From: Spirochaetia bacterium
GTDB taxonomy: Bacteria; Patescibacteriota; Microgenomatia; UBA1400; MFAQ01
Direction of reading: 5' to 3'
Assembly: GCA_035477615.1 (NCBI GenBank)
Contig: DATIKJ010000051.1
Span: 1,009-65,008, forward strand
DNA length: 64,000 nucleotides
In this document: piece by piece, positions 1 to 64,000 of the stretch
Numbering within the stretch: the stretch's first letter is position 1
How the letters are laid out: every line of letters starts with the position of its first letter
Translations under genes and position numbers: made by a program
The notes under the pieces: model-generated
Databases searched by the model: none
What the model saw: the letters and a program-made list of their open reading frames with translations, nothing else
What the model was told of the DNA's origin: nothing

Positions 1-4
1 GACC

Positions 5-1774
5 CTAGTTAGCTATCTTATTCTCCACTTCCTTTTCCACCTTACTAGTAAAGTTCTCAACAGTCATTAAACCTAAGTCTTTCTGACCACGCTGTCTCAC
101 AGATACTTGTTTTGCCTCCGCTTCTTTTTCACCCACGATTAACATGTATGGCACTTTAGAAGCTTCGGCATTACGAATTTTCTTTCCCAAAGAGTCAGCA
201 TCACGATTCAGCTCCACACGAATTCCCTTTTCCTGAAGCTGTTTCAACACACTTTCCGAATACTCTATCGTTTTCTCGGAAATCGGTAATATCGTCACCT
301 GTACTGGAGACAACCAAACAGGAAATGCTCCTCCATAGTGTTCAATCAAAACCATCATCATTCGCTCAGCCGATCCGATAATTGCTCGATGCAACATAAC
401 TGGACGTTTTTGTGTACCATCTTGATCTGTATACACCAAATTAAATCTTTCTGGCATTACATAGTCAATCTGCACCGTCGATAACTGCCATTCACGACCC
501 AAAGCATCTGTTGCAATCAAGTCCATCTTAGGAGCATAAAAAGCTGCCTCTCCTGGTCCTTGAAAATACTCGATCTCGTTTCTTTCCATAATTACCTCAG
601 CCCACTTCTCCACCTTATCCCACATTTTCGGATCCCCCAAAAACTTCTCTGGATGCTGAGGATCTCTTGTTGATAGTCTGTACTTATACTTAAAACCAAA
701 TGTTTCCATGATTTTCTTCGTCATCTGCAAGGCCATATCAATCTCTGCGTCAACTTGATCTTCTCGACAAAAAACATGACAGTCATCTTGAGAAAATGCT
801 CTTGCTCTAGCAAGACCTGCCAACTCACCTGGTTTCTCATCACGATACAACATTGCAAAGTCAGTAAAGCGCAAAGGCAAATCACGATAACTTCTTGGTT
901 GGGCTGCATAAATCTGAGTATGCTGTGGACAGTTCATTGGTTTCAAAAACATTTCCTCATCGGAAAAATTAGAGACTACTCTAAACATTGAATCCTTATA
1001 TTTGTCATAATGTCCCGATGTTTTAAATAGTTCTGCTTTAGCAATCTGCGGTGTCCATACTTGGGTATAGCCTTCCTTAATTTGCATCTCCTCAACATAG
1101 TTATTCAAAGTCCTTCGAATAAAGGCTCCTTTTGGAGAATACAAAGGTAAACCAGAACCAATTAAATCTGAAAAAGAAAACAGATCTAATTCCTTTCCCA
1201 GTTTCCTATGATCTCTCTTTCTTGCTTCTTCCACCAAAGACACATAATTATCCAACTCTTCTTGAGTTTCAAAAGCTGTCCCGTAAATTCTTGTCAACAT
1301 CTTATTCTTCTCGTCCCCATGCCAATATGCACCGGCAATAGACAAGAGTTTAAAAGCTTTCACTTCAATGGTTCTCGCTACATGAGGTCCTGCACAAACA
1401 TCCACAAAAGATCCTCCACTTCCAGGGTCTCCGGTCCAGTAAACTAAAATTTCTTCGTTTTCCTTTTCAGCCTTATCAATCCACTCTTGCTTGTATGGGT
1501 TGTCAGCAAACATCTCTCTTGCCTTACTCGCCGTTACAATCATTTTTTCAAAAGGCAAATTACTCTGCACGATTTTTCTCATTTCCTTCTCAATTTTTGG
1601 AAAATCTTGTTCAGTTACTTTAAATCCATTAGTTGTGTCAAAGTCAAAATAAAAGCCTGTATCGATGGCTGGACCCATGGCCTTCAGAATTTGACCAGGC
1701 CATAGTCTCTCCATCGCCTGAGTTAATATATGTTCGGCACTATGTCTTAGTGCATGTAGTTTGTTTTCTTCCAT
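5..1774 (-). CDS. thrS: Threonyl-tRNA synthetase (N-terminally short form lacking TGS domain)
   Basis: 589 aa ORF; class II aaRS catalytic core and ThrRS editing-domain HxxxH motif near N-terminus (HSAEHIL); C-terminal anticodon-binding domain. Confidence 0.9.
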   Translation of the reverse strand: MEENKLHALRHSAEHILTQAMERLWPGQILKAMGPAIDTGFYFDFDTTNGFKVTEQDFPKIEKEMRKIVQSNLPFEKMIVTASKAREMFADNPYKQEWIDKAEKENEEILVYWTGDPGSGGSFVDVCAGPHVARTIEVKAFKLLSIAGAYWHGDEKNKMLTRIYGTAFETQEELDNYVSLVEEARKRDHRKLGKELDLFSFSDLIGSGLPLYSPKGAFIRRTLNNYVEEMQIKEGYTQVWTPQIAKAELFKTSGHYDKYKDSMFRVVSNFSDEEMFLKPMNCPQHTQIYAAQPRSYRDLPLRFTDFAMLYRDEKPGELAGLARARAFSQDDCHVFCREDQVDAEIDMALQMTKKIMETFGFKYKYRLSTRDPQHPEKFLGDPKMWDKVEKWAEVIMERNEIEYFQGPGEAAFYAPKMDLIATDALGREWQLSTVQIDYVMPERFNLVYTDQDGTQKRPVMLHRAIIGSAERMMMVLIEHYGGAFPVWLSPVQVTILPISEKTIEYSESVLKQLQEKGIRVELNRDADSLGKKIRNAEASKVPYMLIVGEKEAEAKQVSVRQRGQKDLGLMTVENFTSKVEKEVENKIAN

Positions 1775-1790
1775 CGTTTTTTAATTAAAT

Positions 1791-1853
1791 AACAAAAAAC
1801 TACCCTTACTGCAAGAACCCTTCCGGGTGGTTCCATCTTGCTTGCTAGGTAGC
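1791..1853 (-). terminator. Extended nested hairpin (CTACC..GCAAG..GAACC / GGTTC..CTTGC..GGTAG) followed by TTTTTTG, ending about 17 nt upstream of thrS ATG; terminator of TA operon and/or attenuator of thrS
   Basis: Read on minus strand: ctacctagcaagcaagatggaaccacccggaagggttcttgcagtaagggtag + tttttt; lies between toxin stop (1945) and thrS start (1774). Confidence 0.4.
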
Positions 1854-1944
1854 CTCTTAATTAAACCGTTGGTGGTTTCTCCCTGCTTTTCCTTGGTTGG
1901 TAGCCAAATCATCAAAGCAATTCAACTAAGAGAATTATACACTC

Positions 1945-2199
1945 CTAACGATAGTGATTTGTTATTAAAATTATCTCGATTGTTTCTTTATCGGACAAAA
2001 ATTTCAATAAGGCACGATATTGCCGATCAATCCTAATACTATATAGCCTTCTACTTTTTGGCTCTAATAGCTCTAGGTTCAAACTTGGATGTCTGGGATT
2101 TTCCCTAAGATAATCCATTTGCTTCTCAAACTTCCGTTTCAAACCGTACCTTTTCAATTTTATTTCAATATCTTTCCTCAAAGGCAAGACCTCAAACAT
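1945..2199 (-). CDS. Type II toxin, RelE/ParE superfamily
   Basis: 84 aa; C-terminal pattern RLYSIRIDRQYRALLKF...IEIILITNHYR typical of RelE/ParE/YoeB-like mRNA interferases; overlaps upstream RHH gene by 8 nt. Confidence 0.6.
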   Translation of the reverse strand: MFEVLPLRKDIEIKLKRYGLKRKFEKQMDYLRENPRHPSLNLELLEPKSRRLYSIRIDRQYRALLKFLSDKETIEIILITNHYR

Positions 2200-2491
2200 T
2201 TCTCTTTTTTAGCGCCTTACTTTTCTTTAAGCCTTCTTCCAAATCCTTGAGAAAATTTTCACTGTATTTACCGGTTTCTCGAAAATCATTAACCACATCA
2301 TCGGGTTTATCGGCTGGGTTGGCTACTAAAAATGGAAAATCACCCATCTCTTCTGATATAGCTTTACTTTTAAGTACAAAGCGCAAAGCTGATCTCACGA
2401 ACTCACTTCTATTGGCATAGCCATATCTTTCAACCATTAGATCTACGTCTTGTATTTGTTTTTCTGGTAGAGATACATTCATCATTGCCAT
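2192..2491 (-). CDS. Ribbon-helix-helix (CopG/ParD-like) antitoxin
   Basis: 99 aa; N-terminal beta-strand plus helix (NVSLPEKQIQDVDLMVER..RSEFVRSALRFVL) typical of the RHH fold; translationally coupled to downstream toxin. Confidence 0.6.
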   Translation of the reverse strand: MAMMNVSLPEKQIQDVDLMVERYGYANRSEFVRSALRFVLKSKAISEEMGDFPFLVANPADKPDDVVNDFRETGKYSENFLKDLEEGLKKSKALKKRNV

Positions 2492-2497
2492 AACAAT

Positions 2498-2540
2498 ACT
2501 ATACCATGTTTGTCAATCTTTGTCAATCATTGACAAGAAT
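2498..2540 (-). promoter_or_regulatory. TA-operon promoter/operator: TTGACA-17nt-TATAGT promoter with tandem 10-bp direct repeat TTTGTCAATC x2 and 17-bp perfect palindrome TTGTCAATCATTGACAA; antitoxin mRNA apparently leaderless
   Basis: Sequence 2509-2537; -10 ends 7 nt before antitoxin ATG (2491), leaving no room for an SD. Confidence 0.5.
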
Positions 2541-2562
2541 TCTATAATTCTATTCCTATCTC

Positions 2563-4053
2563 TTAATCTTTCTTAACTCTCAAGGGAGGAAATAGCGTTC
2601 CTTCACGAGCCGACACATCTTCCATAAACCAGAAGAGTCTCTCCGACATGCCAAAACCTGAAGTTGGTGGCATTCCATACGAAAGCATTTCCACGAAATC
2701 AGTATCCATCATCTGTGCTTCTTCGTCGCCTTTTTCTCTAGCCTTTTGTTGTTCTTCAAATCGAGATCTCTGATCGATCGGATCATTTAATTCTGAGTAA
2801 CCATTCCCTAGTTCCGACCCTGCCAAAATAATATGAAATCTTTCGGTGATTTCAGGATCTTCTGCTTTACTCTTCGCCAAAGGCGACATAAATTTTGGTT
2901 CATTGAGAAGAAATGCAGGTCCTGCAATTGTCTTCCGCACTATCTTCCAGCAATTATCGATCAAACGCGCTCGATTAATTTCTCCAGTCAGTTTCACCCC
3001 CGCCTTTCTGATTGCTTCAACCATCTCTGCTTCTGTAGAGTTCACAATATCAATTGCAATTTTTTCTTTGATCACTTTCAGATAATCGATCTCTTTCCAA
3101 TCATCAGCCAAGTCATACTCCATTCCTCGACTGACAAATTTTGTCTTTCCATAAACTTCTTTCGCCAAATGACGATAAAGTTCACGGGTCAACTGCATAT
3201 TGTCTCGATAGTCAGCAAACGCCCAGTACCACTCCAAAGAATAGTACTCTGGCAGATGTTCGTCATCCATTCCTTCATTCCGAAAGTTTGGTGCCAAGGT
3301 ATATATCTTTTCAAAACCCGCTCCAATTAGTCTCTTTTGATAGAGCTCGGTAGAAATGCGCAAATAGAAATCTTGATCAATAGCATTCATGTGGGTCATA
3401 AATGGTTTGGCATCTGCCCCTCCAGTTACCGACTCCAATACTGGTGTTTCTACTTCAATAAACCCCTTACTTGCCATATATTTTCGACACTCACTCCAAA
3501 ACTTTGCCTTTCTCTCAAATCGCGCAATCTTCTCAGGGCTCATCAATAGATCCAGATATCTTTTTCGAAAAGCCTCATCAGGGTCGACAATCCCCACCCA
3601 TTTTTCAGGTAAGGGGAGTCTTGCTTTAGTTAATATCTTAATTTCTTTTACTTGTAGTGATACTTCACCAGTTCTGGTTTTTACCACTTCTCCTGTCGCT
3701 TGAATAATGTCTCCGATGTCTAAATAGTCCAATTCCATAAACCCTAGTGTCTGTCTGGCCTTATCCGCCTTACTCATCGAATCAGCTCGAATAAACAACT
3801 GGATCTTGCCTGATTGATCTTGAATTTGTCCAAAAATAAGTTTGCCGTGTTCTCTCCATGCCATAATTCTCCCTGCCAAAGTTAATGTCTTCCCTTCATA
3901 CTTCTCAAAATTACTCACCACCTCCATATTGGCAGCCTCTTTTACTGAGCGTGCTGGATACAAATCAATCCCCATCTTTTGAAGAGCTTCTACTTTTTTT
4001 TCTCGTTCCTTTAGAATTTCATCCAATCTACTTGCCATGCTCCAATTATACAA
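2563..4053 (-). CDS. lysS: Lysyl-tRNA synthetase, class II
   Basis: 496 aa; N-terminal OB-fold anticodon-binding region and class II catalytic motifs (FRNEG, GxGxGxDR-like C-terminus). Confidence 0.9.
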   Translation of the reverse strand: MYNWSMASRLDEILKEREKKVEALQKMGIDLYPARSVKEAANMEVVSNFEKYEGKTLTLAGRIMAWREHGKLIFGQIQDQSGKIQLFIRADSMSKADKARQTLGFMELDYLDIGDIIQATGEVVKTRTGEVSLQVKEIKILTKARLPLPEKWVGIVDPDEAFRKRYLDLLMSPEKIARFERKAKFWSECRKYMASKGFIEVETPVLESVTGGADAKPFMTHMNAIDQDFYLRISTELYQKRLIGAGFEKIYTLAPNFRNEGMDDEHLPEYYSLEWYWAFADYRDNMQLTRELYRHLAKEVYGKTKFVSRGMEYDLADDWKEIDYLKVIKEKIAIDIVNSTEAEMVEAIRKAGVKLTGEINRARLIDNCWKIVRKTIAGPAFLLNEPKFMSPLAKSKAEDPEITERFHIILAGSELGNGYSELNDPIDQRSRFEEQQKAREKGDEEAQMMDTDFVEMLSYGMPPTSGFGMSERLFWFMEDVSAREGTLFPPLRVKKD

Positions 4054-4062
4054 GCTCTAACG

Positions 4063-5754
4063 CTACATCTTCTCTACCGTCTCGATCCCTAAGAAACTCA
4101 ATCCTTTTTTAATCACTTCTCCTGTTAGTAATGTTAACCTCAAACGCAAACTTTGGTTTTCTACTCCAATTACTTTATTCCTTTCATAAAATCCATTAAA
4201 CTTTTGCGCTGTTTCAAATAGATATGCACATACTTGTTGTGGTGCAAAGTTCCTGGCAGCCGACTCCACTATTTCCCCTTCCGCAAATCGCAGTAGCAAC
4301 CATCTTGCTAGTATTTTTTCGTCTTCATTGGCGAATGTCTTTCCATCATCACCAATCTTTTCTATATTTTCCCCAGACTTATTTAATATGCCTCGTGTCC
4401 TCACATACACATACTGTAGATATGGTGCGCTGTTTCCTTCCATTGATAAAGCCTCATCCCATTTAAAAATATAGTCCATCCCAGGGGATCTTTTCAATTC
4501 GTTATACTTCACTGCTCCAATAGAAATTATCTCTCCACCCACCGCTTTTTCTTCTGCTCTATTGAGTAAATCTTCCAGTTTAATCGTCATTCCTTTTCTA
4601 GTACTCATCTTCCCTTCAGGTAAACTCAAAAGTCCGTGGGCCACATGGACAAACTCTACTTTGCTTGTCTCTTCCGGCCATAGTTTTTTCACTGTCGCAA
4701 ACACTTGTCTCATATGGAGTTTCTGCTCCCCTCCAATTTCGTAAATAAATAAATCCGACTTCAAACTAGGATCATCCAATCTTCTCCTAATAGTTGCCAA
4801 GTCTCTTGTAAAGTAAGTTGTCGACCCATCACTTTTCACTAGCATCGCTGGTGGCATTTCTTCTTTCCCATTCTCGCCTTTAAACTCCACAATCAAAGCT
4901 CCTTCTTCACCCACAGACGATACTCCTTTATTTTTTGCCTCTTCAATTATTCTTGGCATCATACTCTCATATACCGACTCACCTAACGTATTCTCAAACT
5001 CCACTCCCAGCTTTTTATAAATCTGCTCAAATTCCTTCATTGAAATATCCCAAGATTTTTTCCATATCTCCCTGGCAGTTGTGTCTCCCTTTTCTAATCT
5101 GAGGAATGCTTCTTTTGCTTTATTTCTTAACTCAGGATCTGTTTCAATCCTTTTATTAAAGTCCACATATATTTCCTCCAGTTTATTAATGTCCACACCA
5201 CTCCAGTCAAAATTGGGTTTTTCCTCAACTGCCGCAATGATCATCCCAAACTGCGTTCCCCAGTCCCCTAGATGATTATCATTAGTCACTCTCTCAGCTC
5301 CGGTGTGTTTGTATAGATTAAAAATTGCTTGGCCAATAATTGTCGATCGCAAATGCCCCACAGAAAAACGCTTGGCAATGTTAGGCGATGAATACTCTAC
5401 CAATATTTTTTTCCCTTTCATAAAATCACTATCTCCCAAACAATCTCCTGATTTCAAAGTCTCATTCAATTTTTCTATCAATATCTCGTCCTTAACCCAA
5501 AAATTGATAAACCCCGGACCAGCCACTTGAATTTTTTCCCCGTCAACAATTCTCATCAGTTCCTTATTTCCTTGCAGTTTGTTCACCAAATCAACCGCCA
5601 GCTCCCGAGGATTTCTCCCAAGTTCCTTGGCCATCACCATGGCTATATTCGTCGAGTAGTCTCCCATCTTCTCATCAGCCGGATGTTCCACGTTAAACTC
5701 CTTACCTAAAGACAACTCCTCAATCGCTTTTCTTATTTCTTCTTTAACTTTCAT
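4063..5754 (-). CDS. argS: Arginyl-tRNA synthetase
   Basis: 563 aa; class I Rossmann core with HIGH-like SSPNIAKRFSVGHLRS region, and C-terminal DALR anticodon-binding domain ending ...VEKM; 9-nt gap to lysS suggests co-transcription. Confidence 0.9.
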   Translation of the reverse strand: MKVKEEIRKAIEELSLGKEFNVEHPADEKMGDYSTNIAMVMAKELGRNPRELAVDLVNKLQGNKELMRIVDGEKIQVAGPGFINFWVKDEILIEKLNETLKSGDCLGDSDFMKGKKILVEYSSPNIAKRFSVGHLRSTIIGQAIFNLYKHTGAERVTNDNHLGDWGTQFGMIIAAVEEKPNFDWSGVDINKLEEIYVDFNKRIETDPELRNKAKEAFLRLEKGDTTAREIWKKSWDISMKEFEQIYKKLGVEFENTLGESVYESMMPRIIEEAKNKGVSSVGEEGALIVEFKGENGKEEMPPAMLVKSDGSTTYFTRDLATIRRRLDDPSLKSDLFIYEIGGEQKLHMRQVFATVKKLWPEETSKVEFVHVAHGLLSLPEGKMSTRKGMTIKLEDLLNRAEEKAVGGEIISIGAVKYNELKRSPGMDYIFKWDEALSMEGNSAPYLQYVYVRTRGILNKSGENIEKIGDDGKTFANEDEKILARWLLLRFAEGEIVESAARNFAPQQVCAYLFETAQKFNGFYERNKVIGVENQSLRLRLTLLTGEVIKKGLSFLGIETVEKM

Positions 5755-5947
5755 ATTGATTTAACAAATTAAAACCCCTCACTTAAACCTCGATAATTAA
5801 TCTTAGCTTAAGTCAGGGGTTCTTGAGAGAACGGTACCACCCTTCCATACTCTTTGTGCTATTACGGGCTACCCCGATGAATTTCTTCACTTGCTCCGAA
5901 GATCGCGACTCTTCATCAACGCTACTCATATTTTACTCCTAATACAT
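5755..5947 (-). promoter_or_regulatory. T-box-like antitermination leader of argS-lysS
   Basis: Minus strand contains AGGGTGGTACCG (12/12 match to T-box core AGGGUGGNACCG) in antiterminator arrangement: A1 (AAGGG / CCCT), 7-nt bulge TGGTACC, A2 hairpin GTTCT-ctca-AGAAC. A competing 14-bp terminator (AACCCCTCACTTAA / TTAAGTCAGGGGTT) plus TTTTAATTT ends about 10 nt before the argS ATG. Confidence 0.55.
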
Positions 5948-6928
5948 CTATTTGTGCTCTTCCAAATATTTCTCCGCATCCAGCGCTGCCTGACAACCCA
6001 TTCCTGCGGCTGTAATCGCTTGTCTATATCTATAATCCACCACGTCTCCACAGCCAAAAACCCCTTCTACCGAAGTCATTGTTGGAAACCCATCTTTCCA
6101 CATATCCTTTTCACTCACTCTCCATTTTGTATCCGTCATTAAAGCCGTCATTGTTGTTCGTAGATATCCTTTTTCATCAAGTTCCAACTTTCCTTCAAAA
6201 AGTTTCGTCGTTGGCACATGACCAATCGCCACAAACAAACCATCTGCGTCATATTCTGTCACTTCCCCAGACTTTACATTCTTAACCTTAATTGTCGTCA
6301 GTTTTGTCTCACCCGATACTCCGATCACCTCACTACTCCACAACACTTTTATTTTGGAATTTGCCAACACTCTATCTTGCATTATTTTGCTTGCCCTAAA
6401 CTCATCTCTCCTGTGGATGATTGTTACTTCATCAGCAAACTTCGCCAAAGCCATCGCATCCTCCATCGCTGCATCTCCTCCACCAACAACAAAGGTTTTT
6501 TTACCTTTGAAAAAAGCAGCATCGCATACTGCACAAGTACTTACTCCTCGACCAACATAAGCTTCTTCCTCTATCCCAATCATCTGTGATGTCGCTCCGG
6601 TTGAAACTACAACAGCCCTTGCCTCATAAACGGTTTCCCCAACCCAAACTTTTTTTATCTCCCCGGTCAGATCCACTCTACTAACTTCGGAATAAATTAC
6701 TTCCGTTCCAAACCTTTTTGCCTGTTTTTCCATTGTCATCATCAAGTCCGGTCCCATGATCCCCTCAGAAAATCCGGGAAAGTTCTCCACCTCGCTAGTA
6801 TTCATCAACTGACCTCCAGGGTTAACTCCTGTCAAGACCAAAACCGACAAAGTCGCTCTTCCCAAATATATTGCCGCAGTATACCCACTCGGCCCGCCGC
6901 CAATTACAAGAACATCGTACTTCTTCAT
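5948..6928 (-). CDS. trxB: Thioredoxin-disulfide reductase
   Basis: 326 aa; FAD GxGxxG (VIGGGPSG), redox-active CAVC, NADPH-binding GGGDAA motif. Confidence 0.9.
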   Translation of the reverse strand: MKKYDVLVIGGGPSGYTAAIYLGRATLSVLVLTGVNPGGQLMNTSEVENFPGFSEGIMGPDLMMTMEKQAKRFGTEVIYSEVSRVDLTGEIKKVWVGETVYEARAVVVSTGATSQMIGIEEEAYVGRGVSTCAVCDAAFFKGKKTFVVGGGDAAMEDAMALAKFADEVTIIHRRDEFRASKIMQDRVLANSKIKVLWSSEVIGVSGETKLTTIKVKNVKSGEVTEYDADGLFVAIGHVPTTKLFEGKLELDEKGYLRTTMTALMTDTKWRVSEKDMWKDGFPTMTSVEGVFGCGDVVDYRYRQAITAAGMGCQAALDAEKYLEEHK

Positions 6929-6931
6929 GAT

Positions 6932-7255
6932 TTACTTTACCGTCTTTTTAACCATCTCTTCGTAGATCTCTTTACCTCCAAAGCCCACCTGTCTTGCGAT
7001 CTCTTTACCTCCATCAAAAAGAACTACTGTCGGAATACTCATTACGCCATACTTTCCAGCTACACCAGGATTAGCATCAACGTCCACCTTACCTACAATC
7101 ATTTTTTCACCATAAGAATTTGCCAATTCTTCGATCACCGGAGACACCATTCTACATGGTCCGCACCAATCAGCAAAAAAATCTACTAGCACTGGCTTCT
7201 GTGCCTTCAGTACCATCTCGTCAAAATTTGCGTCGGTAAAATGTGCTATATCCAT
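6932..7255 (-). CDS. trxA: Thioredoxin
   Basis: 107 aa; WCGPC active site. Confidence 0.85.
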   Translation of the reverse strand: MDIAHFTDANFDEMVLKAQKPVLVDFFADWCGPCRMVSPVIEELANSYGEKMIVGKVDVDANPGVAGKYGVMSIPTVVLFDGGKEIARQVGFGGKEIYEEMVKKTVK

Positions 7256-7282
7256 ATTTTTTTATATATTTAATTAATATTT

Positions 7283-7510
7283 TTAAAGAAATCTCTTCAA
7301 TAGTTTAGTATATTCTTCTTTAGAACAACTACCAACCGCATCGGCCAATAGTGTTTTGGCAACACTCTTTAAAGAACTCATCGAAGCCACTACCTGTGTC
7401 ACAATCGCTTCACAATTTTTATCATCTCCCACCATCCGTTCAATTCCACCCACCTGGCCTTGAATTCTTTTAAGCATTACCTGCAGTTTCTTTTTTTCGT
7501 CTAATGACAT
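7283..7510 (-). CDS. CsoR/RcnR/FrmR-family metal- or stress-sensing repressor (DUF156)
   Basis: 75 aa; LKRIQGQVGGIERMV signature helix and conserved Cys (NCEAI, GSCSK) positions. Confidence 0.6.
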   Translation of the reverse strand: MSLDEKKKLQVMLKRIQGQVGGIERMVGDDKNCEAIVTQVVASMSSLKSVAKTLLADAVGSCSKEEYTKLLKRFL

Positions 7511-7548
7511 ATACCCCCCATGGTATATGAAAAATACCAGTAAGTCAA

Positions 7549-8100
7549 CTACATGTTAAACGCCACAATGATGTAAACAACACTTACGATCACCACAAAC
7601 CACAACTTCTCCTCCGGTTCTAGTGTTCTTTTAATCTGCCAAAACCACTCATCTAGTCGCAATTTGTCATAGATATAATCGTAAATTAAATCAAACACCA
7701 AATGCGTTCCCATTCCTAGCATAAAACCTCTAGCAAAAGGATTAACCACGCTGGTCATAGCAAAAAGAGCCAACACTATCCAAACAACCAAAAACAAGAA
7801 GCTTCTCATTACTAACTCTTTCTGATCAAAATCCTCAGACAAAAGCATCTTTATACCACCCAATAGCTCATCCTTCTTCAACTCCTTTAACTTAAGGTTT
7901 AAAGTCTCATTTGGCTTAGAAAAAACACTGTAAACAAATCTATCTAAAAATATAAACAGAAATCCAATCATGGCTCCCAGTAACCACCACAACAAAGCTA
8001 TGTTAAAAACAAATGTCTGATTCAAAACACTCCACAAAATCAATACTCCCAACACTCCAAACAAAACTAATTGGTGTAGCCACAATTTTCCTTTAAACAT
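7549..8100 (-). CDS. Integral membrane protein, unknown function
   Basis: 183 aa, multiple hydrophobic helices; no recognisable motif. Confidence 0.5.
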   Translation of the reverse strand: MFKGKLWLHQLVLFGVLGVLILWSVLNQTFVFNIALLWWLLGAMIGFLFIFLDRFVYSVFSKPNETLNLKLKELKKDELLGGIKMLLSEDFDQKELVMRSFLFLVVWIVLALFAMTSVVNPFARGFMLGMGTHLVFDLIYDYIYDKLRLDEWFWQIKRTLEPEEKLWFVVIVSVVYIIVAFNM

Positions 8101-8146
8101 CCTTAACTAATCATACACAATATACTCTAACCCTTCCATCCAACTA

Positions 8147-8440
8147 CTACTCCTCAGTTTTCATTTCCTCTCGTATTTGCTTCAACTTCCACATAAAAAG
8201 CTTTCCCTTATTATTCGGATGATTAGCTCCCAACACAAACAATCTTGCTTGTTCAATTATTTCTCTTGGTGTGTTTTTTGCCAATCTCATATAAATTGCA
8301 GTGTGAGCCGTATCATCTAGTTCCACCGCCAAACGATAAGCATAATCCTGAAACTCTCTACTGATTCTTTTCTGTTTTGTTTCCTCCAAATCATACCTAT
8401 CTAAAATACTTATCAATGGTTTAAATCCTGTCTTGTCCAC
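8147..8440 (-). CDS. Hypothetical protein
   Basis: 97 aa ORF in intergenic-compatible position; no family recognised. Confidence 0.4.
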   Translation of the reverse strand: MDKTGFKPLISILDRYDLEETKQKRISREFQDYAYRLAVELDDTAHTAIYMRLAKNTPREIIEQARLFVLGANHPNNKGKLFMWKLKQIREEMKTEE

Positions 8441-8470
8441 TACCTACATTCTAACGTAAAATGACTCTAC

Positions 8471-10276
8471 ATGACCAAGTTTTTTACCAACATCAAAGAA
8501 TTTTCCCAAACATACTCTTCCACAGTCAAAATCGCTTGGGAAACAGATCGTTCTGTTTTTCTCAAAATATCCCTTGCCAACGCCTTAAATGGTGCTCTTG
8601 TCTACCCAAGTCTTTTAATTGCCAAACTTCTCATAGACTCAGTCATGATCTCCATTACCACTCATGATATCTCCACTGGTATGAAAGGTATGATTATCGC
8701 CGCTATTTTGGGTCTTCTAGTTGACAGAGTACAACAAATACTTCAAGAAATTGATAATGTCTACAGCGGCCAACTTTCCAATCTAATTTCCGAAAAAATC
8801 CAAGTATCCATATCAAGAAAATTAAACTTATTACCTGTATCTACCGCCGAAGACCCAAACACCAGAAACATTCTCCAAAAGGTTATCGACAATGCTGGCC
8901 GTTCTGTCTGGTCACTTATTATTCCTATCTCCACCCTTCCCGAACTCCTTCTTACTATCATCTCTACCGCAATTCCAATTATTACCTTCCAACCTCTGAT
9001 TATCATTCCTAGTATTATTCTTGCTATTCCCAACATTATCATCGGTGTCGGTCATTCTAAAGCCCAACACGCTCTCTCCACCGAGTTCTCTCCCAAATGG
9101 CGTGTCTGGAGTGCTTTAGAAGACTTTGCCACAAAGGGGCGTTTCTTATATGAAAACAAAATTCTAAGTCATGTCGAGATTCTTCTCAGTCGCCGTTTCA
9201 AACTTGCCAAAGAAATATTCGGTCGTCGCCAAAAACTTGGTGCAAATTTTGCCAAAAAACGCCAAATTGCTTCTCTTCCTCTCTCTGTATTTGAAACCGG
9301 CACTAAACTCTATCTCTATTACTTAGCTATTACTCAGACACTTACTCTTGGTACCGCTCAAATAACAAGCAACGCCATCAACCAATTTATCTCAAGTATC
9401 AGTCGTCTAATAAGACAAGCCAACGACATCTTTCAAAACTATCTTTTCATTAATGACTATGAAACATTTATGGCTCTTCCAGAAGAAAACCAAACCAAAG
9501 GTATCCACTTCCCCGATAAAATCAATCAAGGCATTGAGTTTCAGCACGTCTATTTCAAATACCCCAAATCAAAAAACTGGATATTAAATGATGTCTCTTT
9601 CAAAATAGATCCCGCCGACAATCTTGCTATCGTTGGCCAAAACGGCGCTGGTAAAACTACCCTTATCAAACTTCTTTGTCGTTTTTACGAACCCCAAAAA
9701 GGAATAATCTTAATCAATGGTAAAAACATTAATGATTACAACATCAAAGAATACCGTTTTAAATTCTCTGCTCTTTTTCAAGACTTTGCCCAGTATCCTT
9801 TTTCTGTCGAAGATAATATTCGCTTTGGTGATATCTCTCAAAAAAGAAGTCTCCGTAAAATAAAACAAGCCGCCATGCTCACCGGCATCACCAACTTCAT
9901 AGAAATGCTTCCATTAAAATACCAGAATCCTCTAGATAAAGAATTTAAGGATGGCGTTGAACCATCAAAAGGTCTGTGGCAAAGAGTGGCATTAGCTCGC
10001 ATCCTTTACCGTCCTTCAGAATTTCTTATCCTCGATGAACCAACTTCCAACGTCGACCCTCAATCTGAAGAAGAAATTTTTGAACAAGTTCTAAAAATCG
10101 CCAAAGAAAAAATTATTTTCCTTGTATCTCATCGCTTCTCCACCGTAAGAAAAGCCGATAAAATCTTAGTTCTCGAACACGGCACCGTCGTCGAACACGG
10201 CACACACCATGAACTAATGGCCAAAAATGGTCGTTACAAAGAATTATTTGATATTCAAGCCGAGAGTTTCCGCTAG
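8471..10276 (+). CDS. ABC exporter, fused permease-ATPase, with degenerate signature motif
   Basis: 601 aa; N-terminal TMD, Walker A GQNGAGKTT, Walker B LILDEPTS, H-loop SHR; signature LSGGQ replaced by PSKGLWQ. Confidence 0.85.
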   Translation: MTKFFTNIKEFSQTYSSTVKIAWETDRSVFLKISLANALNGALVYPSLLIAKLLIDSVMISITTHDISTGMKGMIIAAILGLLVDRVQQILQEIDNVYSGQLSNLISEKIQVSISRKLNLLPVSTAEDPNTRNILQKVIDNAGRSVWSLIIPISTLPELLLTIISTAIPIITFQPLIIIPSIILAIPNIIIGVGHSKAQHALSTEFSPKWRVWSALEDFATKGRFLYENKILSHVEILLSRRFKLAKEIFGRRQKLGANFAKKRQIASLPLSVFETGTKLYLYYLAITQTLTLGTAQITSNAINQFISSISRLIRQANDIFQNYLFINDYETFMALPEENQTKGIHFPDKINQGIEFQHVYFKYPKSKNWILNDVSFKIDPADNLAIVGQNGAGKTTLIKLLCRFYEPQKGIILINGKNINDYNIKEYRFKFSALFQDFAQYPFSVEDNIRFGDISQKRSLRKIKQAAMLTGITNFIEMLPLKYQNPLDKEFKDGVEPSKGLWQRVALARILYRPSEFLILDEPTSNVDPQSEEEIFEQVLKIAKEKIIFLVSHRFSTVRKADKILVLEHGTVVEHGTHHELMAKNGRYKELFDIQAESFR

Positions 10277-10774
10277 CTCTTTAATTATCTCGTCAAATTC
10301 ATCGTCGAGTTCTTTTATCTCTTCCTTACTTAACTTAGATAATACATAGTCTGCCCCGGTTCCATAGCTAATCCCAGGTTCCCTGTTATCAATTCCAATT
10401 CGAACTCTCAAAAAATCTTTTCTTCCCAAATACTGTTCTACAGATTTCAAGCCATTATGAACTTTAGGACCTACTTCAGTCTGAATCTTATACTCACCAA
10501 AGGCAATGTCCAAGTCGTCATGTACTACTACTACCTGATCAATTACCATTTTATAAAATCCCATTATTTTCCGTACCGCCCTTCCTGACTCATTCATATA
10601 AGTACTCGGCTTTGCCAAAATCAACTCACCTCTTTTCAACACCTCAGCCTCTTGTTTCCGATCAAGCCCAAATTTTTCCTTCCCTGCAAGCTTATTAACA
10701 AACAAAAATCCTGCGTTATGTCGCGTTTTTTCGTAATCTTCACCTGAATTTCCCAGTCCAACAATTAAATACAT
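10244..10774 (-). CDS. pth: Peptidyl-tRNA hydrolase
   Basis: 176 aa; MYLIVGLGN..G..Y..TRHNAGF N-terminal signature. Confidence 0.9.
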   Translation of the reverse strand: MYLIVGLGNSGEDYEKTRHNAGFLFVNKLAGKEKFGLDRKQEAEVLKRGELILAKPSTYMNESGRAVRKIMGFYKMVIDQVVVVHDDLDIAFGEYKIQTEVGPKVHNGLKSVEQYLGRKDFLRVRIGIDNREPGISYGTGADYVLSKLSKEEIKELDDEFDEIIKELAETLGLNIK

Positions 10775-10793
10775 ACTATAATTCTATCAGTCT

Positions 10794-11660
10794 ATGAATA
10801 AAGAACCGTTTTTCTCCATTGTCATTCCTTGCCTAAACGAGGAAAAATCTCTGCCCTTGCTACTCAAAGACCTATCCAATCAAACTCTCCAAGACTTCGA
10901 AGTTGTTGTTATCGATGGCCACTCCAAAGACAAAACGGTTGAAAAAGCCAACTCCTTTAATAAAAAACTACCTTTTCTTTCCATTCACACAAGCAAAATC
11001 CGCAATGTTTCAGTTCAAAGAAACATGGGTGGAGAAAAAGCTCGTGGAAAATTTTTACTATTCAATGACGCCGACAACCGCCTCCCTAAACACTTTCTTG
11101 AAGGAGTTAAATACCACATAAGTGTCAAACCATCCGATATGTTTACCACCTGGTGCCTTCCCGACTCAAACCGTAGATCTGATAAAGTAATTGCAACCAA
11201 CCTTAACCTCCTTACCGAAACTGGTTTTCTTCTCGGAAATCCCGGAGCTCTTGGCGCTATGATTGGTTGTCGTCGAAAGATATTTGGCAAAATTGGTGGT
11301 TTTAATCCTGAAATTTCTTTTGCTGAAGATACTGAATTTATCAGACAAGGATATCGTAAGGGTTACTCTTTTTCTATCATTCATGAACCTCGCTATGTGT
11401 ATTCTTTAAGACGTTTTCGAAAAATTGGCACTCTTAAGCTTCTCCAAAAATATGCAGTTCTCCATCTAAAAATAATGACAGATCAAAAAATCGATCAAAA
11501 AAAAGAGTATCCCATGGGAGGCAGTTATCTCAAAAAAGCCAAAACTACTTCAGATTTCTTCAAAAATCTCCAGTCTGTCTTTATCAAAAAAGCCCCAAAA
11601 AAGAAAATATACGACCAACTCAAAGCCCTCCTTAGTCTAGAAGAAAGTAAGCCTAGTTAA
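10794..11660 (+). CDS. Family 2 glycosyltransferase
   Basis: 288 aa; FSIVIPCLNEE, DGHSKD, NDADN (DxD) motifs. Confidence 0.8.
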   Translation: MNKEPFFSIVIPCLNEEKSLPLLLKDLSNQTLQDFEVVVIDGHSKDKTVEKANSFNKKLPFLSIHTSKIRNVSVQRNMGGEKARGKFLLFNDADNRLPKHFLEGVKYHISVKPSDMFTTWCLPDSNRRSDKVIATNLNLLTETGFLLGNPGALGAMIGCRRKIFGKIGGFNPEISFAEDTEFIRQGYRKGYSFSIIHEPRYVYSLRRFRKIGTLKLLQKYAVLHLKIMTDQKIDQKKEYPMGGSYLKKAKTTSDFFKNLQSVFIKKAPKKKIYDQLKALLSLEESKPS

Positions 11661-12592
11661 GCAAACATAAACTGTAGCCCGATAAACATTAAATAAAAAC
11701 CAACCAATACAACTCCCTCCCATCTTTCCAGTTTTCGTTTTGACTTTGTAAAAAGCCAAAACAGACCTAAAATAATTACCAAAAACATTCCTGACAGACC
11801 TCGCTGCAATGACTCATGCATTACTATCGGAGTTATCAACGCTACCACTCCCAAAATCACTGTTGAGTTAATCACTACACTTCCCAGTAAATCAGGTAAA
11901 ACCAAACTCGCTCTATGCTTCTTACGAGAAAATGAAAGCAATAACAACTCTGGTAACGTAGTTCCGAAAGCAATCAGTATCAAACCCATCCAAAACCAAC
12001 TCACTCCCCACACTGCTGCAACTCCAACAGCAATTTGTACCAACTGCCAAGAACAAACAGACATAATAATTATCCCTAAAACTAACATAACTACCAAACC
12101 CCACCTTTCATGACTATTTATTTTCTTCTTTGATGATTTAATTACCATCTTTTCATTTGACAAATAGAAAGCATAAATAAAATACAACACTACCAAAATT
12201 CCACCTTCAATCCTCGAAATTACACCATCAAACAACATAGCAAACGGCATTAAAGAAATACCAACTGTCACCCACAAATCTCTTTTTAAATACTCTCCCA
12301 CAATCGGTATCACCGAAGCCAAAATCGCCAAACCTCCAATAATCAAACTCAAATTTGCCATACTGGCTCCCACTACCATCCCCAAAGCCATCTGTGGTTT
12401 TCCGTCCAAAGCTGCCGCAATTCCTACAAAAAGTTCTGGTAAGGCCAACGAAAAACCAACCAAAATCGAAATCACCCTATTTTTTTTGAATGGTAAATGA
12501 GAAACAAACCTTTCAAAAACATCCACCACCACTCCGGAAGACAAAACAATCAAAATCAAGAGTATCAATCCAACAAAAATATTCCAAACCAT
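11657..12592 (-). CDS. Ca2+/cation antiporter (CaCA/YrbG family)
   Basis: 311 aa; two alpha-repeats (LPELFVGIAA..., TTLPELLLL...GSVVINS). Confidence 0.75.
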   Translation of the reverse strand: MVWNIFVGLILLILIVLSSGVVVDVFERFVSHLPFKKNRVISILVGFSLALPELFVGIAAALDGKPQMALGMVVGASMANLSLIIGGLAILASVIPIVGEYLKRDLWVTVGISLMPFAMLFDGVISRIEGGILVVLYFIYAFYLSNEKMVIKSSKKKINSHERWGLVVMLVLGIIIMSVCSWQLVQIAVGVAAVWGVSWFWMGLILIAFGTTLPELLLLSFSRKKHRASLVLPDLLGSVVINSTVILGVVALITPIVMHESLQRGLSGMFLVIILGLFWLFTKSKRKLERWEGVVLVGFYLMFIGLQFMFA

Positions 12593-12658
12593 AATTTATT
12601 CTAACATCGATTAATTTTAAATAGTTTAAAAAGATAAATTAAGATATACTTCTTTCAT

Positions 12659-13303
12659 ATGGATCAAATTCTTCAAAGTATACTTGATATGGTCAAAACA
12701 CATGGCTCTCTTGCCATGTTAGTCGGTGGAATCACCGAACAAATAATTGTCCCCATCCCCTCACCAATTATCTCTATGTCTGGTGGAGCTTTTTTGATTT
12801 CCCCCAATAATCATTTTTTCCAATCTTTATTAGATATCATTCTCAAAGTTTCCCTTCCATACTCAATTGGAGCTGTACTAGGAACCAGTCTGATTTTCCT
12901 AATTGCCTTTTTTGGAGGACAACCAATAATTGACAAGTTTGGAAAATATGTCGGTATAAAATGGTCGCTTATAGAAAAAATTAAGGCAGATTTTAAAAAG
13001 ACCATATCAGACGAGTTATTTATTCTTATAGCAATTTCAATTCCTGTTGTTCCTGTTTCACTTATAACTGCTTTTTGTGGTGGTTTTCGAATAAAACCAA
13101 TTAAATTTTATCCTCTAGCTTTTTTAGCCCTAATAATTCGCTCTACCATACTAGGATTTCTTGGTTTCAAGATGGGAGAAGCTTTTACCGAGATAGCAAA
13201 CGGACTAGATAAAATTGAAAGTATCTTAACTGTCGTTATTGCTGTTCTGGTTCTTGGTTTCCTTTTTCTTCAAAGAGAAAAATGGCTCAAGAAGAACAGT
13301 TAG
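12659..13303 (+). CDS. DedA/VTT-domain-like membrane protein
   Basis: 214 aa, about 5 TM helices; VPIPSPI motif region resembling DedA/SNARE-associated family. Confidence 0.5.
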   Translation: MDQILQSILDMVKTHGSLAMLVGGITEQIIVPIPSPIISMSGGAFLISPNNHFFQSLLDIILKVSLPYSIGAVLGTSLIFLIAFFGGQPIIDKFGKYVGIKWSLIEKIKADFKKTISDELFILIAISIPVVPVSLITAFCGGFRIKPIKFYPLAFLALIIRSTILGFLGFKMGEAFTEIANGLDKIESILTVVIAVLVLGFLFLQREKWLKKNS

Positions 13304-15002
13304 ATATCTTCGCTATCTCTTCAACCTCTTTCCAGGTTGTCGATTGATCAGCTCTCTTATCCTCACGGAATCGAACTAGACGAGGAAAGCGCAAAGCTAT
13401 TCCCCCAGCATGTACATTACTAATAGTTATTTCATCTGCTGCCACTTCCACCACCACCCTAGGTTCTACCCAAACATCTGCCAAAAGTGTCCCTTCAACC
13501 AAATAATTTTTTGGTTTTTCTTTTAACTCTATCCCATCAAGTTTCTTTCTCAAACTCCTAAACTCATCATCAGTCAATCCTGTACCAATCTTAGCCAAAC
13601 TAACCCAAGACTCGCCTTTTTTTAGTCCCACCAAAAAAGCCCCAATTCCAAAACCAACTCTTTTTCCTCTTCCGTAGTAATATCCTAAAATCACCAAATC
13701 CAAAGTATCCGACAATTTACCCGATGTTCCCTCCACTTCTTTTATTTTTACCCAGTTCCATCCTTGTCTTCCTGGCAAATATCTACCATCCCACACTTTT
13801 AACACTGCTCCCTCAAAACCCTCACTCAAATATTTCTCATGTAATTTCTTTACCTCATCTGGATTACTAGTTCTCACAAACTCATCAACCACTATCGTCT
13901 CGTTAGACTTAACTACGTTTTCCAGTATTTCTCTTCTCTCAAAATATGGTTTATCTATCAAACTCTCACCATTTTTACTCAAAATATCAAACAGAAAAAA
14001 TCTCATCGGCACCAACTCCGCTGCATCGGCAATATTATGTTTTCGTTTTCGTGTCATTGTCATCTGAAAAGGTAACACTTTCCCTGTCTTTCTTTCATAC
14101 CCTGCCGCCTCACAATCCATGATCACTTCATCTGCTTCAATCCATTTACCCATTTCCATAAGCTCAGGAAACATCCAACTATTTTCTTCCAAATTTCTTG
14201 TATATGTTTTAATTTCATTCTTTAATCTATTAAAGTGAATCTGCAATCGTGTTCCGTCATACTTTCTCTCCACTGCCACATCCTTCATCTTATCTACAAT
14301 CTCTCCGTATTCATTTAGTCTCTGACATAAAGCCGGCACAACCGGCACCCCCACTTCCACCTTAATATCTCTCAAACCAGTCATCCCTTTTTCCTTAAAC
14401 ATTTTTGTTATCAGTCCCGGATCAGGATAAATCTGGAATACGGAGTCCAACTCTTTTCTCAAAGTCTTATTTCCGTTTTCTATCTGTGATAATGCATCAA
14501 AAACTGTCTTTGCAGAAAATCCCAAACGCAGTCTTCCAACAACCATTCTAGAAATATACTTTCTCTCTAAAGCACTCACTTCTAGTAAAATCTCTGATAA
14601 TTTGTTTACTTTTCTATCTTGACTTCCCAGACCCCCATCCTCAGCAATCAAAAGTAAATAATCATAGACCTCTATTAAACTATGATTTTCCCTCTTTTCA
14701 TTTTGAAAAGGTAGCTTTTCAAGCAATACTCCCAAATCTCCAATTTTTTTATAATCATTCATCACCTCTTCAGTTGATATTCCAGCACCTTGAGAAATTG
14801 CCCTAATAACCATCTTAACCGCCATTCCAAATTCCTTATTAGCAAAGTCAGGTCCTAGTTGTCCCAATACCAGATAGATTCCTTTATTTATTTCAGCTGT
14901 ATTCATTTTTTCGATCAGCTCCGCCAACACATCAGTAATGGCCAATCTCGAAGATATCTTTTCCAATTTTTCTAGATACTCGGCAAATTCCTTAAACAGC
15001 AT
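13287..15002 (-). CDS. ATP-dependent DNA ligase (archaeal/eukaryotic-type Lig)
   Basis: Motif I KYDGTRLQI, motif IV EGAVLK, motif V/VI WVKIK; N-terminal DNA-binding domain; start set at MLFKEF (15002); the ORF track extends to 15206 through a GC-rich structured region. Confidence 0.85.
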   Translation of the reverse strand: MLFKEFAEYLEKLEKISSRLAITDVLAELIEKMNTAEINKGIYLVLGQLGPDFANKEFGMAVKMVIRAISQGAGISTEEVMNDYKKIGDLGVLLEKLPFQNEKRENHSLIEVYDYLLLIAEDGGLGSQDRKVNKLSEILLEVSALERKYISRMVVGRLRLGFSAKTVFDALSQIENGNKTLRKELDSVFQIYPDPGLITKMFKEKGMTGLRDIKVEVGVPVVPALCQRLNEYGEIVDKMKDVAVERKYDGTRLQIHFNRLKNEIKTYTRNLEENSWMFPELMEMGKWIEADEVIMDCEAAGYERKTGKVLPFQMTMTRKRKHNIADAAELVPMRFFLFDILSKNGESLIDKPYFERREILENVVKSNETIVVDEFVRTSNPDEVKKLHEKYLSEGFEGAVLKVWDGRYLPGRQGWNWVKIKEVEGTSGKLSDTLDLVILGYYYGRGKRVGFGIGAFLVGLKKGESWVSLAKIGTGLTDDEFRSLRKKLDGIELKEKPKNYLVEGTLLADVWVEPRVVVEVAADEITISNVHAGGIALRFPRLVRFREDKRADQSTTWKEVEEIAKISNCSS

Positions 15003-15268
15003 ACTCACATTGTAACTCACACAAATCGGTATAAATACTTGATTCCAGAAATTAGATTTTTTCTCTTTCCGTTTGGCGTTTAGTATTTTTGACAATGAGT
15101 CGCAGTCCATCGTTTTCTTGACATTCAGGCTACTGCCCGCGACGCTACGCGATGAGCGGCTAGAGTCAAGAAAACAGGAATCGACGGTCACCGAAGGTGA
15201 CGTCACAAAATAATAAATGACAAAAGAGGAAAAGAGAAATAATCAATATCTTCCATAAAAGTACTACT

Positions 15269-16369
15269 TTATTTAAATCCCTTCACCCTCCCCAGCACAT
15301 ACACCGCTCCTTTTGTTTTTCCCTTCTTCCTTAGTAGTTTTTTTAAAATCAAATCTTTAATATCGCGCAAAATAGTATCATCAGAAACCATTGGCAGTAT
15401 TCCTCTAATCTCTTTAATTGTCATTTCCCCCTGAATTGTCATCTCTTCCATAATTGTAATTTCTCTTTCTGAAAGAGAAATTACTTTGCCCACTTCAGAC
15501 TTAAATACTGGTCGGTCACCAACTAAATTCATTATTTTTACTCTTGTCTTTTCTGCCGATTCCGATAAGGTTTTTGTAAAATACTCCAACCATCCAGTTA
15601 AATCTTCACTATCCACTGTCTGAGAAAATATTTCTCCAAATCTCGATTTATTTTTTAACAAATCTTCTTCAAAAGGCCACATCTCCTTCATTCCATAACC
15701 ATCGTTAGCCATAGTCAAACTTGAAAAAAATAAGCTTGCGCTCAGGTTATTTTCTTCAAAAGGTCTTATTCTCATAATCTCAAATAATACTATCCCCGCC
15801 TTAATCACTGAATGAATATCCGATTTTGAAACACTCTTAAACCATGAAAACAAATCTTCCATCTGATAACTCACCTCAATTGGTGCTGGAGACTTAATTT
15901 CTGGATATTCTAGACTGTCTTTTCCCCGATACTCCCCAAGAGAGTTTGAACACACAACTCGCTCACCTAAAAGAGAATTTATTGTCTTCAAATCTTTCTC
16001 TCCAAATATCTCTTGTTTAAACTTTTTGGTTAAATAGGCAGTTTGACTCACCAAACGATACGAATTCAGCCAGTTAATTGCTTTCTGAACATCTTTTTCT
16101 TTGGCTACTACTCCAATTCGAAGAGCTACCTGTGTTGGTTTATCGTCCCTTCCAGGATCATCTTTCACAATCTTCGATATATCATCAATATCAAGTTGAC
16201 AATCCAAATAGTGCAACACACTGTAAGCTCTTTTAGAAAGACACTCTAATTTAATTTTTGTCTCCCAATCAACTTGCAATGGCGCCAAATCAGCCACCAA
16301 TACCGCTTTTTCAAGCTCAATTAAGTTGTTTACTATTCTGTTAGAAAATATAAATTGAGGACTAAACAC
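15269..16369 (-). CDS. Fic-fold protein with degenerate active-site motif (pseudo-Fic) and C-terminal winged-helix
   Basis: 366 aa; IKAGIVLFEIMRIRPFEENNLSASLFFSSL aligns to Fic core (..AGI.HF.F..IHPFxDGNGRxxRLL) but HPFxDGNGR is RPFEENNLS; C-terminal wHTH-like segment (EMTIKEIRGILP...ILRDIKDL). Confidence 0.55.
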   Translation of the reverse strand: MFSPQFIFSNRIVNNLIELEKAVLVADLAPLQVDWETKIKLECLSKRAYSVLHYLDCQLDIDDISKIVKDDPGRDDKPTQVALRIGVVAKEKDVQKAINWLNSYRLVSQTAYLTKKFKQEIFGEKDLKTINSLLGERVVCSNSLGEYRGKDSLEYPEIKSPAPIEVSYQMEDLFSWFKSVSKSDIHSVIKAGIVLFEIMRIRPFEENNLSASLFFSSLTMANDGYGMKEMWPFEEDLLKNKSRFGEIFSQTVDSEDLTGWLEYFTKTLSESAEKTRVKIMNLVGDRPVFKSEVGKVISLSEREITIMEEMTIQGEMTIKEIRGILPMVSDDTILRDIKDLILKKLLRKKGKTKGAVYVLGRVKGFK

Positions 16370-16398
16370 ATCATTATTTTCGCATCATTTGCGGAAAA

Positions 16399-17280
16399 TC
16401 ACAACTTCTTCATCAAACTTCCATATATTTCAGGCACAATCTCTACCAAATCATCAGCATTAAACATAAAACCTCGAGTCTCTGCCAATCTCTCAGCTGC
16501 CTTTTTAATAAGTAAGGTGGCCGCACTCACCGAAAACAGTCGCTCATTTTTTGCCATCAACCCTACGGTTAATCCAGCAATTATGTCTCCTATTCCTCCT
16601 TTTACTAATCCGCTATTTCCTCCTTCAATCGACCAGGTTTCTTTTCCATCACTCGCTATCGATATCGTATCCTTAGTTAAAATTACTAACTCATACTTCT
16701 TCGCAAAATTATAGATTTGTTTGCATCTTTCTTCGATATCCTCTTTTAACTTTTCTCCAAACATCATCTCAAATTCTTTTCCGTTTGGCGTTACTACCGC
16801 ACCTTTTGGAATATCCGTCACCTCCACCACTTGCAAAGTTCCTCCGTCAATCACCCAATTTTTATCAGGATATTTTTCAAATAACTCCACACTCATTTTT
16901 CGTGTTTCGTTTCCTTCTGTATCACAAGCAAATCCTTGTTCTTTTGAATGACTTCTCATTAATCCTGGTCCGATAAGTATCGCGTCAGACTTAGCTACAT
17001 AGCTATCTAATTCATTTCTATCTACCCAAATAAAACTTGATAGTCCTGCCTTAATTTTTTCTGCCACCCCTTTATCTTCAATTGGGCTGGAAAAATAAGT
17101 CATACTTACCATTCTTGATGCCGCCTTCAACGCCAATATTGGTGCTCCATGAAACAATTTGCTTCCACCAATTATCGTAACCTGCCCCATCGAGTACTTA
17201 TCCCCAACATCTTTAAACGTTTTACTCTCGGCAAATTTTGTTTCATCAAATTTCTTCAATTCCATACACTGAGTATACAA
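16399..17280 (-). CDS. NAD(P)H-hydrate dehydratase (Nnr/YjeF C-terminal domain, carbohydrate-kinase fold)
   Basis: 293 aa; IIGGSKLFHGAPILA, GPGL, VIDGG, GGNSGLVKGGIGD motifs. Confidence 0.8.
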   Translation of the reverse strand: MYTQCMELKKFDETKFAESKTFKDVGDKYSMGQVTIIGGSKLFHGAPILALKAASRMVSMTYFSSPIEDKGVAEKIKAGLSSFIWVDRNELDSYVAKSDAILIGPGLMRSHSKEQGFACDTEGNETRKMSVELFEKYPDKNWVIDGGTLQVVEVTDIPKGAVVTPNGKEFEMMFGEKLKEDIEERCKQIYNFAKKYELVILTKDTISIASDGKETWSIEGGNSGLVKGGIGDIIAGLTVGLMAKNERLFSVSAATLLIKKAAERLAETRGFMFNADDLVEIVPEIYGSLMKKL

Positions 17281-17296
17281 GTGATAAACTCAAATT

Positions 17297-17566
17297 ATGA
17301 AGAAACTTAAGAAAAAGCCAGTTAGTAAACTCTCCCAAGAAATTGCCATTCAAACTCTTACACTTGTTTCTTCTGCCCTCGGTCTTGTAGCAGCTCTAGC
17401 CTGGAACGAAGCCATCACTGAATACATCAATATTTACATCAAACCACACCTTGCCAAAGGCTCAGGAGTTATCTCTCTTTTTATCTATGCCATCTTTATT
17501 ACTGCTATTACCGTAATGGTTGCCCTCCAAATGGCTAAGATTAAAAAGAGGTTGGGACCTAAGTAA
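17297..17566 (+). CDS. Small membrane protein (2 TM), unknown
   Basis: 89 aa, Lys-rich N-terminus and two hydrophobic helices; fits intergenic gap exactly. Confidence 0.45.
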   Translation: MKKLKKKPVSKLSQEIAIQTLTLVSSALGLVAALAWNEAITEYINIYIKPHLAKGSGVISLFIYAIFITAITVMVALQMAKIKKRLGPK

Positions 17567-18611
17567 GCTTAACAATCTCTGCTTTTTTAAACATTAAAAT
17601 ATCCTCCCGGTCCGCAGTTGTCACCACTACTTGTCTACCCTCCATCACTCTAAGCACTTCCTGCTTGTGTACCTCATCTAGTTCAGAAAATATATCATCC
17701 AGTAGTAAAGTTGCTTTTTTCTTTCCCCTTTCCTCCAGAAAATATATCTCTCCCATTTTGAGGGCCAACACTGCCATTCTTTGTTCTCCCCTTGAACCAT
17801 AAGTCAGTAAATCTCTTGTCCCTTCTTTAATTACCAAATCATCTTTATGTGGACCAACCAGGGTATAGCCCACTGCCACCTCAGCCTCTGCATACTGACT
17901 CAGTCTTCCTTCACTGATTACACTTACGTCATAAATAATTTTTAGACTCTTAAACAACTCGCTTTTTTCAAATAATCCATTAATAAAATCCACCAACTCC
18001 CGTCTTTTGTCCTGAACTACCTGTCCATGCTTTATCAAAAGTCCATCCCAAAATGTTAGGGAATATCTACTCGCTGTCCCATCTCTTACTGCATCTAATA
18101 TTTTATTTCTTCTTCTTAGAGCTTGTTCATAAGTACTCAAACTTTGTTCATACTCCCTATCCACTTGAATCATTAATCTATCCAAAAATTTCCGTCTCAC
18201 ATCAGGCGATCCGCTTATAAGCTCTATATCCTCAGGTCGAAATAATACCAATGGTAAAAAACCTAAAATATCTTTTCGTCGTCTCGACACTCCATCCACT
18301 AGATACTTTCTTTTATTAACTACCTTTCCCATTACCATTCCTCCGTTTACTACCACCTCCAAAGTCATTGTATCTTTCTTTGACAAAGTAACCTCACCTG
18401 ATACTCGTCCCAGCTCTTGCTCAAAACGCACCATTTCTTCTGTTCTTTTTGCTCTAAAACTTTCTCCCACTCCCAGTAAATAAATCGCTTCCAACAAATT
18501 TGTCTTTCCTTTGGCGTTCTCTCCGGCAATCACCGTCACTCCACTAGAAAACTTAATCGATTTATTTTCGTAGTTTCTAAAATCAGATAATGTAATGCTC
18601 GTCAGTCCCAC
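17559..18611 (-). CDS. recF: DNA replication and repair protein RecF
   Basis: 350 aa; Walker A GENAKGKTNLLEA at N-terminus, SMC-like signature and Walker B LLLDDIFSELD at C-terminus. Confidence 0.9.
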   Translation of the reverse strand: MGLTSITLSDFRNYENKSIKFSSGVTVIAGENAKGKTNLLEAIYLLGVGESFRAKRTEEMVRFEQELGRVSGEVTLSKKDTMTLEVVVNGGMVMGKVVNKRKYLVDGVSRRRKDILGFLPLVLFRPEDIELISGSPDVRRKFLDRLMIQVDREYEQSLSTYEQALRRRNKILDAVRDGTASRYSLTFWDGLLIKHGQVVQDKRRELVDFINGLFEKSELFKSLKIIYDVSVISEGRLSQYAEAEVAVGYTLVGPHKDDLVIKEGTRDLLTYGSRGEQRMAVLALKMGEIYFLEERGKKKATLLLDDIFSELDEVHKQEVLRVMEGRQVVVTTADREDILMFKKAEIVKLT

Positions 18612-18731
18612 GTCTATATTCTAGCATCGTAATTAAGTGAACAAAGTGAATGAATTACGAGCGAATATAAGAGGAAGCGCAGGAATAACATTTCCATAAT
18701 GAATATTATGGAAAGGGTGACGAGCAAGCTC

Positions 18732-19580
18732 TTATATTTGACAATTTTGACAAAAGAATGTTCCTCGTCCCCCTATCTTCATTTTTTTGAAGATTCCACC
18801 ACACTTCCTACACTTCTGTCCATCTTTCTTATAAACCAAGAAATGATCTTGATATGTACCACCCAAACCATTTGTATCTACATAGTTGGCTGCACTTGCT
18901 CCACCATATTTAAGACCTTTGCTTATGACTTCCCTTATTGAAGCCAGCAAATTTATCACTTCTTGATGGCTCAAACTACTTGCTTTCCGATTTGGCATCA
19001 CTTTAGCCAAGTAAAGAGCATCATTAGCATAAATATTTCCTACTCCTCCAATTTTTTCTTGATCCATTAACACCAGTTTTACCGCTTTTCCTGATTTGCT
19101 TAATACCTTTGTAACATACTCCAAAGAAAATTCTTTTTCTGTCACATCTGGTGCTGTTTTCCTAATTTCTTTTTCATATTTTTTCTTTTCGACCATTCTC
19201 ATCCACCCAAACACTCTCATGTCATTAAAAAATAACTTCGAACCGTCAGTAAAATCTATTACCACCCTGGTATGTTTACTTGGCAAATCCTTAACCCAAT
19301 CCGCTGTTGGATGACCGCCCACAACTCGTCTTTCTTTATCCACAAACACCAACTGTCCTGTCATCTTTAGATGGACAATCACTATCTTCTCCTTGCCTTT
19401 GAAATAAATCTCAATTATTTTAGATTTTCTATCAATCTTTTCCACCTCCCCCCCAATCAATTCTTTTGCCTCACCTCCAAAACTTTTTTCTCGAAGCACC
19501 TCAACCCTATCTAATATCTTTCCAACCAACACCTCATTAAGCTGTCGCCTAATTGTCTCTACTTCTGGTAACTCAGGCAT
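18732..19580 (-). CDS. mutM: Formamidopyrimidine-DNA glycosylase
   Basis: 282 aa; N-terminal MPELPEVE catalytic Pro2/Glu3, H2TH region, C-terminal zinc finger CRKCG...CQNC. Confidence 0.9.
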   Translation of the reverse strand: MPELPEVETIRRQLNEVLVGKILDRVEVLREKSFGGEAKELIGGEVEKIDRKSKIIEIYFKGKEKIVIVHLKMTGQLVFVDKERRVVGGHPTADWVKDLPSKHTRVVIDFTDGSKLFFNDMRVFGWMRMVEKKKYEKEIRKTAPDVTEKEFSLEYVTKVLSKSGKAVKLVLMDQEKIGGVGNIYANDALYLAKVMPNRKASSLSHQEVINLLASIREVISKGLKYGGASAANYVDTNGLGGTYQDHFLVYKKDGQKCRKCGGIFKKMKIGGRGTFFCQNCQI

Positions 19581-20706
19581 TTACTTTAGCAACTTCATTT
19601 CGAATATTTTTCACAAATTTTTCTTTTGAAAACATTCTCGCTCTATTAACTAGTTTTTCCCTGCTCCATTTGATTTTTTCAAATCTTTTCATCGCCATTT
19701 CCAATGTCTTCACATCAGTACCATCAACAAATACTCCTGTCTCTCCATCAACTACCGACTCTTTAAAACCACCCCCATTAAAAGCTATCACCGGTGTCCC
19801 CGATGCCATTGACTCTACAACTGTCATTCCAAAATCCTCCTCCTTTGCCAAAGCAATAAAACCTTTAGCCTGTGCATATAACATTTTTAATACACTATCC
19901 TCAACCCTACCTAATATCTCCACCCCAGCAATTTTTCTTAACTGTTTTTCAACTTGAGAAAAACCAACCGCCTCTCCCACAATCTTCAAAGAAAATCCCA
20001 AATGGTGTGCTGCTTTGGCTGCTTCCACAATTCCCTTCGCTCCCACCAACCGAGATACTATCAAAAAATAATCCTCTTTTTTTACTGCCTTGCTTGACTT
20101 GATCATTTTTTCTACCTCCACTGGAGGATAAACCACTGTTGATTCCTTCCGATAGTACTTCCACACTCTCTGCTGCACATTTTTTGAATTCACTAACCAC
20201 TTATCTATCATCTCAGAAGACCACAAATCAAAAATTCTTAGATAATGATTTACCACTGTTGCGTACACTCGCACTATCCAGTACTTCATCAGGTTCACAC
20301 TCATTTCATATCCATACAAAAACCTTGGTGGTGTATGACAGTAAGCCACCACTTTTGTCTTAGGAGATACCTTAAAACCACGAGCAAAATACGAAGAGCA
20401 TGAAGTAATCACCAAGTCATAGGAAGATAGGTCTAGCGATCTCCAAATTAACGGTACCAAAAATCTCAAGGGGCTATAAAAGTTTCCTCTTTTAATCAGC
20501 CAGCCATACTTACTCTCAATTATCTTTCTATCTGAAAACTTTTTATCACAACTTGATCCTTTTACTCTAAAAGCTGTATATATTGGCGCTTCAGGATACA
20601 TATCAGCCAGTACCCGTAGTACTCTTTCGGCTCCCCCAAACTCTTTTATAAAGTCATGTACTAAAGCAATTTTCATAAAAATATTTCTTCTGTTTCCTTT
20701 TCCCAA
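19573..20706 (-). CDS. Family 4 (GT-B) glycosyltransferase
   Basis: 377 aa; EDFGMTVVESMASGTPVIA retaining-GT4 C-terminal signature. Confidence 0.8.
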   Translation of the reverse strand: MGKGNRRNIFMKIALVHDFIKEFGGAERVLRVLADMYPEAPIYTAFRVKGSSCDKKFSDRKIIESKYGWLIKRGNFYSPLRFLVPLIWRSLDLSSYDLVITSCSSYFARGFKVSPKTKVVAYCHTPPRFLYGYEMSVNLMKYWIVRVYATVVNHYLRIFDLWSSEMIDKWLVNSKNVQQRVWKYYRKESTVVYPPVEVEKMIKSSKAVKKEDYFLIVSRLVGAKGIVEAAKAAHHLGFSLKIVGEAVGFSQVEKQLRKIAGVEILGRVEDSVLKMLYAQAKGFIALAKEEDFGMTVVESMASGTPVIAFNGGGFKESVVDGETGVFVDGTDVKTLEMAMKRFEKIKWSREKLVNRARMFSKEKFVKNIRNEVAKVNA

Positions 20707-21590
20707 GAATCCTTAGGTAATCGAGAAAGCAAACTATTAAAACTCAATTCCTTAAATAACTCAGTCGCTTTATTCTTATCATAATTTGTCAACAAACAAT
20801 CCTCCCAATCAATTTTCAAAGGCACTTCTTTATAAATCTCAGCCAATTTGTAGCTTTGATTTGCCATTTCTCTTTCAGCCAAAAGCATCTCTCTTGTTCT
20901 CTTACTAATTTTGTCACTATCAATATTTTTAAAAATGTTTTCCAAACTACCAAAGTCCATTATTAGTTTTGTCGCTGTTACTTTTCCAATTCCTTTAACT
21001 CCGGGAATATTATCCGAAGAATCTCCCATCAAACTTTTTAAATCCACAATACACTTTGGTTTAAAACCATAAGTCTCAACTACCTTCTCCTCATCAAACA
21101 CCACTGCCTGTGCCGCTCTATTTTGTAAAGGTAAATAGACCACAATTTTTTTCTCTTTAATCAATTGAAGTGCATCTCTATCTGCCGTTACAATCACCAC
21201 CTGAGTATCCTTTTCTTTTTTTTCATCAGTTGCTTGTCTTGCCAAGGTACCAATAACATCGTCCCCTTCATATCCTTCAATTCCAAACTGCGGAATATTC
21301 AAAACCGATACCACCTCTTTAGTTCTTTCAATTTGTGTCGCCAAGTCATCATCCATCGGCCCACGATTGGCTTTGTACTCTGCGAACTCTGCTTTTCTAA
21401 ATGTCGGTCCTTTTACATCCCAAGCCACCGCTACATGTGTCGGTCCAAGCTTTTCTAAAATGGTCAGCAGCATTGAAGAAAAACCATAGACGGCATTTAT
21501 TAGTTCACCCTTTGCTGTCGTTAAAGGCGGAAAGGCATGATAGGCTCGATGCAAAAGCGAGTTGCCATCAATTAATATCAGTTTCCTCAT
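20673..21590 (-). CDS. Standalone 5'-3' exonuclease / flap endonuclease (Pol I N-terminal domain homolog)
   Basis: 305 aa; LILIDGNSLLHRAYHA, GYEGDDVIGTLA, and H3TH region. Confidence 0.85.
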   Translation of the reverse strand: MRKLILIDGNSLLHRAYHAFPPLTTAKGELINAVYGFSSMLLTILEKLGPTHVAVAWDVKGPTFRKAEFAEYKANRGPMDDDLATQIERTKEVVSVLNIPQFGIEGYEGDDVIGTLARQATDEKKEKDTQVVIVTADRDALQLIKEKKIVVYLPLQNRAAQAVVFDEEKVVETYGFKPKCIVDLKSLMGDSSDNIPGVKGIGKVTATKLIMDFGSLENIFKNIDSDKISKRTREMLLAEREMANQSYKLAEIYKEVPLKIDWEDCLLTNYDKNKATELFKELSFNSLLSRLPKDSWEKETEEIFL

Positions 21591-23455
21591 TTTTTTAACT
21601 TAAAAACAGCTTTTGGTTTACCCACCAACGTCTCAAACTCTTCTTGTTCCAAGGTCTCAATTTTCATTAGCTTAGCTACCACTTTATCCAAAGCCTTGCG
21701 GTTGGCATTTAAGACCTTCTCTGCTGTCTTCAAACCCTCATCCACAAGCTTCTTAATCTCAAAGTCGACTTTAGCCTGAGTAGACTCAGATAATCGAACA
21801 GACGAATCTCCATAGGAAAATCCCCAGCTATTTGTCTCTGCCATCTGCCCCATAGCTACCGGACCTAAATCACTCATTCCAAAATCAACTACCATGCGTC
21901 TTGCAAGCATCGTGGCTCTCTCAATATCGCTAGCCGCCCCAGCTGTCAGTTCATTGAATATCATTTGTTCAGCCGCTCTACCTCCCAAAGACATCGCAAT
22001 TTCATCCTTAAGTTCAGTTCTTGTTTGCTGATACTTATCTGTCTTTGGTCTACTCATAGTAAATCCCAAAGCCATTCCTCGAGAAACAATCGAAAGTCGA
22101 TGTATTGGATCGGTTCCTGGCAAAAGATGGCCGACAAGTGCATGACCTGCTTCATGATATGCCGTCATTTTTCTCTCAAGCTCAGACTGCAGTCTTCTGC
22201 GTTCTGGTCCCATCTTAACCTTCATAGCTGCTTCTTCAATATCCACCATCCAAATTTCTTTTCTGTCGTCCCTAGCCGCTAGTATGGCCGCCTCATTTAG
22301 CATGTTTTCCAAGTCTGCTCCAGAAAACCCCACGGTTCTCTCTGCCACTTTATCCCAATTCAGTTTTTTTGCAAAGGGTTTTCCTTTTTTATGAATCTCA
22401 ATTACAGATTTTCTTCCAGCGATATCAGGTAAATCCAAGTTCACTCTTCGATCAAAACGGCCAGGTCTTATTAAAGCAGGATCCAAAACATCTGGTCTAT
22501 TAGTAGCCGCCATCACAATCACGTTATCTGTCTGGGTAAAACCATCCATCTCTACTAAAATTTGATTTAAAGTTTGTTCACGTTCATCATGTCCTCCCAT
22601 TCCGCCACCCACACCACGAGTCCTACCAATAGCATCAACCTCATCTATAAAAATAATTGCAGGAGAAGCTTTTTTGGCCGTATCAAACAAGTCTCTTACA
22701 CGACTAGCACCAACCCCTACCAGCATTTCCATAAACTCAGATCCAGCCATTGAAAAGAAGGGTACTCCTGCTTCACCAGCCACTGCCCTTGCCATTAATG
22801 TTTTTCCTACGCCGGATGGTCCTGTCAAAAGTACACCTTTGGGAGTTCTTGCCCCCAAGTCTCGATATTTTTTCGGATTCTTCAAGAAATCAACTACTTC
22901 TTCCAACTCTTTTTTTGCTTCATCAACACCAGCCACATCTTTAAATTTAATGTTCTGTTTGCCTTTGGAAAATAATTTCGCCTTACTCTTTCCAATTCCA
23001 AACACATCTCCACCCCCACCTTGCCTGCGCATCAAGAAAAACATCAAAAATCCAAAACCCAGTATTGGCAAAACCAATGATAAGATACTCCAAAACGCTT
23101 TTGAAAAATCTTGTGAAGATACTGTTACTTTTACTTTTCCCTCATCAACTCCAGCTTTTTGCAACTGATCCATAAAACTGGATCCCTCTTCTTTTCTTGA
23201 TACTCCAATAATCTGTTTTCCTTCATCATCTTTTGGATATATCAAAATCAACTCATCTCCTTTAATATCTACCGACTCAACTTTTCCTTGTTTTATCTCG
23301 TCTATGGCCGAGGATAAAGGCATCTCTACCATAGCCCCGGTAGATCCCAAGAGGAACTTAACAATATAAGGTACAAACAAAAACAAAATCAAAAACCATA
23401 CCAATAATCTCCGTAAATTAAAATTCAATTTAAACTCTACTTTTTTTTGTTCCAT
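21587..23455 (-). CDS. ftsH: ATP-dependent zinc metalloprotease FtsH
   Basis: 622 aa; N-terminal TMs, AAA Walker [19 protein letters not shown] zinc-binding motif. Confidence 0.95.
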
Positions 23456-23470
23456 ATTTATTTTGTCTAA

Positions 23471-23806
23471 CTATCTTATCACCGTACCGAGAACAGTTGC
23501 CTCATCCAAAAATATCAATTTGGGTCCGTCCGTTCCATCCGCCATAATTGCCATTCCCTGACTCACTTCATCACCCATTTTTTTGGGCTCCATATTCACA
23601 ATTACTGGCATAATTTTCCCTACCATATCTTCAGGGGCATACCATTTTCTGATTCCGCTAAAAAGCACTCGTTTCCCCAGCTCCTCACCCAAATCCATTT
23701 CATAACGAATCAATTTCTCACTCCACTCAGGCGCCGAGGCCGCCACTACTTTCCCAGCTCTAATATCCAGTTTTTCAAAATCGGTATAGTTGATTAAATC
23801 CTTCAT
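23471..23806 (-). CDS. tRNA-binding domain protein (Myf/EMAP/CsaA-like OB fold)
   Basis: 111 aa; DIRAGKVV...NMEPKKMGDEVSQGMAI resembles C-terminal tRNA-binding domain of MetRS/PheT. Confidence 0.7.
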   Translation of the reverse strand: MKDLINYTDFEKLDIRAGKVVAASAPEWSEKLIRYEMDLGEELGKRVLFSGIRKWYAPEDMVGKIMPVIVNMEPKKMGDEVSQGMAIMADGTDGPKLIFLDEATVLGTVIR

Positions 23807-23810
23807 TCAA

Positions 23811-24902
<1,092 letters not shown>

Positions 24903-25080
24903 AGACTACCAGTATTATATCTTAATCACTATCAAATTGGGCACGGAAATCACCAAAAAAGTTGTTAATTAGGCTCGATCGTGCTAAAATACCCATGTTC
25001 GTTAATTTGCGGGTGGAAGGTAAGTATCTTGCGAGGCTCATAATCTCGCTTAACTAGGGGGCGGAACCCTAGACCCGCAA

Positions 25081-25458
25081 CTATTTTAGAAGTGCCCACC
25101 ACTTCTGCCAATTGTCTACCTGTTTTTCTTCAATTTTAGCTTCATTTGTGCCTAACAGGTTGCCTTTTGGTAGTACAGCCACTACTTCTCCTACTTTCTG
25201 CATATTCAACTGTTCTCTGATGATCTTTTCCTTGAATTCCTCGGTCATCACTGTACTCAGCTTATCCTTTAACATTTGATTTTTTGCCTCTTCTTCCGCC
25301 AATCTGACTTTTGATTCCTCAATCCGACTATACCCCTTTTTAATCTGCCAAAGATCTTTAGCTAGCGAAAAAATAAGTATCCAGGCAACAACCAAAATTA
25401 TGGCCTTAATCCAATCTTTTTTGTGTTCTTTTCTGTTTTCTCTATTTAGGGCTTGCAT
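25081..25458 (-). CDS. Septum-formation initiator-like protein (FtsB/DivIC family): single TM plus coiled coil
   Basis: 125 aa; N-terminal TM (IILVVAWILIFSL), then heptad-rich coiled coil typical of FtsB/FtsL/DivIC. Confidence 0.5.
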   Translation of the reverse strand: MQALNRENRKEHKKDWIKAIILVVAWILIFSLAKDLWQIKKGYSRIEESKVRLAEEEAKNQMLKDKLSTVMTEEFKEKIIREQLNMQKVGEVVAVLPKGNLLGTNEAKIEEKQVDNWQKWWALLK

Positions 25459-25511
25459 TTTAAGAACCTAGAGTGTTATAATAAGTGCCATAATAAAATC
25501 TGTACCCAATT

Positions 25512-26387
25512 ATGGAACAAATTGACCAAAACATCAAACAAGCTATTACTGCTTTTAAAGCCTTCCTGGCTTCCCAAGGCAGGGCTTCTGCTACTATTTT
25601 AGCCTACTCAAAAGATATTGAGCAATTGGCTACTTTCGTCGCCAAGTCTAACAAAGCTAACCTCTCCGAAGTAACCAAGGAAGACATTGATGCCTTCAAA
25701 GACAGTCTTTCTGAACAAAACTACACCACCAAATCCATCTCCAGAAAGATCAACTCAATCAAGTCCTTCTTTGCCTATGTTTTGGCCAATGGTGCTATTT
25801 CTGAAAATCCAGCCACAAACGTCACTCACCCCAAGTACGACATCAAACCTCCTCGTATCCTCAACAAAATTGAGTATCGTGCTCTTCGTGATGCTTGTCG
25901 TGAAGACTTAAGAATGGCTGCCATTGTTGAGCTTCTTCTTCAAACTGGTATGCGTATTTCTGAACTGGCTAACCTCAAAATCGGCGATATCGATCTTACG
26001 ATCAACCAAATCACCATTCGCGCCTACGAATCTCATCCAGAACGTGTCATTCCCCTAAACCAACCTGTTAAAGAGTCTCTTGCTCGTTATATGGAAACCC
26101 GCCCCAAGAGCGGTAATACCTTCGTTTTCATCACCAAGACTGGTAATGCTTTCTTAATCAGAAACATCCGTTCCAATCTTGACCGTTACTTCCACATTGC
26201 TGGTATTGAAAACGCCAAGGTTAATGACTTAAGACACACTTTCATCGCTCAGCAACTTACTTCTGGTAGTCCTTTGGTCTACATCAGTAAGCTCGTTGGC
26301 CACAAAAGACTTTCTACCACTGAAAAGTATCTTGAATTCATTTCTGAAAAGCCAGCGAAAGATAAGCCAAAGCTTATCGACCTTTAA
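25512..26387 (+). CDS. Tyrosine site-specific recombinase, XerC/XerD-like
   Basis: 291 aa; N-terminal core-binding (SAM-like) domain, catalytic R (GMRISEL), LRHTF (HxxR), GHKRLSTTEKY (nucleophilic Tyr). Confidence 0.85.
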   Translation: MEQIDQNIKQAITAFKAFLASQGRASATILAYSKDIEQLATFVAKSNKANLSEVTKEDIDAFKDSLSEQNYTTKSISRKINSIKSFFAYVLANGAISENPATNVTHPKYDIKPPRILNKIEYRALRDACREDLRMAAIVELLLQTGMRISELANLKIGDIDLTINQITIRAYESHPERVIPLNQPVKESLARYMETRPKSGNTFVFITKTGNAFLIRNIRSNLDRYFHIAGIENAKVNDLRHTFIAQQLTSGSPLVYISKLVGHKRLSTTEKYLEFISEKPAKDKPKLIDL

Positions 26388-26410
26388 AAAGTCGCTTTAA
26401 TTAATTAAAG

Positions 26411-26438
26411 AAGCTAGTCTTTATTGACTAGCTTTTTT
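26411..26438. terminator. Bidirectional intrinsic terminator between convergent genes
   Basis: AAGCTAGTC-tttatt-GACTAGCTT stem-loop followed by TTTT; flanked by A-run on the other side. Confidence 0.5.
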
Positions 26439-26779
26439 AATGCCTGCAAAGTTGTCTGAGACAAAAATCCCAGCACCTCTCCCATCTTTTCCATCGAGCC
26501 CACAGCCAAAGCCAACCATCCTGAAGTAGACTTTCTGGTGTCTTCTACGATCAAGAAGGCATTCCGCACTCCAGAAACCTCCAGTTGTTCTCCTGTAACC
26601 TCATCCTCTACATAAATCGTCACTGGATTACCACTATTTCCCAAGTTCATATTACCTGTGATTACCATCTCTTGCGACCAAGGTGAAACAGAGGCTGTAT
26701 CGTTAAGTTCTTCGTCTGGTTGAGCAAGCCTCAGTATTTTATCGTTCTTTGTTTTAACTTTTTTTTGTTTAACTTTCAT
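26414..26779 (-). CDS. Hypothetical protein (possible Roadblock/LC7-like fold)
   Basis: 121 aa, immediately 3' of tRNA-Ile on same strand; no motif recognised. Confidence 0.4.
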   Translation of the reverse strand: MKVKQKKVKTKNDKILRLAQPDEELNDTASVSPWSQEMVITGNMNLGNSGNPVTIYVEDEVTGEQLEVSGVRNAFLIVEDTRKSTSGWLALAVGSMEKMGEVLGFLSQTTLQALKKLVNKD

Positions 26780-26783
26780 CTAG

Positions 26784-26857
26784 TGGGCCGACCAGGATTC
26801 GAACCTGGGACATCGAAGGTATAAGCTTCGCGCTCTAACCAGCTGAGCTATCGGCCC
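26784..26857 (-). tRNA. tRNA-Ile with UAU anticodon
   Basis: Minus strand GGGCCGA-TA-GCTC-AGCTGGTTA-GAGC-G-CGAAG-CTTATAC-CTTCG-ATGTC-CCAGG-TTCGAAT-CCTGG-TCGGCCC-A; D-arm identical in style to bacterial tRNA-Ile; anticodon positions 34-36 = TAT. Confidence 0.8.
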
Positions 26858-26883
26858 AATCTGCAATATTCTACCATTTCAGG

Positions 26884-29208
26884 TTAAAGATTACTTCTTT
26901 TTTGAATTTCCTCCTCTACCTCATTCACATCTCTACCGTACTTCAATCTTGACAGTTCTTTAATCATTCTAGAAATTTCAGGGCTACCTTGGGCCTTCTC
27001 TGCCTTTAAATCACGTTCTACATTCATCGAAAAAGGAGGTACTGGTGACTCATTTATAATCGTTTTTGTATAAACAATACGCGCAGGAACATTAGTTAAA
27101 TCACTTTCATTAAAAGTTGGCTCAAACTCCTTAGTCAAAATCTGAGCATCTTGCATACCAACACGATATGTCATTAAAGTACCAACATTTCCAAATATGG
27201 CGTCACGGATATTTTCATCAAGCTGACTAATAAATTGATTGGCCAAAGTAAGTGATACATTATACTTACGCACTTCTGAAAGCATCTGAGCAAAGTCAGG
27301 AGTAGCAAAGTTCTGAAACTCATCAACATATAAATTAAATGGCGGTCTTTGTTCTACTGATACGTTTTGTCGCGATAAAGCCGCCGCCAAAATTTTTGGT
27401 ATTAAAATCAATCCAAGAAAACTGGCATCTTCTTCTCCTAAAAGACCCTTAGCCAACTTCAAGAAAACAATCTTTTTGTTATCCATCGCCTCGCGGAAAT
27501 TTAGAGTACTCTTTGATTGACCAATGATATTTCTCACCCTTTTATTAGTAACAAAGCGTCCAAACTTTGAAGAAATATAGTCTAGTGTTTCACTTTTATG
27601 AAAGTCTGAAGTCTGAGCAATCTGATCCGTCCAATAGCGTCTTACAATTTGATCCTTTACTAAAGGTAGTATTTCCTGTACATACTTTTGGTCAGTCAAC
27701 GCACGGTTTACCTCTATAAACGTCGACCCAGGGACCATCGCCACAGTCAACATAGCATTACGAACAGCATGTTCAAATCGAGCCCCAATCATGCCAGTTC
27801 TGTGTGGATCAAACAGTTTATACATAAGGTTAATAATTGAAGATGCCACCTGGTACATTTCGTCATAATTATTTACCTCGAGCATATTAAATCCAATTGG
27901 TCTATCATCATCAGTTGGATCAAAGAAAATTACATCTTCAGCTCTCTCGGGGGGAACTAATTCCATCAACTCTTCAATACCCTCACCATGAGGCTCCAAG
28001 AAACACAACCCCCTCCCTGCTCTCATGTCTTGAATAATCATCGACTTTAAAAGCTGGGTTTTACCAGTACCAGTCCTTCCAATGATATACATATGGCGCA
28101 TTCTGTCTCGATCACCCATATATATATTCCTCTCCTGACCACGATACATCGATCTACCAAGCCACAATCCGTTATCGGGAAAACCTCCTGTCGCTGGAGC
28201 TGCCTTGGCTGTCAACCAATATATATGTGGAGTATCGATAGTCTTATTTGGTAAATGCCAAATAGTAGCCAGCTCATCGGTTGATAATACCGAGTTATTC
28301 CCCCACATGTTTTGATAACGATACAAAAAATCCACCATAAACATTTGTTTCAACCGAATATTTCTACTCGAAAAACTATTCTGACTTCCAGCAAACTGTG
28401 AAAATGTTCCCTTTAAATTTGAAAGATTGGCCTTCGCCATTCCTTCATTTGGAGCTACACTGATTATCCTTATACTCGTCAAAAATCCTACCTTACTACA
28501 TTTATTAGTGATTGCCTCCATCTCTTGTGGATTCATCTTAAACTTCGCCTTCTCTGGATTTGCCTCATCTTTCTTCAAACGAGCCACATAACCTTCACCC
28601 GACTTACTCCAAGAAGACTCTGCTGGTGAAATAATTATCTGAATTGCCGCCGCCTCATTATCTCCAAACTTCGCCAGTGAAGCCGTAATTGCTGCCAAAG
28701 AATCAACTGGTAGCTCTTTGTATGACTTGATTGGTTTAAAACTTGGGTTCTTCAAAGCCAACTCTGTAAAGGCCACTGCCGCATCTTTATAAAAAATATT
28801 GTACTCATCAACTTGTTTAACTTGTGCCCCAGAATACGTCCCTGCAATCAGTTTTTCCACCAACTCCACATTATCTCTGTGGCACGACACATAAAATCGA
28901 ATATCTTCTTTTTTACCCACAATCTCGAGGGACAGATGTTGTTGTGATTTATATTTCTGCCAAAAACCACCTTTTTTAATCGAAAACAAAGAAGAAAACA
29001 TCTGTTCTACTGCGTCAACCTTAACTTCATTATCCTTCGGTACCGCAATCTCCATCAGTACAAAATTCATACTCACCGTTTCTCTATTTCTGTGTCTAAG
29101 CCACAAAACAAACATCATCCAACAAAAAATTAGTGCACCAATGACCACAATCAGTCCTAAAATAATTACTGCTGTGTACTGAATCCAATAACTGTAGTTA
29201 TTGATCAT
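26884..29208 (-). CDS. Type IV coupling protein-like ATPase (VirD4/TraG/TraD family, FtsK-HerA superfamily) with large atypical N-terminal domain
   Basis: 774 aa; N-terminal TM segment, about 340 aa unknown domain, Walker A GRTGTGKTQ, DPxGE-like FLEPHGE, Walker B LYVDEFQNF, TraG-D_C-like segment (RKYNVSLTLANQFISQL); about 265 aa spacing between Walker A and Walker B, as in T4CPs rather than FtsK. Confidence 0.7.
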   Translation of the reverse strand: MINNYSYWIQYTAVIILGLIVVIGALIFCWMMFVLWLRHRNRETVSMNFVLMEIAVPKDNEVKVDAVEQMFSSLFSIKKGGFWQKYKSQQHLSLEIVGKKEDIRFYVSCHRDNVELVEKLIAGTYSGAQVKQVDEYNIFYKDAAVAFTELALKNPSFKPIKSYKELPVDSLAAITASLAKFGDNEAAAIQIIISPAESSWSKSGEGYVARLKKDEANPEKAKFKMNPQEMEAITNKCSKVGFLTSIRIISVAPNEGMAKANLSNLKGTFSQFAGSQNSFSSRNIRLKQMFMVDFLYRYQNMWGNNSVLSTDELATIWHLPNKTIDTPHIYWLTAKAAPATGGFPDNGLWLGRSMYRGQERNIYMGDRDRMRHMYIIGRTGTGKTQLLKSMIIQDMRAGRGLCFLEPHGEGIEELMELVPPERAEDVIFFDPTDDDRPIGFNMLEVNNYDEMYQVASSIINLMYKLFDPHRTGMIGARFEHAVRNAMLTVAMVPGSTFIEVNRALTDQKYVQEILPLVKDQIVRRYWTDQIAQTSDFHKSETLDYISSKFGRFVTNKRVRNIIGQSKSTLNFREAMDNKKIVFLKLAKGLLGEEDASFLGLILIPKILAAALSRQNVSVEQRPPFNLYVDEFQNFATPDFAQMLSEVRKYNVSLTLANQFISQLDENIRDAIFGNVGTLMTYRVGMQDAQILTKEFEPTFNESDLTNVPARIVYTKTIINESPVPPFSMNVERDLKAEKAQGSPEISRMIKELSRLKYGRDVNEVEEEIQKRSNL

Positions 29209-29570
29209 TTTGTTTCAGAAGGAAGATAAAACACTCTCCCTGGGTATTTTTTAATCATCATCACACACCACTCCGAAAGCCAACGCACACTTTCCCACAC
29301 TCCCTTATGCAACCCATCAACTACTTCTTGCTTATCCAGTGGCAACACAATACTTGGTTTCGTTTGTATCGCAAACTGCGCTGACACTATTTTTCCCATA
29401 TCTCCAACCTGATTATCAGTAGGTGGTTTTGTTTGTTGAGATTGTGTATTGGCTGGCTGTTGTGTTTCAACTTGCTTTTCCACCTTTTCCACGTAACTTA
29501 CCTGCTCAACAGGTTGAGTTATTCCTTCAGGTATAAGTGGATGTTCAATTTCCTTACCTACGGCAGGCAT
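29205..29570 (-). CDS. Hypothetical protein, Gln/Pro-rich N-terminus, coupled to downstream T4CP-like gene
   Basis: 121 aa; 4-nt overlap with the ATPase gene. Confidence 0.4.
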   Translation of the reverse strand: MPAVGKEIEHPLIPEGITQPVEQVSYVEKVEKQVETQQPANTQSQQTKPPTDNQVGDMGKIVSAQFAIQTKPSIVLPLDKQEVVDGLHKGVWESVRWLSEWCVMMIKKYPGRVFYLPSETK

Positions 29571-29584
29571 ACTTCTACTATACC

Positions 29585-30136
29585 TTAAAAGTCGAGTCCA
29601 GAAACAGCCAATACACCCTTGTCGTATGGGTGTTTTATTTTCTTCATTTCCGTCACCAGATCCGCAATTTCTTTTATCTCCCGAGGACAGTCATGTCCCG
29701 TTAAAACAACATGTGTTTTATCTCTCATCTTGACTATCTCTAAAACATCCTCTATGGTTAAAAGTCTGTCATTTACCGCTCTTAATACTTCATCAAGCAC
29801 TAAAAGATCCACCATACCCCCAGTACCCTCTTTTCCAAACAAAACACTCTTTGCTAATAAAATACCAGATATAGCCGCATTTTTATGCCCATCTGGGGTA
29901 TCGTGATCTATCGGACCACCATAAAATCCTTTTCCTATCCAGTACATCTTCAAATCATTTTGAAATGTCTTTGGAAGTTTCATCTCTGAAATTTTCCAAG
30001 ATTTTTCTTTATACCAAGAAATCCAGACTACTTTTTTTTTGTTTAAAAGCATTCGCACAGTTACTCCTAAAGCTGCGCTAGTTTTCCCCTTTCCATATCC
30101 TTCAAAAACATAAACCAAGCCTTCTTTGATCTTCAT
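29585..30136 (-). CDS. Cob(I)alamin/corrinoid adenosyltransferase (CobO/CobA/BtuR type)
   Basis: P-loop GYGKGKTSAALG, VLDE, VVLTGHDCP, ADLVTEMKKIKHPYDKG; start set at MKIKEG (30136); the ORF-track N-terminal extension to 30238 runs over an AT-rich promoter-like region. Confidence 0.85.
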   Translation of the reverse strand: MKIKEGLVYVFEGYGKGKTSAALGVTVRMLLNKKKVVWISWYKEKSWKISEMKLPKTFQNDLKMYWIGKGFYGGPIDHDTPDGHKNAAISGILLAKSVLFGKEGTGGMVDLLVLDEVLRAVNDRLLTIEDVLEIVKMRDKTHVVLTGHDCPREIKEIADLVTEMKKIKHPYDKGVLAVSGLDF

Positions 30137-30441
30137 ATAAAAATAATACACCTCATCCCCAAAAAATAGTTTTGTAATATACAAAACACACTCAAATATA
30201 TAAAAAACTATAGTGTCTAGACACTGTCGTTCAACCAATCCTTAACCAAAAAATGATGCCATTATCAAAAAACAAAAAAAGATTGATACAAAGCGAAAAA
30301 AACCATAAAACCACCTCTTAGCAATGTCAACAAAAGACTGATAGTAATCACAATTACCTAATACCATTAAATACTATCCAAAGAGACTTGTCAAATTACT
30401 CACCGATATCATCAAACTACATCATATCAGTTCCAAATATA

Positions 30442-32865
30442 TCAGCATTTACTTGCACCGCAAGAGTAACATTTCTGACACCCTTCCTCCAAGACCAAAC
30501 TAGCCTGTCCACACTCAGGGCAAAGGTCCCCTTTCTTAATCTTTAAAGGTAGCTCTTGTTGCGTTGCCAGTAGTTCTGGTTTACTCTCACTAATCACCGC
30601 CGGTATACTCTCATCTACCCTTACATACTCACGTAACACCTTTGCCACTCCATCAGCCAGACTTCTTACTCTGTTATTTCCAAACCCCACACTATCTGCT
30701 CCGCCGATTCCCGACAACTGATCAACTACTGCTTCAGCTACTGCCTTAGCCGGATACTGAGAAGGAACCCTAAGAGACAATGAAATCAGTCTTCCAATAG
30801 CTTCGGCATCTGCCATCACGTGTGATCCTGCCTTACCTACATTTATAAAAACCTCAAAAGGATTCCCTTGTTCGTCAGCATTGATCACTACAAAGGCAGT
30901 ACCTACCGGTGTCTGTATCTTGTATGTGTTTCCCTGCAATTTACTTGGTCTCACTCGCATATCTACAGTTTCTACTTCTTTCTCGACCATCATTTCTTCT
31001 TTCTTCGTACCCACATTCAAAACTTGCCACTCCTTACAACCATCTCTATATATTGTAATTCCCATACAACCCAGTTCATAAGCCGACAAATATGCCTTGG
31101 CTACATCATCTACTACTGCTTCACTTGGAAGATTGATTGTTTTACTTACAGCGTTATCCAAGTTCTTCTGCCAAGCCGCCTGCATTTTTACATGCCACTC
31201 AGGAGAGATTTCATGAGCTGTCACCAATACTTTTTGCCATTTCTCTGGTACCTCAGAAACACCATGTACACTTCCAGTTTCTGCCACCTGAGCCATTAGC
31301 TTTTCACTCCAAAATCCCTCTCTTTTTGCTACCTGCTCAAAAGCTGGATCAGCAAAAAATAATTCACGATTAAGCGACTCGTCTTTCACCATATGTTTAT
31401 AAGCCAAAGCAAACACAGGCTCACAACCACCACTTGTATTAGCAATTATGCCAATCGACCCTGTTGGAGCTATCGTGGTGATTGCCGCATTTCTAATCGG
31501 TTCTTCATCTTTAAAGATACTTTCACCAAATAAGGGAAAAGCGCCACGTACCTTTGCCAAATCCCGACTCTCTTGATGAGCGGCATCATTAATTGTCTTC
31601 ATAATCTTCTCTGCCAATTTCAATGCCTCCTCTGAGTTGTACGGTACTCCCAAAAGATAAAGCATGTCCGCCCAACCACCAATTCCCAACCCCACTCTTC
31701 TAATTGACCTTACAGTGTCCCAAACCTGTTTCAAAGGATATGGATTAATCTCTATTACATCGTCCAAAAATCTTACCGCCTCACCTGCCGCTTTTTTCAG
31801 CTCTTCCCAGTCCACTACCTGCTTTCCATCTACTTCCTTCACAAAATAATTTAAGAAAATACTACCCAAATTACATGCATCAAATGGATATAGTGGCTGT
31901 TCTCCACACGGATTAGTACTTTCCACTGGACCCAAACTCGGCACTGGATTAGCCGCACTAGCGTTCACTCTATCTATAAAAATCATGCCAGGATCACCCG
32001 ACTGCCATGCACTCTCACAAATAAGATCAAAAATTTCTCTGGCATTTTCCTGGCGCACCACTTTTCCTGAGTGTGGCTCAATCAAGTCATACATTCCACC
32101 CTCAGCAACCGCTTTCATAAAAACGTCTGTTGCCGCAACCGAGATATTAAAATTTGTCAAACCTCCATCCAGCTTACATGTAATAAAGTCGCGCACATCT
32201 GGATGGTCAATTCGTAAAATTCCCATATTGGCCCCTCGACGTGTACCCCCTTGCTTGATCTGTTGAGTGGCTTCATTGAACACTTTCATAAAACTAATTG
32301 GTCCGCTTGCCACTCCTCTACTTCTTTTTACAGCCGCCCCTTTTTGACGTAATCGGCTAAAAGAAAATCCAGTGCCACCTCCAGACTGATGAATAATAGC
32401 TTGAAACTTTATAGCGTCAAAGATGCCCTCCAAAGAATCAGGAACAGGAATCACAAAACATCCTGAATACTGCAAACCGTTATTCTTTCCTGCATTCATC
32501 AAAGTTGGTGAGTTGGGCAAGAATTTACGACTACTCATCAATTTATAAAAACTTTTTGCTGTCTCTGTGATCTCTTCGATCGAAGATCCAAAACGTGCCT
32601 CTGCACTGGCGATTGCAAATGACACTCGCCACATCAACTCATCAGGTGTTTCGATTACTTCTCCCTCATTATTTTTATCCAAATATCTTTCTCTTAGTAC
32701 TTTTACGGCCTGAGTAGACCAATCCCCAGGAACTAGACTCTCTGGTATTGGTGGCATCTCCCCAACCTTTTTATTTACTTCGGCCATTACTTCTTCATAA
32801 GTCTCGGCAATAATCTTATCTTCTTTTTTATTCATATTTTGGTAAATAGTTGATGATACTGACAT
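30442..32865 (-). CDS. nrdJ: Adenosylcobalamin-dependent (class II) ribonucleotide reductase
   Basis: 807 aa; NPCGEQPL active-site loop, class II architecture, C-terminal redox Cys zinc-ribbon tail CPECG...CYSCG. Confidence 0.9.
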   Translation of the reverse strand: MSVSSTIYQNMNKKEDKIIAETYEEVMAEVNKKVGEMPPIPESLVPGDWSTQAVKVLRERYLDKNNEGEVIETPDELMWRVSFAIASAEARFGSSIEEITETAKSFYKLMSSRKFLPNSPTLMNAGKNNGLQYSGCFVIPVPDSLEGIFDAIKFQAIIHQSGGGTGFSFSRLRQKGAAVKRSRGVASGPISFMKVFNEATQQIKQGGTRRGANMGILRIDHPDVRDFITCKLDGGLTNFNISVAATDVFMKAVAEGGMYDLIEPHSGKVVRQENAREIFDLICESAWQSGDPGMIFIDRVNASAANPVPSLGPVESTNPCGEQPLYPFDACNLGSIFLNYFVKEVDGKQVVDWEELKKAAGEAVRFLDDVIEINPYPLKQVWDTVRSIRRVGLGIGGWADMLYLLGVPYNSEEALKLAEKIMKTINDAAHQESRDLAKVRGAFPLFGESIFKDEEPIRNAAITTIAPTGSIGIIANTSGGCEPVFALAYKHMVKDESLNRELFFADPAFEQVAKREGFWSEKLMAQVAETGSVHGVSEVPEKWQKVLVTAHEISPEWHVKMQAAWQKNLDNAVSKTINLPSEAVVDDVAKAYLSAYELGCMGITIYRDGCKEWQVLNVGTKKEEMMVEKEVETVDMRVRPSKLQGNTYKIQTPVGTAFVVINADEQGNPFEVFINVGKAGSHVMADAEAIGRLISLSLRVPSQYPAKAVAEAVVDQLSGIGGADSVGFGNNRVRSLADGVAKVLREYVRVDESIPAVISESKPELLATQQELPLKIKKGDLCPECGQASLVLEEGCQKCYSCGASKC

Positions 32866-32869
32866 TTTG

Positions 32870-33346
32870 TTAATGAGTAGTTGTTAATCTTTTTGATCCA
32901 GCCACAAACTCTTGAAACTCACGAGCATCAGCAAAATCTAAGTAAACGCTTGCGAATCTCATGTAAGCCAAATCATCAATTCTCAGCAATCGAGACAGCA
33001 CCATCTTTCCGATATCGCTCGACTTTATCTCCACCGTTTTTCTATTTAACAACTTCGTTTCAATCTCATCCACCAGATTCTCAATCTCTCCTTCATCAAC
33101 CTTCCTTTTATAACAAGCTTTCTTAATTCCTTTTAGTAGTTTTTCTCTATCGTACTGCTCTACTTTACCGTTCTTTTTGATTACTTTCAAATCAATATTT
33201 ACCACTCTCTCATGGGTCGTAAATCTTTTTCCACACTTTTTACACTCTCGTCTGCGACGAATACCATCCTCTCCAGGCAAACCTCGACTTTCAAGTACCG
33301 ATGTATCTTCGTTGCAACAATATGGACAATTCATAATTAAACACAA
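32870..33346 (-). CDS. nrdR: Transcriptional repressor NrdR
   Basis: 158 aa; N-terminal zinc ribbon MNCPYC..C, then ATP-cone domain; 4 nt upstream of nrdJ. Confidence 0.9.
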   Translation of the reverse strand: MCLIMNCPYCCNEDTSVLESRGLPGEDGIRRRRECKKCGKRFTTHERVVNIDLKVIKKNGKVEQYDREKLLKGIKKACYKRKVDEGEIENLVDEIETKLLNRKTVEIKSSDIGKMVLSRLLRIDDLAYMRFASVYLDFADAREFQEFVAGSKRLTTTH

Positions 33347-33350
33347 TATT

Positions 33351-33366
33351 TAGTGTCGGATATTAT
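33351..33366 (-). promoter_or_regulatory. NrdR box (operator)
   Basis: Minus-strand ACACTAAATATTGTGT, 15/16 match to consensus acaCwAtATaTwGtgt, located -22..-7 relative to nrdR ATG and just downstream of a TAATAT -10-like hexamer. Confidence 0.6.
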
Positions 33367-33454
33367 CATGTAACACTACCCCTAGTAATGCAACTGCCAC
33401 ATACCATATCACAAAACGTCATTAAGGCCAATCTCCGCAAATTCTTCTTCAATC

Positions 33455-33482
33455 CATACAAAAGGGCGGCTCTTCGCCGCCC
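33455..33482 (-). terminator. Intrinsic terminator (GGGCGGC-gaaga-GCCGCCC + TTTTGT) upstream of nrdR
   Basis: 7-bp GC stem, 5-nt loop, T-run on minus strand. Confidence 0.5.
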
Positions 33483-33489
33483 AAACAAC

Positions 33490-33546
33490 TTACTCTTCTC
33501 TTGGGGCAATCCACTCAGGCACTTCTTCAAGCATTATTGATAACAT
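33490..33546 (-). CDS. Candidate 18-aa sORF (MLSIMLEEVPEWIAPREE) with consensus SD
   Basis: AGGAGGT - 3 nt - ATG; stop 7 nt before the terminator hairpin. Confidence 0.2.
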   Translation of the reverse strand: MLSIMLEEVPEWIAPREE

Positions 33547-33651
33547 CCAACCTCCTAATGCTTCTTTATCTTCATGGTCAATATCAAAACTGCCCAACAA
33601 ACCATGGAAACACCTTAGCTGCTTCTGTCTTTCTTCCTTATCTTCTTGGCG

Positions 33652-33870
33652 CTATTTCCAATTGGAAATACTTCCCCCTCTACAAAACAACTTGGAAGCA
33701 TAACTGGACCAAGGGTTATCATTTTGAAACTCTCGTGGGCACAAACCCACTAATTCTTTTTCATTTGAGAGACCACCAAACGGTTGTGGTATTCCAGAAA
33801 ATAAAATTTTCATTTTTTCAGAGTCTAAAATTAATCTCCCCTTACCAACTACAGAACTTTTTACCATCAC
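33652..33870 (-). CDS. Candidate small secreted/peptide-precursor-like protein (72 aa) with Gly-Gly motif
   Basis: Perfect SD AGGAGG 5 nt upstream of GTG-ATG start; sequence MMVKSS...GIPQPFGG / LSNEKELVGLCPREFQNDNPWSSYASKLFCRGGSISNWK; directly downstream of CPBP protease gene. Confidence 0.35.
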   Translation of the reverse strand: MMVKSSVVGKGRLILDSEKMKILFSGIPQPFGGLSNEKELVGLCPREFQNDNPWSSYASKLFCRGGSISNWK

Positions 33871-33912
33871 TACCTCCTATTAAGTTTGAAAGTACCCTCA
33901 GATTATACATCT

Positions 33913-34512
33913 CTATCCCAAAACCGCCAAATTCATTCCCAACCGAGCCAAGATCGATCCAGCCACGTTTTCCGATTTTACTCTAATCCAAGCACCAATC
34001 ACCCCACTTACCAAGGTTATCACCAAAGCTCCTAAAACCTCTATTCCTCCCGCTTGATAAACAAAAATCAATATCGGCAAACGAATTATCACCGCCATCA
34101 AGCCTACAATTATCAAGTTAAACCATCTTCCTTTTTGTATTTTTTCCAGATACCCGGCCACAAAACCACTAAAAGTAAGCTCTTCTGTCACAGCCGTAGC
34201 CACAGCCACCCCCATTAAATTAAAATCAAACTGAAAGTTTCCCCAGTTATTAAATCTCAAGACAACAAAATAACCTACTCCCATCACCAGTCCTAAAATC
34301 AAAGACTCTCCCCACTTTTTTCCAAACATTACTATTTTTTCTTTAAGCGCCAAATTCCACCAAAACAGTGGCACTAACCACAACATAGGTTTAAACCATA
34401 GCTCCTCAATTACTTCCGGTAAGCGAATAAAGTAGCGAAAACTTCCCCATATCAGTACCAGATATATATAGTAAAGCCAAAGTCGTTTCACAACTTCATC
34501 GTACCATAGCAT
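33913..34512 (-). CDS. CPBP (CAAX protease / Abi) family intramembrane metalloprotease
   Basis: 199 aa, multi-TM; conserved EExxxR/FxxxH-type motifs (AVTEELTFSGF). Confidence 0.75.
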   Translation of the reverse strand: MLWYDEVVKRLWLYYIYLVLIWGSFRYFIRLPEVIEELWFKPMLWLVPLFWWNLALKEKIVMFGKKWGESLILGLVMGVGYFVVLRFNNWGNFQFDFNLMGVAVATAVTEELTFSGFVAGYLEKIQKGRWFNLIIVGLMAVIIRLPILIFVYQAGGIEVLGALVITLVSGVIGAWIRVKSENVAGSILARLGMNLAVLG

Positions 34513-34517
34513 ATATA

Positions 34518-36896
34518 ATGTTACCTATGGCTCTTACCAGAAAACAGCTTTTACGCACCATCGAAAAAAGCTTTCGCAAATGCACAAAGAATCGTCGCTC
34601 TCGTATTCTATCTTTGGTTTTTATTCTTGCTGGTATCTCACTTATCTCTCTTTTCTTTCTCTTCAAAGATGTTCCTAGTCCTGCCAAACTAATCAAAACT
34701 CCTGCTCCTATCAGTACTCAGATTCTTGATCGCAATGGCAAAATGCTTTACGAAGTTTACTCCGAGTACAAACGCACCCCCATTGCTCTAGTAGATATTC
34801 CTGACTATGTAAAACAAGGCACTATCGCAATCGAAGATAAAAACTTCTATCTCCATCACGGCATTGATCTCACTGGTATCATTCGTGCCACTTTCAATAC
34901 TATTGTAAAAGGCAAACGTCTTGCAGGTGGATCAACCATTACCCAACAACTAGTCAAAAACTCACTTCTCTCCGACAATCAACGCACCATCACCCGCAAA
35001 ATCAAAGAGGCCATTCTTGCCATAGCAACCGAACTAACCTACTCCAAAGATCAAATCCTCGAGCTGTATCTAAACTACACTCCTTATGGTGGTACAGCTT
35101 ATGGTATCGAGTCAGCTGCCAACACTTATTTTGGCAAAAGTGCCAAGGATCTAAGTTTGGCTGAGTCAGCACTCCTTGCAGGACTTCCCCAGTCCCCCAC
35201 TAGCTACTCTCCTTTCGGTGCTCGTCCAGAACTCGCCATTAATCGTCAAGGAGAAGTACTACGTCGCATGGTTGAAGACAAATATATTTCAGAAGAACAA
35301 GCCGAAACAGCCAAAAACGAAAAACTTGTCTTTGCAAAAAAAAATATTGTCATCAATGCTCCTCATTTCTCTTTAATGGTTCGTGATTCTTTGGTTCAAA
35401 AATACGGAGAGGATAAAGTAAACCTCGGCGGACTAAGAGTCACCACTACTCTCGATCTTGAACTTCAACAATACTTCGAGGCTTCCCTCGCAGCCGAAAT
35501 GAAAAAAATCGCCAAACTAAAAATAAGTAACGGCGCTGCTGTCGTTACCAAGCCAAATACTGGAGAAATAATTTCCCTTATTGGATCAAGAGATTACTTC
35601 AATGATGATATTGATGGTCAAGTAAACATTACCACTTCATTCCGCCAACCAGGAAGTTCCATAAAACCCATTAACTATGCTGTTGGCCTTCTTGAAGGTT
35701 GGCCAGCCAGCACTACTTATCTTGACCTTCCCACCTGTTTTAATGTTGCCGGCCAAAAACAGTACTGTCCCAAAAACTATGACAACACTTTCCGTGGACC
35801 AGTGTCTATGCGCCTTGCCCTCGCCAACTCGCTCAATATTCCCGCTGTCAAACAACTAGCACTCAATGGACTAGACTCATTTATTGCCACCGCTTCAGCT
35901 ATGGGCATCTCCACTTGGACAGACCAAAGTAAATACGGTTTATCACTCACTCTAGGTGGTGGTGAAGTCACCATGCTCGACATGGCCAAAGCTTTTGGTA
36001 CTTTTGCCAACTCAGGTGTTACTGTTCCTCTAATCTCTGTTACAAAAGTCGAAGACTACACTGGAAAAATACTAGAAGAAATTGATACAGAAAAAATCGC
36101 CAATATCGTTTCTGTACTTCCCGAAAACTGGACAGATTTCTGGCAAAAACAAAACGAGCCAAAAGACGATTTATTACCCACAAACCCTCGAGTAACCCTT
36201 CCTCAAGAAGTCGCTTTTATTATTTCGGATATTCTTTCAGACAATGGTGCCCGTAGTGCCGCCTTTGGATCAACTAGCCAGCTTGTTATTCCTGGCCACA
36301 CTGTCTCCGTCAAAACAGGTACAACGAACGACCTAAAAGACAACTGGACCATCGGCTTCACTCCAGACTACTTAGCAGTTACCTGGGTAGGCAACAACGA
36401 CAACACTTCTATGAGCTATGTTGCGTCAGGGGTTACCGGTGCTTCTCCTATCTGGAATACTATTATGAAGAAACTATTAAAAGACATCAAAAATCGCCCA
36501 CTAGTCCAGCCGGAAACTGTTACCAACTTTCAGGTGTGTAATCTTACCGGACTTCTCGCCCAACAAGAAAATCAATGCGAATCACACAATGAGTTCTTTA
36601 TCGAAAACATCCTCCCCCTTGGTCAAACCGCTTACCCATTAAGACAACAAATCTGGGTCCGTCGTTCCGACAAACAGCCAATTCTTCCTGGAGACGAAAC
36701 AGTTGATCGTGATCTTGAAGAACACACTGTTGTCTCTGATCCATTTACTCAAAACTTCTGTCTCGATTGCGTCTATCCCGTAGATGACAAAGGTAAAATC
36801 TCTTGGCCACAAACAGTAGTTGATTACTCCAAGTTCCAATACAAAAATGTTACTCCGAGTAATTATCTAAATCTCGCTCCAACCAATGCTCCGTAA
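34518..36896 (+). CDS. Class A penicillin-binding protein (bifunctional glycosyltransferase/transpeptidase, PBP1A-like)
   Basis: 792 aa; GT51 motifs EDKNFYLHHGID, GGSTITQQLVKN; TP motifs SSIK, SLN, KTGT. Confidence 0.9.
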   Translation: MLPMALTRKQLLRTIEKSFRKCTKNRRSRILSLVFILAGISLISLFFLFKDVPSPAKLIKTPAPISTQILDRNGKMLYEVYSEYKRTPIALVDIPDYVKQGTIAIEDKNFYLHHGIDLTGIIRATFNTIVKGKRLAGGSTITQQLVKNSLLSDNQRTITRKIKEAILAIATELTYSKDQILELYLNYTPYGGTAYGIESAANTYFGKSAKDLSLAESALLAGLPQSPTSYSPFGARPELAINRQGEVLRRMVEDKYISEEQAETAKNEKLVFAKKNIVINAPHFSLMVRDSLVQKYGEDKVNLGGLRVTTTLDLELQQYFEASLAAEMKKIAKLKISNGAAVVTKPNTGEIISLIGSRDYFNDDIDGQVNITTSFRQPGSSIKPINYAVGLLEGWPASTTYLDLPTCFNVAGQKQYCPKNYDNTFRGPVSMRLALANSLNIPAVKQLALNGLDSFIATASAMGISTWTDQSKYGLSLTLGGGEVTMLDMAKAFGTFANSGVTVPLISVTKVEDYTGKILEEIDTEKIANIVSVLPENWTDFWQKQNEPKDDLLPTNPRVTLPQEVAFIISDILSDNGARSAAFGSTSQLVIPGHTVSVKTGTTNDLKDNWTIGFTPDYLAVTWVGNNDNTSMSYVASGVTGASPIWNTIMKKLLKDIKNRPLVQPETVTNFQVCNLTGLLAQQENQCESHNEFFIENILPLGQTAYPLRQQIWVRRSDKQPILPGDETVDRDLEEHTVVSDPFTQNFCLDCVYPVDDKGKISWPQTVVDYSKFQYKNVTPSNYLNLAPTNAP

Positions 36897-38109
36897 AATC
36901 AGTTTTCTTTTTCTATCTCTTGCCCTAATCTTAACTTCAGTCACAACCTACTACATCTGGCGCAGCAATCTCCCTCTAGTCAGTCCGATTGCCCTTATTG
37001 ATAGTCTCATCGGCAACTCTCCAGCAATCAAATCAGACAAGGTTGTTTACGGTTTCTTTCCTTACTGGAATCTAAAGTACTCCGAAAAACTAAATATTAG
37101 TTCCCTTACTCACTTTGCCTATTTTGCAATAGACCTCAATGCTGATGGCACCATCAACAAAAAAATAAACTCAGTAGAAACAGAACCTGGATGGAACAAA
37201 CTCAAATCAAAAGACACCAGCAAACTTCTCTATCAAGCCAAACTTCTTGGCCAAAAGACAGTTATCACTGTAACCGCTATGGAACCAGAAATCATCGAAG
37301 GAATCCTCAACTCTCCAGAAAACAAAGAAAGAACTATTTCTTCAATCATGTCTGTCTACAAAGACTATGACTTCGACGACATCAATATTGATTTCGAATA
37401 CGTCACTGTTGGGAACCAAATACTCAGAGACAGTCTGGTAGATTTTATTTCCAATCTACGGTCAGCATGCATTTCTTACAAGAGTCACTGTCAAATAGAC
37501 ATCGATATATTTGCCAGTGCCGGTGAAAAACCCCGTATCTGGGATTTAAAAAAACTCGAACCTTTTGTCGACAAATTTATTGTCATGGCTTACGACTATC
37601 ACAGAAAATCATCTTCACAAGCTGGGCCGGTTGCTCCTCTCAAAGGAAAATGTCCCACACCATACTCATATTCTGAAAAAAATAAGTGCATCGAAGAGGA
37701 TATCATCACTCACCTCTCACTTCTAAGCAAGCAAATTCCTTCAAATAAAATTATTCTTGGTGTCCCTTTTTATGGATACGAATGGCAAACTGCCACCAAA
37801 GAATATTTATCCAATACCTATTCTGGTACAGGCGCCTTAGCTACATATCAGCGAATTCAAACTCTTTTTCAAGACTCAAAAATTTCTTCACTTTCAGCAG
37901 AATGGTCTAGTTCTACCTTAAGTCCTTACCTCATCTTTCAAAAAGACGACAAAATTTTCCAAATTCATTTTGAAAACGCTCAGTCTCTCGAACAAAAAAT
38001 TAAACTTGTCGAGTCTGCCAATCTCGGTGGAGTTGCTATCTGGGCCTTGGGCTACGAAGGCGATTCCCAAGATTTATGGACTCCCATAAACTCTCTTTTT
38101 CGCCACTAG
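36886..38109 (+). CDS. Glycoside hydrolase family 18 domain protein (membrane-anchored)
   Basis: 407 aa; N-terminal TM; GH18 catalytic DxxDxDxE motif (DFDDINIDFEY). Confidence 0.75.
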   Translation: MLRKISFLFLSLALILTSVTTYYIWRSNLPLVSPIALIDSLIGNSPAIKSDKVVYGFFPYWNLKYSEKLNISSLTHFAYFAIDLNADGTINKKINSVETEPGWNKLKSKDTSKLLYQAKLLGQKTVITVTAMEPEIIEGILNSPENKERTISSIMSVYKDYDFDDINIDFEYVTVGNQILRDSLVDFISNLRSACISYKSHCQIDIDIFASAGEKPRIWDLKKLEPFVDKFIVMAYDYHRKSSSQAGPVAPLKGKCPTPYSYSEKNKCIEEDIITHLSLLSKQIPSNKIILGVPFYGYEWQTATKEYLSNTYSGTGALATYQRIQTLFQDSKISSLSAEWSSSTLSPYLIFQKDDKIFQIHFENAQSLEQKIKLVESANLGGVAIWALGYEGDSQDLWTPINSLFRH

Positions 38110-38161
38110 TCTTTTTATACTCTTGGATCTAAAATATACTTAGTTCGCAAAGTCCTGCCCT

Positions 38162-40576
38162 TTGAACAAATCAGCCTTCGACATGGCTCAAAAAAGACAC
38201 TTTAATCAATCAAAGAATTTTTTATCATACCTTGGTAATCCCATCTTTAAAATTATTCTGTGGTTTGTTTTAGTTTTAGGTTATCTTTTTGTCTTCTTTT
38301 CAAAGCTTTTTTCTCAACCACTTCCTCATATTTCTTTTCCCAAACTCAAAATTCCTCGATTCGCACTTCCATCATTTTCTTTCCCCAAAGTTCATTTTCC
38401 CAAGATCATTTTTCCTCAACTGCCCTCTCTAAAAATTCAACCTGTACATTTTTCCTTACATTCTCCAAAGTTTAATTTTCCTCAAATAAAACTAGACCCT
38501 CACTCTCTTCGCTCACATCTATTCTTTTCTCTTGGAGTGATTATCTTTGCCTGTTTTGTTTATGTAGAATTTTTCTACGGTCTACCCAGCCCAAAAACAC
38601 TCTCAGATTTCCCTTCCAAACTTACAACTCAAATTCTAGACCGAAATGGCAAGCTCCTTTACAAAATATACAAAGATGAAAATCGAACTTTAGTTACCCT
38701 TGATTCCTTGCCAGATTTTGTCAAAAATGCCTTCCTTGCTGCTGAAGACAAAGATTTTTACCATCACAAAGGTTTTTCTATCACCGGTACTTTTCGGGCT
38801 CTCTACAAAAACATCACTAACAACAAAACCGAAGGTGGTTCCACCATTACCCAACAGCTTGTCAAAAATACTCTCTTAACCAACGAAAAAACCTTAACCA
38901 GAAAAATAAAGGAATTAATTCTCGCTGTTGAAGTTGAGTTCACCTTCGATAAAAACAGAATCTTTGAGATGTATCTCAATCAAGTAGGCTTCGGCGGACC
39001 AGCCTATGGCATTCAAGAGGCCTCCAGACAATACTTCAACGTCGACGCCAAAGATCTTAATCTACCTCAAGCTGCTTTTCTTGCCGGCCTTCCTCAAGCA
39101 CCTAGTAAATACTCACCCTTCGGTGATCAACCCGAGTTAGCCAAACAAAGACAAAAACTCGTTCTTACTCAAATGTTAAAACTAAACATGATCAGTGATG
39201 AAGAATATCAAAAAGCTTCCACTGAAGAACTCATCTTCAACTCGGCTAAGATTGAAATCAATGCACCCCACTTTGTCATGTACATCAAAGACATTCTCAC
39301 CAAAGAACTCGGAGAAAGTATTGTCAGCCAAGGAGGTTTGATTGTTACCACTTCTCTTGATCTTGATCTTCAAGAAAAAGTACAAAACATTGTCACCTCT
39401 GAAATTAACAATCTCAAAAGATTCCAAGTCTCCAATGGATCAGCTTTAGTAACTAATCCCCAAACAGGAGAAATCTTAGCTATGGTTGGATCGAAAGACT
39501 ATTTTAATATCAACGAAGATGGTCAGGTCAATCTCACTCTTGCTCTCCGTCAACCAGGAAGTTCCATCAAACCCTTAAACTACGCTCTAGCTTTTGAAAA
39601 CGGCTATGGTCCGGGTAGTGTTATCGAAGATAAACCAATTTCTTTTAACTTGCCAGGACAAGAACCCTGGACTCCCAAAAACTATGATGGCAAATTTCAC
39701 GGATATGTTACTCTACGTCAAGCATTAGGCAGCTCATACAACATTCCCTCTGTTATTCTTCTTTCTAAAAATGGTGTCCAAAACTTCGCCTCTCTTGCCC
39801 AAAATATGGGTATTACCTCCTGGAACAATCCTCAGCGTTTTGGCCTATCCATGGCACTCGGTAGTCTTGAAGTTAAGATGATCGATCTGGCTACTGCCTA
39901 CTCCGCCTTCGCCAATCAAGGAATTTCTACTCCTCTTGTTTCCATCAAAAAAATCCAAAAATCAAACGGTGATAATATTTTTCTCTCCAACTGTCCCCAA
40001 AAAACAGAAGCCATAAACTCCGATACTTCCGTTATTGCCAAAGAAGATAGTTGTTCTCCTCATCAAATTATTTCTCCAACTACGGCTTATCTTATCTCCG
40101 ATATTCTCTCAGACAACAATGCTAGAGCTCCTGCCTTTGGCACAAACTCAATTCTCAACATAAAAAAAGCAAAAGTATCTGTAAAAACAGGTACCAGCAA
40201 CGATTTAAGAGATAACTGGACTATTGGCTACACCAAAGACTATCTTGTCTCTACTTGGGTTGGTAACAACAACAATGCTCCCATGTCTCGCATCGCTTCT
40301 GGAATCACAGGAGCTTCTCCCATCTGGGCAAAAATTGTCAGTACTCTTCTAGAAAACACTTCTCCGACCACTCAAGTATCAAATCCTCCAAGCGATCTCA
40401 TAAAAGTATCCATCTGTTCTCTTACAGGCACACTTCCTTGTGAAGGCTGTCCCACTCGATATGAATATTTCAAAAAAGGTACCGAACCAAAAACAGCTTG
40501 TGATCCAAACAGAATTAAAGAAATTCTCAATCCCACAACCACTCCCTCAACTTCCCCCTCACCTCAAATATTGTAG
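38162..40576 (+). CDS. Class A penicillin-binding protein paralog with repetitive N-terminal extension
   Basis: 804 aa; GGSTITQQLVKN, PGSSIKP, KTGTSND; N-terminal region carries FPK(L/V)x(I/F)P heptad-like repeats. Confidence 0.85.
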   Translation: MNKSAFDMAQKRHFNQSKNFLSYLGNPIFKIILWFVLVLGYLFVFFSKLFSQPLPHISFPKLKIPRFALPSFSFPKVHFPKIIFPQLPSLKIQPVHFSLHSPKFNFPQIKLDPHSLRSHLFFSLGVIIFACFVYVEFFYGLPSPKTLSDFPSKLTTQILDRNGKLLYKIYKDENRTLVTLDSLPDFVKNAFLAAEDKDFYHHKGFSITGTFRALYKNITNNKTEGGSTITQQLVKNTLLTNEKTLTRKIKELILAVEVEFTFDKNRIFEMYLNQVGFGGPAYGIQEASRQYFNVDAKDLNLPQAAFLAGLPQAPSKYSPFGDQPELAKQRQKLVLTQMLKLNMISDEEYQKASTEELIFNSAKIEINAPHFVMYIKDILTKELGESIVSQGGLIVTTSLDLDLQEKVQNIVTSEINNLKRFQVSNGSALVTNPQTGEILAMVGSKDYFNINEDGQVNLTLALRQPGSSIKPLNYALAFENGYGPGSVIEDKPISFNLPGQEPWTPKNYDGKFHGYVTLRQALGSSYNIPSVILLSKNGVQNFASLAQNMGITSWNNPQRFGLSMALGSLEVKMIDLATAYSAFANQGISTPLVSIKKIQKSNGDNIFLSNCPQKTEAINSDTSVIAKEDSCSPHQIISPTTAYLISDILSDNNARAPAFGTNSILNIKKAKVSVKTGTSNDLRDNWTIGYTKDYLVSTWVGNNNNAPMSRIASGITGASPIWAKIVSTLLENTSPTTQVSNPPSDLIKVSICSLTGTLPCEGCPTRYEYFKKGTEPKTACDPNRIKEILNPTTTPSTSPSPQIL
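38320..38500 (+). repeat. Degenerate tandem repeat of about 21-24 nt inside the PBP gene, encoding an FPKxxxP peptide repeat
   Basis: Recurrent ttt(t)cccaaa(c/g)t.(a)a.attcctc units. Confidence 0.5.
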
Positions 40577-40585
40577 AAACAAAAA

Positions 40586-40909
40586 TCACAAAGTAATTTC
40601 TACATAGTTCTTTTTCTCTGGTTTATCCACGTTCTTATTCGTGTTATCCTTGCCTTTCATTTCAATTTCTACCGGTTCACCTCGAAAAATGCTTCCTATT
40701 TTTGGCGCCAGCCAAAATCCCATTGTTACTAGCAAAATAACCAGTAATGTCCAAAAAATTACCTTTCTTTCGGCAACTCTTTCTTCTCTAGACTTACGTT
40801 TTTTCTCCCGCTTTTTCTTAGGAGCTCCTTCACCATCGTTTTCATCATCATCACCGGGAATGTCTAGATCTTCCTCTTCTTTATTTCTTGGCATTTTCTT
40901 TCCAAACAT
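40586..40909 (-). CDS. Small membrane protein with highly charged N-terminus
   Basis: 107 aa; acidic/basic low-complexity N-terminus then single TM. Confidence 0.4.
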   Translation of the reverse strand: MFGKKMPRNKEEEDLDIPGDDDENDGEGAPKKKREKKRKSREERVAERKVIFWTLLVILLVTMGFWLAPKIGSIFRGEPVEIEMKGKDNTNKNVDKPEKKNYVEITL

Positions 40910-41870
40910 CAGTATTTATTAAACTTGCTGGTTGTCTTCCCTCCAAAGCATCGTTCACATTGTCAACTACAATTCTTGCCATTGCCAATCGAGCCTCAAC
41001 TGTAGCCGATGCAGTATGTGGAGTCAGCACAGTATTAGACAGTTCAAAAAACTCGACAGGTATCTTCGACTCATCTTCAAAAACATCCAAACCTGCTCCA
41101 GCAATCCATCTTTCCTTCAAAGCTTTAATTAACATTTTTTCATCAACTACTGCTCCTCGAGCTGTATTCACCAGTAATGCCGTTTTTTTCATTAGTTTAA
41201 GTTCTCTTTCACCTATCAGATGTCTCGTCTCCTCAGTCAGAGGTACCGACAAACTCACTACATCTGCCTGTTCCAATAGCTGATCCAGTGTGTGATAAAC
41301 CACATCATACTCTTCTTCAAACTCTTCATCTCTATGACGATTAAAATAAATCACTTTCATCCCCAATGCTCCAGCCATTCTAGCCGTCCATCTACCAATT
41401 CTTCCCAAACCTACGATTCCCATTACCTTATCTTTTATTCCAGTACCCAAAAGCAAATCCGGTTCCCACCCTTTATATTTTCCAGACCTAATAAATCTAT
41501 CACCTTCTGCAATTCTTCGAAAAAGAGCCAAAGTCAACGCAATTACTTCCTCGGCCACCGACTCTGTTAATACGCCAGGTGTATTGGTTACACAAATTCC
41601 TCTTTTTGTCGCTTCTTTCACATCAACATTGTCATAACCCACTGCATAATTACTTATTATTTTTAGTGATGATCCAGCAGCATCCATCACTTCAGCATCA
41701 ATTTTTTCCGTTAATGTAGAAATTATTCCCGTTACTCCTTTTACTTCTTTGAGTAAATCTTCTTTACCAATATCTTTCTCGGACCACACTACTACCTGAT
41801 ATTTTTCTTTCAGTTCTTTAAGATATTTATCCAAAAAAACATGTGTCACAAATATTTTCTTTTTCTCCAT
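40881..41870 (-). CDS. D-isomer-specific 2-hydroxyacid dehydrogenase (glyoxylate/hydroxypyruvate reductase or PGDH-like)
   Basis: 329 aa; NAD-binding GIVGLGRIGRWTARMAGALGMKVIYF; catalytic R/E/H positions conserved. Confidence 0.85.
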   Translation of the reverse strand: MEKKKIFVTHVFLDKYLKELKEKYQVVVWSEKDIGKEDLLKEVKGVTGIISTLTEKIDAEVMDAAGSSLKIISNYAVGYDNVDVKEATKRGICVTNTPGVLTESVAEEVIALTLALFRRIAEGDRFIRSGKYKGWEPDLLLGTGIKDKVMGIVGLGRIGRWTARMAGALGMKVIYFNRHRDEEFEEEYDVVYHTLDQLLEQADVVSLSVPLTEETRHLIGERELKLMKKTALLVNTARGAVVDEKMLIKALKERWIAGAGLDVFEDESKIPVEFFELSNTVLTPHTASATVEARLAMARIVVDNVNDALEGRQPASLINTDVWKENAKK

Positions 41871-41877
41871 AACTTAA

Positions 41878-42870
41878 TTAAAGCACACCTAATGTTTCTT
41901 CCACCATTTTAAGTCTTCTCTTCAGCCATTTTTCCATATCCTTTTTGTATAGCAACCCTTCCTTCGCTCCCAATTTACTTACTACAGAACCACCATTTGC
42001 CAACCCCATTTTGAGTGCTTCTATATTACTTTTTCCAGATAATAATCCAGCTACCACACCAGAGACAAAAGCATCTCCCGCTCCGGTATCATCAACCGAT
42101 TTGTTAGGATATGCCTCCATCTTAATCCACCGCCCTTTTTCAGTTACTCCCGCTCCATTTTTTCCATCAGTTATCATTACCAATCTACTTCCCGCCTTTA
42201 TAAATCTTTCCACTAATTTTTCCTCCTCTTCAAAACCACCATTCCAAAACTCTGCCGCTTCCATTCTGTTTAGAATCAACAAATCAAATTTTGGTAACAA
42301 CGCCTCCAATCTCTCTTTATTTGTCAGTTCTTTTTTTCCAGGATTTATTCCAATTTTTATACCATTATCTAAAGCAAAAGCCACTAAATCCTCCAATAAA
42401 TCCATTTCTCCTCCCAAGCTCGATATTTGAATCCAGTCTGCTTTCTTTATCTCCTCCCAATTTATTTCGTTTCTTTCAATTTCTCCGCTTTCTCCCCGAT
42501 AAGTTACAATTGACCTACTTCCATCCAAAGCCACCAACACTGCAGAAATACCTGTTTTACCCTTTGTTCTTTGCATAAATGACATGTCTACATCTTCCTT
42601 AGCCAACTGTCTAATCAACACCTCACTTAAATCATCATCTCCTACTCTACTTACCATTTTTACTGCCTCACCTAATCTATGCAAACCCACCGCAACATTT
42701 GTTCCACCACCTCCGCTTATCAAAACACCATCTTCTGCCTCAGTCTTTCCACCCAAAACTTCACACAATGCCACACCACCTTCAATTTGGTGACTCTTCA
42801 TTACCCGTAAAGATTTCGATTTAAGAAGCACATCAACAACAGCTGCTCCAATTACTATCACTTTCTTCAT
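41878..42870 (-). CDS. PfkB-family carbohydrate kinase (ribokinase-like)
   Basis: 330 aa; N-terminal GAAVVDV, C-terminal DTTGAGDAF anion-hole/catalytic Asp motif. Confidence 0.8.
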   Translation of the reverse strand: MKKVIVIGAAVVDVLLKSKSLRVMKSHQIEGGVALCEVLGGKTEAEDGVLISGGGGTNVAVGLHRLGEAVKMVSRVGDDDLSEVLIRQLAKEDVDMSFMQRTKGKTGISAVLVALDGSRSIVTYRGESGEIERNEINWEEIKKADWIQISSLGGEMDLLEDLVAFALDNGIKIGINPGKKELTNKERLEALLPKFDLLILNRMEAAEFWNGGFEEEEKLVERFIKAGSRLVMITDGKNGAGVTEKGRWIKMEAYPNKSVDDTGAGDAFVSGVVAGLLSGKSNIEALKMGLANGGSVVSKLGAKEGLLYKKDMEKWLKRRLKMVEETLGVL

Positions 42871-42921
42871 ACTTTCATTCTAAACTAAAAATTATCCTGC
42901 TTTGTTATAATTCCTCTTGTT

Positions 42922-43743
42922 ATGCAAAGCTCTGCAATAATCACTGTTTTTGGAGTTCTCTTTATTGTCTTAATCCTTGTCTATCGCATTCAAGCCTTAC
43001 ACACAAAAAAAATCTGGAATCTCTCAATTCAACAAATAATTTTTCTTATTCTTATTCCGGGAATAGTATTCCCTATGATTTTTTCTTATCTTCAGTCCAC
43101 TGTTCGCTTACCCAAAAGTGAGTCTTCCATAATCTCAGACGGCTTTCTCGTAAATACAATTCTCCTTTCGATAATGTACTCATACGGTGGCATCGCAATT
43201 CACGCTGTAACAAAAATGTTCTCAAATTATCTAAAAGAGAAGGATAGTGAAATAGCCCAAGTCAATAAATTCTTTCACCTGACATTCTCACATAATCTCG
43301 TATACTCAGGGATGGCCATCTCCTCTTTGGGTATTACCCTTCTCGAACTAAATCACATACCCAACAATCAACCAGCAAGTATCGGTTGGGGTATCTTTCG
43401 AGGACTAGTTTTAGGATTAAGTTTTGCCATCTTCATCTATTACTACACCAGAGCTTCTTCTTCAAATGAATATCGTGGTAGATGGGGAGACCTCAAAATG
43501 CTTTTTGGAGTGATATGGATTAGTTTTTCTTTACTGTTATACATCGTTCAAAAATTTGATATTGGTTTCTCAGAATATCAGCTACTTCTCCCCATGTTCT
43601 TATCATTTGCTCTCCTTGCTGGTCTAAGTTTGATACTGGTTATCAGAAGACTCAAAAATGGCAGTTTCCGAATAGAACTTACGAATAAAATTAAAAGAAT
43701 TTTTTCAAAAAAATCCTCTCGAACACCCCACTCTTACTTATAA
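42922..43743 (+). CDS. Integral membrane protein, unknown
   Basis: 273 aa, 7-8 hydrophobic helices. Confidence 0.45.
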   Translation: MQSSAIITVFGVLFIVLILVYRIQALHTKKIWNLSIQQIIFLILIPGIVFPMIFSYLQSTVRLPKSESSIISDGFLVNTILLSIMYSYGGIAIHAVTKMFSNYLKEKDSEIAQVNKFFHLTFSHNLVYSGMAISSLGITLLELNHIPNNQPASIGWGIFRGLVLGLSFAIFIYYYTRASSSNEYRGRWGDLKMLFGVIWISFSLLLYIVQKFDIGFSEYQLLLPMFLSFALLAGLSLILVIRRLKNGSFRIELTNKIKRIFSKKSSRTPHSYL

Positions 43744-44480
43744 ACAATCTCTGCCAATTTCTTCGACACCTCATCTGGGTTTTCATCTTGCCAAACATTT
43801 CTTCCAATCGCAATTCCAGCAGCACCCGCTTTCATCACTCCAGAAATTTCTTCCTCCAAATTTCCCCAGTCCGTTTTTTGTCCACCTTGTGCCAACACTC
43901 CCGTTTTCCCAGCCGCCCGAACAGCCCAAGAAAAACTCTCAGCATCACCTGTATATGGTACTTTCACAAAATCAGCATTCATCTCCAGGGCCAAACGTGC
44001 TCCATAGGCCACTACATCACGGTCATTTTCCCTCCCAGCTACCTTTCTACCCCTTGGATACATCCAAGCAATCACAATCATTCCCCGTTCATGTGCTTCA
44101 TCTTCAATTCGCGAAAACTCTACCATCATCTGTTCCTCATACTGGCTACCAACATAGATGGTGTATCCCACCCCAATCGCCCCCATCTCCGCCGCTTTCT
44201 TAACTGTACATAGTTGTAATGACAAAGGCTCTTCTCCTTGAAAAGAAGTCTTCCCGTTTAGTTTTACAATCAAAGGGATTCCCGACTCTTTGTCATAATA
44301 CCTTGCCGCTACTCCTTCGTGAAAAACTACCCCTGTAAAGTTTCCATTCTTGGCAATCTTCATAATATATGCCGGATCAACCGACTTCTCATCAAAGTCT
44401 ACCGGACCATGCTCAAAGCCCTGATCATATGCCAGTAGCATTACTTTGCCATTTATTTCGATTCTTGAAGTATCAATCAT
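43734..44480 (-). CDS. Class I aldolase of DhnA/FbaB (archaeal-type FBP aldolase) family
   Basis: 248 aa; LLAYDQG, Schiff-base Lys region (FVKVPY), TIM-barrel class I aldolase pattern. Confidence 0.75.
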   Translation of the reverse strand: MIDTSRIEINGKVMLLAYDQGFEHGPVDFDEKSVDPAYIMKIAKNGNFTGVVFHEGVAARYYDKESGIPLIVKLNGKTSFQGEEPLSLQLCTVKKAAEMGAIGVGYTIYVGSQYEEQMMVEFSRIEDEAHERGMIVIAWMYPRGRKVAGRENDRDVVAYGARLALEMNADFVKVPYTGDAESFSWAVRAAGKTGVLAQGGQKTDWGNLEEEISGVMKAGAAGIAIGRNVWQDENPDEVSKKLAEIVYK

Positions 44481-45429
44481 TTATTATTTTTCTTATAACT
44501 TTAATAACACCATCTTTGTCTAGTCCATATTTTGCCAAAAGTTCTCCGGGGTTTCCACTTTCCCCAAAACAATCTTTCATCCCCATTCGTACCATCTTAG
44601 TCGGGCACTTCTCCCCTAGTACTTCGGCAATAGCCCCGCCCAATCCACCATTAACTTGATGATCTTCCAAAGTAATTACCTTGCCAGTTTTCTTGGCACT
44701 TCTCACAACTGTTTCTTCATCAAGGGGCTTAATTGTGTGTAAATTAATCACTTCTACATCTACCTCATCTTTTAGTTCTTCGGCAGCCAATAGCGCTTCA
44801 TACACCAAACCTCCGCATGCAAAAATTGTTACCTCTTTTCCAGTTCGCAATACTTGCGCTTTGCCCAGCTCAAACGGCGTCGTCGCAGTTGTGAAACAAG
44901 CCGTCTTTGGTCTCGTCAGTCTCATATACACAGGTCCCTCATGAAGACCCATTGCCAGAGTTGCCTTCTTAGCTTGTTCGTAGTCCGCCGGCACGACTAC
45001 CATCAAGTTCGGTAATACTCGTGTCATTGCTATATCCTCCAACGCCTGATGAGTGGCTCCATCAGGACCAACCGTAATTCCTGTATGCCCTCCCACAACT
45101 TTGACATTAGCATTGGTATAACAAACCGACACTCTCAGCTGATCCCAGTTCCTTCCAGGGCTAAACACAGCATAAGAAACAGCAAATGGAACTTTGCCAG
45201 ACAAAGCCAACCCTGCCGACACTCCCATCATATTTTGTTCTGCTACGCCTACCTGCACAAATCTTTCAGGATATATTTTTTCAAACTCATCTACCTTCAT
45301 GCTTTCTCCCAAGTCAGCCGTCACCACCACAACCTCTTTATTATTTTTTCCGAGCCACACCATCGCTTCTCCAAAACCTTCTCTAGTGGCTTTCCGTTCT
45401 ACATTGATTAGATCATTTACTAAATTCAT
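44473..45429 (-). CDS. Transketolase, C-terminal (pyrimidine-binding) subunit
   Basis: Split tkt; start set at MNLVNDL (45429), 1 nt after stop of N-subunit gene; ATREGFGEAM, VVTADLGESM motifs. Confidence 0.85.
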   Translation of the reverse strand: MNLVNDLINVERKATREGFGEAMVWLGKNNKEVVVVTADLGESMKVDEFEKIYPERFVQVGVAEQNMMGVSAGLALSGKVPFAVSYAVFSPGRNWDQLRVSVCYTNANVKVVGGHTGITVGPDGATHQALEDIAMTRVLPNLMVVVPADYEQAKKATLAMGLHEGPVYMRLTRPKTACFTTATTPFELGKAQVLRTGKEVTIFACGGLVYEALLAAEELKDEVDVEVINLHTIKPLDEETVVRSAKKTGKVITLEDHQVNGGLGGAIAEVLGEKCPTKMVRMGMKDCFGESGNPGELLAKYGLDKDGVIKVIRKIIND

Positions 45430-45430
45430 T

Positions 45431-46264
45431 TTATTTAAGTTCCCATAATGCTTTTTCTGCCTCTTCACTGTTTGGTGCTTTCCCGTGCCAACGGAAATTT
45501 CCCTCCATAAAACTGACTCCTTTACCGGCAATCGTTTTCATAATAATTGCTTTTGGTTGGTCAGGAAATAATTTTCCTTTTTCAAAGACGTCCAATATTT
45601 CCTCAAAATTATTTCCATTAATCTCAAACACTCTTAGGCCAAAAGAAGTTAACTTGTCTCGTAGAGGTTCAATTGACATTACCTCATGTAAGTTTCCGCT
45701 AATCTGTATCTCGTTTCGATCAATTACAAAGGTCAAGTTCCCCAAACCATACTTGGATGCTGTTTGATATGCTTCCCAAGTCTGACCTTCTTGTTGTTCT
45801 GCGTCCGACGATACACAAATCACTTTCCACTTACTTTTTTGCATTTTTGCCGCCAAAGCCATCCCCACAGCTACACTCACCCCCTGTCCCAAAGGACCTC
45901 CAGTGTTTTCAATCCCTGGTAATTGTTCATCATTGCTTCCAGAATAAACCACGTGCCTTACCGGATGTCCCTGCAATCTTGATCCTAGTTTTCGTAGTGT
46001 CTTCAGCTCTTCAACAGGGAAAAATCCTGCCAAAGCTAAAGTTGCATACTGCACTGGGCCATAATGCCCACACGAAAGTACTACTCGATCTCTGTCTTCC
46101 CAATAAGGTTCGTCTTTTCTGAAATTAACCAGCCCTCCAAAATATAGCGCCGCAAATAAATCTGCCGTTCCCAACGGTCCAGCACTATGACCAGACTCTG
46201 CCTCAGCCAGCATCTTAATTATTTCCACTCGAATCTCTCGGGCTTTTTCCACCAAATCAACCAT
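45431..46264 (-). CDS. Transketolase, N-terminal (TPP-binding) subunit
   Basis: 277 aa; ESGHSAGPLGTADL, GHP..., TPP-binding GDG-like region. Confidence 0.85.
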   Translation of the reverse strand: MVDLVEKAREIRVEIIKMLAEAESGHSAGPLGTADLFAALYFGGLVNFRKDEPYWEDRDRVVLSCGHYGPVQYATLALAGFFPVEELKTLRKLGSRLQGHPVRHVVYSGSNDEQLPGIENTGGPLGQGVSVAVGMALAAKMQKSKWKVICVSSDAEQQEGQTWEAYQTASKYGLGNLTFVIDRNEIQISGNLHEVMSIEPLRDKLTSFGLRVFEINGNNFEEILDVFEKGKLFPDQPKAIIMKTIAGKGVSFMEGNFRWHGKAPNSEEAEKALWELK

Positions 46265-46315
46265 ATATCCATTCTAAACTATATCCATCCAACAGATTAC
46301 CAGGCGTTAGCTTCT

Positions 46316-47014
46316 CTATTTAACAAACAATTTGACAAGCCATCCAAACACACTTCCTAATCTATCTTCAGCACTAATTTTATCCTGCAAACTTACATTT
46401 TGTTCAATTAAAGCATTAATTGTTTCTTGAACCATAGCAATATCTCCTGTATTAGTTAGTTGGTTTTTAAATTCAACCAATTGTTCAATTCTAAGCACAT
46501 TCTGTGCCAATTGAGATTCTAAGTTTTTTAGAGCTTTATAATCCGTACCTATCAAGGCCTTAACAAATCCTCCTCGACTATCAATTTTATTTATTTGATC
46601 ACGTACTTGATCTTGACTCTCTTTTTGCTCTTGAGCCAGTTGTTTTACTTGATCACCAATCCCTCCTTTTAATGTTTTTGCATTCAATATGTCTTCTACG
46701 CCTTTAGCTACCTCACTCATTTTTTCTTGAGCCATCTCACTTCTCATTGTTGCGCTAATAGTACTGTCACCTGCTTCTTCTTTTTCTGCTGTACTCACCA
46801 TAAGTTGAGATTCTTCTCCTGCATTTTGGGTTTTAACTTGATTTTGATTCGCTACACCTGCTCCAGAAGTTGGACTTACTGTGATCTTAGGTGCTACTGC
46901 CCCTGTCCCAGTACCGGTGCCAGCTCCAGTTCCGTCCGACTCGCTTTTTGCCAATACCATCGGAGAAAACATAACCATCATCACCACCATTATCAAACCT
47001 GAAATTTTTTTCAT
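46316..47014 (-). CDS. Secreted coiled-coil protein, unknown
   Basis: 232 aa; signal peptide, (GT)n-encoding low-complexity region, long coiled coil. Confidence 0.5.
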   Translation of the reverse strand: MKKISGLIMVVMMVMFSPMVLAKSESDGTGAGTGTGTGAVAPKITVSPTSGAGVANQNQVKTQNAGEESQLMVSTAEKEEAGDSTISATMRSEMAQEKMSEVAKGVEDILNAKTLKGGIGDQVKQLAQEQKESQDQVRDQINKIDSRGGFVKALIGTDYKALKNLESQLAQNVLRIEQLVEFKNQLTNTGDIAMVQETINALIEQNVSLQDKISAEDRLGSVFGWLVKLFVK

Positions 47015-47041
47015 AGTATTTTTATATTTATACTTATTCTA

Positions 47042-47578
47042 TTACTTAGTATATACACTTCCACGACCTTGTCCATTTCCACGCCTAAAGTTATAAATAT
47101 CGTCACCACTCCTCCACGGCAACACCTTCCCTCTCCCATCATACTGTTGATACAGTCTTCGCATTTGCCCTTGTTTTACCCAAACCTTATCAAAACCTAG
47201 ATAATCAGCCAACCAACCAGAAATTAATACCGCTACGATAAAAACCAAAACAATTAACACAAAATTATTTTTATAGGAAAATTCAAATCTTTTTAGCAAA
47301 ACTATTCCTGTCACTGTCCCCACAATAGCCAATCCAACTGCCCATAAAGGAAAATTATCCAACAACTGCTGATAACGTATCGCCCCCATTAGTCCATGAG
47401 TTCGCAAAGAAAAGCTAATCAAGCTCACCAAAAATACAGACAATACATATGTTCCAATTACCCCCAATACCAAAGCAACCGATCCGACAACAAACATCCA
47501 CTTAGGTCTCATTTTTAATTGACCTCTCTCAATCTTCGACATGACTTCTTTTGTAATATCTATTTTATTTTTTGACAT
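47042..47578 (-). CDS. Membrane protein, putative anti-sigma factor (co-transcribed with ECF sigma)
   Basis: 178 aa, overlaps sigma gene stop; cytoplasmic N-terminus followed by TMs. Confidence 0.45.
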   Translation of the reverse strand: MSKNKIDITKEVMSKIERGQLKMRPKWMFVVGSVALVLGVIGTYVLSVFLVSLISFSLRTHGLMGAIRYQQLLDNFPLWAVGLAIVGTVTGIVLLKRFEFSYKNNFVLIVLVFIVAVLISGWLADYLGFDKVWVKQGQMRRLYQQYDGRGKVLPWRSGDDIYNFRRGNGQGRGSVYTK

Positions 47579-48105
47579 ATACTTTTCATTAATATTTTGG
47601 CTCTATTTATTCGAGTACCCACTGTCCCTACTGGAAGACGTAGAATATCACTGATCTCTGTATAATTCTTTTCCTCAAGATAATACAGAACGAGTGGCTC
47701 TCTATAAATACCAGGCATTTTATTAAGACAAGAATGTGTATTTTCCATCATTTCTTTTTTAATAAAATCTTCTTCTATATCAACACCGCTATCAAACTCA
47801 ACGTCCTCACCAATAGGAATTTGTTTCCTATTTTTAAGTACTTCATTCATCGCTTCATTGTGAACAATCCGGTATATCCAGCTAGAAAATTTTTTGTTCA
47901 CATTAAAGCCATTTAAGTTAACATACGCTTTGATAAATGCATTTTGTACTACATCGGCAGCATTATGTTCATCCCTCAAAATATTTCCTGCATATCTGAG
48001 CAGTTTGATTTGATATCTCTCCATCAGCTCAGCATAATACTCTTTATTATCTTTTCTTACCAGCTCCACTACTTTTTCATCAGTTAAATTTGTAAGAGTA
48101 TCCAT
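47560..48105 (-). CDS. ECF-type sigma-70 family RNA polymerase sigma factor
   Basis: 181 aa; region 2 (DVVQNAFIKAY) and region 4 HTH (LPVGTVGTRINRAK). Confidence 0.85.
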   Translation of the reverse strand: MDTLTNLTDEKVVELVRKDNKEYYAELMERYQIKLLRYAGNILRDEHNAADVVQNAFIKAYVNLNGFNVNKKFSSWIYRIVHNEAMNEVLKNRKQIPIGEDVEFDSGVDIEEDFIKKEMMENTHSCLNKMPGIYREPLVLYYLEEKNYTEISDILRLPVGTVGTRINRAKILMKSICQKIK

Positions 48106-48173
48106 ATAATTACGTTTAGTTTACTCCAAAATCCAAACCGGCACCTTTAATATAGATGCCGGCTAAGACTTTG

Positions 48174-48605
48174 TTATTTAGCGTTTCTACCCTTACCCAT
48201 TCCTTGTCCATTTCCCGAACCATTTCGAAGACCCAAACCTAGTTCAGTTCTAATCTTGTTAGCCTCTTCTGTTTTGCCTTGTAAGGCCAACTCGTGAGCT
48301 TCAACAAACTTTCCAAAATTACTTTGGTTTATCACCTGAGCCACTCTTCCATTATTACCCGCTACTAAGTTTTTCCAAGCATTGTAATCTTTATTTTCAA
48401 ATGCTTTAGTCATTGCTTCATGACGTTCTGTTGTATAGTTTGGTCCTTGCACACTAGGGTCACCTCTGTAGGCTTCTGCCATTCTCGGTGTCAATAATGC
48501 TCCGCCCAAAACTAATGCCGAAATTCCTAAAAATACTGTTTTATTAATCATCTCAATCACCCCCTTTCTACCTTTAATACAAGACTGGGACCAATTTTCT
48601 TTCAA
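48174..48605 (-). CDS. Small secreted protein, unknown
   Basis: 143 aa; signal peptide, Gly-rich C-terminus. Confidence 0.45.
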   Translation of the reverse strand: MKENWSQSCIKGRKGVIEMINKTVFLGISALVLGGALLTPRMAEAYRGDPSVQGPNYTTERHEAMTKAFENKDYNAWKNLVAGNNGRVAQVINQSNFGKFVEAHELALQGKTEEANKIRTELGLGLRNGSGNGQGMGKGRNAK

Positions 48606-49237
48606 TCAAAAAATGCCTTCTCTCCACTCCCATCATCCACCACTGGCTGTTCATTTTGTCGATGATCATCCATCACTGTATCAAACTCTTGTAGATACTG
48701 CAGAACCATCTCTGGTGTCGTCGCAATTCTATATACTCTCAAAGCTCCAGGTCGACTCCCAATCAACATATTTTTTACCAACGACTCCATAATAGAAAAC
48801 CAAAAATCTCCATACAATATCAATGGTTTATGATGACCAAAATACAAGTAAGCCAAACCCCAAGCCATTCCAAACTCTGACAATGTTCCTGTCCCTCCGT
48901 TAAATATCACATACGCATTCCCAAGTTCCAAAAGTTTCATTGTTCGATCCACATAGTTATTCATGATCACTTCTCGATCCGCTTTGTTCAAATGATCTTT
49001 TCCTTCAAAGTTCTCAATAAACTTAGGATAAAAAGTTGCCACTGTCGAAGTACCTCCACCCTCATGAGCTCCTTCTGTCGCCGCCCTCATTACTCCAGGA
49101 CCGCCACCGTTCACAATCTCCAAACCATTCTGTGCCAACAAACGAGTGACCTCTAATGTTTCACGATATAAAGAACTCTCAGGAGGACAGTCTGCAAAAC
49201 CAAAAACTGTAATTGCCTTAATCTTTTTAAATGCCAT
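48602..49237 (-). CDS. LOG-family protein (cytokinin riboside 5'-monophosphate phosphoribohydrolase-like / TIGR00730)
   Basis: 211 aa; GGGPGVM and GGTGTLSE motifs. Confidence 0.8.
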   Translation of the reverse strand: MAFKKIKAITVFGFADCPPESSLYRETLEVTRLLAQNGLEIVNGGGPGVMRAATEGAHEGGGTSTVATFYPKFIENFEGKDHLNKADREVIMNNYVDRTMKLLELGNAYVIFNGGTGTLSEFGMAWGLAYLYFGHHKPLILYGDFWFSIMESLVKNMLIGSRPGALRVYRIATTPEMVLQYLQEFDTVMDDHRQNEQPVVDDGSGEKAFFD

Positions 49238-49246
49238 AACTTAATG

Positions 49247-49882
49247 CTACTCTATGTTTTCTAATTTTCGGTACACCATTTCTGGATCTTCGGAATTAAG
49301 AATCTCACTTCCTACCGCATACTCCATCTTTTCACCTCCCGCACCTAAACATTTTTTAATATTCTCCTCATTCAGACCGCCATCTATCATAATCGTTACG
49401 GTTGAAGATAACTCTCTCACTTTTTTAATTTTCTCCAAAACCTGATTATCAAATTTTTGTCCTTGCGCCCCAGCCTTAACACTCATTAGCAACACCACAT
49501 CAACTAAATTTACCCATTCATCTAAGCCAATCAAAGAAGTCTCCAAGTCATAAGCCAATCCTGTTCTCATACCAGCCTCCTCAGCTTTTGTAATAAACTC
49601 TTGTTTGTCTGTCATTTTCTCCACCTGTCCGTACACTACCGTTATTCCTGCTGCCACACATCGATCAATCCACTCTACTGGCTCTTCCACCATCAAGTGT
49701 GCTTCGATCTCTGCCATGGTATCTACTTCTAGCAGTACTTCGGGCGTAACCGTCTCCACCGGAAAAAACTTTCCATCGATAATATCCATCTGCACTTTCG
49801 GTGCAAAAACTCCGACCTTGTTTAAATCCTCTTCAAATTTACTGATATCTTTTGCGAGTACTGTCGGAATTATTTTATTCAT
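49247..49882 (-). CDS. rpe: Ribulose-phosphate 3-epimerase
   Basis: 211 aa; DIIDGKFFP, HLMVEEP motifs. Confidence 0.9.
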   Translation of the reverse strand: MNKIIPTVLAKDISKFEEDLNKVGVFAPKVQMDIIDGKFFPVETVTPEVLLEVDTMAEIEAHLMVEEPVEWIDRCVAAGITVVYGQVEKMTDKQEFITKAEEAGMRTGLAYDLETSLIGLDEWVNLVDVVLLMSVKAGAQGQKFDNQVLEKIKKVRELSSTVTIMIDGGLNEENIKKCLGAGGEKMEYAVGSEILNSEDPEMVYRKLENIE

Positions 49883-50319
49883 TGAATCAAATTATCCAAT
49901 TTCATAACTCGTCTTTTATAGTTCTCTCCACCATTAAAATTTTCTGTCAAAAATATCTTTATCATTCTTTCCACACTGACATTATCAATATAATCTGCCG
50001 GAACAGAAAGACAATTGATATTGTCATCCGTTCTTCCTCTTCGCACTGCCTCATCATCAAAAGCCAAGCCGCACCTCACTCCTACAAATTTATTGGCCGC
50101 AATCATCATCCCAAATCCATTTCGACAGAAAAGAATCACTTTATCATCATTTGTAATTGCCTCTTTTATAGCTGCCTTAGCATAATCTACAAAATCATCA
50201 TCTTCCACCAACTCCCTTGCCCCAACATCAACCACTTCATAACCATCAGCCATAAGCCAAGCCTTTGCTTCTTCTTTTGTTTTAAAACCTCCATGATCAG
50301 CTCCAATTATTACGTGCAT
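49879..50319 (-). CDS. rpiB: Ribose-5-phosphate isomerase B
   Basis: 146 aa; MHVIIGADHGG N-terminal signature, catalytic Cys region (FCRNGFGM). Confidence 0.9.
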   Translation of the reverse strand: MHVIIGADHGGFKTKEEAKAWLMADGYEVVDVGARELVEDDDFVDYAKAAIKEAITNDDKVILFCRNGFGMMIAANKFVGVRCGLAFDDEAVRRGRTDDNINCLSVPADYIDNVSVERMIKIFLTENFNGGENYKRRVMKLDNLIQ

Positions 50320-50331
50320 ATATACAATATA

Positions 50332-50628
50332 TCAAAATCCAAACTCAGCTTTCAGTTCGTCACTCATTAGATCTTTACTCCAGGGTGGATCCCAGACCAA
50401 CTCCACTATTAATTTCTTCACTTCCGGAACTCCTTTTAAAGCATCATTAATTTTTTTATCGATCACTGGTGCCAGAGGACATCCCGGACTTGTAAGAGTC
50501 ATCTCCACTTCCGCTTCACCTGCTTCATAACGCACGTCATAAATAAGTCCCAAATCCACAATCGACACACCAAGCTCTGGATCAATTACTTTTTTTAACG
50601 CCTCCCAAATTTTATCCTCCACCATCAT
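50332..50628 (-). CDS. Fe-S cluster assembly factor SufT / MIP18 (DUF59)
   Basis: 98 aa; VIDPELGVSIVDLGLIY...TLTSPGCP motif. Confidence 0.75.
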   Translation of the reverse strand: MMVEDKIWEALKKVIDPELGVSIVDLGLIYDVRYEAGEAEVEMTLTSPGCPLAPVIDKKINDALKGVPEVKKLIVELVWDPPWSKDLMSDELKAEFGF

Positions 50629-50819
50629 TTTTTCATTCTAAACTCTGCTTCGATCAATACAAACACTCCCCAAATAGCCGCTGTCAAACCAACCAACATC
50701 CACTGAGTACTCGCTAGCCAAAGATCAGTTCCCAAAGCTCCAATCAAAGCCAAAACTACACACACAATTGAAAAATATATTAAAGTTTTTCCCATCGCTA
50801 ATTTATCTTTACTTCTCAT
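50625..50819 (-). CDS. Small membrane protein (2 TM), unknown
   Basis: 64 aa, start-stop overlap with downstream gene. Confidence 0.35.
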   Translation of the reverse strand: MRSKDKLAMGKTLIYFSIVCVVLALIGALGTDLWLASTQWMLVGLTAAIWGVFVLIEAEFRMKK

Positions 50820-50835
50820 GCTTTCACCTCCCTTC

Positions 50836-51060
50836 TTATCTCGGCCACACGGTTTCTCCGGTTTCCGTATTAATAATTTTTATTGCTATCATCGGACAAG
50901 ACTGTGCTGCCAGAAGTTTTTCCTCGTCACTATTTCCGTCCTGATCAATCAATCCAACTTTCCCGTCAGTCCCAATTCTAAAAGTTAAATTTGCCAAATC
51001 TACACACGAACCGGAACCAATACACTTATTTTTATCAACTACCACTTTATACTTGGTCAT
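50836..51060 (-). CDS. Ferredoxin (single-cluster, CxxGxC...CP type)
   Basis: 74 aa from MTKYKVVVDKNKCIGSGSC...SCP; the longer ORF-track start would overlap the upstream gene. Confidence 0.7.
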   Translation of the reverse strand: MTKYKVVVDKNKCIGSGSCVDLANLTFRIGTDGKVGLIDQDGNSDEEKLLAAQSCPMIAIKIINTETGETVWPR

Positions 51061-51091
51061 TACTGGTTCATCGTTCATTACCATCAGTTTA

Positions 51092-51799
51092 TCATGCAAA
51101 TCGTTCATAAAAAATCTGTACCTCTGGCACACCTTTTTTCAAAAGCAGTTCTTTAACTCCCACAATCATATCCGGATTGCCACACAAATAAGCTGTCATT
51201 TCTTTCCATTGCAAACTCATCTTTTCAATCGTCTCGCCCACATGCCCTTGTTTTCCTGGCCAATCATTTCCTGGTTTCGACAAAACAGTCTCAAAATGGA
51301 AATTTTCGTAATCCCTTTGCAGTTTATCAATCTCCTTTACCCAATAAAGATCAGACTCATACCTCATTCCCCATACTAGATGTACCTGACCCCGAAAATT
51401 CCTATTCACCAACAAATTATCAATCATTGGTTTTAAAGGCACTACCCCAGTTCCAGTTCCCACAAACAACAGCTCTTTTTCCGTCGCAAAAACTTCCTCA
51501 CCTACTACAAATCTTCCTAAAAATCCCAACACCTCAACCGAGTCCCCAACTTTAAGATCAATAATGTATTTTGAACCCTCTCCCATTGGAGATACATCAA
51601 TTACCAAATCAATCGTTTTCTTTCCCGGCAAACTCGCTACCGAATAAGACCTTCGCAAACCTTCTTTATTTACTTTCAAACTCACAAACTGCCCTGGTAA
51701 AAAAGAGACTACTTCTTCCAGTTCAATTCCTACCAACCAAGTCTTACCAGACAAACTGGTCTTGTAATTTACTCTACCTAGCATTTTCTTTGCACTCAT
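51092..51799 (-). CDS. Ferredoxin-NADP+ reductase-like flavoprotein (FNR family oxidoreductase)
   Basis: 235 aa; RRSYSVAS FAD-binding motif, GTGVVPL NAD(P)-binding motif. Confidence 0.75.
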   Translation of the reverse strand: MSAKKMLGRVNYKTSLSGKTWLVGIELEEVVSFLPGQFVSLKVNKEGLRRSYSVASLPGKKTIDLVIDVSPMGEGSKYIIDLKVGDSVEVLGFLGRFVVGEEVFATEKELLFVGTGTGVVPLKPMIDNLLVNRNFRGQVHLVWGMRYESDLYWVKEIDKLQRDYENFHFETVLSKPGNDWPGKQGHVGETIEKMSLQWKEMTAYLCGNPDMIVGVKELLLKKGVPEVQIFYERFA

Positions 51800-51813
51800 G
51801 TCTTATCTTAACT

Positions 51814-52503
51814 CTAATTTAAAGCAATCCAAATTCCTACTGCTATTAATACTACTCCCATAACAAACCTCATCCATTTCGTATTTTTGTGTTCCCACTC
51901 TTTCATTTCTACAACCTGTCTACCACCAATCATCACCAGTAAAACCACAATCAAAGGTAAAATAAATATCAGGTTGTAATAGAAAAAATATCCCAGTACT
52001 TTTGTCATTTCCAAACCTGACCTAGCTATTACTGCGGTAGTTCCAATATACAAAGGTAACATACACGGTGTCGAAAACACTGTTGTCAAAAATCCAATCA
52101 AAACTGTTACTCCATAGTTAGTTTTTGCCATCAACTTTGTTAGTTTTTCGAATCCTTTCATACTCATTCTTAAATGAATCGGTAAATTTGACAAACACAC
52201 ATCCTTAAGCTGAATTACTCCGGCAATAATCAACACTCCCCCCACAATATATTTGAAAACACTCGCCAGCCACCAACGCTGAATATAATAAGCAAGTCCA
52301 TAAAACAACAATCCTGTTAAAAGATACGTTACAAATACTGCCCCGATATATACTAAGCCTGTTTTCAAAACAAAGTTCTTTTCTTTTCCTCTTCGTCCGA
52401 AAACAATCAGGTATCCTAAAAAGGTTATCATCATTCCAATTCCACAGGGGTTCAACCCATTGGTCAAAGCAGCTGCCGTTAGCAACGATAAATTTATTTC
52501 CAT
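51814..52503 (-). CDS. CcdA/DsbD-like thiol-disulfide transporter membrane protein
   Basis: 229 aa; two TM-embedded Cys (LNPCGIG and TPCMLPLY). Confidence 0.75.
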   Translation of the reverse strand: MEINLSLLTAAALTNGLNPCGIGMMITFLGYLIVFGRRGKEKNFVLKTGLVYIGAVFVTYLLTGLLFYGLAYYIQRWWLASVFKYIVGGVLIIAGVIQLKDVCLSNLPIHLRMSMKGFEKLTKLMAKTNYGVTVLIGFLTTVFSTPCMLPLYIGTTAVIARSGLEMTKVLGYFFYYNLIFILPLIVVLLVMIGGRQVVEMKEWEHKNTKWMRFVMGVVLIAVGIWIALN

Positions 52504-53133
52504 TTAATATGTTTTAAGTAATTCGTTAACTTTAGCTACCACAAAATCAATCGCTATTTGTTCTCCATTTACAAAGATTGTTGGCGTTCCAGAAAGTCGT
52601 AAGCTATTTCCTAAATTAAGATCTTTTTGTACTTCAGCCATTACTTCACTCGAGTTAAGTTTTTCCTTAAAAACAGTTTCCTCCAATCCCAAACTCTTTG
52701 CATACTCTATCAGTTTGTCTTCAACTTTAACCTCAGTAGACCATTCCTCCTGTTTCTCAAACAACAAGTCCATCATCTCCCATTCTTTTCCCATGACTCT
52801 CGCTGCCTCCACTGCTCTTGCAGAAATCTGAGAATATCTATGAATTCCAAGAGGAAAATGTCTAAAAATCATCCTAACCCCCGAAGTACTATCCAAACTC
52901 TTCATCAGTTCATGTGCTCTTTTACATGCCGGACACTCCATGTCGGAAAAATTGACAATGGTTACTTTTGTTTCCCCATATTCTTTGATTAGCTTTGCTC
53001 CATCGATAAGTCTGTTTTGATCCACAATAAGTGATGTAGACTGACCAGCCATTCTTGACAATCCAAAAATCACAACCATCACCAAAAAAGCACTTCCAAG
53101 TAACACATTAAATATTAATCTCCAATCATTCAT
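52504..53133 (-). CDS. DsbA/BdbD-like thioredoxin-fold thiol:disulfide oxidoreductase
   Basis: 209 aa; N-terminal TM anchor, CPAC active site. Confidence 0.7.
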   Translation of the reverse strand: MNDWRLIFNVLLGSAFLVMVVIFGLSRMAGQSTSLIVDQNRLIDGAKLIKEYGETKVTIVNFSDMECPACKRAHELMKSLDSTSGVRMIFRHFPLGIHRYSQISARAVEAARVMGKEWEMMDLLFEKQEEWSTEVKVEDKLIEYAKSLGLEETVFKEKLNSSEVMAEVQKDLNLGNSLRLSGTPTIFVNGEQIAIDFVVAKVNELLKTY

Positions 53134-53501
53134 TCTTGTTCAAACACTCTTAATAATCCACGATAGGCGAGTGTTGCACACTTCATTCTTCCCGCATTTA
53201 TCTCTCCTCCAAGCATTTCTACCACCCCATCCTCTCCAAATATTTCTAAATCACTTTTGTTCATTCCTACCACCTTTTCCGACAACATCGATGCCCCAGC
53301 TGTCGAGATAGCACAGCCTATCCCTTGCCACTTCATATCCAAAATTTTTCCATCATCCAATTTCACAAAAATTTTAATAATGTCTCCACAAGAAGAATTT
53401 ACCTCATCAATTACTCTATCAGCATTCTCAATCTCTCCCTGATTCCTCGGGTTTTTATAATGATCGATAATAATCTCTCGGTATTCAGACATCTTAGGCA
53501 A
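53130..53501 (-). CDS. sufU: Fe-S cluster assembly scaffold/sulfur acceptor SufU (IscU/NifU-like)
   Basis: 123 aa; NPRNQG, SCGD, GCAIS, RMKCA motifs. Confidence 0.85.
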   Translation of the reverse strand: MPKMSEYREIIIDHYKNPRNQGEIENADRVIDEVNSSCGDIIKIFVKLDDGKILDMKWQGIGCAISTAGASMLSEKVVGMNKSDLEIFGEDGVVEMLGGEINAGRMKCATLAYRGLLRVFEQE

Positions 53502-54774
53502 AAACTTTTGGTACCTCTCTTAATTTTTGAACAAAAAAGTCAATTTCTTCTTTGGTGTTATATAGATAAAAGGTTGCTCTCACCATTGCACTCACTCCAA
53601 AATTTGCCACTAAGGGAGCCGCACAATGATGTCCGGATCTAACAGCAACTCCATAATTATCCAGTATCTGAGCCGTATCATGGGCATGCACGCCCACTAC
53701 ATTAAACGATATTACTCCTCCACGTCTTTCTATTTCTGGACCATATAGAATTACCAGATCTTCACTTTCTAGTTCTTCCATCTTTTCCAAAGCATAACTC
53801 ATCAGTTTTTTTTCATAAACATGAACTTCATCCATGCCAATTTTTTGTAAATAATCCACTGCTGCACCCAGTCCCACAATTCCAGCTATATCCGGTGTTC
53901 CTGCTTCAAATTTACTCGGCAGTTCTGCCCAGGTTGCACTCGTCAACTTCACCTCATTAATCATATCTCCACCATAAAGAAATGGCTTCATTCCGTTTAA
54001 TATTTCTTTCTTCCCCCACAACACTCCCACTCCCGTCGGACCAAGCATTTTATGTCCAGAAAAAACCAAGAAGTCTACCCCCATCTTCACTACATCAACT
54101 TTCATATGTGGCACCATCTGCGCCCCATCAACCAATATCAGAGCTTCAGATGACAGACTTCTCACCATCCTCACAATCAATTCCATTGGCGTCACTGTTC
54201 CCAACACATTTGACTGCCCTGTAAAAGCTACCATTTTCACTTTCGAGTCCAACATATTTTTCCATCCACCAATCACTACTTTCAAACCATTTTCTTCCAT
54301 AGTTTTTACTTCACTATCATTAATCAGTTCTCCTTTTTTATCGATATCTACTACTCGAAGTTCAGCCCCTTTTCTTCTACACAGTTCCTGCCACGGAATC
54401 ATGTTCGAGTGGTGCTCCAGTTTTGTAATCACCACCGCATCACCCTCATTTATATATTCCTCACCCCAAGAATAAGCTATCAGGTTAATACTCTCAGTTG
54501 TATTTCTAGTAAAGATTACTTCCTCGCTTCTTCCTCCAATAAAATTGGCCACTTTATTTCTTGCTTCATCTACTAGTCGGGTTGATTCAACAGATATTTC
54601 ATAAACTCCGCGATGAATATTTGCATTTGTCTCACGATAATACTTATCTATCGCCTCAATCACCATCAAAGGTTTTTGGCTGGTCGCTCCGCTATCCAAA
54701 TACACCAAAGGATTACTTATTATTTTTCTATGCAAAATAGGGAAGTCTGCTCTAATTTGTGTTACATCAAACAT
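53494..54774 (-). CDS. sufS: Cysteine desulfurase SufS
   Basis: 426 aa; PLP Lys in SGHKMLGPTG, active-site Cys loop RSGHHCA. Confidence 0.9.
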   Translation of the reverse strand: MFDVTQIRADFPILHRKIISNPLVYLDSGATSQKPLMVIEAIDKYYRETNANIHRGVYEISVESTRLVDEARNKVANFIGGRSEEVIFTRNTTESINLIAYSWGEEYINEGDAVVITKLEHHSNMIPWQELCRRKGAELRVVDIDKKGELINDSEVKTMEENGLKVVIGGWKNMLDSKVKMVAFTGQSNVLGTVTPMELIVRMVRSLSSEALILVDGAQMVPHMKVDVVKMGVDFLVFSGHKMLGPTGVGVLWGKKEILNGMKPFLYGGDMINEVKLTSATWAELPSKFEAGTPDIAGIVGLGAAVDYLQKIGMDEVHVYEKKLMSYALEKMEELESEDLVILYGPEIERRGGVISFNVVGVHAHDTAQILDNYGVAVRSGHHCAAPLVANFGVSAMVRATFYLYNTKEEIDFFVQKLREVPKVFA

Positions 54775-54776
54775 AC

Positions 54777-55241
54777 TTAATTGTAATCCAGAAATCCTTT
54801 AATAATCATATTTTTTGCTTCCATTTCTCCTACACCCCGAGACTTCAAATAAAACAGTTGTTCTTCATCAATTTTTCCTACACTTGCCGAATGACTCGCC
54901 TTTACTCTATTAGCCTCAATCTCTAGTTCTGGTTCCGCCGTAGCACTTGATTTCTTATCCAAAAGCAAAATTTTCATTGATAAAAAACTATCCGTTTCCT
55001 GTGCCTGCTTGGCGATCTTTACTAATCCTTTAACTCTAACTCTCGCTCCATTCTCCGCTATACCTTTAATCACTACTCTACCAAAAGTATTTAGAGCAAG
55101 ATGTGCTATCACCAAATTCAACTCATAATCTCCGGCATCCCTTGCCTCAATAACTCCCAGCCACTCCAACTTCTCACCTTCTTTACTCAACTGAAGTTTT
55201 ATTTCGTGTTTTCCTGGGCTTTTTATTAAGTATTTTTCCAT
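54777..55241 (-). CDS. sufD: Short SufD-like protein (C-terminal SufB/D domain only)
   Basis: 154 aa; C-terminal LFYLKSRGV motif of SufB/SufD family; lacks most of the N-terminal beta-helix seen in canonical about 430 aa SufD. Confidence 0.6.
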   Translation of the reverse strand: MEKYLIKSPGKHEIKLQLSKEGEKLEWLGVIEARDAGDYELNLVIAHLALNTFGRVVIKGIAENGARVRVKGLVKIAKQAQETDSFLSMKILLLDKKSSATAEPELEIEANRVKASHSASVGKIDEEQLFYLKSRGVGEMEAKNMIIKGFLDYN

Positions 55242-55246
55242 ATTCT

Positions 55247-56673
<1,427 letters not shown>

Positions 56674-56677
<4 letters not shown>

Positions 56678-57453
56678 TCAGCTAATTGATATCCATTCTT
56701 TTCCAATCTGTCTACTATTTCCTTTCCTCCTCTTTCTACTATCACTCCATCTTTCATGACTGCCACTTTGTCAGGGTTTAAGTAGTTCAAAACCCTTTGA
56801 TAATGAGTAATTACCAAAACACTCATTTTTTCTTCTTTAACCATCTCTGCCACACTCCTTGCTATTGTAGCCATCGCATCAATGTCTAGACCACTATCAA
56901 TCTCATCCATTATCAATAGTTTCGGCTTCAGTACTCTCATCTGCAGTATCTCCATTTTTTTCTTCTCTCCACCACTAAACCCTTCATTGAGTCCTCTACC
57001 CAACAACTCAGGACTCAAACTCAATTTCTCTGCTTCTCTCTCAACTGTTTTTTTTAGATCCAGTGCTGACACTACTTTATCTTTATTCTTTATTCTCAAT
57101 GCTGTAAGCAACATCTCTCGTACTGTAACTCCCGGAATTGCCACTGGGTGCTGAAAAGCTAAATAAATTCCTTTGTTCGCTCTCTCGTCCGGCGTCATCA
57201 ATTGCATATCTTGTCCTTCAAAAGAAATTACTCCATCATATACTTCATATATCGGATTTCCGATTACTGTCGAAGCCAAGCTAGATTTTCCAGACCCATT
57301 CGGTCCCATCAAAACAAAAATCTCTCCCTCATTCAAAGACAAATTCACTCCCTTTAAAATTTCCTTACCTTCTACTTTTACTTTCAAATTTTTTATTGTC
57401 AACATTTTTTTGTTTATCTTTGCAAGGATTTGAGAATTATGACAATTTTCCAC
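56674..57453 (-). CDS. sufC: Fe-S cluster assembly ATPase SufC
   Basis: 259 aa; Walker [14 protein letters not shown] signature FSGGEKK, Walker [11 protein letters not shown]. Confidence 0.9.
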
Positions 57454-57477
57454 CGTTAAGCACTAAATACTTGTTTC

Positions 57478-57864
57478 TTACTTAATAAGATCCTCCAAGG
57501 TGTATTTTTCAAGCAATCTATTAATATCCTCAGTTAGCATTTCCATAAATCCCACTTGTCCACAACCACCCTCCATCGGACACTCAGAGCAATTAACTGG
57601 CTCTACTTCTCCCTCAATTGCCTCTAAAGCCTCTCTAATCTGAATTTCTTTAGGTTCATAGTTTAAGCCATAACCTCCACCCTTACCTTCACGACTATTA
57701 AGAATTCCAGCCTCAACTAGAGAAGCTGCAATTTTACTCATGAAGGCTCTAGGCATCCCCATCTCGGCTAGCTCCTTTAAATTGACACGGCCCTTCCGGC
57801 CCCTTAAAGCCAAAACAGAAAGCATTGATAAGCCATAATCAGCCTTTTTAGTTAGTGTAAACAT
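57478..57864 (-). CDS. Rrf2-family transcriptional regulator (IscR/SufR-like) with Cys cluster
   Basis: 128 aa; N-terminal wHTH (ADYGLSMLSVLA...LKELAE), Cys-rich C-terminal region CSECPMEGGCGQ. Confidence 0.8.
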   Translation of the reverse strand: MFTLTKKADYGLSMLSVLALRGRKGRVNLKELAEMGMPRAFMSKIAASLVEAGILNSREGKGGGYGLNYEPKEIQIREALEAIEGEVEPVNCSECPMEGGCGQVGFMEMLTEDINRLLEKYTLEDLIK

Positions 57865-57895
57865 ATACTTGGACTATTATACTCCAAGTACACCG
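57862..57895 (-). promoter_or_regulatory. Palindromic operator ACTTGGA-N9-TCCAAGT embracing a TATAAT -10 box immediately upstream of the Rrf2 gene (near-leaderless mRNA)
   Basis: 7-bp inverted repeat at 57867-57889; TATAAT in the spacer on the minus strand; ATG 2 nt after the palindrome. Confidence 0.3.
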
Positions 57896-57905
57896 TTTTA
57901 ACCAC

Positions 57906-58739
57906 CTATTTCTTCGATACCGCTCCCTCAATCTGCTCCCAGTCACGCACCTTTCGAATCTTCAAATTTTTCTTCCATGCATTCTCAATCACCGACAAAT
58001 CCACATCCAGTTCTTTAGCCAATCCCAATAAAGCTACCGTATCTTTTGGAAAACACTTTCCCCCAAACCCTCTTTGGGTCGTAATATCCAAATGTGAGTC
58101 ATATATTCGTTTATCTGCTACCACCATTTTCTTCATTTCCCCATAATTTACCCCCAACTTTTCGCATAGATCAAACATCTCATTGGCAAAAGATACCTTT
58201 GTCGCCAAATATGTATTGGCCATATACTTCACCACTTCAGCCGTTGTTGGGTCTGTTTCAAATATTGGAGTCTTAGGAAAAGTCGCTCGATACAAATCTA
58301 CCACCCACTGTTTTACCTCATTATTATCTGCCCCTACCACCACTCTATCCGCATTCACAAAATCCTCCAAGTAATTTGCCTCCGTCAAGAACTCCGGATT
58401 AAATACCATCCGAGGATACTTCAATTTCTTAATCAGTCTCCTAGTCGTCCCTGGAATAATCGTAGATTTCAACACAATAATCGGTTTTACTTTGTTCTTT
58501 TTCGCAGACGCCACTATCTCGGCCGTCACGTCTTCCACAATAGACAAATCGATCTTTGTGTACTCCTTGGTCATCGGAGTTGGTACACCTACAAAAATCA
58601 CCTCCGATTTTTTAACCACTTCATCCAAAGAAAGTGTTGGTAAAAACTTATCATAAATATAAACCTCATTTTCCTCCTTAAATCCATACTCTACTGCTTT
58701 TCCAACAAATCCATATCCAACAATTCCAATTTTGTACAT
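57906..58739 (-). CDS. Nucleotide-sugar dehydrogenase (UDP-glucose 6-dehydrogenase family), short form lacking C-terminal UDP-sugar-binding domain
   Basis: 277 aa; N-terminal GYGFVG Rossmann motif, catalytic GGKCFPKD; protein ends about 50 aa after catalytic Cys. Confidence 0.75.
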   Translation of the reverse strand: MYKIGIVGYGFVGKAVEYGFKEENEVYIYDKFLPTLSLDEVVKKSEVIFVGVPTPMTKEYTKIDLSIVEDVTAEIVASAKKNKVKPIIVLKSTIIPGTTRRLIKKLKYPRMVFNPEFLTEANYLEDFVNADRVVVGADNNEVKQWVVDLYRATFPKTPIFETDPTTAEVVKYMANTYLATKVSFANEMFDLCEKLGVNYGEMKKMVVADKRIYDSHLDITTQRGFGGKCFPKDTVALLGLAKELDVDLSVIENAWKKNLKIRKVRDWEQIEGAVSKK

Positions 58740-58777
58740 ACTATTAGTGTAACACTTACAATAACCTTGTCAACTGT

Positions 58778-59410
58778 CTAAAACAATCCCATCTGTTGCT
58801 CCACCTTCTTAGGCTCTTCCCCTTTTGGATAAGAAAAATCCACTTCGATTTCTCTCAGCTCATTCCAATGATCTTTAAACCTCAATTTTCTATTTTTCAA
58901 ACCATAGTCATACACTCCTTTGGTTACTTCTACATCCATCTCACAGTATTTTTTCAAGTTAGCTAAGCTCTCAGGATCTCCCTTAGTCCACCAGGAAACT
59001 GCCTCAGCTCCTCCGGCTATTTTTCCTTGTCCCAAAGTTTCTTTGGCTACAGAATCAAGTTTTACTCGATGTCCAAAAACGTCTTTTATAATCTTTAATA
59101 CGTCAAAGTGATTAAGCTTAAAAAAGTTTCCCTTGTACACCCCATTCATAGCCGGCACATCAAAACCTAAACTGTTGTATCCAATAATTCTATCTGCCTC
59201 TTCAAACCAGCTCCACATTTGCTCAAACTCACTCTCCCAAAAACTTTTCATTTCTCCCCTAATTTCTTTGAAATCCCGATCAATTTCTCGTCTATAAGCC
59301 GACACTATTGAAATACCCAAGTCTTCCGGTTTCTTTGCATTTATCTCATCAAAAAATTTTTTCGTCTCAATGTCAAAAATCACTTCCACTCTTTTTCCAT
59401 CACTACTCAT
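58778..59410 (-). CDS. DEDD-type 3'-5' exonuclease-like protein (RNase H-like fold)
   Basis: 210 aa; ExoI-like IFDIETK, ExoII-like GYNSLGFDVPAM, ExoIII-like YCEMDV. Confidence 0.5.
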   Translation of the reverse strand: MSSDGKRVEVIFDIETKKFFDEINAKKPEDLGISIVSAYRREIDRDFKEIRGEMKSFWESEFEQMWSWFEEADRIIGYNSLGFDVPAMNGVYKGNFFKLNHFDVLKIIKDVFGHRVKLDSVAKETLGQGKIAGGAEAVSWWTKGDPESLANLKKYCEMDVEVTKGVYDYGLKNRKLRFKDHWNELREIEVDFSYPKGEEPKKVEQQMGLF

Positions 59411-59419
59411 GTGAGTTAT

Positions 59420-59926
59420 TTAATCACCCTTCTCCCATTTGTGCATCCTCTTCTTTCCATATCTTCCAAAAAAGAACACTCCAAATCCTAATGCCAACGC
59501 CGGAATGTAATACTGCCAAGATCCAGCATCTAAAAGCTCCGACTCATCCGGCAACGCCGCTGGAGTTGCCACGGCTGCCGACACTGTTGCATTAAATCTC
59601 AAAGTAAAAGAGATACTCTGTGTCCCCGACGTTATTGTTATCAAACTATCCCCTTGATCTAAAACACTGGGTATATAGCTCCACACCCCACTCGTACTTG
59701 CAGTCGTGTAATTTAACGACGTTTTAATTTTTACTCCTACCTGTGCACTTGGAGAAGCCGTTCCCGACAAAGATGGTATTCCACCTGTATAAGTTACCAA
59801 ACTGTAATTTGTTCCGAGAGTAGACTGTGTTCCTACACTAGTAAGCGTCAAATCATACGCCCATACATTTCTCACAAAAACATAAAGTCCCAACAAACTT
59901 ATCAAATATATTAATCCTTTTTTCAT
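59420..59926 (-). CDS. Secreted protein with C-terminal hydrophobic anchor plus basic tail, unknown
   Basis: 168 aa; signal peptide; C-terminal YYIPALALGFGVFFFGRYGKKRMHKWEKGD. Confidence 0.45.
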   Translation of the reverse strand: MKKGLIYLISLLGLYVFVRNVWAYDLTLTSVGTQSTLGTNYSLVTYTGGIPSLSGTASPSAQVGVKIKTSLNYTTASTSGVWSYIPSVLDQGDSLITITSGTQSISFTLRFNATVSAAVATPAALPDESELLDAGSWQYYIPALALGFGVFFFGRYGKKRMHKWEKGD

Positions 59927-59927
59927 A

Positions 59928-61268
59928 TTAGATATCTATCTCATTATGCAACATCGGTGTATCAATTTTCACCCCAGGGAATTCTTGTCTCACCTTCTCT
60001 GCCAACACTAACCTCGGCAACTCTTCTCCATGAGTCAAAATTACATGAGACAAACCCTCCATTTTTCCAAGCCACGTCAATATCTGTCCCTGATCGGCGT
60101 GTGAACTCATTGTCTTAATCTCTTTTATTCTTGCTTTAACTGTAATCAAATTTCCCCAAATATTTACTGTGTCTGCTCCGTCTTTAATCTGTCGACCCAT
60201 TGTTCCATCAGCTTGATATCCCACAAAAACTAACTGTGTTTTAGGATCCCCCAAAAATGAAATTACATGATGAAGTACTCTACCGCCAGTCATCATGCCA
60301 CTTCCCGCCACAATTATCTTTGTTCCCATCAAATTTTTTATCTGTCTACTTTTTTCAATCGTGTCACAAAGCACCAAACTTGGAAAATCAAAAGGATCGT
60401 CTGTTTTTGCTTGAGTCTGTAGTTTTCGGTTATATAACTCTGGAAAATCTCTAAAAATCTCCGTCGCTTTTATAGCCATTGGACTATCCAAAAATACTGG
60501 CGTTTCTGCAGCCATCTTTCCCTGTTTTTTTAACTGATCAAATATATACAAAATCTCTTGAGATCTTTGCAAAGAAAAGGAGGGAATAATTACAGTTCCT
60601 TTTTCAGCTTCAGCTTCAGCAACAATTGCCGCTAGTTCTTCTACTTCATCTCGACTCTCATGTATCTCATCACCATAAGTTGATTCGACTATTGCCACAT
60701 CTGCTTTTTTTACCCAATGGGTCGGTTCCAATAAAGGTTCTGGTGTGTTTCCCAAATCTCCACTAAATGAGATTAATTTTCCACTTTTAACATCACGGAT
60801 AAGTACCGAGGCTGATCCTAAAATGTGACCTGCATCCAAAAGAGTCACCTCAAACTCACCTACCATAAAGGGCTTGTCATACTCAACCAGTTGTGACTGT
60901 TTCATTATTTTTTCCACATCTTCATCAGTAAAAAGTACCCCCTTAAGCTCTTCTTCTTTCGCAATCTTAGCTGAGTCATAAAGAACCAATTCAGTTAAAG
61001 CCTTTGTCGCCTCTGTCATAAAAATCGGACCTCTGAAACCATATTTCAGTAGTAATGGCAACCTTCCACAGTGATCTAGATGAGCATGGGTCAAAACAAC
61101 AGCCGTTAATTTATCAAAATCAATATCTGGCTTTATAGTGTTCAACCCTGTCTCTTCCAATTTTCCTTGAAACATGCCGTAATCAATCATTACTCCCGTC
61201 TTCTCTCCCGTAAGAAAGTAACACGAACCAGTAACCATGGAAGCTGCCCCTAAAAACTTTATTTTCAC
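59928..61268 (-). CDS. MBL-fold beta-CASP hydrolase (RNA-processing nuclease-like, CPSF73/RNase J-related)
   Basis: 446 aa; HAHLDHCG (HxHxDH) motif, beta-CASP motifs; GTG start. Confidence 0.8.
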   Translation of the reverse strand: MKIKFLGAASMVTGSCYFLTGEKTGVMIDYGMFQGKLEETGLNTIKPDIDFDKLTAVVLTHAHLDHCGRLPLLLKYGFRGPIFMTEATKALTELVLYDSAKIAKEEELKGVLFTDEDVEKIMKQSQLVEYDKPFMVGEFEVTLLDAGHILGSASVLIRDVKSGKLISFSGDLGNTPEPLLEPTHWVKKADVAIVESTYGDEIHESRDEVEELAAIVAEAEAEKGTVIIPSFSLQRSQEILYIFDQLKKQGKMAAETPVFLDSPMAIKATEIFRDFPELYNRKLQTQAKTDDPFDFPSLVLCDTIEKSRQIKNLMGTKIIVAGSGMMTGGRVLHHVISFLGDPKTQLVFVGYQADGTMGRQIKDGADTVNIWGNLITVKARIKEIKTMSSHADQGQILTWLGKMEGLSHVILTHGEELPRLVLAEKVRQEFPGVKIDTPMLHNEIDI

Positions 61269-61309
61269 TAATCCAGTTTATCAGACCTGCTTAATTGTTT
61301 TTTCAAACT

Positions 61310-61490
61310 TAAGACCGTAGTCTACTCCCTTTTCGACAGGGTTACGTAAAGTGCGTATGGCATGGTGTTGCTATGTGCAACCATACGCACTGCGTATCAA
61401 GAAATTTTCTCGCAGGAGAAAATATTCTGGCTGACGACAAAGGGTGTAGACGGCAGGTCAAGTGAGAAAAAAAGTTATCCCACTTTTGCT
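61310..61490 (+). ncRNA. Candidate structured RNA (sRNA or riboswitch-like leader) in divergent intergenic region
   Basis: Compositionally GC-rich in an AT-rich genome. Closing helix CCGTAGTCTAC / GTAGACGG encloses three hairpins (CCCT-tttcgac-AGGG; GTGCGTATGG-N20-CCATACGCAC; ATTTTCTC-gcag-GAGAAAAT). A terminal hairpin plus TTTTGC lies 20 nt before the ATG at 61502. Confidence 0.3.
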
Positions 61491-61501
61491 AGAATAAATC
61501 C

Positions 61502-62257
61502 ATGACTTGCCCTCACTGTACCTCACCTCTATCATTTATATCTATCGACACAACCGATGGTCAAACACAAACTATCAACGAATGTCTCAACTGTGGTGGT
61601 CACTTTATTCCTCCATACATAGCAAACTTTCTCTCTGTCGAAACTGCCAAAAATATTGACTCGGTTCTTCCAAAATCAAAGATTGTTCCTGCCACTCACC
61701 CTGTTTGTCCTCAGTGTGGTCAAGTCATGTCTAGTATTAAAGATGATGCTGTTCCTGAAACTGTCACTGTCTTCACCTGTCCCAACAATCACGGTGATTT
61801 CTTTCCCAAAGGCCAGTTATTAAGTTTCAAAAAAGCTCAACAGGCAAAAATTTATTACCACAAACTCTGGGGTATTCCTCTAAAATCTGCCTTTGCTATC
61901 ATCATTCCTCTTATTATTGCCTTTACTGCCATCTCTGTTATTCCAACAATTATTAAGCAAATCGGTACATCCCAAGAATCTCGTGTTAAAGCGGGCGATA
62001 TTCTTACTGCTCCCCTCATCACCCCTGTCTCTAGTACCCAAGTTCTTATTTCTTTCTCCACCAAAAATCCTGTCATTGCTTCTATCCGCTTTACCGAAGG
62101 ACTAGACAAAACCTTTACTCTTTCTGAAACAGCTCAGACCAACCATCTCCTTAGTGTTGACAGTCTAACTTCAGGTACACTCTATAAATATGTTATTACT
62201 CTAAATATTAGTGGTAAAACCACAACCACCAACGAATATACTTTTGCTACTCCTTAA
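61502..62257 (+). CDS. Zinc-ribbon membrane protein with C-terminal FN3-like domain, unknown
   Basis: 251 aa; two CxxC pairs (CPHC...CLNCGG; CPQCG...CPNNHG), one TM, beta-rich C-terminus. Confidence 0.5.
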   Translation: MTCPHCTSPLSFISIDTTDGQTQTINECLNCGGHFIPPYIANFLSVETAKNIDSVLPKSKIVPATHPVCPQCGQVMSSIKDDAVPETVTVFTCPNNHGDFFPKGQLLSFKKAQQAKIYYHKLWGIPLKSAFAIIIPLIIAFTAISVIPTIIKQIGTSQESRVKAGDILTAPLITPVSSTQVLISFSTKNPVIASIRFTEGLDKTFTLSETAQTNHLLSVDSLTSGTLYKYVITLNISGKTTTTNEYTFATP

Positions 62258-62290
62258 ACCAAGAAAAAGCCACCTGTCTCCAAGTGGCTT
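62258..62290 (-). terminator. Intrinsic terminator (AAGCCAC-N10-GTGGCTT + TTTTTCTTG on minus strand) between convergent genes
   Basis: 7-bp stem with T-run on minus strand, A-run on plus. Confidence 0.5.
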
Positions 62291-62297
62291 AAAAATA

Positions 62298-62900
62298 TTA
62301 CTCTCCTCTTCCGCAAGCTAATGCTTGCTCTAAATCACTAAATTTCATTCCCTGACAGGTGGCGTTCCAGACTCTGGAGTTATTTATCAGATTCAAGCGG
62401 CTACTTTCGAAGCGAACTTCGTTTTGAAAAATTCCGCCTTTAACAGCAGACCAATCAACAGTATCCACAAAATTCTTTCCCCGATAGATATTGTTTACAC
62501 CACCATCAACTATGATGGTGTCCTCATCAATCACCGCCAAAGCGGCAACTTCTGTGGGGCCACCCACAAGATATTGATCACCCTGCCAAGGAGTAAAAAC
62601 CTCTACCGGCAGATTTAAAAGCGCCCATCCATTTTTGACGAATAAAACATTCGTGATATTGCCATGTTCTGCCACAAAAATGGCAAAACAAGTATTCATG
62701 TATGATGGCAGCTTCCCAGTCGCATCTGCTACAAGTTCGCTCAACGATGCAGCGTTATCATATACATCCGCTTCAAATCGCGGACACTTCGGAAGCCAAG
62801 CCGGAGTCGTTTTTGTTCCTCCATCATCAGCCGATACGGAGGAGAACATGCTCGCCATTAAAATGGCCACTAAAACCAGGACATAAACAACTTTTTTCAT
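62298..62900 (-). CDS. Secreted protein, unknown; gene has visibly higher GC than surroundings
   Basis: 200 aa; signal peptide MKKVVYVLVLVAILMASMFSSVSA; 4 Cys; GC-richer codon usage. Confidence 0.5.
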   Translation of the reverse strand: MKKVVYVLVLVAILMASMFSSVSADDGGTKTTPAWLPKCPRFEADVYDNAASLSELVADATGKLPSYMNTCFAIFVAEHGNITNVLFVKNGWALLNLPVEVFTPWQGDQYLVGGPTEVAALAVIDEDTIIVDGGVNNIYRGKNFVDTVDWSAVKGGIFQNEVRFESSRLNLINNSRVWNATCQGMKFSDLEQALACGRGE

Positions 62901-63017
62901 TATCTCCTCCTCAGATTGAGAGTAATTTAAGGTTCACTTCGGGCTATATGATACCACGTTTAGCCTCAAATGTCAAGTTATAGGATGCCACTTCCTAATT
63001 ACAAGCTATAATTAGCT

Positions 63018-63761
63018 ATGCCCAAACGCATATTTAGCCCCTACGAGCTCAACCAGCTTCGCCAATGGATGCCCCATATCGATCCAGACTCCATCAGCAC
63101 TAATAAACCTGTTGAGTACCTTACTGGCCACACTGAGTTCTGCGGACTCGATTTCTTAGTTACCCACGACACTCTAATTCCCCGTCTCGAGTCTGAAGAA
63201 ATAGTCAATCTAGCCCTTCAATTTATTGATGATCATAATCTCAGCCACCCTGTAATTGCCGATATCGGTACTGGCTCTGGTTGTCTTGGTGTCTCACTTG
63301 CCGTCAAGCTCTCCAAACAACACTCTCCTTACTCCATCTTTCTCTCCGACATCTCTCCTCAAGCACTCAAAGTAGCCGATCTCAACACCCAAAAACTTCT
63401 TCACTCTCCCGAGAACATCTTTTTTATAGAGTCGAATCTTTTTGAAAATTTTCCCAATATCAAGTTTGATCTTATCCTTGCCAATCTTCCCTATATTCCT
63501 TCCCAAAACATCAAAGCTCTCGACTCTTCAGTCAAAGATTTCGAACCCAAAATGGCTTTAGATGGTGGTTCTAAAGGTAATCTTTTTATCAATGCCCTTC
63601 TTTCCAAACTTCCACAATTCCTCAATCGAGATGGTCAGGCCATACTTGAGATCAACGACACACACACCATAAATAGCTTTACCCTCCCAGCAGGAATCCA
63701 GCCAACTATACAAAAAGACTGTTTCAACAAATCCCGTTTTCTTGTATGTTCCTATTTATAG
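63018..63761 (+). CDS. prmC: Release factor glutamine N5-methyltransferase PrmC/HemK-like
   Basis: 247 aa; SAM-binding IADIGTGSGCLG, substrate motif NLPYIP (NPPY variant). Confidence 0.8.
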   Translation: MPKRIFSPYELNQLRQWMPHIDPDSISTNKPVEYLTGHTEFCGLDFLVTHDTLIPRLESEEIVNLALQFIDDHNLSHPVIADIGTGSGCLGVSLAVKLSKQHSPYSIFLSDISPQALKVADLNTQKLLHSPENIFFIESNLFENFPNIKFDLILANLPYIPSQNIKALDSSVKDFEPKMALDGGSKGNLFINALLSKLPQFLNRDGQAILEINDTHTINSFTLPAGIQPTIQKDCFNKSRFLVCSYL

Positions 63762-63964
63762 TTGCTTTTAATCTGGAAAAGGATATACATCGAAATTCCT
63801 GTTCCAATTACTAAATTCCCTAGATCAAATGTTATTAAACTGTACAGAGCCATCACCAGCCCAGAATAAAACACTAGTCTCCATGAAGATAACTGCCTTT
63901 TAAAAAGTCCCGGTAATGCCAATACTAAAAGCACTATGCTGGCAAATGAAATCCAAGAAGCCAA
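63752..63964 (-). CDS. Small membrane protein; may be the 3' part of a longer gene truncated by the window edge
   Basis: 70 aa ORF, two hydrophobic helices; the window ends 36 nt upstream. Confidence 0.3.
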   Translation of the reverse strand: MASWISFASIVLLVLALPGLFKRQLSSWRLVFYSGLVMALYSLITFDLGNLVIGTGISMYILFQIKSNYK

Positions 63965-64000
63965 GCCATATCCATAAACATACCCATATCTATAATAAGC

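Follow-up and report, generated by a model that had tools for sequence, protein, structure and literature searches.

T-boxes are a model system for RNA-RNA recognition and are pursued as targets of antibiotics, and their minimal functional requirements are still debated. A T-box leader is located 5' of argS in an ultrasmall CPR, Collierbacteria-like bacterium, in an intergenic space of 193 nt. We analyzed it within a stretch of 64,000 nt, called here the window, and in related genomes, whose loci carry handles such as L132. We favour, and hold to be quite probable, a reading as a miniaturised T-box acting on transcription: it would respond to uncharged tRNA-Arg and so govern read-through into argS and, in this genome, lysS as well.

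The antiterminator/terminator switch and its genes

The genes, the switch and the likely promoter are placed as follows.

2563-4053, minus strand: lysS, lysine--tRNA ligase (NCBIfam)
4063-5754, minus strand: argS, arginine--tRNA ligase, presumably the regulated gene (NCBIfam TIGR00456, 427.9 bits)
5765-5821, minus strand: intrinsic terminator (5773-5821) and U-rich tract (5765-5772), from the fold and the comparison of leaders
5815-5843, minus strand: antiterminator A1, T-box bulge and A2, from the fold and the comparison of eight leaders
5930-5935, minus strand: putative -10-like box TAAAAT, 6-8 nt 5' of Stem I, at the same offset in all eight leaders

A T-box-type antiterminator/terminator switch stands 5' of argS-lysS. 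The T-box core that a first-pass annotation had reported there on the minus strand is real: AGGGTGGTACCG (5832-5843) occurs a single time in the window, for a chance expectation of 0.01. In the antiterminator, A1 pairs AGGG (5840-5843) with CCCU (5815-5818), i.e. 4 bp and not the 5 first read, and the 7-nt bulge UGGUACC (5833-5839) and A2 (GUUCU-CUCA-AGAAC, 5819-5832) are as originally described. Folded alone this structure reaches -6.5 kcal/mol. The terminator (AACCCCUGACUUAAGC ... GUUUAAGUGAGGGGUU, with one conserved G.G mismatch) reaches -27.3 kcal/mol (z = -7.3), and none of 200 shuffled sequences was equally stable. The 3' strands of A2 and A1 are taken up again in its 5' strand, with ACCCCU common to both folds, so that only one of the two folds can form at a time. 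The end of the U-rich tract UUUUAAUUU is at 5765, about 10 nt before the argS ATG at 5754, in agreement with the terminator placement first proposed. A simple terminator scanner made no call here, because the stem contains an interior loop.

The window was compared with seven further full leaders from Collierbacteria/Microgenomates, plus one truncated leader; the resulting eight sequences all come from one candidate phylum-level group and stand 5' of argS genes whose ArgRS products fall into two clades, with about 60-65% identity between them. Throughout the eight, AGGG-UGGUACC-GUUCU..AGAAC-CCCU is either invariant or covarying. A1 never varies, and consequently gives no covariation evidence; A2 measures 3 to 5 bp, shows one compensatory pair, and has a hairpin inserted into it in L132 and L139. 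The terminator is present in all leaders with G-U/A-U/G-C exchanges (two compensatory pairs), and each time a U-rich tail follows it.

These data bear on the type of control. In actinobacterial T-boxes with a short Stem I control is translational, and the apparent terminator could likewise sequester a ribosome-binding site, namely the Shine-Dalgarno-like GAGGGG of its 3' strand, which in L139 is 11 nt from the AUG. The short Stem I's with an apical loop described so far do occur mostly in translational T-boxes. We nevertheless regard this as very unlikely here: in the window 20 nt lie between GAGGGG and the AUG, in L007, L008, L131 and L132 about 60-140 nt, and the hairpin is built like an intrinsic terminator, with its U-rich tract in all leaders. 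The distance from terminator to start codon, which varies from 11 to about 140 nt, argues in the same way for transcription termination over sequestration.

The first-pass annotation had placed argS and lysS, separated by 9 nt, under one switch. The gap has this length with the mechanical TTG start of lysS and rises to 24 nt should lysS actually begin with the ATG at 4038. Owing to this short gap of 9-24 nt and to the absence of any terminator between the two genes, lysS is probably co-transcribed with argS in the window genome. The common control is not conserved, as in several relatives a gene on the opposite strand intervenes between argS and lysS. Downstream of lysS a strong promoter (2526->2498) and a toxin-antitoxin pair are found, so that thrS is probably a separate unit.

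At the other end, the -10-like box (TAAAAT, TATAAT or TAGAAT, often with an extended-10 TG) suggests that transcription likely starts just before 5923. A consensus promoter scanner made no call at the leader, because the -35 is weak. The leader had been estimated at about 190 nt; this fits the intergenic space, but the RNA from the likely -10 box to the U-tract counts only about 160 nt, and the sensor proper (5816-5923) 108 nt, or 105-108 nt across leaders. Leader-peptide attenuation was considered and set aside: a 39-codon ORF does begin in the window's -10 region, but nothing corresponds to it in the other leaders.

A short Stem I and two further hairpins

Upstream of the antiterminator the sensor consists of the following elements.

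5892-5923, minus strand: ultrashort Stem I with K-turn, 6-bp helix and apical loop, from segmentation of eight leaders, covariation and fold
5903-5909, minus strand: apical loop GUCGCGA with the proposed specifier CGC (5905-5907) followed by the purine G (5904), from positional homology
5877-5890, minus strand: hairpin 2, GUGAA-GAAA-UUCAU, 5 bp, from covariation; possibly a reduced Stem II
5862-5876, minus strand: hairpin 3, CGGG-GUAG-CCCG, then UAA, from its invariant stem
5850-5860, minus strand: purine-rich linker AGCACAAAGAG, invariant in the eight leaders apart from one extra A in L008

The Rfam T-box model RF00230 found no match in the window at its gathering threshold and none at E<=10 on 401 nt, and the orthologous leader of L007 gave only a truncated match of 15.3 bits for a gathering score of 93; the Rfam search proposed with the first-pass annotation thus came out negative. 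The same model, as a positive control, finds a T-box adjoining a PPDK_N-domain gene (5' of the gene) in a related genome (L132, 21017-21264, 96.4 bits), outside the window. A canonical T-box elsewhere in related genomes indicates that the mechanism is in use in this lineage. The standard model is blind to the argS leader because the long tRNA-elbow-binding arm and Stem III are missing.

Stem I of the window comprises a C-stem AGC/GC(A), a 3-nt bulge GUU, the tandem GA/GA, the helix UGAAGA/UCUUCG and the loop GUCGCGA. This segmentation is valid in all eight leaders, with a helix of 5-6 bp and a loop of 6-7 nt. The K-turn signature AGC-NNN-GA...GA-GCU, which predicts a kink, is invariant; the helix is 95% paired and three of its pairs show compensatory changes. 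Stem I takes the proposed shape when folded in isolation, its stretch in an orthologue matches a C/D-box (K-turn) sRNA model, and its strands fit the base consensus of RF00230, gC-gaU-GA-aagGG / CCcu-gGA-Gc. An internal specifier loop, an AG bulge and a distal loop are absent from Stem I in all eight leaders. Folding Stem I, as had been suggested, therefore yields a short stem with an Arg codon, CGC, and neither an internal specifier loop nor a distal platform.

Hairpin 2 (14-16 nt) is the second covarying helix: it is 100% paired and 3 of 4 pairs show compensatory changes, although it is near-identical in five of the eight leaders. It is capped by an invariant GNRA tetraloop, GAAA (5882-5885). 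The loop is closed by an A-U pair in the window, L005 and L008; the remaining five leaders have one additional G on either side, which breaks up this closing pair (A.G then G.U). No internal loop is possible, and the long Stem II bearing an S-turn is absent. Hairpin 3 offers no covariation, its stem being invariant. The CCCG-N-N-A that ends it keeps its final A in all leaders, and CCCGUAA resembles the F-box of Stem IIA/B; the IIB-like pairing of its loop with the linker amounts to only 2-3 bp (GU/AC), and the leaders add no covariation to it. In the linker, AAGAG agrees with RRRxG, the string found next to Stem III in known discriminators. A variable A-rich spacer of 7-9 nt (5844-5849 in the window) separates linker and A1, and no conserved hairpin corresponding to Stem III is possible between them in the eight leaders.

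On a model-fitted alignment of the eight sequences, 97% of the cells are paired, with seven pairs showing compensatory changes. None of 500 shuffles reached this covariation score, slid controls were 34-52% paired, and a manual segmentation table agrees with the result. Comparison with orthologous argS leaders, which had been recommended at the outset, hence shows the whole leader to be conserved and covarying in related genomes. Leader identity is 78-88% versus 27-37% at the four-fold degenerate sites of the adjacent argS, which are saturated, and the leader is under strong purifying selection.

The first-pass annotation had taken the leader for a Stem-II-less, glyQS-like variant. In leaders of that type Stem II has been dropped and Stem I has stayed long, with the specifier in an internal loop and the elbow platform at the distal end. 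A canonical leader of this kind, merely too divergent for the Rfam model, would account for the T-box core, the terminator and the base of Stem I with its K-turn, all of which are canonical. It is nevertheless extremely unlikely, since only about 30 nt separate the K-turn strands and form the covarying 5-6 bp hairpin, which leaves no room for an internal specifier loop, an AG bulge or a distal loop. Moreover, the positions of Stem II and Stem IIA/B, which in glyQS hold no more than a linker, are taken here by two hairpins, and RF00230 does detect the true long-Stem-I T-box of the lineage and not the argS leaders. The minimum free energy fold of the single sequence does offer a long Stem I through GAUGAA/UUCAUC; this pairing is broken in L005 and impossible in L007, L131, L132, L136 and L139, and was rejected because it is not kept while the local hairpins covary. 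Another pairing, proposed by RNAalifold between CUUUG (K-turn bulge) and CAAAG (linker), has a G.A mismatch in four of the eight leaders with no compensation, and was discarded because the three variable nucleotides better fit a K-turn bulge.

The missing elements could also mean that the leader is decaying: a non-functional remnant, or a constitutive terminator or attenuator that no longer binds tRNA, after deletion of its distal Stem I, of Stem III and of the greater part of Stem II. The leader does lack elements that have been called essential, the genomes are reduced, and many relatives have lost the leader outright. Conservation makes this reading quite improbable. The remaining 105 nt are kept at the above identity across lineages with saturated synonymous sites, compensatory changes maintain Stem I, hairpin 2 and A2, and the bulge, GUCGCG, GAAA and AGCACAAAGAG are invariant, which is too tight for a remnant. 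A constitutive terminator of -27 kcal/mol before the essential, single-copy argS would besides be harmful unless it could be overridden.

The proposed specifier and mechanism, and the distribution of leaders

The specifier, left unassigned in the first-pass annotation, would most likely be CGC (Arg, 5905-5907), which the short Stem I carries in its apical loop. GUCGCG is invariant in the eight leaders, and CGC lies directly 5' of the 3' strand of the Stem I helix and of the K-turn GA, as in canonical T-boxes. When nucleotides are numbered from a 3-nt C-stem, five of the eight leaders carry CGC at nt 16-18, with nt 19 as the purine; CGC-G is at nt 17-20 in the window and in L005, the helix of the window having one extra base pair. 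CGC conforms to the published 'C rule', by which the third position of the specifier is C. As an Arg codon it is rare in the window (3 of 107). No tRNA-Arg gene was found in the window nor in any related locus examined.

A competing assignment keeps the T-box switch and places the specifier in the loop of hairpin 2, as AGA (AGG in five leaders) reading tRNA-Arg(UCU/CCU), with GUCGCG playing some other role. The loop does read A-GA-AAU in three leaders and A-GG-AAAUG in five, both being Arg codons followed by A, and AGA is by far the commonest Arg codon of the window (56 of 107). We judge it unlikely, on several grounds: the constant GAAA is a GNRA tetraloop, the bases of which are not free for a 3-bp codon-anticodon helix; the change from AGA to AGG is an insertion and not a substitution; and the invariance of GUCGCG is left without explanation. 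Finally, the specifier of every described T-box belongs to Stem I, where it is found above the K-turn and immediately 5' to the helix 3' strand; CGC-G has exactly this site.

With CGC as specifier, the miniaturised T-box that we favour would operate as follows. The nascent RNA would start just 5' of the short Stem I, in which the K-turn and the 5-6 bp helix would present CGC and its purine to the anticodon of tRNA-Arg (ACG/ICG). The GAAA-capped hairpin 2, then the hairpin with the F-box-like tail, would occupy the places of Stem II and Stem IIA/B, and we infer that A-minor contacts of the GAAA tetraloop brace the codon-anticodon helix. In an uncharged tRNA, the 3' ACCA would pair with the UGGU in the 7-nt bulge, a sequence suited to discriminator A73, as in bacterial tRNA-Arg. 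The purines of AAAGAG would stabilise the weak antiterminator, and RNA polymerase would read through. With the tRNA charged or absent, the far more stable terminator would form and transcription would stop 10 nt before argS. Against this reading stand the lack of detection by RF00230 and the missing platform, Stem III and S-turn-bearing Stem II. A further step is more tentative, and in our view has somewhat less than an even chance of being right: the leader, at about 105 nt, may represent a naturally minimal T-box of the transcriptional type, one that captures tRNA co-transcriptionally with no elbow contact, S-turn-bearing Stem II or Stem III, the GAAA loop taking over the A-minor 'decoding' role of the purine string of Stem II.

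Over half of the related argS loci have no leader; there argS directly adjoins another gene, most frequently trxB at a distance of a few nucleotides. The leader is therefore dispensable. Genomes that do have it include those of contigs DAOORK010000001.1 and MFAP01000001.1. A covariance model of our own (R1) found the argS leaders and no other copies in 384 kb of related loci. One R1 match, in L104 (37 bits), was rejected as it corresponds to a canonical long-Stem-I T-box 5' of an MFS transporter (59.7 bits with RF00230); there GGGAGUCGC is the 3' strand of the K-turn and the start of Stem II, and the locus had been pre-selected by the scan pattern. A metagenome scan with the loose pattern AGCACAAAN{5,30}GGTGGNACC gave at least about 120 chance matches, with none of the argS-leader class among the matches listed, and a viral-contig scan with a stricter pattern gave nothing.

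Significance and relation to known T-box systems

CPR bacteria are unable to make most amino acids, and the sensing of tRNA charging may therefore be among their few regulatory inputs. If the proposed reading is true, T-box regulation extends into CPR/Patescibacteria in a form missed by current models, and surveys based on RF00230, including TBDB class I, would miss T-boxes in CPR bacteria. A long Stem I platform would then not be universally needed by transcriptional T-boxes, nor would the discriminator core, Stem III included, be universally invariant; reviews consider the distal platform as needed by transcriptional T-boxes and the discriminator core with Stem III as essentially identical in all known T-boxes. 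A short Stem I with an apical loop, so far tied to slow translational switches, would be combined with a kinetically demanding terminator and no Stem III. A conserved natural T-box of 105 nt would define a much smaller functional core and could serve as a compact engineering scaffold. Among close relatives, the scattered occurrence of the leader amounts to a natural experiment in how control by a riboswitch is gained and lost.

The canonical T-box of L132 comes from the same host group, and its discriminator (CAAGG-UGGUACC-GUCUU...AAGAC-CCUUG), with a terminator after it, is similar to that of the argS leader. It differs by a full Stem I with the distal motifs AGAGAG and GGUGGUGAAAGC, by Stem II/IIA and by Stem III. 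Canonical T-boxes as modelled by RF00230 and TBDB class I, e.g. B. subtilis tyrS and glyQS, also stand 5' of aminoacyl-tRNA synthetase genes. The argS leader resembles them in the K-turn at the base of Stem I, in the codon and purine 5' of the 3' strand of the helix, in the T-box sequence AGGGUGGUACCG and in the A1/bulge/A2 antiterminator opposed to a terminator with U-tract. Unlike them, it lacks the internal specifier loop with its S-turn, the AG bulge and distal loop (IDTM) and Stem III, and its sensor measures 105-108 nt versus the 219 positions of the RF00230 consensus.

Sherwood et al. reportedly described, in 2015, actinobacterial ileS T-boxes that act on translation and have a short or 'ultrashort' Stem I. 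These leaders (with structures from N. farcinica and M. tuberculosis; 'class II' of TBDB) show closer likenesses. Their Stem I is a K-turn and a short helix, with an apical-loop specifier, no elbow-binding platform and an equal T-box bulge. For the short Stem I of N. farcinica ileS (T99), PMC7583486 and PMC10651847 with its PDB supplement give GA at nt 7-8, C14 in the loop, the codon at nt 16-18 and A19. This is the register of five of the eight leaders (GA nt 7-8, loop nt 14, codon 16-18, purine 19), the window being shifted by 1 nt. G-A-A of hairpin 2 at nt 37-39 matches G37 A38 A39 of the Stem II S-turn of ileS, and a small hairpin followed by a C-G-N-N-A F-box-like tail is found in both; the ileS F-boxes are CCGUCA (N. 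farcinica) and CGUCA (M. tuberculosis), the final A making an A-minor contact. The differences are as clear. The putative Stem II of the argS leader is about 16 nt long with a GNRA cap, versus about 45-50 nt with an S-turn in ileS, and the published short Stem I's bind tRNA only together with such a long S-turn-bearing Stem II. Unlike the ileS leaders, the argS leader has an intrinsic terminator in place of a Shine-Dalgarno sequestrator, and Stem III is absent. The ileS systems are Ile leaders of Actinobacteria, whereas the present one is assigned to Arg and belongs to a CPR/Patescibacteria host.

Switch and gene layout upstream of argS

On the minus strand, 193 nt separate the trxB stop (5948-5950) from the argS ATG (5754). 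They contain the 12-mer AGGGTGGTACCG (5832-5843, minus strand), present as a single copy in the window with a chance expectation of 0.01. The 12-mer forms the 5' half of an antiterminator made of helix A1 (AGGG/CCCU), a 7-nt bulge (UGGUACC) and helix A2 (GUUCU-CUCA-AGAAC), which folded alone gives -6.5 kcal/mol. A long hairpin, AACCCCUGACUUAAGC...GUUUAAGUGAGGGGUU, incorporates the 3' strand of each of these two helices and reaches -27.3 kcal/mol (z = -7.3). UUUUAAUUU comes next and stops 10 nt short of the argS ATG. The first-pass annotation had described a T-box core with its antiterminator, overlapped by a terminator whose U-tract ends about 10 nt before argS; these elements are real and do not represent a chance pattern. 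Its placing of lysS 9 nt after argS holds for a TTG start of lysS, whereas an ATG start leaves 24 nt. No terminator was found between the two genes. Further along the minus strand, between lysS and thrS (1945-2491), lie two ORFs, a small one resembling ribbon-helix-helix antitoxins (2192-2491) and one resembling HigB/RelE toxins (1945-2199); they are preceded by a consensus promoter matching at 11/12 positions (2526->2498), which breaks the synthetase gene cluster.

A search with RF00230, the canonical T-box model of Rfam, had been proposed as a check, and it failed: no match was obtained in the window at the gathering score, nor at E<=10 with a search space of only 401 nt. One orthologous leader searched alone gave a 5'-truncated match of 15.3 bits, the gathering score being 93. 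As a positive control, a full-length T-box of a related genome (locus L132, 21017-21264) was found at 96.4 bits with the same tool, so non-detection reflects the argS leader itself rather than the host lineage. The L132 element is a canonical long-Stem-I T-box that recurs in related Collierbacteria, in L131 (about 18760-19000) and L137/L138 (about 16140-16380), all outside the window. It precedes the gene of a ~770-aa PPDK_N-domain protein, an unusual target for T-box regulation; by position, the specifier would be GAA-UUA-A, perhaps Leu.

Host lineage and conservation of the leader

The protein identical to P0001, the argS product (4063-5754), is labelled "Spirochaetia bacterium" at NCBI (MAG, 66-kb contig). 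The nearest ArgRS sequences are encoded in MAGs of Candidatus Collierbacteria and other Microgenomates (CPR/Patescibacteria). Since all close relatives belong to these groups, an error of binning or taxonomy probably lies behind the public label. The whole 64 kb has a uniform, strongly negative GC skew (-0.20 to -0.44) and a GC content of about 39%; a Microgenomates genome paper reports in its title an unusual disparity of nucleotide composition between the two DNA strands (PMC7143001).

Leaders were collected from genome loci and from contigs retrieved via exact-protein look-up. Seven more full leaders were obtained (L005, L007, L008, L131, L132=L133, L136 and L139=L140), and that of L130 is interrupted by the contig end. 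The loci bearing them split into two ArgRS clades with only about 60-65% protein identity. The leader is absent from L001-L004, L006, L009, L134, L137, L141, L142, L143 and L145, loci in which argS adjoins trxB or another gene; in L001-L004, L006, L137, L141 and L142, argS starts 1-11 nt past the trxB stop. The distribution is thus patchy inside both clades; it implies that the riboswitch was repeatedly lost (or gained) and that argS became fused into the trxA-trxB operon. Leaders are 78-88% identical to that of the window, whereas the neighbouring argS genes retain 27-37% identity at four-fold degenerate sites, which are saturated; the leader is therefore under strong purifying selection.

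A second conserved structured element of ~95 nt occurs between fpg-like and recF-like genes in the window (18655-18747, minus strand), and, in two relatives (L132, 9905-10000; L008, 2895-3000), downstream of the T-box terminator and ahead of the argS start. It is composed of an outer stem (AUAAGAG/CUCUUAU) and a covarying inner hairpin (UUCAAUAAU/AUUAUUGAA versus UUCCAUAAU/AUUAUGGAA), and contains an anti-SD-like stretch, CUUCCUCUU. It has no Rfam match and may be a small MITE-like repeat or an unknown 5'-UTR element.

Sensor anatomy and candidate specifier

The same order of segments was observed in all eight leaders.

Segments of the argS leader sensor, 5' to 3' (eight leaders)
Promoter: -10-like box, 6-8 nt upstream of the first helix
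Stem I: AGC, 3-nt variable bulge, GA, 5-6 bp helix, loop GUCGCG(A), helix 3' strand, GA, GCU
Hairpin 2: 1-2 nt after Stem I; 4-5 bp stem with invariant GAAA cap
Hairpin 3: adjoins hairpin 2 directly; invariant CGGG-NNNN-CCCG, then N-N-A
Linker: invariant AGCACAAAGAG, then a 7-9 nt variable A-rich spacer
Switch: 3' of the spacer; antiterminator, then terminator

Stem I carries a K-turn signature (tandem GA...GA beside the 3-nt bulge and a 2-3 bp C-stem); both strands of its base agree with the RF00230 consensus, and a C/D-box sRNA model, itself a K-turn RNA, matches this stretch in an orthologous leader. Three compensatory pairs are found in the Stem I helix (GAAGA/UCUUC, AGAGA/UCUCU, AGGGA/UCCCU) and three in the stem of hairpin 2 (GUGA/UCAU, GUGG/UCAC, GUUG/CAGC, GCGG/CCGC). 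An A-U pair closes the GAAA loop in the window, L005 and L008. In L007, L131, L132, L136 and L139, which form the second ArgRS clade minus L008, one more G is present on either side, giving A.G and G.U before the loop. No conserved hairpin is possible in the spacer after AGCACAAAGAG in the aligned leaders. After refitting the alignment with a covariance model built in this analysis, 97% of cells are paired with two-sided changes in 7 pairs, for 8 sequences of which 5 are near-identical in hairpin 2; 0/500 shuffles reached the covariation score, and slid controls were 34-52% paired. From K-turn to antiterminator end the sensor spans 105-108 nt, or 125 nt with a hairpin inserted in the A2 loop. 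This GC-rich insertion (GGCCGACAGGCC; L132, 9815-9838, and L139, 171-194) recalls the lineage-specific insertions described for staphylococcal glyS T-boxes.

In canonical T-boxes, and likewise in the RF00230 consensus, the codon is followed by a conserved purine, then directly by the helix strand leading into the K-turn GA. O. iheyensis glyQ reads GAA-GGC-A-CUUC-GA-GCA, and the matching stretch of the argS leader is GU-CGC-G-UCCCU-GA-GCU. Short Stem I's have been described whose specifier, above an essential K-turn, is "mounted in an apical loop" (PMC7583486). The opening residues of the PDB file of the N. farcinica T-box (G1 G2 C3 G4 A5 C6 G7 A8 U9 C10 C11 G12; PMC10651847 supplement) place the K-turn GA at nt 7-8. 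The same numbering applies to L007, L131, L132, L136 and L139 (GA 7-8, loop from nt 14, CGC 16-18, G 19); in the window and L005 the helix is one base pair longer. CGC, an Arg codon, is invariant in 8/8 leaders upstream of argS. It accounts for 3/107 Arg codons in the window, and despite this rarity conforms to the "C rule" for the third codon position (PMC7583486). An AGA/AGG triplet of hairpin 2 could be read as specifier instead, but it is part of a GNRA-type loop, and AGA and AGG differ by an insertion, which makes this quite improbable. From position and conservation, we favour CGC in the Stem I apical loop as the likely specifier.

Hairpins 2 and 3 occupy the positions of Stem II and Stem IIA/B in other T-boxes, with G-A-A of the GAAA loop at nt 37-39 in N. 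farcinica numbering. In the F-box (CCGUCA or CGUCA) the final A forms an A-minor contact; CCCG-N-N-A has a similar sequence. The N. farcinica decoding module is longer almost wholly through its upper Stem II, absent here. Stem II would then be cut down to a GNRA-capped stub whose adenines take the place of the S-turn purine string, a replacement that register and conservation suggest only tentatively. A putative IIB pseudoknot would have just 2-3 possible pairs, devoid of covariation.

Mode of control and comparison with known T-boxes

None of the eight leaders contains an internal specifier loop, an AG bulge or distal loop (together the elbow platform), an S-turn or a Stem III. Transcriptional T-boxes generally need a long Stem I platform; a short Stem I is typical of translational ones, in which tRNA is barely bound without Stem II, and discriminator architecture is essentially identical across all known T-boxes (PMC7583486). 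The expression platform of the argS leaders is shaped like an intrinsic terminator. Control by SD sequestration is unlikely, because a U-tract lies 3' of the hairpin in 8/8 leaders and the terminator stands anywhere from 11 to about 140 nt away from the start codon. In the literature searched, whose coverage is incomplete, no paper linked T-boxes with CPR groups, though the element may already have been published elsewhere.

The argS leader is, with high confidence, a genuine T-box-type tRNA-sensing switch. Most likely it would read tRNA-Arg via CGC and UGGU and control argS, and in this genome also lysS, by transcription attenuation. It displays the mechanistic hallmarks of T-boxes that can be tested in silico. 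The short-Stem-I model of the T-box database TBDB was searched in Actinobacteria only. By the tests of membership, the leader belongs neither to the long-Stem-I class of RF00230 nor to the actinobacterial translational class: it is a variant of the T-box mechanism outside both curated classes.

Follow-up and report, generated by a model that had tools for sequence, protein, structure and literature searches.

Introduction

Class II accounts for the large majority of Fic proteins, and the cellular roles of its members are mostly unknown (PMC9755527). In Yersinia pseudotuberculosis, CccR (PDB 7XUX) acts on palindromes close to the −35 and −10 boxes of its own promoter and so represses it; this repression requires the helix-turn-helix (HTH) and dimerization but not the catalytic His192, and the H192A mutant still represses (PMC9755527). 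The winged HTH (wHTH) of Coxiella burnetii CbFic2 (PDB 8CIL) binds double-stranded DNA, and the DNA induces dimerization (PMC10628234). Similarly, SoFic of Shewanella oneidensis (PDB 3EQX/3ZCN) is reported to bind the DNA of its own promoter (bioRxiv 10.64898/2026.07.09.737422).

Fic folds with a degenerate or absent signature motif have been described in Bartonella BepC and Bep8 and in Pseudomonas AvrB (PMC8401265, PMC4454073). BepC acts by binding GEF-H1, with no enzymatic activity detected (PMC8401265, PMC4454073), and in Bep8 one of the Gly positions carries a side chain that blocks triphosphate binding (PMC8401265). Already known, then, are dead Fic domains in secreted effectors (BepC, Bep8, AvrB) and Fic-wHTH autorepressors (CccR, SoFic).

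Could a Fic-wHTH protein drop its catalysis altogether and be kept as a regulator? Here, we describe such a candidate, pseudo-Fic, encoded in a 64-kb stretch of DNA that was analysed as a whole (the window). We consider it probable, with moderate confidence, that pseudo-Fic is a natural catalysis-dead class-II Fic-wHTH protein acting as an autorepressor of a Fic-ligase operon.

Results

The features of the locus are collected in Table 1. The assignment of the start codon is reliable, because the N-terminal MF.P is conserved in all of the aligned homologues.

Table 1. Features of the pseudo-Fic locus, in window coordinates.
Feature	Position	Strand	Description and basis
Pseudo-Fic-wHTH coding sequence	15269..16369	(−)	366 aa, GTG start; ORF list, Pfam, model, Foldseek, dN/dS
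C-terminal winged helix-turn-helix, aa 297–360	15290..15481	(−)	Model secondary structure, weak HTH profile matches, conservation
Degenerate catalytic loop RPFEENNLS, aa 202–210	15740–15766	(−)	Replaces HPFx(D/E)GNGR
Flap region, aa 143–163	15881..15943	(−)	~6 residues shorter than in intact relatives; alignment and model
Inhibitory helix remnant, aa 46–59, KRAYSVLHYLDCQL	16193..16234	(−)	Alignments; site-wise loss
Putative promoter	16376..16404	(−)	−35 TTGTGA 16399–16404, 17-nt spacer, −10 GAAAAT 16376–16381, 6 nt, GTG start
Operator-like palindrome CCGCA-N5-TGCG	16381..16394	(−)	In the promoter spacer, overlapping the −10 box
Three-domain ATP-dependent DNA ligase, downstream partner	13287..15002	(−)	Pfam DNA_ligase_A_N, _M, _C
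NAD(P)HX dehydratase (NnrD), upstream neighbour in Collierbacteria-type loci	16399..17280	(−)	Pfam Carb_kinase E 2.4e-28; synteny

Pfam PF02661 (Fic) matched the protein with an E-value of 3.5e-6 (28.2 bits against a curated cut-off of 24), and the SoFic model was the best PADLOC match (E 3.7e-15, residues 121–358). When searched with phmmer against PDB sequences, residues 159–357 aligned to Coxiella CbFic2 (8cil, E 2.5e-5), the alignment setting 'irpfeennlsa' against 'lhpfddgngri'. An AlphaFold model computed from 39 family sequences (pLDDT 86.3, pTM 0.74) showed the all-helical Fic core fold, and Foldseek with this model returned 8cil as the top match over the full length (E 8e-12, TM 0.65). 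The full-length matches were class-II Fic-wHTH structures (8cil, 4rgl, 7xux, 7cb8 and 3eqx/3zcn; E 8e-12 to 1e-7), with a probability of 1.0 for 8cil, 4rgl, 7xux, 7cb8, 3eqx and FICD. The protein is a class-II-type Fic with a C-terminal wHTH, because the Pfam Fic match lies above the cut-off and the AlphaFold model matches CbFic2, CccR and SoFic over the full length.

The last 70 residues of the model form a three-helix, two-strand winged HTH (helices 301–313, 318–324 and 330–342; wing strands 346–349 and 356–359), with VSDDTILRDIKDL as the recognition helix and KKGKTKGAVYVL as a basic wing, and the Foldseek alignments extend through the HTH of 8cil, 7xux and 3eqx. This segment has a pI of 9.8. 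It is also the most conserved segment of the protein (VSDDTILRDLKDL..KKLIRKKGKTKGAVYVL); the figure for the scan loci is inflated because these loci were found using wHTH peptides, and the wHTH was equally conserved in the unbiased HMMER set.

How does pseudo-Fic compare with the known systems? CbFic2, its best match in both sequence and structure, has the same architecture of an N-terminal helical part with the inhibitory helix, a Fic core and a wHTH. Unlike pseudo-Fic, it carries an intact HPFDDGNGRIGR and TSAIEG, has no ligase linkage and is a bifunctional AMPylase/deAMPylase on histone H3 whose DNA binding appears non-specific. CccR (Foldseek rank 4, E 4e-9; sequence identity ~13%) likewise consists of a class-II Fic core followed by a C-terminal HTH, but it actively AMPylates FtsZ, is secreted as a T6SS effector and has no ligase linkage, and its half-sites lie far apart, unlike those of the pseudo-Fic palindrome. 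Pseudo-Fic differs from it in that motif, inhibitory Glu and flap have all been lost. SoFic has the same domain order but is catalytically active, with EF-Tu as an AMPylation target, and counts among the listed defence genes; the gene of the pseudo-Fic family, in contrast, has a fixed place in the chromosome, and its product has a dead catalytic apparatus. BepC, Bep8 and AvrB, on the other hand, are secreted host-targeting effectors with FIC-OB-BID or other architectures and are without a wHTH, an autoregulatory DNA site or housekeeping synteny. The intact Fic-wHTH orthologues of Patescibacteria (e.g., P0120, L026–L033 and L036–L080) occupy the same slot upstream of the ligase, have the same length and share the wHTH (SDDTILRDL...KKGKTKGA), and often the promoter palindrome too, with pseudo-Fic; unlike it, they carry HPF[IVT][DE]GNGR, a GTHxEGN inhibitory helix and a full-length flap.

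The signature of a catalytically competent Fic protein, HxFx(D/E)GN(G/K)R with an invariant His, is absent from pseudo-Fic. Relative to HPFx(D/E)GNGR, its loop has changed from His to Arg, from Gly to Asn, from Gly to Leu and from Arg to Ser, while it still has the Pro, the Phe, the D/E position and the central Asn. A first-pass annotation, made from the DNA letters, had aligned the segment IKAGIVLFEIMRIRPFEENNLSASLFFSSL to the Fic core, read the loop as RPFEENNLS, counted the His, the Gly-Asn-Gly anion hole and the Arg as lost, and added a C-terminal wHTH. The segment is present, and each of these points was borne out, the Fic fold by profile and fold searches, the loop at residues 202–210 and the wHTH by the model and Foldseek; in the anion hole, it is the two Gly that are replaced.

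Side chains at the anion-hole Gly positions of Fic proteins block triphosphate binding. By analogy with the established Fic structures and the Bep8 case (PMC8401265), the replacement of both anion-hole Gly, by Asn/Asp and Leu, should do the same in this family.

Losses were also seen outside the loop. The inhibitory helix is still predicted in the model (H33–54), with SVLHYLDCQL where intact relatives have GTHVEGN; the alignment comparison places site-wise losses at T52, E55, G56 and N57. Across the family, GTH[VLI]EGN has given way to x-F-x-G-N-x-L, so the Glu is lost, and the class II inhibitory motif (S/T)xxxE(G/N) is no longer present. The protein has descended from class II Fic proteins, yet lies outside the class II definition now. 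The beta-hairpin flap for target docking is absent as well: the pseudo-Fic model has no strands at 135–162, and in L017 and L019 the region has nearly vanished from the alignment. A control model of the intact sister P0120, built in the same way, showed a short flap hairpin (EE--EE at 156–161) with low local pLDDT. Shortening of the catalytic loop in the model was considered and ruled out, as P0120 has equal helix-loop-helix spacing.

A search of 5.8 billion proteins yielded 422 relatives, the named ones being Candidatus Collierbacteria (CPR/Patescibacteria). Among the best 120 of these 422 (37–100% identity), on which the motif count was taken, 119 carry R-I-x-P-F-x-x-x-N-[LVF]-x-[ST], and the ex-His position varies freely (R, K, S, C, N, Q, T, G, A, I, L, V, W). 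The only one with HPFIEGNGRVAR was P0120, the most distant of the 120. Orthologues down to ~39% identity have the degenerate loop in common, and an intact HPFIEGNGR was seen only in the sister clade, at ~40% identity.

Pairwise dN/dS values from unsaturated pairs were 0.02–0.09 overall, 0.03–0.12 for the core and 0.01–0.03 for the N-terminal part and the wHTH. Those of intact relatives were 0.016–0.10, the same range as the degenerate members; therefore, the gene is a maintained pseudoenzyme and not a pseudogene. The missing motif, taken by itself, might suggest a sequencing error or a decaying pseudogene. This explanation is refuted by ~100 homologues that keep the 366-aa length without frameshifts at an omega of 0.02–0.09, and its probability is negligible. 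The first-pass annotation had proposed looking for intact motifs in orthologues as a sign of such an error or of recent pseudogenization; the reach of the degenerate loop, down to ~39% identity, speaks against both.

In the tree of the Fic protein, the query grouped with L001–L025, L034 and L035, beside the intact sister clade L026–L033. The ligase was used as an independent marker (200 bootstraps). On the ligase tree, the main degenerate clade received 99.5% bootstrap, and the Collierbacteria-type total group (degenerate plus intact sister), which left out the degenerate L035 and L081, received 95.5%; L035 came out as the sister of the intact L050, at 99.5%. Furthermore, the decayed loops differ between lineages (NNL.., KPFVYGNRQ, YPFRTKSNV and IPFETFNRT). 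With the placements of L086 and L034 left aside, these data support at least three independent losses of catalysis in the gene family. An exhaustive HMMER search of 1.84 billion representatives found many further degenerate clusters. The proteins of one such cluster are ~325 aa long, with x-I-x-P-F-E-x-x-N and a wHTH of ISEDSVLRDLK...GSTKSSRYEL. Look-ups of two of these proteins, L081 and L083, placed each of them in the same slot, RecF-Fic-ligase.

Could the scaffold instead have kept or gained some other chemistry through other residues, that is, a 'migrated' active site? Fic motifs have elsewhere diverged towards other activities (PMC8401265; PMC4454073), and the clade shows no variation at many polar residues (R74, D75, E91, Q95, E136, R148, E165, H186, E197, R200, N208, E234, E235 and E262). 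Most of these, however, are also conserved in intact relatives and hence look structural. The side-chain residues (N/D and L) at both anion-hole Gly positions, the free variation at the ex-His position and the decay of independent lineages to different sequences also argue against a cryptic enzyme, which we regard as improbable.

We then turn to the genomic slot, which was scanned in one genome per GTDB species; 143 relatives were found and 80 loci kept, and 6 more loci came from exact-protein look-ups. Degenerate and intact lineages have a common gene order, glycosyltransferase-MutM-RecF-(DUF5654, opposite strand)-NnrD-Fic-ATP-dependent ligase-...-Na/Ca exchanger, in which Pfam confirmed the identities of the neighbours. 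This includes the two named in the first-pass annotation, the ATP-dependent ligase, here downstream, and the NAD(P)HX dehydratase, here upstream. The ORF list begins the ligase with a GTG at 15206; its true start is the ATG at 15002. The most persistent element of the synteny is the Fic→ligase pair, adjacent on the same strand in 78 of 87 loci; of the nine loci without it, five lie at the end of a contig, and in one the two genes are still neighbours after an inversion. The gap has a median of 31 bp, and several pairs overlap by 4 bp. Adjacency runs from Microgenomates to Saccharibacteria and Paceibacterota, often with a gap of 0–20 bp. The ligase link is a deeply conserved operon across Patescibacteria and not a chance adjacency, and the NnrD link is a local synteny feature only. 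The common gene order and the Fic→ligase pair identify pseudo-Fic as the positional orthologue of an active enzyme, namely of the intact, active-motif Fic-wHTH genes found across Patescibacteria. P0215/L085 (wHTH 'VSTMTAFRDL') was left out, as it lies near UvrC in another context and belongs to a more distant family. An Rfam scan gave no match in the Fic region and only two tRNAs elsewhere in the window.

The fixed position also bears on whether the gene is a remnant or decoy of a SoFic-type anti-phage defence or toxin–antitoxin module. Fic proteins are often toxins, and the best PADLOC match, at E 3.7e-15, is to a defence model. We nevertheless find this origin very improbable: the gene keeps its chromosomal place in a housekeeping DNA-repair block across a phylum, and its strong purifying selection and near single-copy behaviour are unlike those of mobile defence genes. 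No small toxin or antitoxin partner adjoins it, the neighbours being NnrD and the ligase, so that the small antitoxin ORF of a class I FicTA module is absent too, and no intact Fic motif occurs elsewhere in the 64-kb window.

Upstream of the GTG start lies a putative sigma-70-like promoter, assigned by eye, which is placed for a leaderless or near-leaderless mRNA and whose −35 box contains the NnrD stop codon. Relatives share this layout (e.g., TTGAGA-17-GATAAT). A consensus promoter scan of the window did not call the proposed promoter, which matched 8 of 12 positions; relatives with GATAAT match 9 of 12. No terminators were found between the genes in the consensus promoter/terminator scan. 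The 29-bp NnrD-Fic spacer, TTTTCCGCAnnnnnTGCGA(A/T)AATAAT, is near-invariant in the degenerate clade, even at ~40% protein identity.

The operator-like palindrome sits 11 nt before the start codon, and in some lineages it is perfect (CCGCA-N5-TGCGG). With up to 2 mismatches allowed, its 19-nt pattern is found just once in the 64-kb window. Across the 86 loci (~0.9 Mb), 38 of 39 exact matches to CCGCANNNNNTGCG sit just upstream of a Fic start. The palindrome was located 10–15 nt before the start in 17 intact loci and, of the 33 degenerate ones, in 27 (plus 2 near-matches). Within 120 nt of the start, about 20 intact-motif loci showed no recognizable element, despite an equally conserved wHTH; several of these genes directly adjoin the gene before them, and their promoter may lie elsewhere. 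Pseudo-Fic has two of the marks of a CccR/SoFic-type autoregulator, a wHTH after the Fic core and a palindrome in its own promoter.

Other functions of the palindrome were considered. An intrinsic terminator was ruled out, since no T-run follows the palindrome on either strand. An RNA hairpin is unsupported, as changes in one half-site (TGCG to TGCA or AGCG) are uncompensated. Such half-site changes (TGCG to TGCA), not being mirrored in the other half, also count against the autorepressor reading, and another transcription factor could be the user of the palindrome. In some lineages, a 'direct-repeat' variant (TGCGG-N5-8-TGCG) was picked up with a loose regular expression over 120 nt, and we do not rely on it.

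Might pseudo-Fic rather be a non-catalytic partner of the DNA ligase, with the wHTH binding DNA generally and the scaffold positioning the ligase (or RecF/MutM)? The Fic→ligase adjacency from Microgenomates to Saccharibacteria, often with a gap of 0–20 bp or a 4-bp overlap, is consistent with such a role, as are the purifying selection on the whole Fic scaffold, beyond the wHTH, and the nanomolar affinity of CbFic2 for random DNA (PMC10628234). The part that has been shortened, however, is the target-docking flap, the usual protein-binding element of Fic proteins, and a gene-specific promoter palindrome would be left unexplained. We hold a ligase partner to be unlikely as the sole explanation; an accessory role at the ligase and a role as a regulator could coexist.

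Discussion

Autorepression of the Fic-ligase operon remains the best reading of pseudo-Fic, because CccR and SoFic bind their own promoters and CccR represses even with its catalytic His mutated. By analogy, we propose that the window protein may be a natural 'H192A-like' derivative, a dimeric autorepressor that shed AMPylation. The ancestor would have been an AMP-transferase, active and inhibited by the Glu, whose C-terminal wHTH bound DNA and whose gene stood immediately upstream of the ATP-dependent DNA ligase throughout Patescibacteria. The Collierbacteria lineage then lost the catalytic loop (His, both anion-hole Gly and both Arg), the inhibitory Glu and the target-docking flap, with the helical scaffold and the wHTH held under strong purifying selection. 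The resulting protein, presumably unable to bind or use ATP, would dimerize, and its two wHTH domains would bind CCGCA-N5-TGCG. Since this site overlaps the −10 box and falls within the promoter spacer of the gene itself, binding there would repress transcription of the Fic-ligase operon, giving negative autoregulation.

Why would the whole scaffold be retained? The constraint on it (core omega 0.03–0.12 over 280 aa) exceeds the obvious need of a pure transcription factor. Because all 280 aa are strongly constrained, the scaffold may do more than support DNA binding. The constraint suggests that it still serves as a dimerization platform, and possibly as a ligand sensor or a partner-binding module.

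The first-pass annotation had offered two kinds of non-enzymatic role. That of a DNA-binding regulator gains circumstantial support from the promoter palindrome and the CccR and SoFic precedents; that of a decoy or antitoxin-like binder gains none, with no toxin partner and a fixed chromosomal synteny. The loss of the inhibitory Glu and the flap, the at least three losses of catalysis, the depth of the ligase operon and the merely local NnrD link had escaped that annotation.

Several aspects appear to be new. The first is a catalysis-dead Fic-wHTH family of CPR bacteria that is large and has a fixed place in the chromosome. The second is the repeated, independent loss of catalysis in one orthologue, and the third is a conserved putative operator. 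The fourth is a Fic-ligase operon conserved across Patescibacteria, of which we found no description in the searched literature; nor did we find there any work that connects Fic with CPR biology or with an ATP-dependent ligase.

More speculatively, Fic-wHTH and the ATP-dependent ligase might form a dedicated and ancient module of Patescibacteria, in which Fic controls the ligase transcriptionally (through the palindrome) and, where the motif is intact, also post-translationally. This is a tentative idea, and we would not rate it as likely. The post-translational control could consist in (de)AMPylation of the ligase or another DNA-bound protein, or in the processing of adenylated ligation intermediates. 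If the module reading is true, the repeated death of catalysis shows that the DNA-binding/regulatory function is the indispensable core of the module, and the family would be a natural case of an enzyme–transcription factor hybrid resolving into a pure regulator.

In this one orthologous gene, catalysis has been dropped on at least three occasions, yet wHTH, scaffold, genomic slot and promoter palindrome all persisted, which amounts to a natural separation-of-function experiment. The pattern argues that DNA binding and regulation are a primary, selectable function of Fic-wHTH proteins. The family supplies matched pairs of active and dead orthologues for biochemistry, and the Fic-ligase operon offers a handle on how the ATP-dependent ligase is controlled in minimal-genome bacteria.

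The spacer between pseudo-Fic and the ligase

The mechanically called reading frame of the ATP-dependent DNA ligase is too long at its 5′ end. Both the homologues and a conserved N-terminus (MLFKEF...) show that translation starts at the ATG at 15002, and the product is 571 aa long.

The stop codon of pseudo-Fic, the catalysis-dead Fic–wHTH protein, is separated from this ATG by a 266-nt insert, compared with only 8–36 nt in most relatives. The insert contains GC-rich hairpins, and a 263-nt stretch of it (15006–15268) has a minimum free energy of −74 kcal/mol (z −4.0), a more stable fold than that of shuffled sequence. It is 83% identical to the corresponding gap in L004, a relative's Fic locus in which the catalytic motif is also lost, even though synonymous sites are saturated between the two genomes. 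Furthermore, L004 carries a second copy of the insert. No match to the insert was found in the Rfam search, which returned only two tRNA genes in the window. The insert resembles a short repeat of the dispersed kind or a structured element.

A different arrangement was seen in L081, a locus of the divergent degenerate lineage, where an additional 189-aa ORF lies between pseudo-Fic and the ligase; a Pfam search of this ORF gave no match.

Coordinates of the features discussed (window positions unless a locus is named)
Feature	Position	Strand	Remarks
Ligase ORF, mechanical call	13287–15206	−	GTG 15206, 639 aa
Insert	15003–15268	−	between pseudo-Fic stop and ligase ATG
DUF5654 small membrane-protein gene	17297–17566	+	between RecF and NnrD, on the opposite strand
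tRNA gene	24829–24902	−	Rfam
tRNA gene	26784–26857	−	Rfam
Second insert copy, L004	9713–9910
Additional ORF, L081	5998–6567

Genomic context and taxonomic origin

The RecF/DUF5654/NnrD arrangement (NnrD being the NAD(P)HX dehydratase) is kept in many Microgenomates loci; in the window, the 3′ ends of the DUF5654 and RecF genes overlap at 17559–17566. Most of the nine genes that we looked at in detail (11657–20706) are on the minus strand. The GC skew is strong and uniformly negative across the window (1–64000; −0.2 to −0.48 in each 2-kb bin), which makes the cumulative curve monotonic. Since the skew does not switch anywhere in the window, this stretch contains neither an origin nor a terminus.

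Two separate contigs of one Beckwithbacteria MAG (JAZDKF01; loci L038 and L041) each carry a Fic–ligase pair with an intact catalytic motif, reflecting either a genuinely duplicated module or the binning of two strains together.

A protein identical to pseudo-Fic (P0001) is entered at NCBI under “Spirochaetia bacterium”, and the titles of many contigs from related MAGs read “uncultured Pseudomonadales” or “Gammaproteobacteria”. These source labels are doubtful, because the gene content and all named relatives assign the sequence to Collierbacteria/Microgenomates (CPR); the labels appear to be wrong, or the bins contaminated.

Follow-up and report, generated by a model that had tools for sequence, protein, structure and literature searches.

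A non-canonical tRNA gene with anticodon CAU, probably the initiator, in a Collierbacteria-like genome

Initiator tRNAs that naturally bear au/GC/gu or GC/GC/gu in the anticodon stem are not known to depart from canonical D and T arms or from the 1:72 mismatch, and a weak U:A pair at 1:72 reportedly still permits formylation. Initiator roles have been given for G2:C71, C3:G70 and A73 (PMC5389676; PMC9976931), and the pair R11:Y24 is a recognition element of the formylase (PMC9976931). The form au/GC/gu is a known natural initiator variant, in which G30:C40 is the essential pair (PMC5389676).

In the window (the whole stretch of 64,000 nucleotides that was analysed), the plus strand at 25008-25081 holds a four-arm cloverleaf tRNA gene with anticodon CAU, which is neither a three-way junction nor a degraded mimic. 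Sequence comparison suggests that this gene is functional, orthologous to that of tRNAfMet and most likely the initiator of the cell, a Collierbacteria-like bacterium of ultra-small type, a reading to which we give a probability of about 0.85. The features of the locus are the following, those of the tRNA being taken from the sequence, RNAfold and the alignment.

24828..24902, minus strand: canonical elongator-type tRNA-Met(CAU), divergent partner (ARAGORN; Rfam tRNA, 68.8 bits)
24955..24960, plus strand: A-tract (A6) just upstream of the -35, identical to a minus-strand T-run
24962..24990, plus strand: promoter-like site, TTGTTA - 17 nt - TGcTAAAAT (extended -10)
24991..25007, plus strand: predicted start site and 5' leader of about 11 nt, with predicted RNase P processing
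25008..25081, plus strand: non-canonical tRNA gene, anticodon CAU, initiator type (tRNA positions 1-73 plus an encoded C74)
25008..25014, plus strand: acceptor 5' strand U1-G2-C3-G4-G5-G6-U7, paired with 25073-25079
25015..25016, plus strand: linker G8 G9, with G8 where U8 is near-universal (invariant in 21 variants)
25017..25030, plus strand: D arm, 5-bp stem AAGGU/AUCUU and 4-nt loop A-A18-G19-U (RNAfold, RNAalifold)
25031..25049, plus strand: anticodon arm, G26:C44, C27:G43, G28:C42, A29:U41, G30:C40, G31·U39 and loop CUCAUAA
25039..25041, plus strand: anticodon CAU (sequence; ARAGORN -mt)
25050..25053, plus strand: variable region UUAA, positions 45-48 (RNAfold, alignment)
25054..25072, plus strand: T arm, 6-bp stem CUAGGG/CCCUAG and 7-nt loop G54-G55-C56-G57-G58-A-A
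25073..25079, plus strand: acceptor 3' strand A66-C-C-C-G-C-A72
25080..25081, plus strand: discriminator A73 and encoded C74, the remainder of CCA not being encoded
25081-25083, minus strand: stop codon of a DivIC-like (ftsB-like) gene, directly abutting the tRNA gene
25512-26387: Phage_integrase-family gene (tyrosine recombinase), 430 nt from the tRNA gene
26783-26857: tRNA-Ile(UAU) (ARAGORN), 1.7 kb from the tRNA gene

Structure and surroundings of the gene

The same cloverleaf, with an acceptor stem of 7 bp, is obtained with RNAfold and, independently, with RNAalifold. The first-pass annotation had described an 8-bp closing helix around two hairpins, and every helix that it listed is present: TTGCGGGT at 25007-25014 faces ACCCGCAA at 25073-25080, GCGAG (25031-25035) pairs with CTCGC (25045-25049) and CTAGGG (25054-25059) with CCCTAG (25067-25072). 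Seven pairs of the closing helix are conserved and the eighth, T25007-A25080, is not. Among 36 distinct flanks, position -1 is T, A, C or G in 25, 5, 5 and 1 cases, while A73 and C74 are constant and CCA is fully encoded in 11. Since position -1 varies while A73 never changes, A25080 is the discriminator base; an 8-bp acceptor stem and a tRNA-His-like -1 nucleotide were both rejected, as -1 varies without compensation at 73.

The junction, which had been read as three-way, is actually four-way: the supposed linker of D-arm length forms the AAGGU/AUCUU helix (strands 25017-25021 and 25026-25030, with A11:U24 within the stem) closed by a 4-nt loop. This helix is supported by RNAfold, by RNAalifold and by one compensatory change between A:U and G:C. 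The tRNA proportions and the anticodon-like loop with U33, CAU and A37 had been correctly recognised, the 7-nt loop being CUCAUAA (25037-25043) once the closing pair G25036·U25044 is counted. The absence of the G18G19 and T-Psi-C sequences had also been rightly noticed, as had the high GC content (54%, compared with 39% for the window, in the top 0.9% of 74-nt windows). The T stem is one base pair longer than in the closest 72-nt relatives. The folding energy by itself is moderately unusual (z = -2.8 on the plus strand and -3.3 on the minus strand).

The promoter is conserved: of 38 distinct upstream flanks, 34 have TGnTAnMAT at a distance of 24-27 nt from tRNA +1, and 36 have it at any offset. 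The leader carries a conserved GTTCG (24997-25001), with GTTY in 33 of the 38 flanks. The minus-strand T-run that had been pointed out does exist, as the A6 at 24955-24960; it belongs just upstream of the plus-strand -35. Several relatives have similar A-rich stretches ahead of the -35, and this tract may act as an UP-like element. Another promoter-like site, TTGGCA-17-TAAAAT on the minus strand (25111-25083), was taken as a chance match, being inside the end of the DivIC-like coding sequence and absent from the flanks of most relatives.

The two CAU tRNA genes are paired likewise in the relatives, and synteny with tRNA-Ile(UAU) is kept in 32 of the 49 loci that carry the odd CAU tRNA. The presence of a canonical elongator tRNA-Met and of tRNA-Ile(UAU) in the window thus accounts for the remaining readers of AUG and AUA. 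The order integrase - DivIC - CAU tRNA - elongator tRNA-Met - trpS is maintained out to the loci L010 and L014, where ARAGORN calls a tRNA at the syntenic position. The 62 ORFs scanned in the 64-kb window include no fmt, def, truB or trmA, which is uninformative either way. Among these ORFs, the only translation-related genes are those for Pth and several aminoacyl-tRNA synthetases.

Conservation, covariation and the core of the tRNA

Both Collierbacteria-like genomes and metagenomes have the CAU element with the same gene neighbours, in 21 distinct variants. Evidence of conservation that was not selected on the RNA itself comes from loci anchored on trpS: in six of them (L001-L004, L006 and L008) the element has the same position and strand, and in L005 its 3' half is present, the other half being N-masked. 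A lack of conservation in related genomes had been named among the grounds for refutation; the element is conserved there, beside the same genes. Since the metagenome search pattern set alignment columns 28-38 and 41-46 and included the variable region, the invariance of UUAA is not informative.

Standard pairs occupy 504 of 504 pair cells in the 21 variants, and compensatory double changes occur at seven pairs, distributed over all four helices. The covariation score is 0.282, compared with 0.138 in shuffles, and none of 500 shuffles reaches 0.282; slid controls are at most 58% paired. Pair 7:66 switches between U:A and G:C in 10 of the 21 variants, and pair 10:25 of the D stem between A:U and G:C in 5. 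Two pairs of the anticodon arm show compensatory changes between G:C and A:U, and three pairs of the T stem show compensatory changes, the sixth T-stem pair being among several stem pairs that never vary. Such conservation with covariation makes the element far more than a product of chance. Furthermore, 51 G·U cells would become C x A mismatches if read on the minus strand, and two G·U pairs are invariant. These pairs are valid only on the plus strand, which speaks against the minus-strand readings.

The core departs from the usual one. The canonical U8, G18-G19, T54-Psi55-C56 and 5-bp T stem give way to G8, A18-G19, G54-G55-C56 and a T stem of 6 bp. The acceptor/T stack therefore has 13 bp (split 7/6); the T loop, GGCGGAA, has neither U54 nor U55. 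G19 is invariant in the 21 variants. Positions 18 and 55 covary perfectly in 35 initiator sequences (A18/G55 in 30, G18/U55 in 5, none mixed), a count that ignores kinship, four sister-pair switches being observed; C56 is invariant in all 35. This covariation reaches otherwise normal initiators of genomes labelled WWE3 and Saccharibacteria. To judge from these sequences, the elbow keeps its outer pair, G19:C56, and the covarying A18/G55 takes the place of G18·Psi55. The perfect covariation, together with the invariant C56, suggests that the corner of the L-shape looks rebuilt rather than lost.

This remodelling is accompanied by a failure of the standard tools. ARAGORN makes no call on the element in its default, -ps and -ps80 modes and misses 20 of the 21 variants; -ps60 gives nonsense calls only, and the mitochondrial mode (-mt) alone calls it, as mtRNA-Met(cat) at 25008-25081. 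The first-pass annotation, which had proposed relaxed and pseudogene modes, had rightly anticipated that the usual tools might leave the matter undecided. The Rfam family RF00005 gives no match at the gathering score, nor at E<=10 on slices of 601 nt or 95 nt. The sole Rfam match at E<=10 with three slice sizes, alpha_tmRNA (3.8 bits, partial, T arm only), was discarded as noise. The lack of a covariance-model hit had been put forward as part of the case for seeing no more than a complex terminator; Rfam indeed gives none, yet this rule would wrongly dismiss the element. Genomes of this clade of the candidate phyla radiation (CPR) annotated with covariance-model or ARAGORN-type tools will seem to lack an initiator tRNA; a model built from the 21 variants only (R1) recovers the gene, as does a simple pattern.

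Initiator identity and competing readings

The acceptor stem G2-G6/C67-C71 and A73 are those of E. coli tRNAfMet, and G2:C71, C3:G70 and A73 are invariant across the variants, as is A11:U24 (alignment columns 11:22). The anticodon stem has the pattern A29:U41/G30:C40/G31·U39 in the window, with one true G:C among 29:41, 30:40 and 31:39, and G29:C41/G30:C40/G31·U39 in relatives; G30:C40 is invariant. Initiators have G:C, or at least R:Y, at these three consecutive pairs; the element agrees with the R:Y form, the strict form with three G:C pairs being absent. Nor is there an initiator mismatch at 1:72, U1:A72 being Watson-Crick in all 21 variants. C1xA72 is present in relatives (types B, L015, L041, L058 and L069). 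A paired 1:72 accompanies the 6-bp T stem in 23 of 23 such tRNAs, forms that may share a single origin, and is also found in L010 and L014 despite a 5-bp T stem.

In more distant relatives, the corresponding site is occupied by initiator-type tRNAs of ordinary build (C1xA72 or U1:A72), called by ARAGORN and some with an encoded CCA. Synteny with those of L010, L014 and L015 is evidence for orthology, and so are the matches of R1, which are to initiators only. The model R1, which gives 102 bits to the element of the window, matches at 34-52 bits initiator-type tRNAs with the G2-G6/A72/A73 acceptor end, those of L015, L041, L058 and L069 (C1xA72) and of L010 and L014 (U1:A72); the elongator tRNA-Met genes of the same loci are not matched. 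No canonical initiator was found in the 49 loci carrying the odd form (396 kb scanned).

As an initiator, the tRNA would be expressed by means of an extended -10 promoter of its own, within a spacer shared back-to-back with the elongator tRNA-Met gene. RNase P would trim the 5' end to U1 and, after 3' trimming, the CCA-adding enzyme would complete CCA, a step needed because only C74 is encoded. MetRS would charge the tRNA with methionine via CAU and A73, and Fmt would probably formylate it, G2:C71, C3:G70 and A11:U24 being kept with a weak U:A pair at 1:72 instead of a mismatch. G30:C40 could then license direct placement in the ribosomal P site.

The CAU anticodon is common to initiators, elongator tRNAs-Met and precursors of tRNA-Ile2, in which C34 is converted to lysidine and AUA is read. 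A functional tRNA of either non-initiator class, thus a tRNA-Ile2 precursor or a second, odd elongator tRNA-Met, would agree with the elongator-like U:A pair at 1:72 and with the single true G:C among 29:41, 30:40 and 31:39, both atypical of initiators. This is nevertheless improbable, given that the acceptor stem is that of tRNAfMet (G2:C71, C3:G70, G4:C69, G5:C68, G6:C67, A73), that A11:U24 and G30:C40 are initiator features and that relatives at the same locus grade into initiators with C1xA72 and CCA. A canonical elongator tRNA-Met adjoins the gene and the AUA-capable tRNA-Ile(UAU), in whose absence a tRNA-Ile2 is needed, is 1.7 kb away. Furthermore, the TilS determinants of E. coli tRNA-Ile2, C4:G69/C5:G68, are not in the element, whose acceptor stem is of initiator type.

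The first-pass annotation had also considered roles outside translation, as a regulatory or mimic element or as the 3' structure of the ftsB-like transcript. A tRNA-like regulator or mimic, a signal for processing the neighbouring transcripts, or a structure terminating the minus-strand DivIC/ftsB-like mRNA or stabilising its 3' end would fit an element that abuts the DivIC-like stop codon, folds stably on the minus strand too (z = -3.3) and is unrecognised by the standard ARAGORN and Rfam tRNA models. Such roles appear very improbable in view of the G·U pairs valid on the plus strand only, two of them invariant, of the conserved promoter driving this strand and of the conserved anticodon loop, A73 and C74; the full CCA, encoded in 11 of 36 flanks, is consistent with the 3' end of a genuine tRNA, and the position is continuous with that of ordinary initiators. 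Against a terminator, the minus strand has no T-run after the stem, the A6/T6 being about 47 nt off in the plus-strand promoter region, and a terminator scan found no terminator-like site on the minus strand at the element. These features indicate a genuine tRNA gene of initiator type rather than a mimic. A decaying pseudogene, or the attachment-site remnant of a mobile element using the adjacent tyrosine recombinase, is suggested by the Phage_integrase-family gene 430 nt away and by the frequent use of tRNA genes as integration sites. It is hardly credible here: no pair is broken in the 21 variants, and the compensatory changes in four helices indicate purifying selection, contrary to the degraded tRNA once envisaged. 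All close relatives have the integrase in synteny, with 78-91% identity, and it is also beside DivIC in L010, L014 and L015, so that it would be a resident Xer-like gene and no recent arrival. The idea of an integration-site remnant is further contradicted by the synteny of the integrase, the DivIC-like gene, the tRNA pair and trpS even in distant relatives, and a search of the window with R1 found no second copy or direct repeat.

Comparison with known tRNAs

If the gene does encode the initiator, it could be regarded as a natural experiment suggesting that the initiation pathway can forgo U8, U54, Psi55, the standard D loop and the 12-bp acceptor/T length, while G19:C56, A11:U24, G30:C40 and the acceptor sequence are kept. 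From the covariation of 18 and 55 one would also expect an alternative to the elbow pair G18·Psi55 that has not been described before. A full-text literature search, of incomplete coverage, found no description of CPR initiator tRNAs, of A18/G55 or of non-canonical bacterial initiators. It is conceivable, if rather doubtful, that the sole initiator of the Collierbacteria-like clade lacks the 1:72 mismatch and has its identity in the body (7/6 stack, short D loop, A18·G55 and G19:C56 elbow, no U54/Psi55). Body features, and not C1xA72, would then bar EF-Tu and peptidyl-tRNA hydrolase and steer the tRNA to the formylase and IF2 and into the P site. Bacteria would in this case have a second natural way of telling initiator from elongator, with a new isostere of a tertiary elbow base pair. 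Being compact and GC-rich, with a divergent body, such an initiator is also a candidate scaffold for orthogonal initiators.

E. coli tRNAfMet (metZWV/metY) has the same CUCAUAA loop as the element, G2:C71, C3:G70, G4:C69, G5:C68, G6:C67 and A72-A73, as well as A11:U24, G12:C23, G30:C40 and 73 nt before CCA. It differs by C1xA72 and U8 (U1:A72 and G8 in the element), by a D stem of 4 bp with a 9-nt loop (5 bp and 4 nt) and by its T loop UUCAAAU with G18/U55, whereas the element has GGCGGAA, A18/G55, a 6-bp T stem and a partly encoded CCA. Natural initiators whose anticodon stems are au/GC/gu or GC/GC/gu occur in mycoplasmas and alpha-proteobacteria (PMC5389676), and it is exactly these variants that the window and its relatives match.

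As far as the descriptions of tRNASec in PMC7609411 and PMC5389517 go, this tRNA shares the 13-bp acceptor/T stack, an extended D stem, a 4-nt D loop and G19:C56. However, its 13 bp are arranged as 8/5 or 9/4, its variable arm is long, its anticodon is UCA, and G18G19 and T-Psi-C are kept; a tRNASec identity was rejected for the element, given its 7/6 stack, variable region of 4-5 nt and anticodon CAU. tRNAPyl, especially that of Desulfitobacterium hafniense, shares G8, a small D loop, the absence of G18G19 and T-Psi-C and an anticodon stem that can be lengthened to 6 bp (PMC7609411). It differs by CUA, a single linker nucleotide, a 3-nt variable loop, a 5-bp T stem and its elongator/suppressor function, and this identity was likewise rejected, the element having CAU, two linker nucleotides (G8 G9) and the variable region UUAA.

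Mammalian mitochondrial type II tRNAs also lack the D- and T-loop consensus, in keeping with the recognition of the element by the metazoan-mitochondrial mode of ARAGORN alone. Unlike them, the element has GC-rich, perfectly paired stems and keeps G19:C56, and the covarying 18/55 argues that the contact between D and T loops persists. The eukaryotic cytoplasmic initiator has A1:U72, with A54 and A60 in the T loop. It resembles the element in its weak A/U pair at 1:72 and in a T loop without U54 that ends in A60, and the T loop of the relative L108 is AUCGAAA. As this initiator belongs to another domain of life and has Psi55, G18G19 and a 5-bp T stem, unlike the element, the likeness is probably convergent or coincidental.

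Structure and surroundings of the element

The element (25008-25081, + strand; tRNA position 1 is 25008) had been described in the first-pass annotation as a GC-rich three-way junction. Reading of 24500-25500 confirmed the helices listed there, as well as the GC richness (54% for the element, 39% for the window, top 0.9% of 74-nt windows). However, RNAfold on the + strand of 25007-25080 gives a four-arm cloverleaf instead of a three-way junction (-30.3 kcal/mol, z = -2.8).

Features of the element and its flanks (stems, loops and linkers from RNAfold)
24962-24990, + strand: promoter-like TTGTTA-17-TGcTAAAAT
25008-25014 / 25073-25079, + strand: acceptor stem, 7 bp
Between acceptor and D stem, + strand: linker G8 G9
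+ strand: D stem AAGGU/AUCUU, 5 bp, 4-nt loop AAGU
+ strand: anticodon stem, 6 bp including one G·U, closing the loop CUCAUAA
Between anticodon and T arms, + strand: UUAA
+ strand: T stem, 6 bp, loop GGCGGAA
25080, + strand: discriminator base A
25081-25083, - strand: stop codon of the DivIC/FtsB-like gene

In the whole window, ARAGORN calls two tRNAs only, tRNA-Met(CAU) at 24828-24902 (-) and tRNA-Ile(UAU) at 26783-26857 (-), and Rfam recovers only the same two. The element is likewise missed by ARAGORN with relaxed thresholds and has no Rfam match even at E<=10 (601-nt and 95-nt slices). The metazoan-mitochondrial mode of ARAGORN reports an "mtRNA-Met (cat)" at 25008-25081.

Among 36 flanks, position -1 is T, A, C or G in 25, 5, 5 and 1 cases, whereas A73 and C74 are invariant, and the full CCA is encoded in 11. 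Therefore, the 3' end is tRNA-like and the eighth pair of the 8-bp closing helix proposed earlier is not real. An extended -10 (TGnTAnMAT) lies 24-27 nt before position 1 in 34 of the 38 distinct upstream flanks, and at any offset in 36. Concerning the T-run noted on the minus strand by the first-pass annotation, the run itself exists, but it is to be read as an A-tract (24955-24960) directly upstream of the -35. In many flanks, TATTTTACCA is found as well; its complementary strand spells TGGTAAAATA, consistent with a promoter that serves the divergently transcribed elongator tRNA-Met from a back-to-back position. The predicted 5' leader also has a conserved GTTCG motif (24997-25001, +), some 7-12 nt ahead of position 1; GTTY is found in 33 of the 38 distinct flanks, at the same offset in related loci, and begins approximately at the predicted transcription start.

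The minus-strand neighbours are FtsH, a tRNA-binding-domain protein, TrpRS and tRNA-Met and, past the element, the DivIC/FtsB-like gene, after which comes a Xer-like tyrosine recombinase on the + strand. TrpRS, whose best-matching locus is UBA2277 (86% identical), assigns the window to Candidatus Collierbacteria-like Patescibacteria. Just downstream of the tRNA, a hairpin AGAAGTG-CCCAC-CACTTCT (25088-25106) and a conserved CCACCAC motif fall inside the minus-strand DivIC-like ORF, at its 3' end, and recur in relatives; they are probably its conserved C-terminal peptide and not an RNA signal. A TraG/VirD4-like coupling protein is encoded next to tRNA-Ile (26884-29208, -), and the window also has an ATP-dependent DNA ligase of the archaeal/eukaryotic type (13287-15206, -); both are ordinary for this bacterial group.

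Conservation and a probably rebuilt elbow

In trpS-anchored loci, chosen without selection on the RNA, the element keeps its place and strand in L001-L004, L006 and L008. In L005, its 3' half is present next to an N-masked stretch; in this public Collierbacteria genome record (L005:2806-2846, -), the N run masks the 5' half of the tRNA and makes the gene unreadable. The same loci display compensatory changes between GCGAGG/UCUCGC and GCAGGG/UCCUGC, between U7:A66 and G:C, and between CUAGGG/CCCUAG and CCGAGG/CCUCGG. Another homologue, L007:1-157 (-), carries a group I intron in the anticodon loop after U33 (Rfam RF00028, 34.6 bits, E = 1.6e-7; the match ends at the locus edge). To our knowledge, tRNA-fMet group I introns are otherwise known from cyanobacteria.

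A metagenome scan with the pattern GGCTCATAATCNNGCTTAA brought the window form, type A, to 21 distinct sequences. Their cloverleaf has standard pairs in 504/504 cells, with both-sided changes in seven pairs distributed across all four helices; several stem pairs are invariant, and covariation says nothing on these. The covariation score is 0.282 versus 0.138 for shuffled alignments, a level reached by 0/500 shuffles, although shared ancestry among the sequences inflates statistics of this simple kind. Columns 28-38 and 41-46 were preset by the search pattern, but the covarying partners 26:40 and 27:39 were not both preset. Sliding partners by 1-3 columns lowers pairing to 29-58%, and RNAalifold independently arrives at the identical fold. 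The RNA strand is +, because on the opposite strand the 51 G·U or U·G cells (two such pairs being invariantly so) would turn into C x A mismatches.

Comparison of 35 distinct initiator sequences reveals a graded series.

Types of initiator in the structural comparison
Type B: 72 nt, C1xA72, encoded CCA, 5-bp T stem, T loop UGCGAGU or UUCGACU
Type C: 74 nt, U1·G72, 6-bp T stem
Type A (window form): 73 nt, U1:A72, 6-bp T stem, 4-nt D loop; T loops such as GGCGGAA, AGCGUGA, GGCGUAA, AUCGAAA

Types A and C exceed type B by exactly one T-stem pair, which makes their acceptor/T stack 13 bp (7/6) long and not 12. G8 and U14 stand in place of U8 and A14 in all three types. G19 is found throughout and C56 in 35/35, while positions 18 and 55 covary perfectly (A18/G55 in 30, G18/U55 in five, no mixed case; Fisher p = 3e-6, uncorrected for phylogeny). 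The switch is seen in four sister comparisons: L160 versus other type B, L108 versus other type A, L010 versus L014 and L041 versus L058. Standard ARAGORN detects just one type A variant, L108, and no other type A sequence has G18/U55. We infer from these sequences that the elbow would be rebuilt and not lost, G19:C56 being kept and an A18·G55 contact replacing G18·Psi55. The outer G19:C56 pair is a stacking platform for RNase P and ribosomal elements. The element cannot carry m5U54 or Psi55.

A18/G55 also occurs in otherwise ordinary initiators, L015:563-634 (-) and L069:2127-2197 (+) from WWE3-labelled genomes, L058:2721-2791 (+) from a Saccharibacteria-labelled one and L014:1483-1552 (+) from an unclassified bacterial MAG; the altered pair therefore extends beyond the Collierbacteria-like clade. 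Their T loops are UGCAAAU/UGCGAAU; L014 has U1:A72 and the others C1xA72. Some relatives' elongator tRNA-Met (e.g., L084, L103) have a T loop UCCGACC, with C55 for U55 and a normal G18G19 D loop, so that Psi55 is abandoned here too within the lineage.

Probable initiator identity

The element shares its acceptor G2-G6/C67-C71, A72 and A73 with E. coli tRNAfMet, whose reference sequence was confirmed in 5426/5426 E. coli genomes, and A11:U24 is invariant. The formylase recognises R11:Y24 and position 1:72 (PMC9976931). The anticodon stem reads A29:U41/G30:C40/G31·U39 in the window and G:C/G:C/G·U in relatives, which exactly matches the natural initiator variants "au/GC/gu" and "GC/GC/gu", G30:C40 having been shown essential (PMC5389676).

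The distant relatives L010, L014 and L015 have an ARAGORN-called tRNA-Met(CAU) with the same G2-G6/A72/A73 acceptor end (U1:A72 in L010 and L014, C1xA72 and encoded CCA in L015), adjoining the same DivIC-like and recombinase genes. R1, a covariance model built from type A sequences alone, matches these tRNAs and other initiator-type tRNAs with 34-52 bits, and passes over every elongator tRNA-Met of those loci. The element would work like a bacterial initiator tRNA, of which it is the positional orthologue.

With G1·U72 and canonical D and T loops, the second CAU tRNA of the window is of elongator type; since a tRNA-Ile(UAU) is present too, each of the three AUG/AUA reading functions has its tRNA. 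In 396 kb from the 49 type A loci, ARAGORN found 47 tRNA-Met(CAU) genes, all elongator-type except the one type A variant visible to it, and no canonical initiator. The element would be the sole initiator.

This elongator tRNA-Met (24828-24902, -) combines the G1·U72 wobble with an A31xA39 mismatch leaving a 4-bp anticodon stem, both kept in relatives; for bacteria, stems of this length are reported in 27% of elongator tRNA-Met genes (PMC13092985). The tRNA-Ile(UAU) (26783-26857, -) is syntenic in 32/49 related loci, which suggests that AUA is read without lysidine-modified tRNA-Ile2 in this clade.

Putative pathway and comparison with known tRNAs

Transcription would start about 11 nt upstream of U1, the leader being removed by RNase P and the 3' end trimmed before completion of CCA. 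MetRS would then add methionine via CAU and A73, and Fmt would formylate the tRNA in spite of the U1:A72 pair; in E. coli, a weak 1:72 pair is enough for formylation. IF2 would bring the tRNA to the P site, where G30:C40 would license it. In E. coli, the 1:72 mismatch shields fMet-tRNA from peptidyl-tRNA hydrolase; a gene for this enzyme is present in the window (10244-10774, -; Pfam PF01195, E = 1.7e-52). The 13-bp stack, which has such a role in tRNASec, might let the paired 1:72 end escape EF-Tu and peptidyl-tRNA hydrolase.

Neither initiators of this kind nor an A18/G55 pair turned up in the literature searched. The 13-bp stack, long D stem and 4-nt D loop resemble those of tRNASec, whereas G8, the small D loop and the lack of GG/T-Psi-C resemble D. 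hafniense tRNAPyl, and the body recalls mitochondrial type II tRNAs (PMC7609411). These three identities are excluded by the anticodon, variable arm or linker (PMC7609411). The element departs from canonical initiator definitions in the 1:72 mismatch, U8, G18, T54/Psi55 and T-stem length, and because of this it is filed as a variant form of the bacterial initiator tRNA and not as a standard member.

Follow-up and report, generated by a model that had tools for sequence, protein, structure and literature searches.

The gene at positions 26784–26857, on the minus strand of the 64-kb stretch of DNA analyzed here (the window), encodes an isoleucine tRNA with the anticodon UAU. This tRNA is probably the sole decoder of AUA codons in a TilS-less lineage of the candidate phyla radiation (CPR), a group of ultrasmall bacteria, where it would replace TilS together with tRNA-Ile2(CAU). 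The absence of tilS and tRNA-Ile2(CAU) is a direct observation for the 64 kb of this genome, and is otherwise deduced from its relatives.

The tRNA-Ile(UAU) is 74 nt long, and its minus-strand sequence is GGGCCGATAGCTCAGCTGGTTAGAGCGCGAAGCTTATACCTTCGATGTCCCAGGTTCGAATCCTGGTCGGCCCA. ARAGORN finds two tRNAs in total in the 64-kb window and reports this one as tRNA-Ile with the anticodon tat at 26783–26857 on the minus strand. The Rfam tRNA family RF00005, which has a gathering score of 29, matches 26784–26857 of the minus strand end-to-end with 71.6 bits (E=1.2e-13 for the whole window). The coordinates given in the original prediction are exact, and the gene is now placed on the minus strand. The tRNA is composed of a 7-bp acceptor stem, a D arm paired as GCTC/GAGC, an anticodon stem paired as CGAAG/CTTCG, and a T arm paired as CCAGG/CCTGG. 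The anticodon loop reads C-U-U-A-U-A-C, with U34, A35, and U36 followed by A37 and C38, and the anticodon register is unambiguously UAU. The discriminator base is A73, and the CCA end is not encoded. When folded alone, the tRNA has a minimum-energy structure that is not a cloverleaf in the D and anticodon region, and the covariation evidence described below was given precedence. On the antisense strand, the Rfam family Plastid-ycf2, which is located antisense to plastid trnI-CAU, matches the tRNA-Ile(UAU) with 44.5 bits and the adjacent tRNA-Met with 22.7 bits.

The identity elements of E. coli IleRS include U12-A23, C4-G69, C29-G41, and A38. U12-A23 and C4-G69 are present in the tRNA-Ile(UAU); C29-G41 and A38 are absent, with A29-U41 and C38 in their places. 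The acceptor pairs G3-C70, C4-G69, and C5-G68 fall on the isoleucine side of the discriminators of Silva et al. 2006 (PMC1635315). The gene at 26784–26857 encodes a conserved tRNA of canonical form, with UAU as its anticodon and isoleucine-type features in its acceptor. The prediction that the genome encodes a UAU anticodon on a tRNA of the isoleucine type is borne out.

The tRNA-Ile(UAU) has homologs in 33 species-representative genomes, which were found with a search pattern that fixed its loops and left its stems free. All 33 genomes were taken as CPR. Their labels comprise Collierbacteria, Microgenomates, Woesebacteria, Uhrbacteria, Yanofskybacteria, Nomurabacteria, Paceibacterota, and Saccharibacteria. 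The rest are labeled uncultured Pseudomonadales or Gammaproteobacteria, which we take to be wrong because several of these sequences align to the window over kilobases with 68–80% identity. ARAGORN reports tRNA-Ile(tat) in all 33 related loci, and the anticodon is TAT in 34 of 34 sequences, the window included. In the alignment of the 34 sequences, 23 of which are distinct, 100% of the cells of the 21 stem pairs hold standard pairs. Compensatory changes occur in 12 of the 21 pairs, in 88 cells. Of 500 shuffles, 2 attained this number of compensatory pairs and none attained the covariation score, and controls with a slid register scored far lower. Complete pairing and compensatory change therefore indicate a tRNA under selection, neither a chance match nor a pseudogene.

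G3-C70, A73, A30-U40, G31-C39, C32, and C38 are invariant in the 34 sequences; C32 and C38 were set by the search pattern, whereas the other four features were left free. Among viral tRNA-Ile(TAT) genes, C38 is common, not universal (39 of 121). When metagenomes were scanned for tRNAs with this body but a CAU anticodon, 79 CAU-anticodon tRNAs with the same loops were found. None of these 79 is a near neighbor of the tRNA-Ile(UAU), the best being identical at 61 of 74 positions, and nearly all of them have A38.

AUA accounts for 266 of the 1099 isoleucine codons in 43 genes of the window (24%, or 16.7 per 1000 codons) and is commoner there than AUC, in agreement with the expectation that AUA is frequent in this genome. 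In the minus-strand genes, about 28% of isoleucine codons are AUA and about 11% are AUC, compared with about 12% and 42%, respectively, in the six plus-strand genes. The demand for an AUA reader arises because the C-poor coding strand, which bears most of the genes, depletes AUC and raises AUA. The meaning of AUA was examined in alignments of FtsH, SufB, SufC, SufS, ArgRS, and ThrRS with their E. coli orthologs. The 50 AUA positions in these six proteins face isoleucine in 26%, valine in 18%, leucine in 18%, and methionine in 2% of cases. This profile is like that of AUU and AUC positions and unlike that of AUG positions, which face methionine in 28% and valine in 2% of cases. Since AUA sites face Ile, Val, and Leu rather than Met, AUA means isoleucine in the organism from which the window comes.

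The window is a piece of bacterial chromosome with approximately 39% G+C and a marked strand asymmetry, as one strand is strongly C-rich over all 64 kb and the GC skew ranges from -0.2 to -0.48. Its aminoacyl-tRNA synthetase genes encode ThrRS, ArgRS, a class II enzyme of the Lys/Asp/Asn type, and TrpRS. Other housekeeping genes encode FtsH, RecF, Fpg, Pth, the SUF system, and an ATP-dependent DNA ligase. The window also contains genes for NrdR and a ribonucleotide reductase with a TSCPD domain, two PBP1-type proteins, and a split transketolase. The loci of the nearest relatives have 79–80% DNA identity to the window over several kilobases. In a homolog search that reached matches of at least 70% identity, all from one clade, the FtsH of the window is 92% identical to a protein labeled Microgenomates group bacterium (NCBI) and about 81% identical to one labeled Candidatus Collierbacteria. 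The published hallmarks of Collierbacteria, Beckwithbacteria, and the related Ch65 include a one-sided G/C disparity (PMC7143001). Based on the FtsH identities, the locus alignments, and the G/C disparity, the host is assigned to Collierbacteria-related Microgenomatia (Patescibacteria/CPR).

Thirteen related loci with 68–80% DNA identity (L121, L122, L124, L125, L128, L135, L137, L141, L146, L149, L150, L152, and L153) form long alignments with the window across or up to the tRNA-Ile(UAU). Jointly, they cover the order ftsH, a gene for a tRNA-binding-domain protein, trpS, tRNA-Met, an ftsB/divIC-like gene, xer, a 121-aa ORF, tRNA-Ile(UAU), and a virD4-like gene. The virD4-like gene still adjoins the tRNA-Ile(UAU) in several more distant loci. 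A putative extended -10 element, TGgTAGAAT, is located at 26868–26876 on the minus strand and ends 10 nt upstream of the 5' end of the mature tRNA. The core of the element, T-A-x-A-A-T-A, does not vary among 11 related loci, including those in which the coding sequence upstream cannot be aligned. A consensus promoter scan did not list the element because a -35 hexamer is absent. The tRNA-Ile(UAU) is probably transcribed on its own from this predicted -10 promoter.

The window contains two CAU tRNAs, and neither is of the Ile2 type. The tRNA at 24829–24902 on the minus strand is reported by both ARAGORN and Rfam and is conserved in the relatives. Because it contains C3-G70, U4-A69, G5-C68, and C11-G24, it is classified as an elongator tRNA-Met and not a tRNA-Ile2 by the discriminators of Silva et al. 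2006 (PMC1635315).

The second CAU tRNA, at 25008–25080 on the plus strand, is missed by ARAGORN and Rfam, and the region has no Rfam match at E<=10 except noise. It was recognized from its fold, its covariation, and its homology to the published 'Met (CAT) 33/34' tRNAs of Microgenomatia, which contain introns. The acceptor stem UGCGGGU/ACCCGCA is followed by A73, and the D stem includes A11-U24 and G12-C23. The initiator hallmarks assigned to it are the acceptor type xGCGGGG/CCCCGCA-A together with these two D-stem pairs. The anticodon loop reads CUCAUAA, and in the D arm a stem of 5 bp is closed by a loop of 4 nt. The T loop GGCGGAA does not have the usual T-psi-C sequence, and in this it differs from the published 'Met (CAT) 33/34' tRNAs, the D and T arms of which are canonical. 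The minimum-energy fold of the plus strand is a cloverleaf with a z-score of -3.2, and 8 of 22 pairs show compensatory changes, a number matched by 0 of 500 shuffles. The stretch between the tRNA-Met and the divIC-like gene is better conserved than its flanks, and an extended -10 element (TGCTAAAAT) is located upstream of the tRNA. In the two closest relatives, L141 and L150, the initiator-like gene is interrupted directly after U33. The inserted sequence, about 190 nt long, shows homology to the published group I introns of the 'Met (CAT) 33/34' tRNAs of Microgenomatia. The 25008–25080 gene thus appears to be a remodeled initiator-type tRNA that is invisible to standard finders. The failure of the finders to detect such an initiator would explain why ARAGORN counts a single 'Met' tRNA in 4 of 12 complete Microgenomatia genomes, and CAU-tRNA counts in Microgenomatia are to be read as lower bounds.

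TilS was sought in the window and in related loci. The Pfam domain PF01171 was not found in the 50 window ORFs scanned, and the SGGxDS PP-loop motif occurs neither in the window nor in the 33 CPR loci. A tblastn search with E. coli TilS gave no match in the window and 112 loci, 795 kb in total, of which approximately 250 kb are the loci of the 33 CPR genomes. In other bacteria, tilS is found in a tilS-hpt-ftsH arrangement. In the window, there is no tilS beside ftsH, and the genes directly upstream are that for the tRNA-binding-domain protein and trpS, not tilS-hpt. The neighbors of tilS in the relatives of Mycoplasma mobile are pth and ftsH (Silva et al. 2006, PMC1635315). The gene ileS was likewise not found among the window ORFs scanned.

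Counts of tRNAs per amino acid are available for 95 complete Patescibacteria genomes (Nakagawa et al. 2026, PMC13011429, Table S2). ARAGORN labels every CAT anticodon as Met, and the 'Ile' column of tRNAscan-SE leaves out Ile2(CAU), as judged from Saccharimonadia, for which tRNAscan-SE counts one Ile and one Met tRNA and ARAGORN counts three Met tRNAs. In our tabulation, 40 of the 95 genomes have at least two Ile and at most two CAT tRNAs, 50 have one Ile and at least three CAT tRNAs, 5 have at least two Ile and at least three CAT tRNAs, and none has neither pattern. The either/or pattern is thus followed by 90 of the 95 genomes (Fisher's exact p about 1e-21), and Nakagawa et al. do not comment on it. 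All 12 complete Microgenomatia have at least two Ile tRNAs, and none of them has three or more CAT tRNAs. Dojkabacteria, WWE3, UBA1384, Doudnabacteria, and most Paceibacteria share the Microgenomatia pattern. All 36 Saccharimonadia have one Ile tRNA and at least three CAT tRNAs, and all 7 JAEDAM01 genomes have at least three CAT tRNAs. As the counts are per amino acid and not per anticodon, the UAU identity of the second 'Ile' tRNA is deduced. A UAU tRNA is directly present in genomes of the Microgenomates, Collierbacteria, Woesebacteria, and Paceibacteria types, as found by the pattern search, and these genomes also have one trnI-GAU, located in a single rRNA operon, as does Ch65 (PMC7143001). 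The simplest reading of the Microgenomatia pattern is that the Ile tRNAs would be GAU and UAU, and the CAU tRNAs would be Met and initiator. The different AUA-decoding strategy suggested by the original prediction is thus supported indirectly, by the lack of an Ile2-type CAU tRNA and of TilS in the window and by the Microgenomatia counts, which include no third CAU tRNA.

We considered whether the tRNA-Ile(UAU) could be the horizontally acquired cargo of a mobile element or prophage, as was hinted by its position in a tRNA-flanked block of recombinase and ATPase genes. A tyrosine recombinase and a VirD4/TraG-like ATPase are indeed encoded on its flanks, and viral contigs often carry tRNA-Ile(TAT) genes (more than 120 matches). 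However, the recombinase scores as XerC/XerD/XerA-type, below the curated cut-offs, and the 774-aa ATPase is VirD4/TraD-like. The gene order is kept in the 13 loci, among the housekeeping genes ftsH, trpS, nrdJ, and nrdR. No att-like repeats were found, the 3' end of the tRNA has no direct repeat nearby, the G+C content is uniform across the region, and the most similar phage tRNA reaches only 82% identity to that of the window. We consider the acquisition from a mobile element highly improbable and reject it on the grounds of the synteny, the lack of att-like repeats, and the Xer-type recombinase; the hint of mobility fails. Together with the uniform composition and the conserved -10 element, these features indicate a core, vertically inherited, syntenic chromosomal gene and not island or phage cargo. 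Equally slight is the probability that AUA has been reassigned, for example to methionine as in many mitochondria, that the tRNA is charged with another amino acid, or that the gene is a pseudogene or its anticodon misread. Nothing specific speaks for a reassignment, apart from the ability of U34 to read AUG in principle and the absence of the E. coli elements C29-G41 and A38. Against it, AUA sites face Ile, Val, or Leu in 62% and Met in 2% of cases, the same profile as that of AUU and AUC. The Ile-like A73, C4-G69, U12-A23, and G3-C70 argue against charging with another amino acid, and the perfect covarying cloverleaf, scored at 71.6 bits, argues against a pseudogene or a misread anticodon. 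The alignments with E. coli orthologs and the covariation led us to reject these readings.

In the main rival reading, which is conceivable but rather unlikely, TilS and a tRNA-Ile2(CAU) are encoded elsewhere in the genome and read AUA, and the tRNA-Ile(UAU) is a redundant or auxiliary decoder beside them. Such a coexistence of tRNA-Ile(UAU) and tilS is documented in Lactobacillus casei and Lactobacillus plantarum (PMC3575796), and the 5 Patescibacteria among 95 that combine at least two Ile with at least three CAU tRNAs would be compatible with it. The genome is seen over 64 kb only, and an atypical Ile2(CAU) could escape the tRNA finders in the same way as the CAU tRNA at 25008–25080. Nevertheless, a third CAU tRNA occurs in 0 of 12 complete Microgenomatia, and the alternation of the two patterns holds in 90 of 95 genomes. 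Furthermore, both CAU tRNAs of the window are of the Met or initiator type, and no TilS-like sequence is present in the window or in the 795 kb formed by the window and the fetched loci, including the 33 CPR loci of about 250 kb.

If the tRNA-Ile(UAU) is the sole AUA decoder, it would be charged with isoleucine by IleRS and would read AUA by the pairing of U34 with A. The lineage would have lost tRNA-Ile2(CAU) and the lysidine synthetase TilS and would use tRNA-Ile(UAU) in their place, which is the solution of M. mobile. By analogy with the two bacterial cases that have been studied, the misreading of AUG would be limited by the weak binding of unmodified U34 to AUG on the cognate ribosome and by the competition of tRNA-Met. 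In M. mobile, U34 is unmodified, and the tRNA binds AUA strongly and AUG weakly on the cognate ribosome, where tRNA-Met competes with it (Taniguchi et al. 2013, PMC3575796). The same applies to a suppressor of a tilS deletion in B. subtilis (Kohrer et al. 2014, PMC3919564), and in both cases the tRNA prefers AUA to AUG. We speculate that the signature formed by A30-U40, G31-C39, C32, and C38 may help in the discrimination between AUA and AUG.

The tRNA-Ile(UAU) appears to be lineage-wide, and possibly ancient, in a very large radiation. We give about even chances to a broader proposal, in which approximately half of Patescibacteria, namely all Microgenomatia, Dojkabacteria, and most Paceibacteria, but not Saccharimonadia or Absconditabacteria, would have neither TilS nor lysidine and would read AUA by a U34 tRNA with the invariant anticodon-arm signature. 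In that case, these bacteria would be by far the largest bacterial radiation with the UAU alternative, and the discrimination between AUA and AUG would have to come from the reduced CPR ribosome, from IleRS, or from an as yet unidentified modification of U34.

In bacteria, tRNA-Ile(UAU) in place of TilS has been described in M. mobile, a few other Mollicutes, Bifidobacterium, and Neorickettsia (PMC3575796; PMC8450103). It was known from nine species in 2013 (PMC3575796) and from 17 genomes in 2021 (PMC8450103), and a 2026 preprint speaks of 'rare cases'. The literature thus treats bacterial tRNA-Ile(UAU) as a rarity of a few Mollicutes, Bifidobacterium, and Neorickettsia (PMC8450103; 2026 preprint). 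The original prediction shared the view that the trait is known from only a few lineages; this holds for the bacterial genomes in the literature (17, PMC8450103), but the host belongs to CPR, outside the listed lineages, where the trait looks class-wide. Our literature search found no paper that links CPR or Patescibacteria with tilS, lysidine, or tRNA-Ile(UAU). Taniguchi et al. reported 371 unique TAT tDNAs of unidentified origin in metagenomes (PMC3575796), many of which may be derived from CPR.

The mechanism itself is not new, and the known range of this supposedly rare UAU solution is probably much widened. If the replacement is true for whole CPR classes, what has been an exception would become one of the major alternatives in evolution, and a single phylum would have made the switch at least once in ancient times. 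Expectations based on TilS for annotation, for sets of essential genes, and for antibiotic targets would then fail in these classes, and the avoidance of AUG by U34 would become testable with reduced ribosomes and the conserved C32/C38 loop. The tRNA-Ile(UAU) also accounts for 'gaps' in the tRNA sets of annotated CPR genomes.

The closest known system is that of M. mobile, with which the window shares the genomic tRNA-Ile(UAU), the small AT-rich genome with many AUA codons, the apparent lack of tRNA-Ile2(CAU), and the lack of a tilS gene adjoining ftsH (PMC3575796; PMC1635315). Unlike M. mobile, the organism belongs to the CPR and not to Mollicutes, and its trait looks class-wide and ancient rather than limited to a single species. 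The tRNA of M. mobile is closest to tRNA-Ile(GAU) (Silva et al., PMC1635315), and the acceptor stem of the window tRNA, GGGCC, fits the bodies of both Ile(GAU)-like and Ile2-like tRNAs. In M. mobile, Arg865 of IleRS, the unmodified U34, and ribosomal discrimination have been shown. An IleRS adapted to UAU in the manner of M. mobile has Arg or Lys at the position of E. coli W905, or else is of the eukaryote type, and ileS lies outside the window. A horizontally acquired eukaryote-type IleRS explains the tRNA-Ile(UAU) of Bifidobacterium and Neorickettsia (PMC3575796; PMC8450103), and for the comparison with these bacteria, too, the ileS gene is not in the window.

L. casei and L. plantarum resemble the organism of the window in having a chromosomal tRNA-Ile(TAT) gene in a free-standing bacterial genome (PMC3575796). 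They keep tilS, whereas for the lineage described here the tRNA counts of the class speak for a loss of the CAU isoacceptor. The tilS-deletion suppressor of B. subtilis, in which tRNA-Ile1 carries the change G34U, demonstrates that a tRNA-Ile with unmodified U34 can sustain growth, with strong binding to AUA and weak binding to AUG (PMC3919564). The suppressor is a laboratory mutant of the major isoleucine tRNA, whereas the gene of the window is natural and conserved.

The canonical lysidine system of tRNA-Ile2(CAU) and TilS, on which nearly all other bacteria rely for AUA and which is described as 'nearly universal, essential', is similar in being a dedicated decoder of AUA, and the acceptor stems are alike (G3-C70 type, C4-G69, C5-G68, and A73). 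Unlike tRNA-Ile2(CAU), the tRNA described here has TAT in 34 of 34 sequences, no C34 for lysidinylation, and C instead of A at position 38. Outside bacteria, the tRNA-Ile3(UAU) of the archaea Nanoarchaeum equitans and Korarchaeum cryptofilum provides a parallel, as it likewise belongs to ultrasmall or reduced genomes in which a UAU tRNA replaces a modified-cytidine system, although the system replaced there was TiaS and agmatidine (PMC8450103).

The non-canonical initiator-like tRNA(CAU) at 25008-25080 (+) is identified by its fold, by compensatory pairs and by homology to published tRNAs. Neither ARAGORN nor Rfam made a tRNA call for this segment. Its minimum-energy fold is a cloverleaf, and 8 of the 22 pairs are compensatory across nine relatives. 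The acceptor stem is UGCGGGU/ACCCGCA followed by A73, and the anticodon loop reads CUCAUAA. The D arm is composed of a 5-bp stem, in which the A11-U24 and G12-C23 pairs are present, and a 4-nt loop. The T loop is GGCGGAA. The tRNA is accompanied by a promoter-like element, TTGTTA-17-TAAAAT with a TG, at 24962-24990 (+). It is a homolog of the published Microgenomatia "Met (CAT) 33/34" tRNAs, which have canonical arms.

In the two closest relatives, loci L141 and L150, the homologous CAU tRNA gene is split after U33 by an insertion of approximately 190 nt, located at about 3891-4081 in L141 and between about 880 and 1064 in L150. The insertion is homologous to the published group I introns of the Microgenomatia "Met (CAT) 33/34" tRNA. 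The copy in the window is without the intron.

The elongator tRNA-Met at 24829-24902 (-) was compared with its homologs from loci of related genomes (L122-L153). The G1-U72 wobble pair at the top of its acceptor stem is kept in all 11 elongator-type homologs, and the acceptor pattern of the clade is GGCNGGG...CCCNGCU-A. The anticodon stem of the tRNA from the window is closed by an A31/A39 mismatch.

Viral contigs very often carry genes for tRNAs that combine a TAT anticodon with a D arm of the Ile type, and at least 120 such loci (L001-L120) were recorded. In some contigs of giant viruses (GVMAG), additional sequence is positioned immediately 3' of the anticodon loop of the tRNA, and these additions are possibly introns.

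The tRNA-Ile(UAU) gene of the window (26784-26857, -) is flanked by genes of a 774-residue-long VirD4/TraD-like coupling ATPase (26884-29208, -) and a XerC/XerD-like recombinase (25512-26387, +). The order of the two genes in the related loci that cover them is that of the window, and therefore they seem to be part of the core gene set and not of an element that has integrated there. Machinery resembling T4SS has been reported for Patescibacteria, and the ATPase may belong to it.

A free-standing tRNA-binding domain protein of 111 residues (23471-23806, -) resembles the C-terminal domain of MetRS and Trbp111/CsaA. Its gene has trpS on one side and ftsH directly downstream. The ATP-dependent DNA ligase (639 residues; 13287-15206, -) is formed by N-terminal, adenylation, and C-terminal domains, a three-domain build of the archaeal/eukaryotic type. 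No NAD-dependent ligase was seen within the 64-kb window. NrdR, a TSCPD-domain ribonucleotide reductase, which is likely the B12-dependent class II enzyme, and a CobA/CobO-type corrinoid adenosyltransferase are encoded consecutively at 29585-33346 (-). Their adjacency suggests that cobalamin salvage is tied to deoxyribonucleotide synthesis.

The GC skew ranges from -0.2 to -0.48 over positions 1-64000 and never changes sign, one strand being strongly C-rich. Because of this, the use of Ile codons depends on the strand: AUA and AUC account for about 28% and 11%, respectively, in minus-strand genes, and for about 12% and 42% in plus-strand genes. The one-sided C richness of the window fits the G/C strand disparity published for Collierbacteria, Beckwithbacteria, and Ch65 (PMC7143001).
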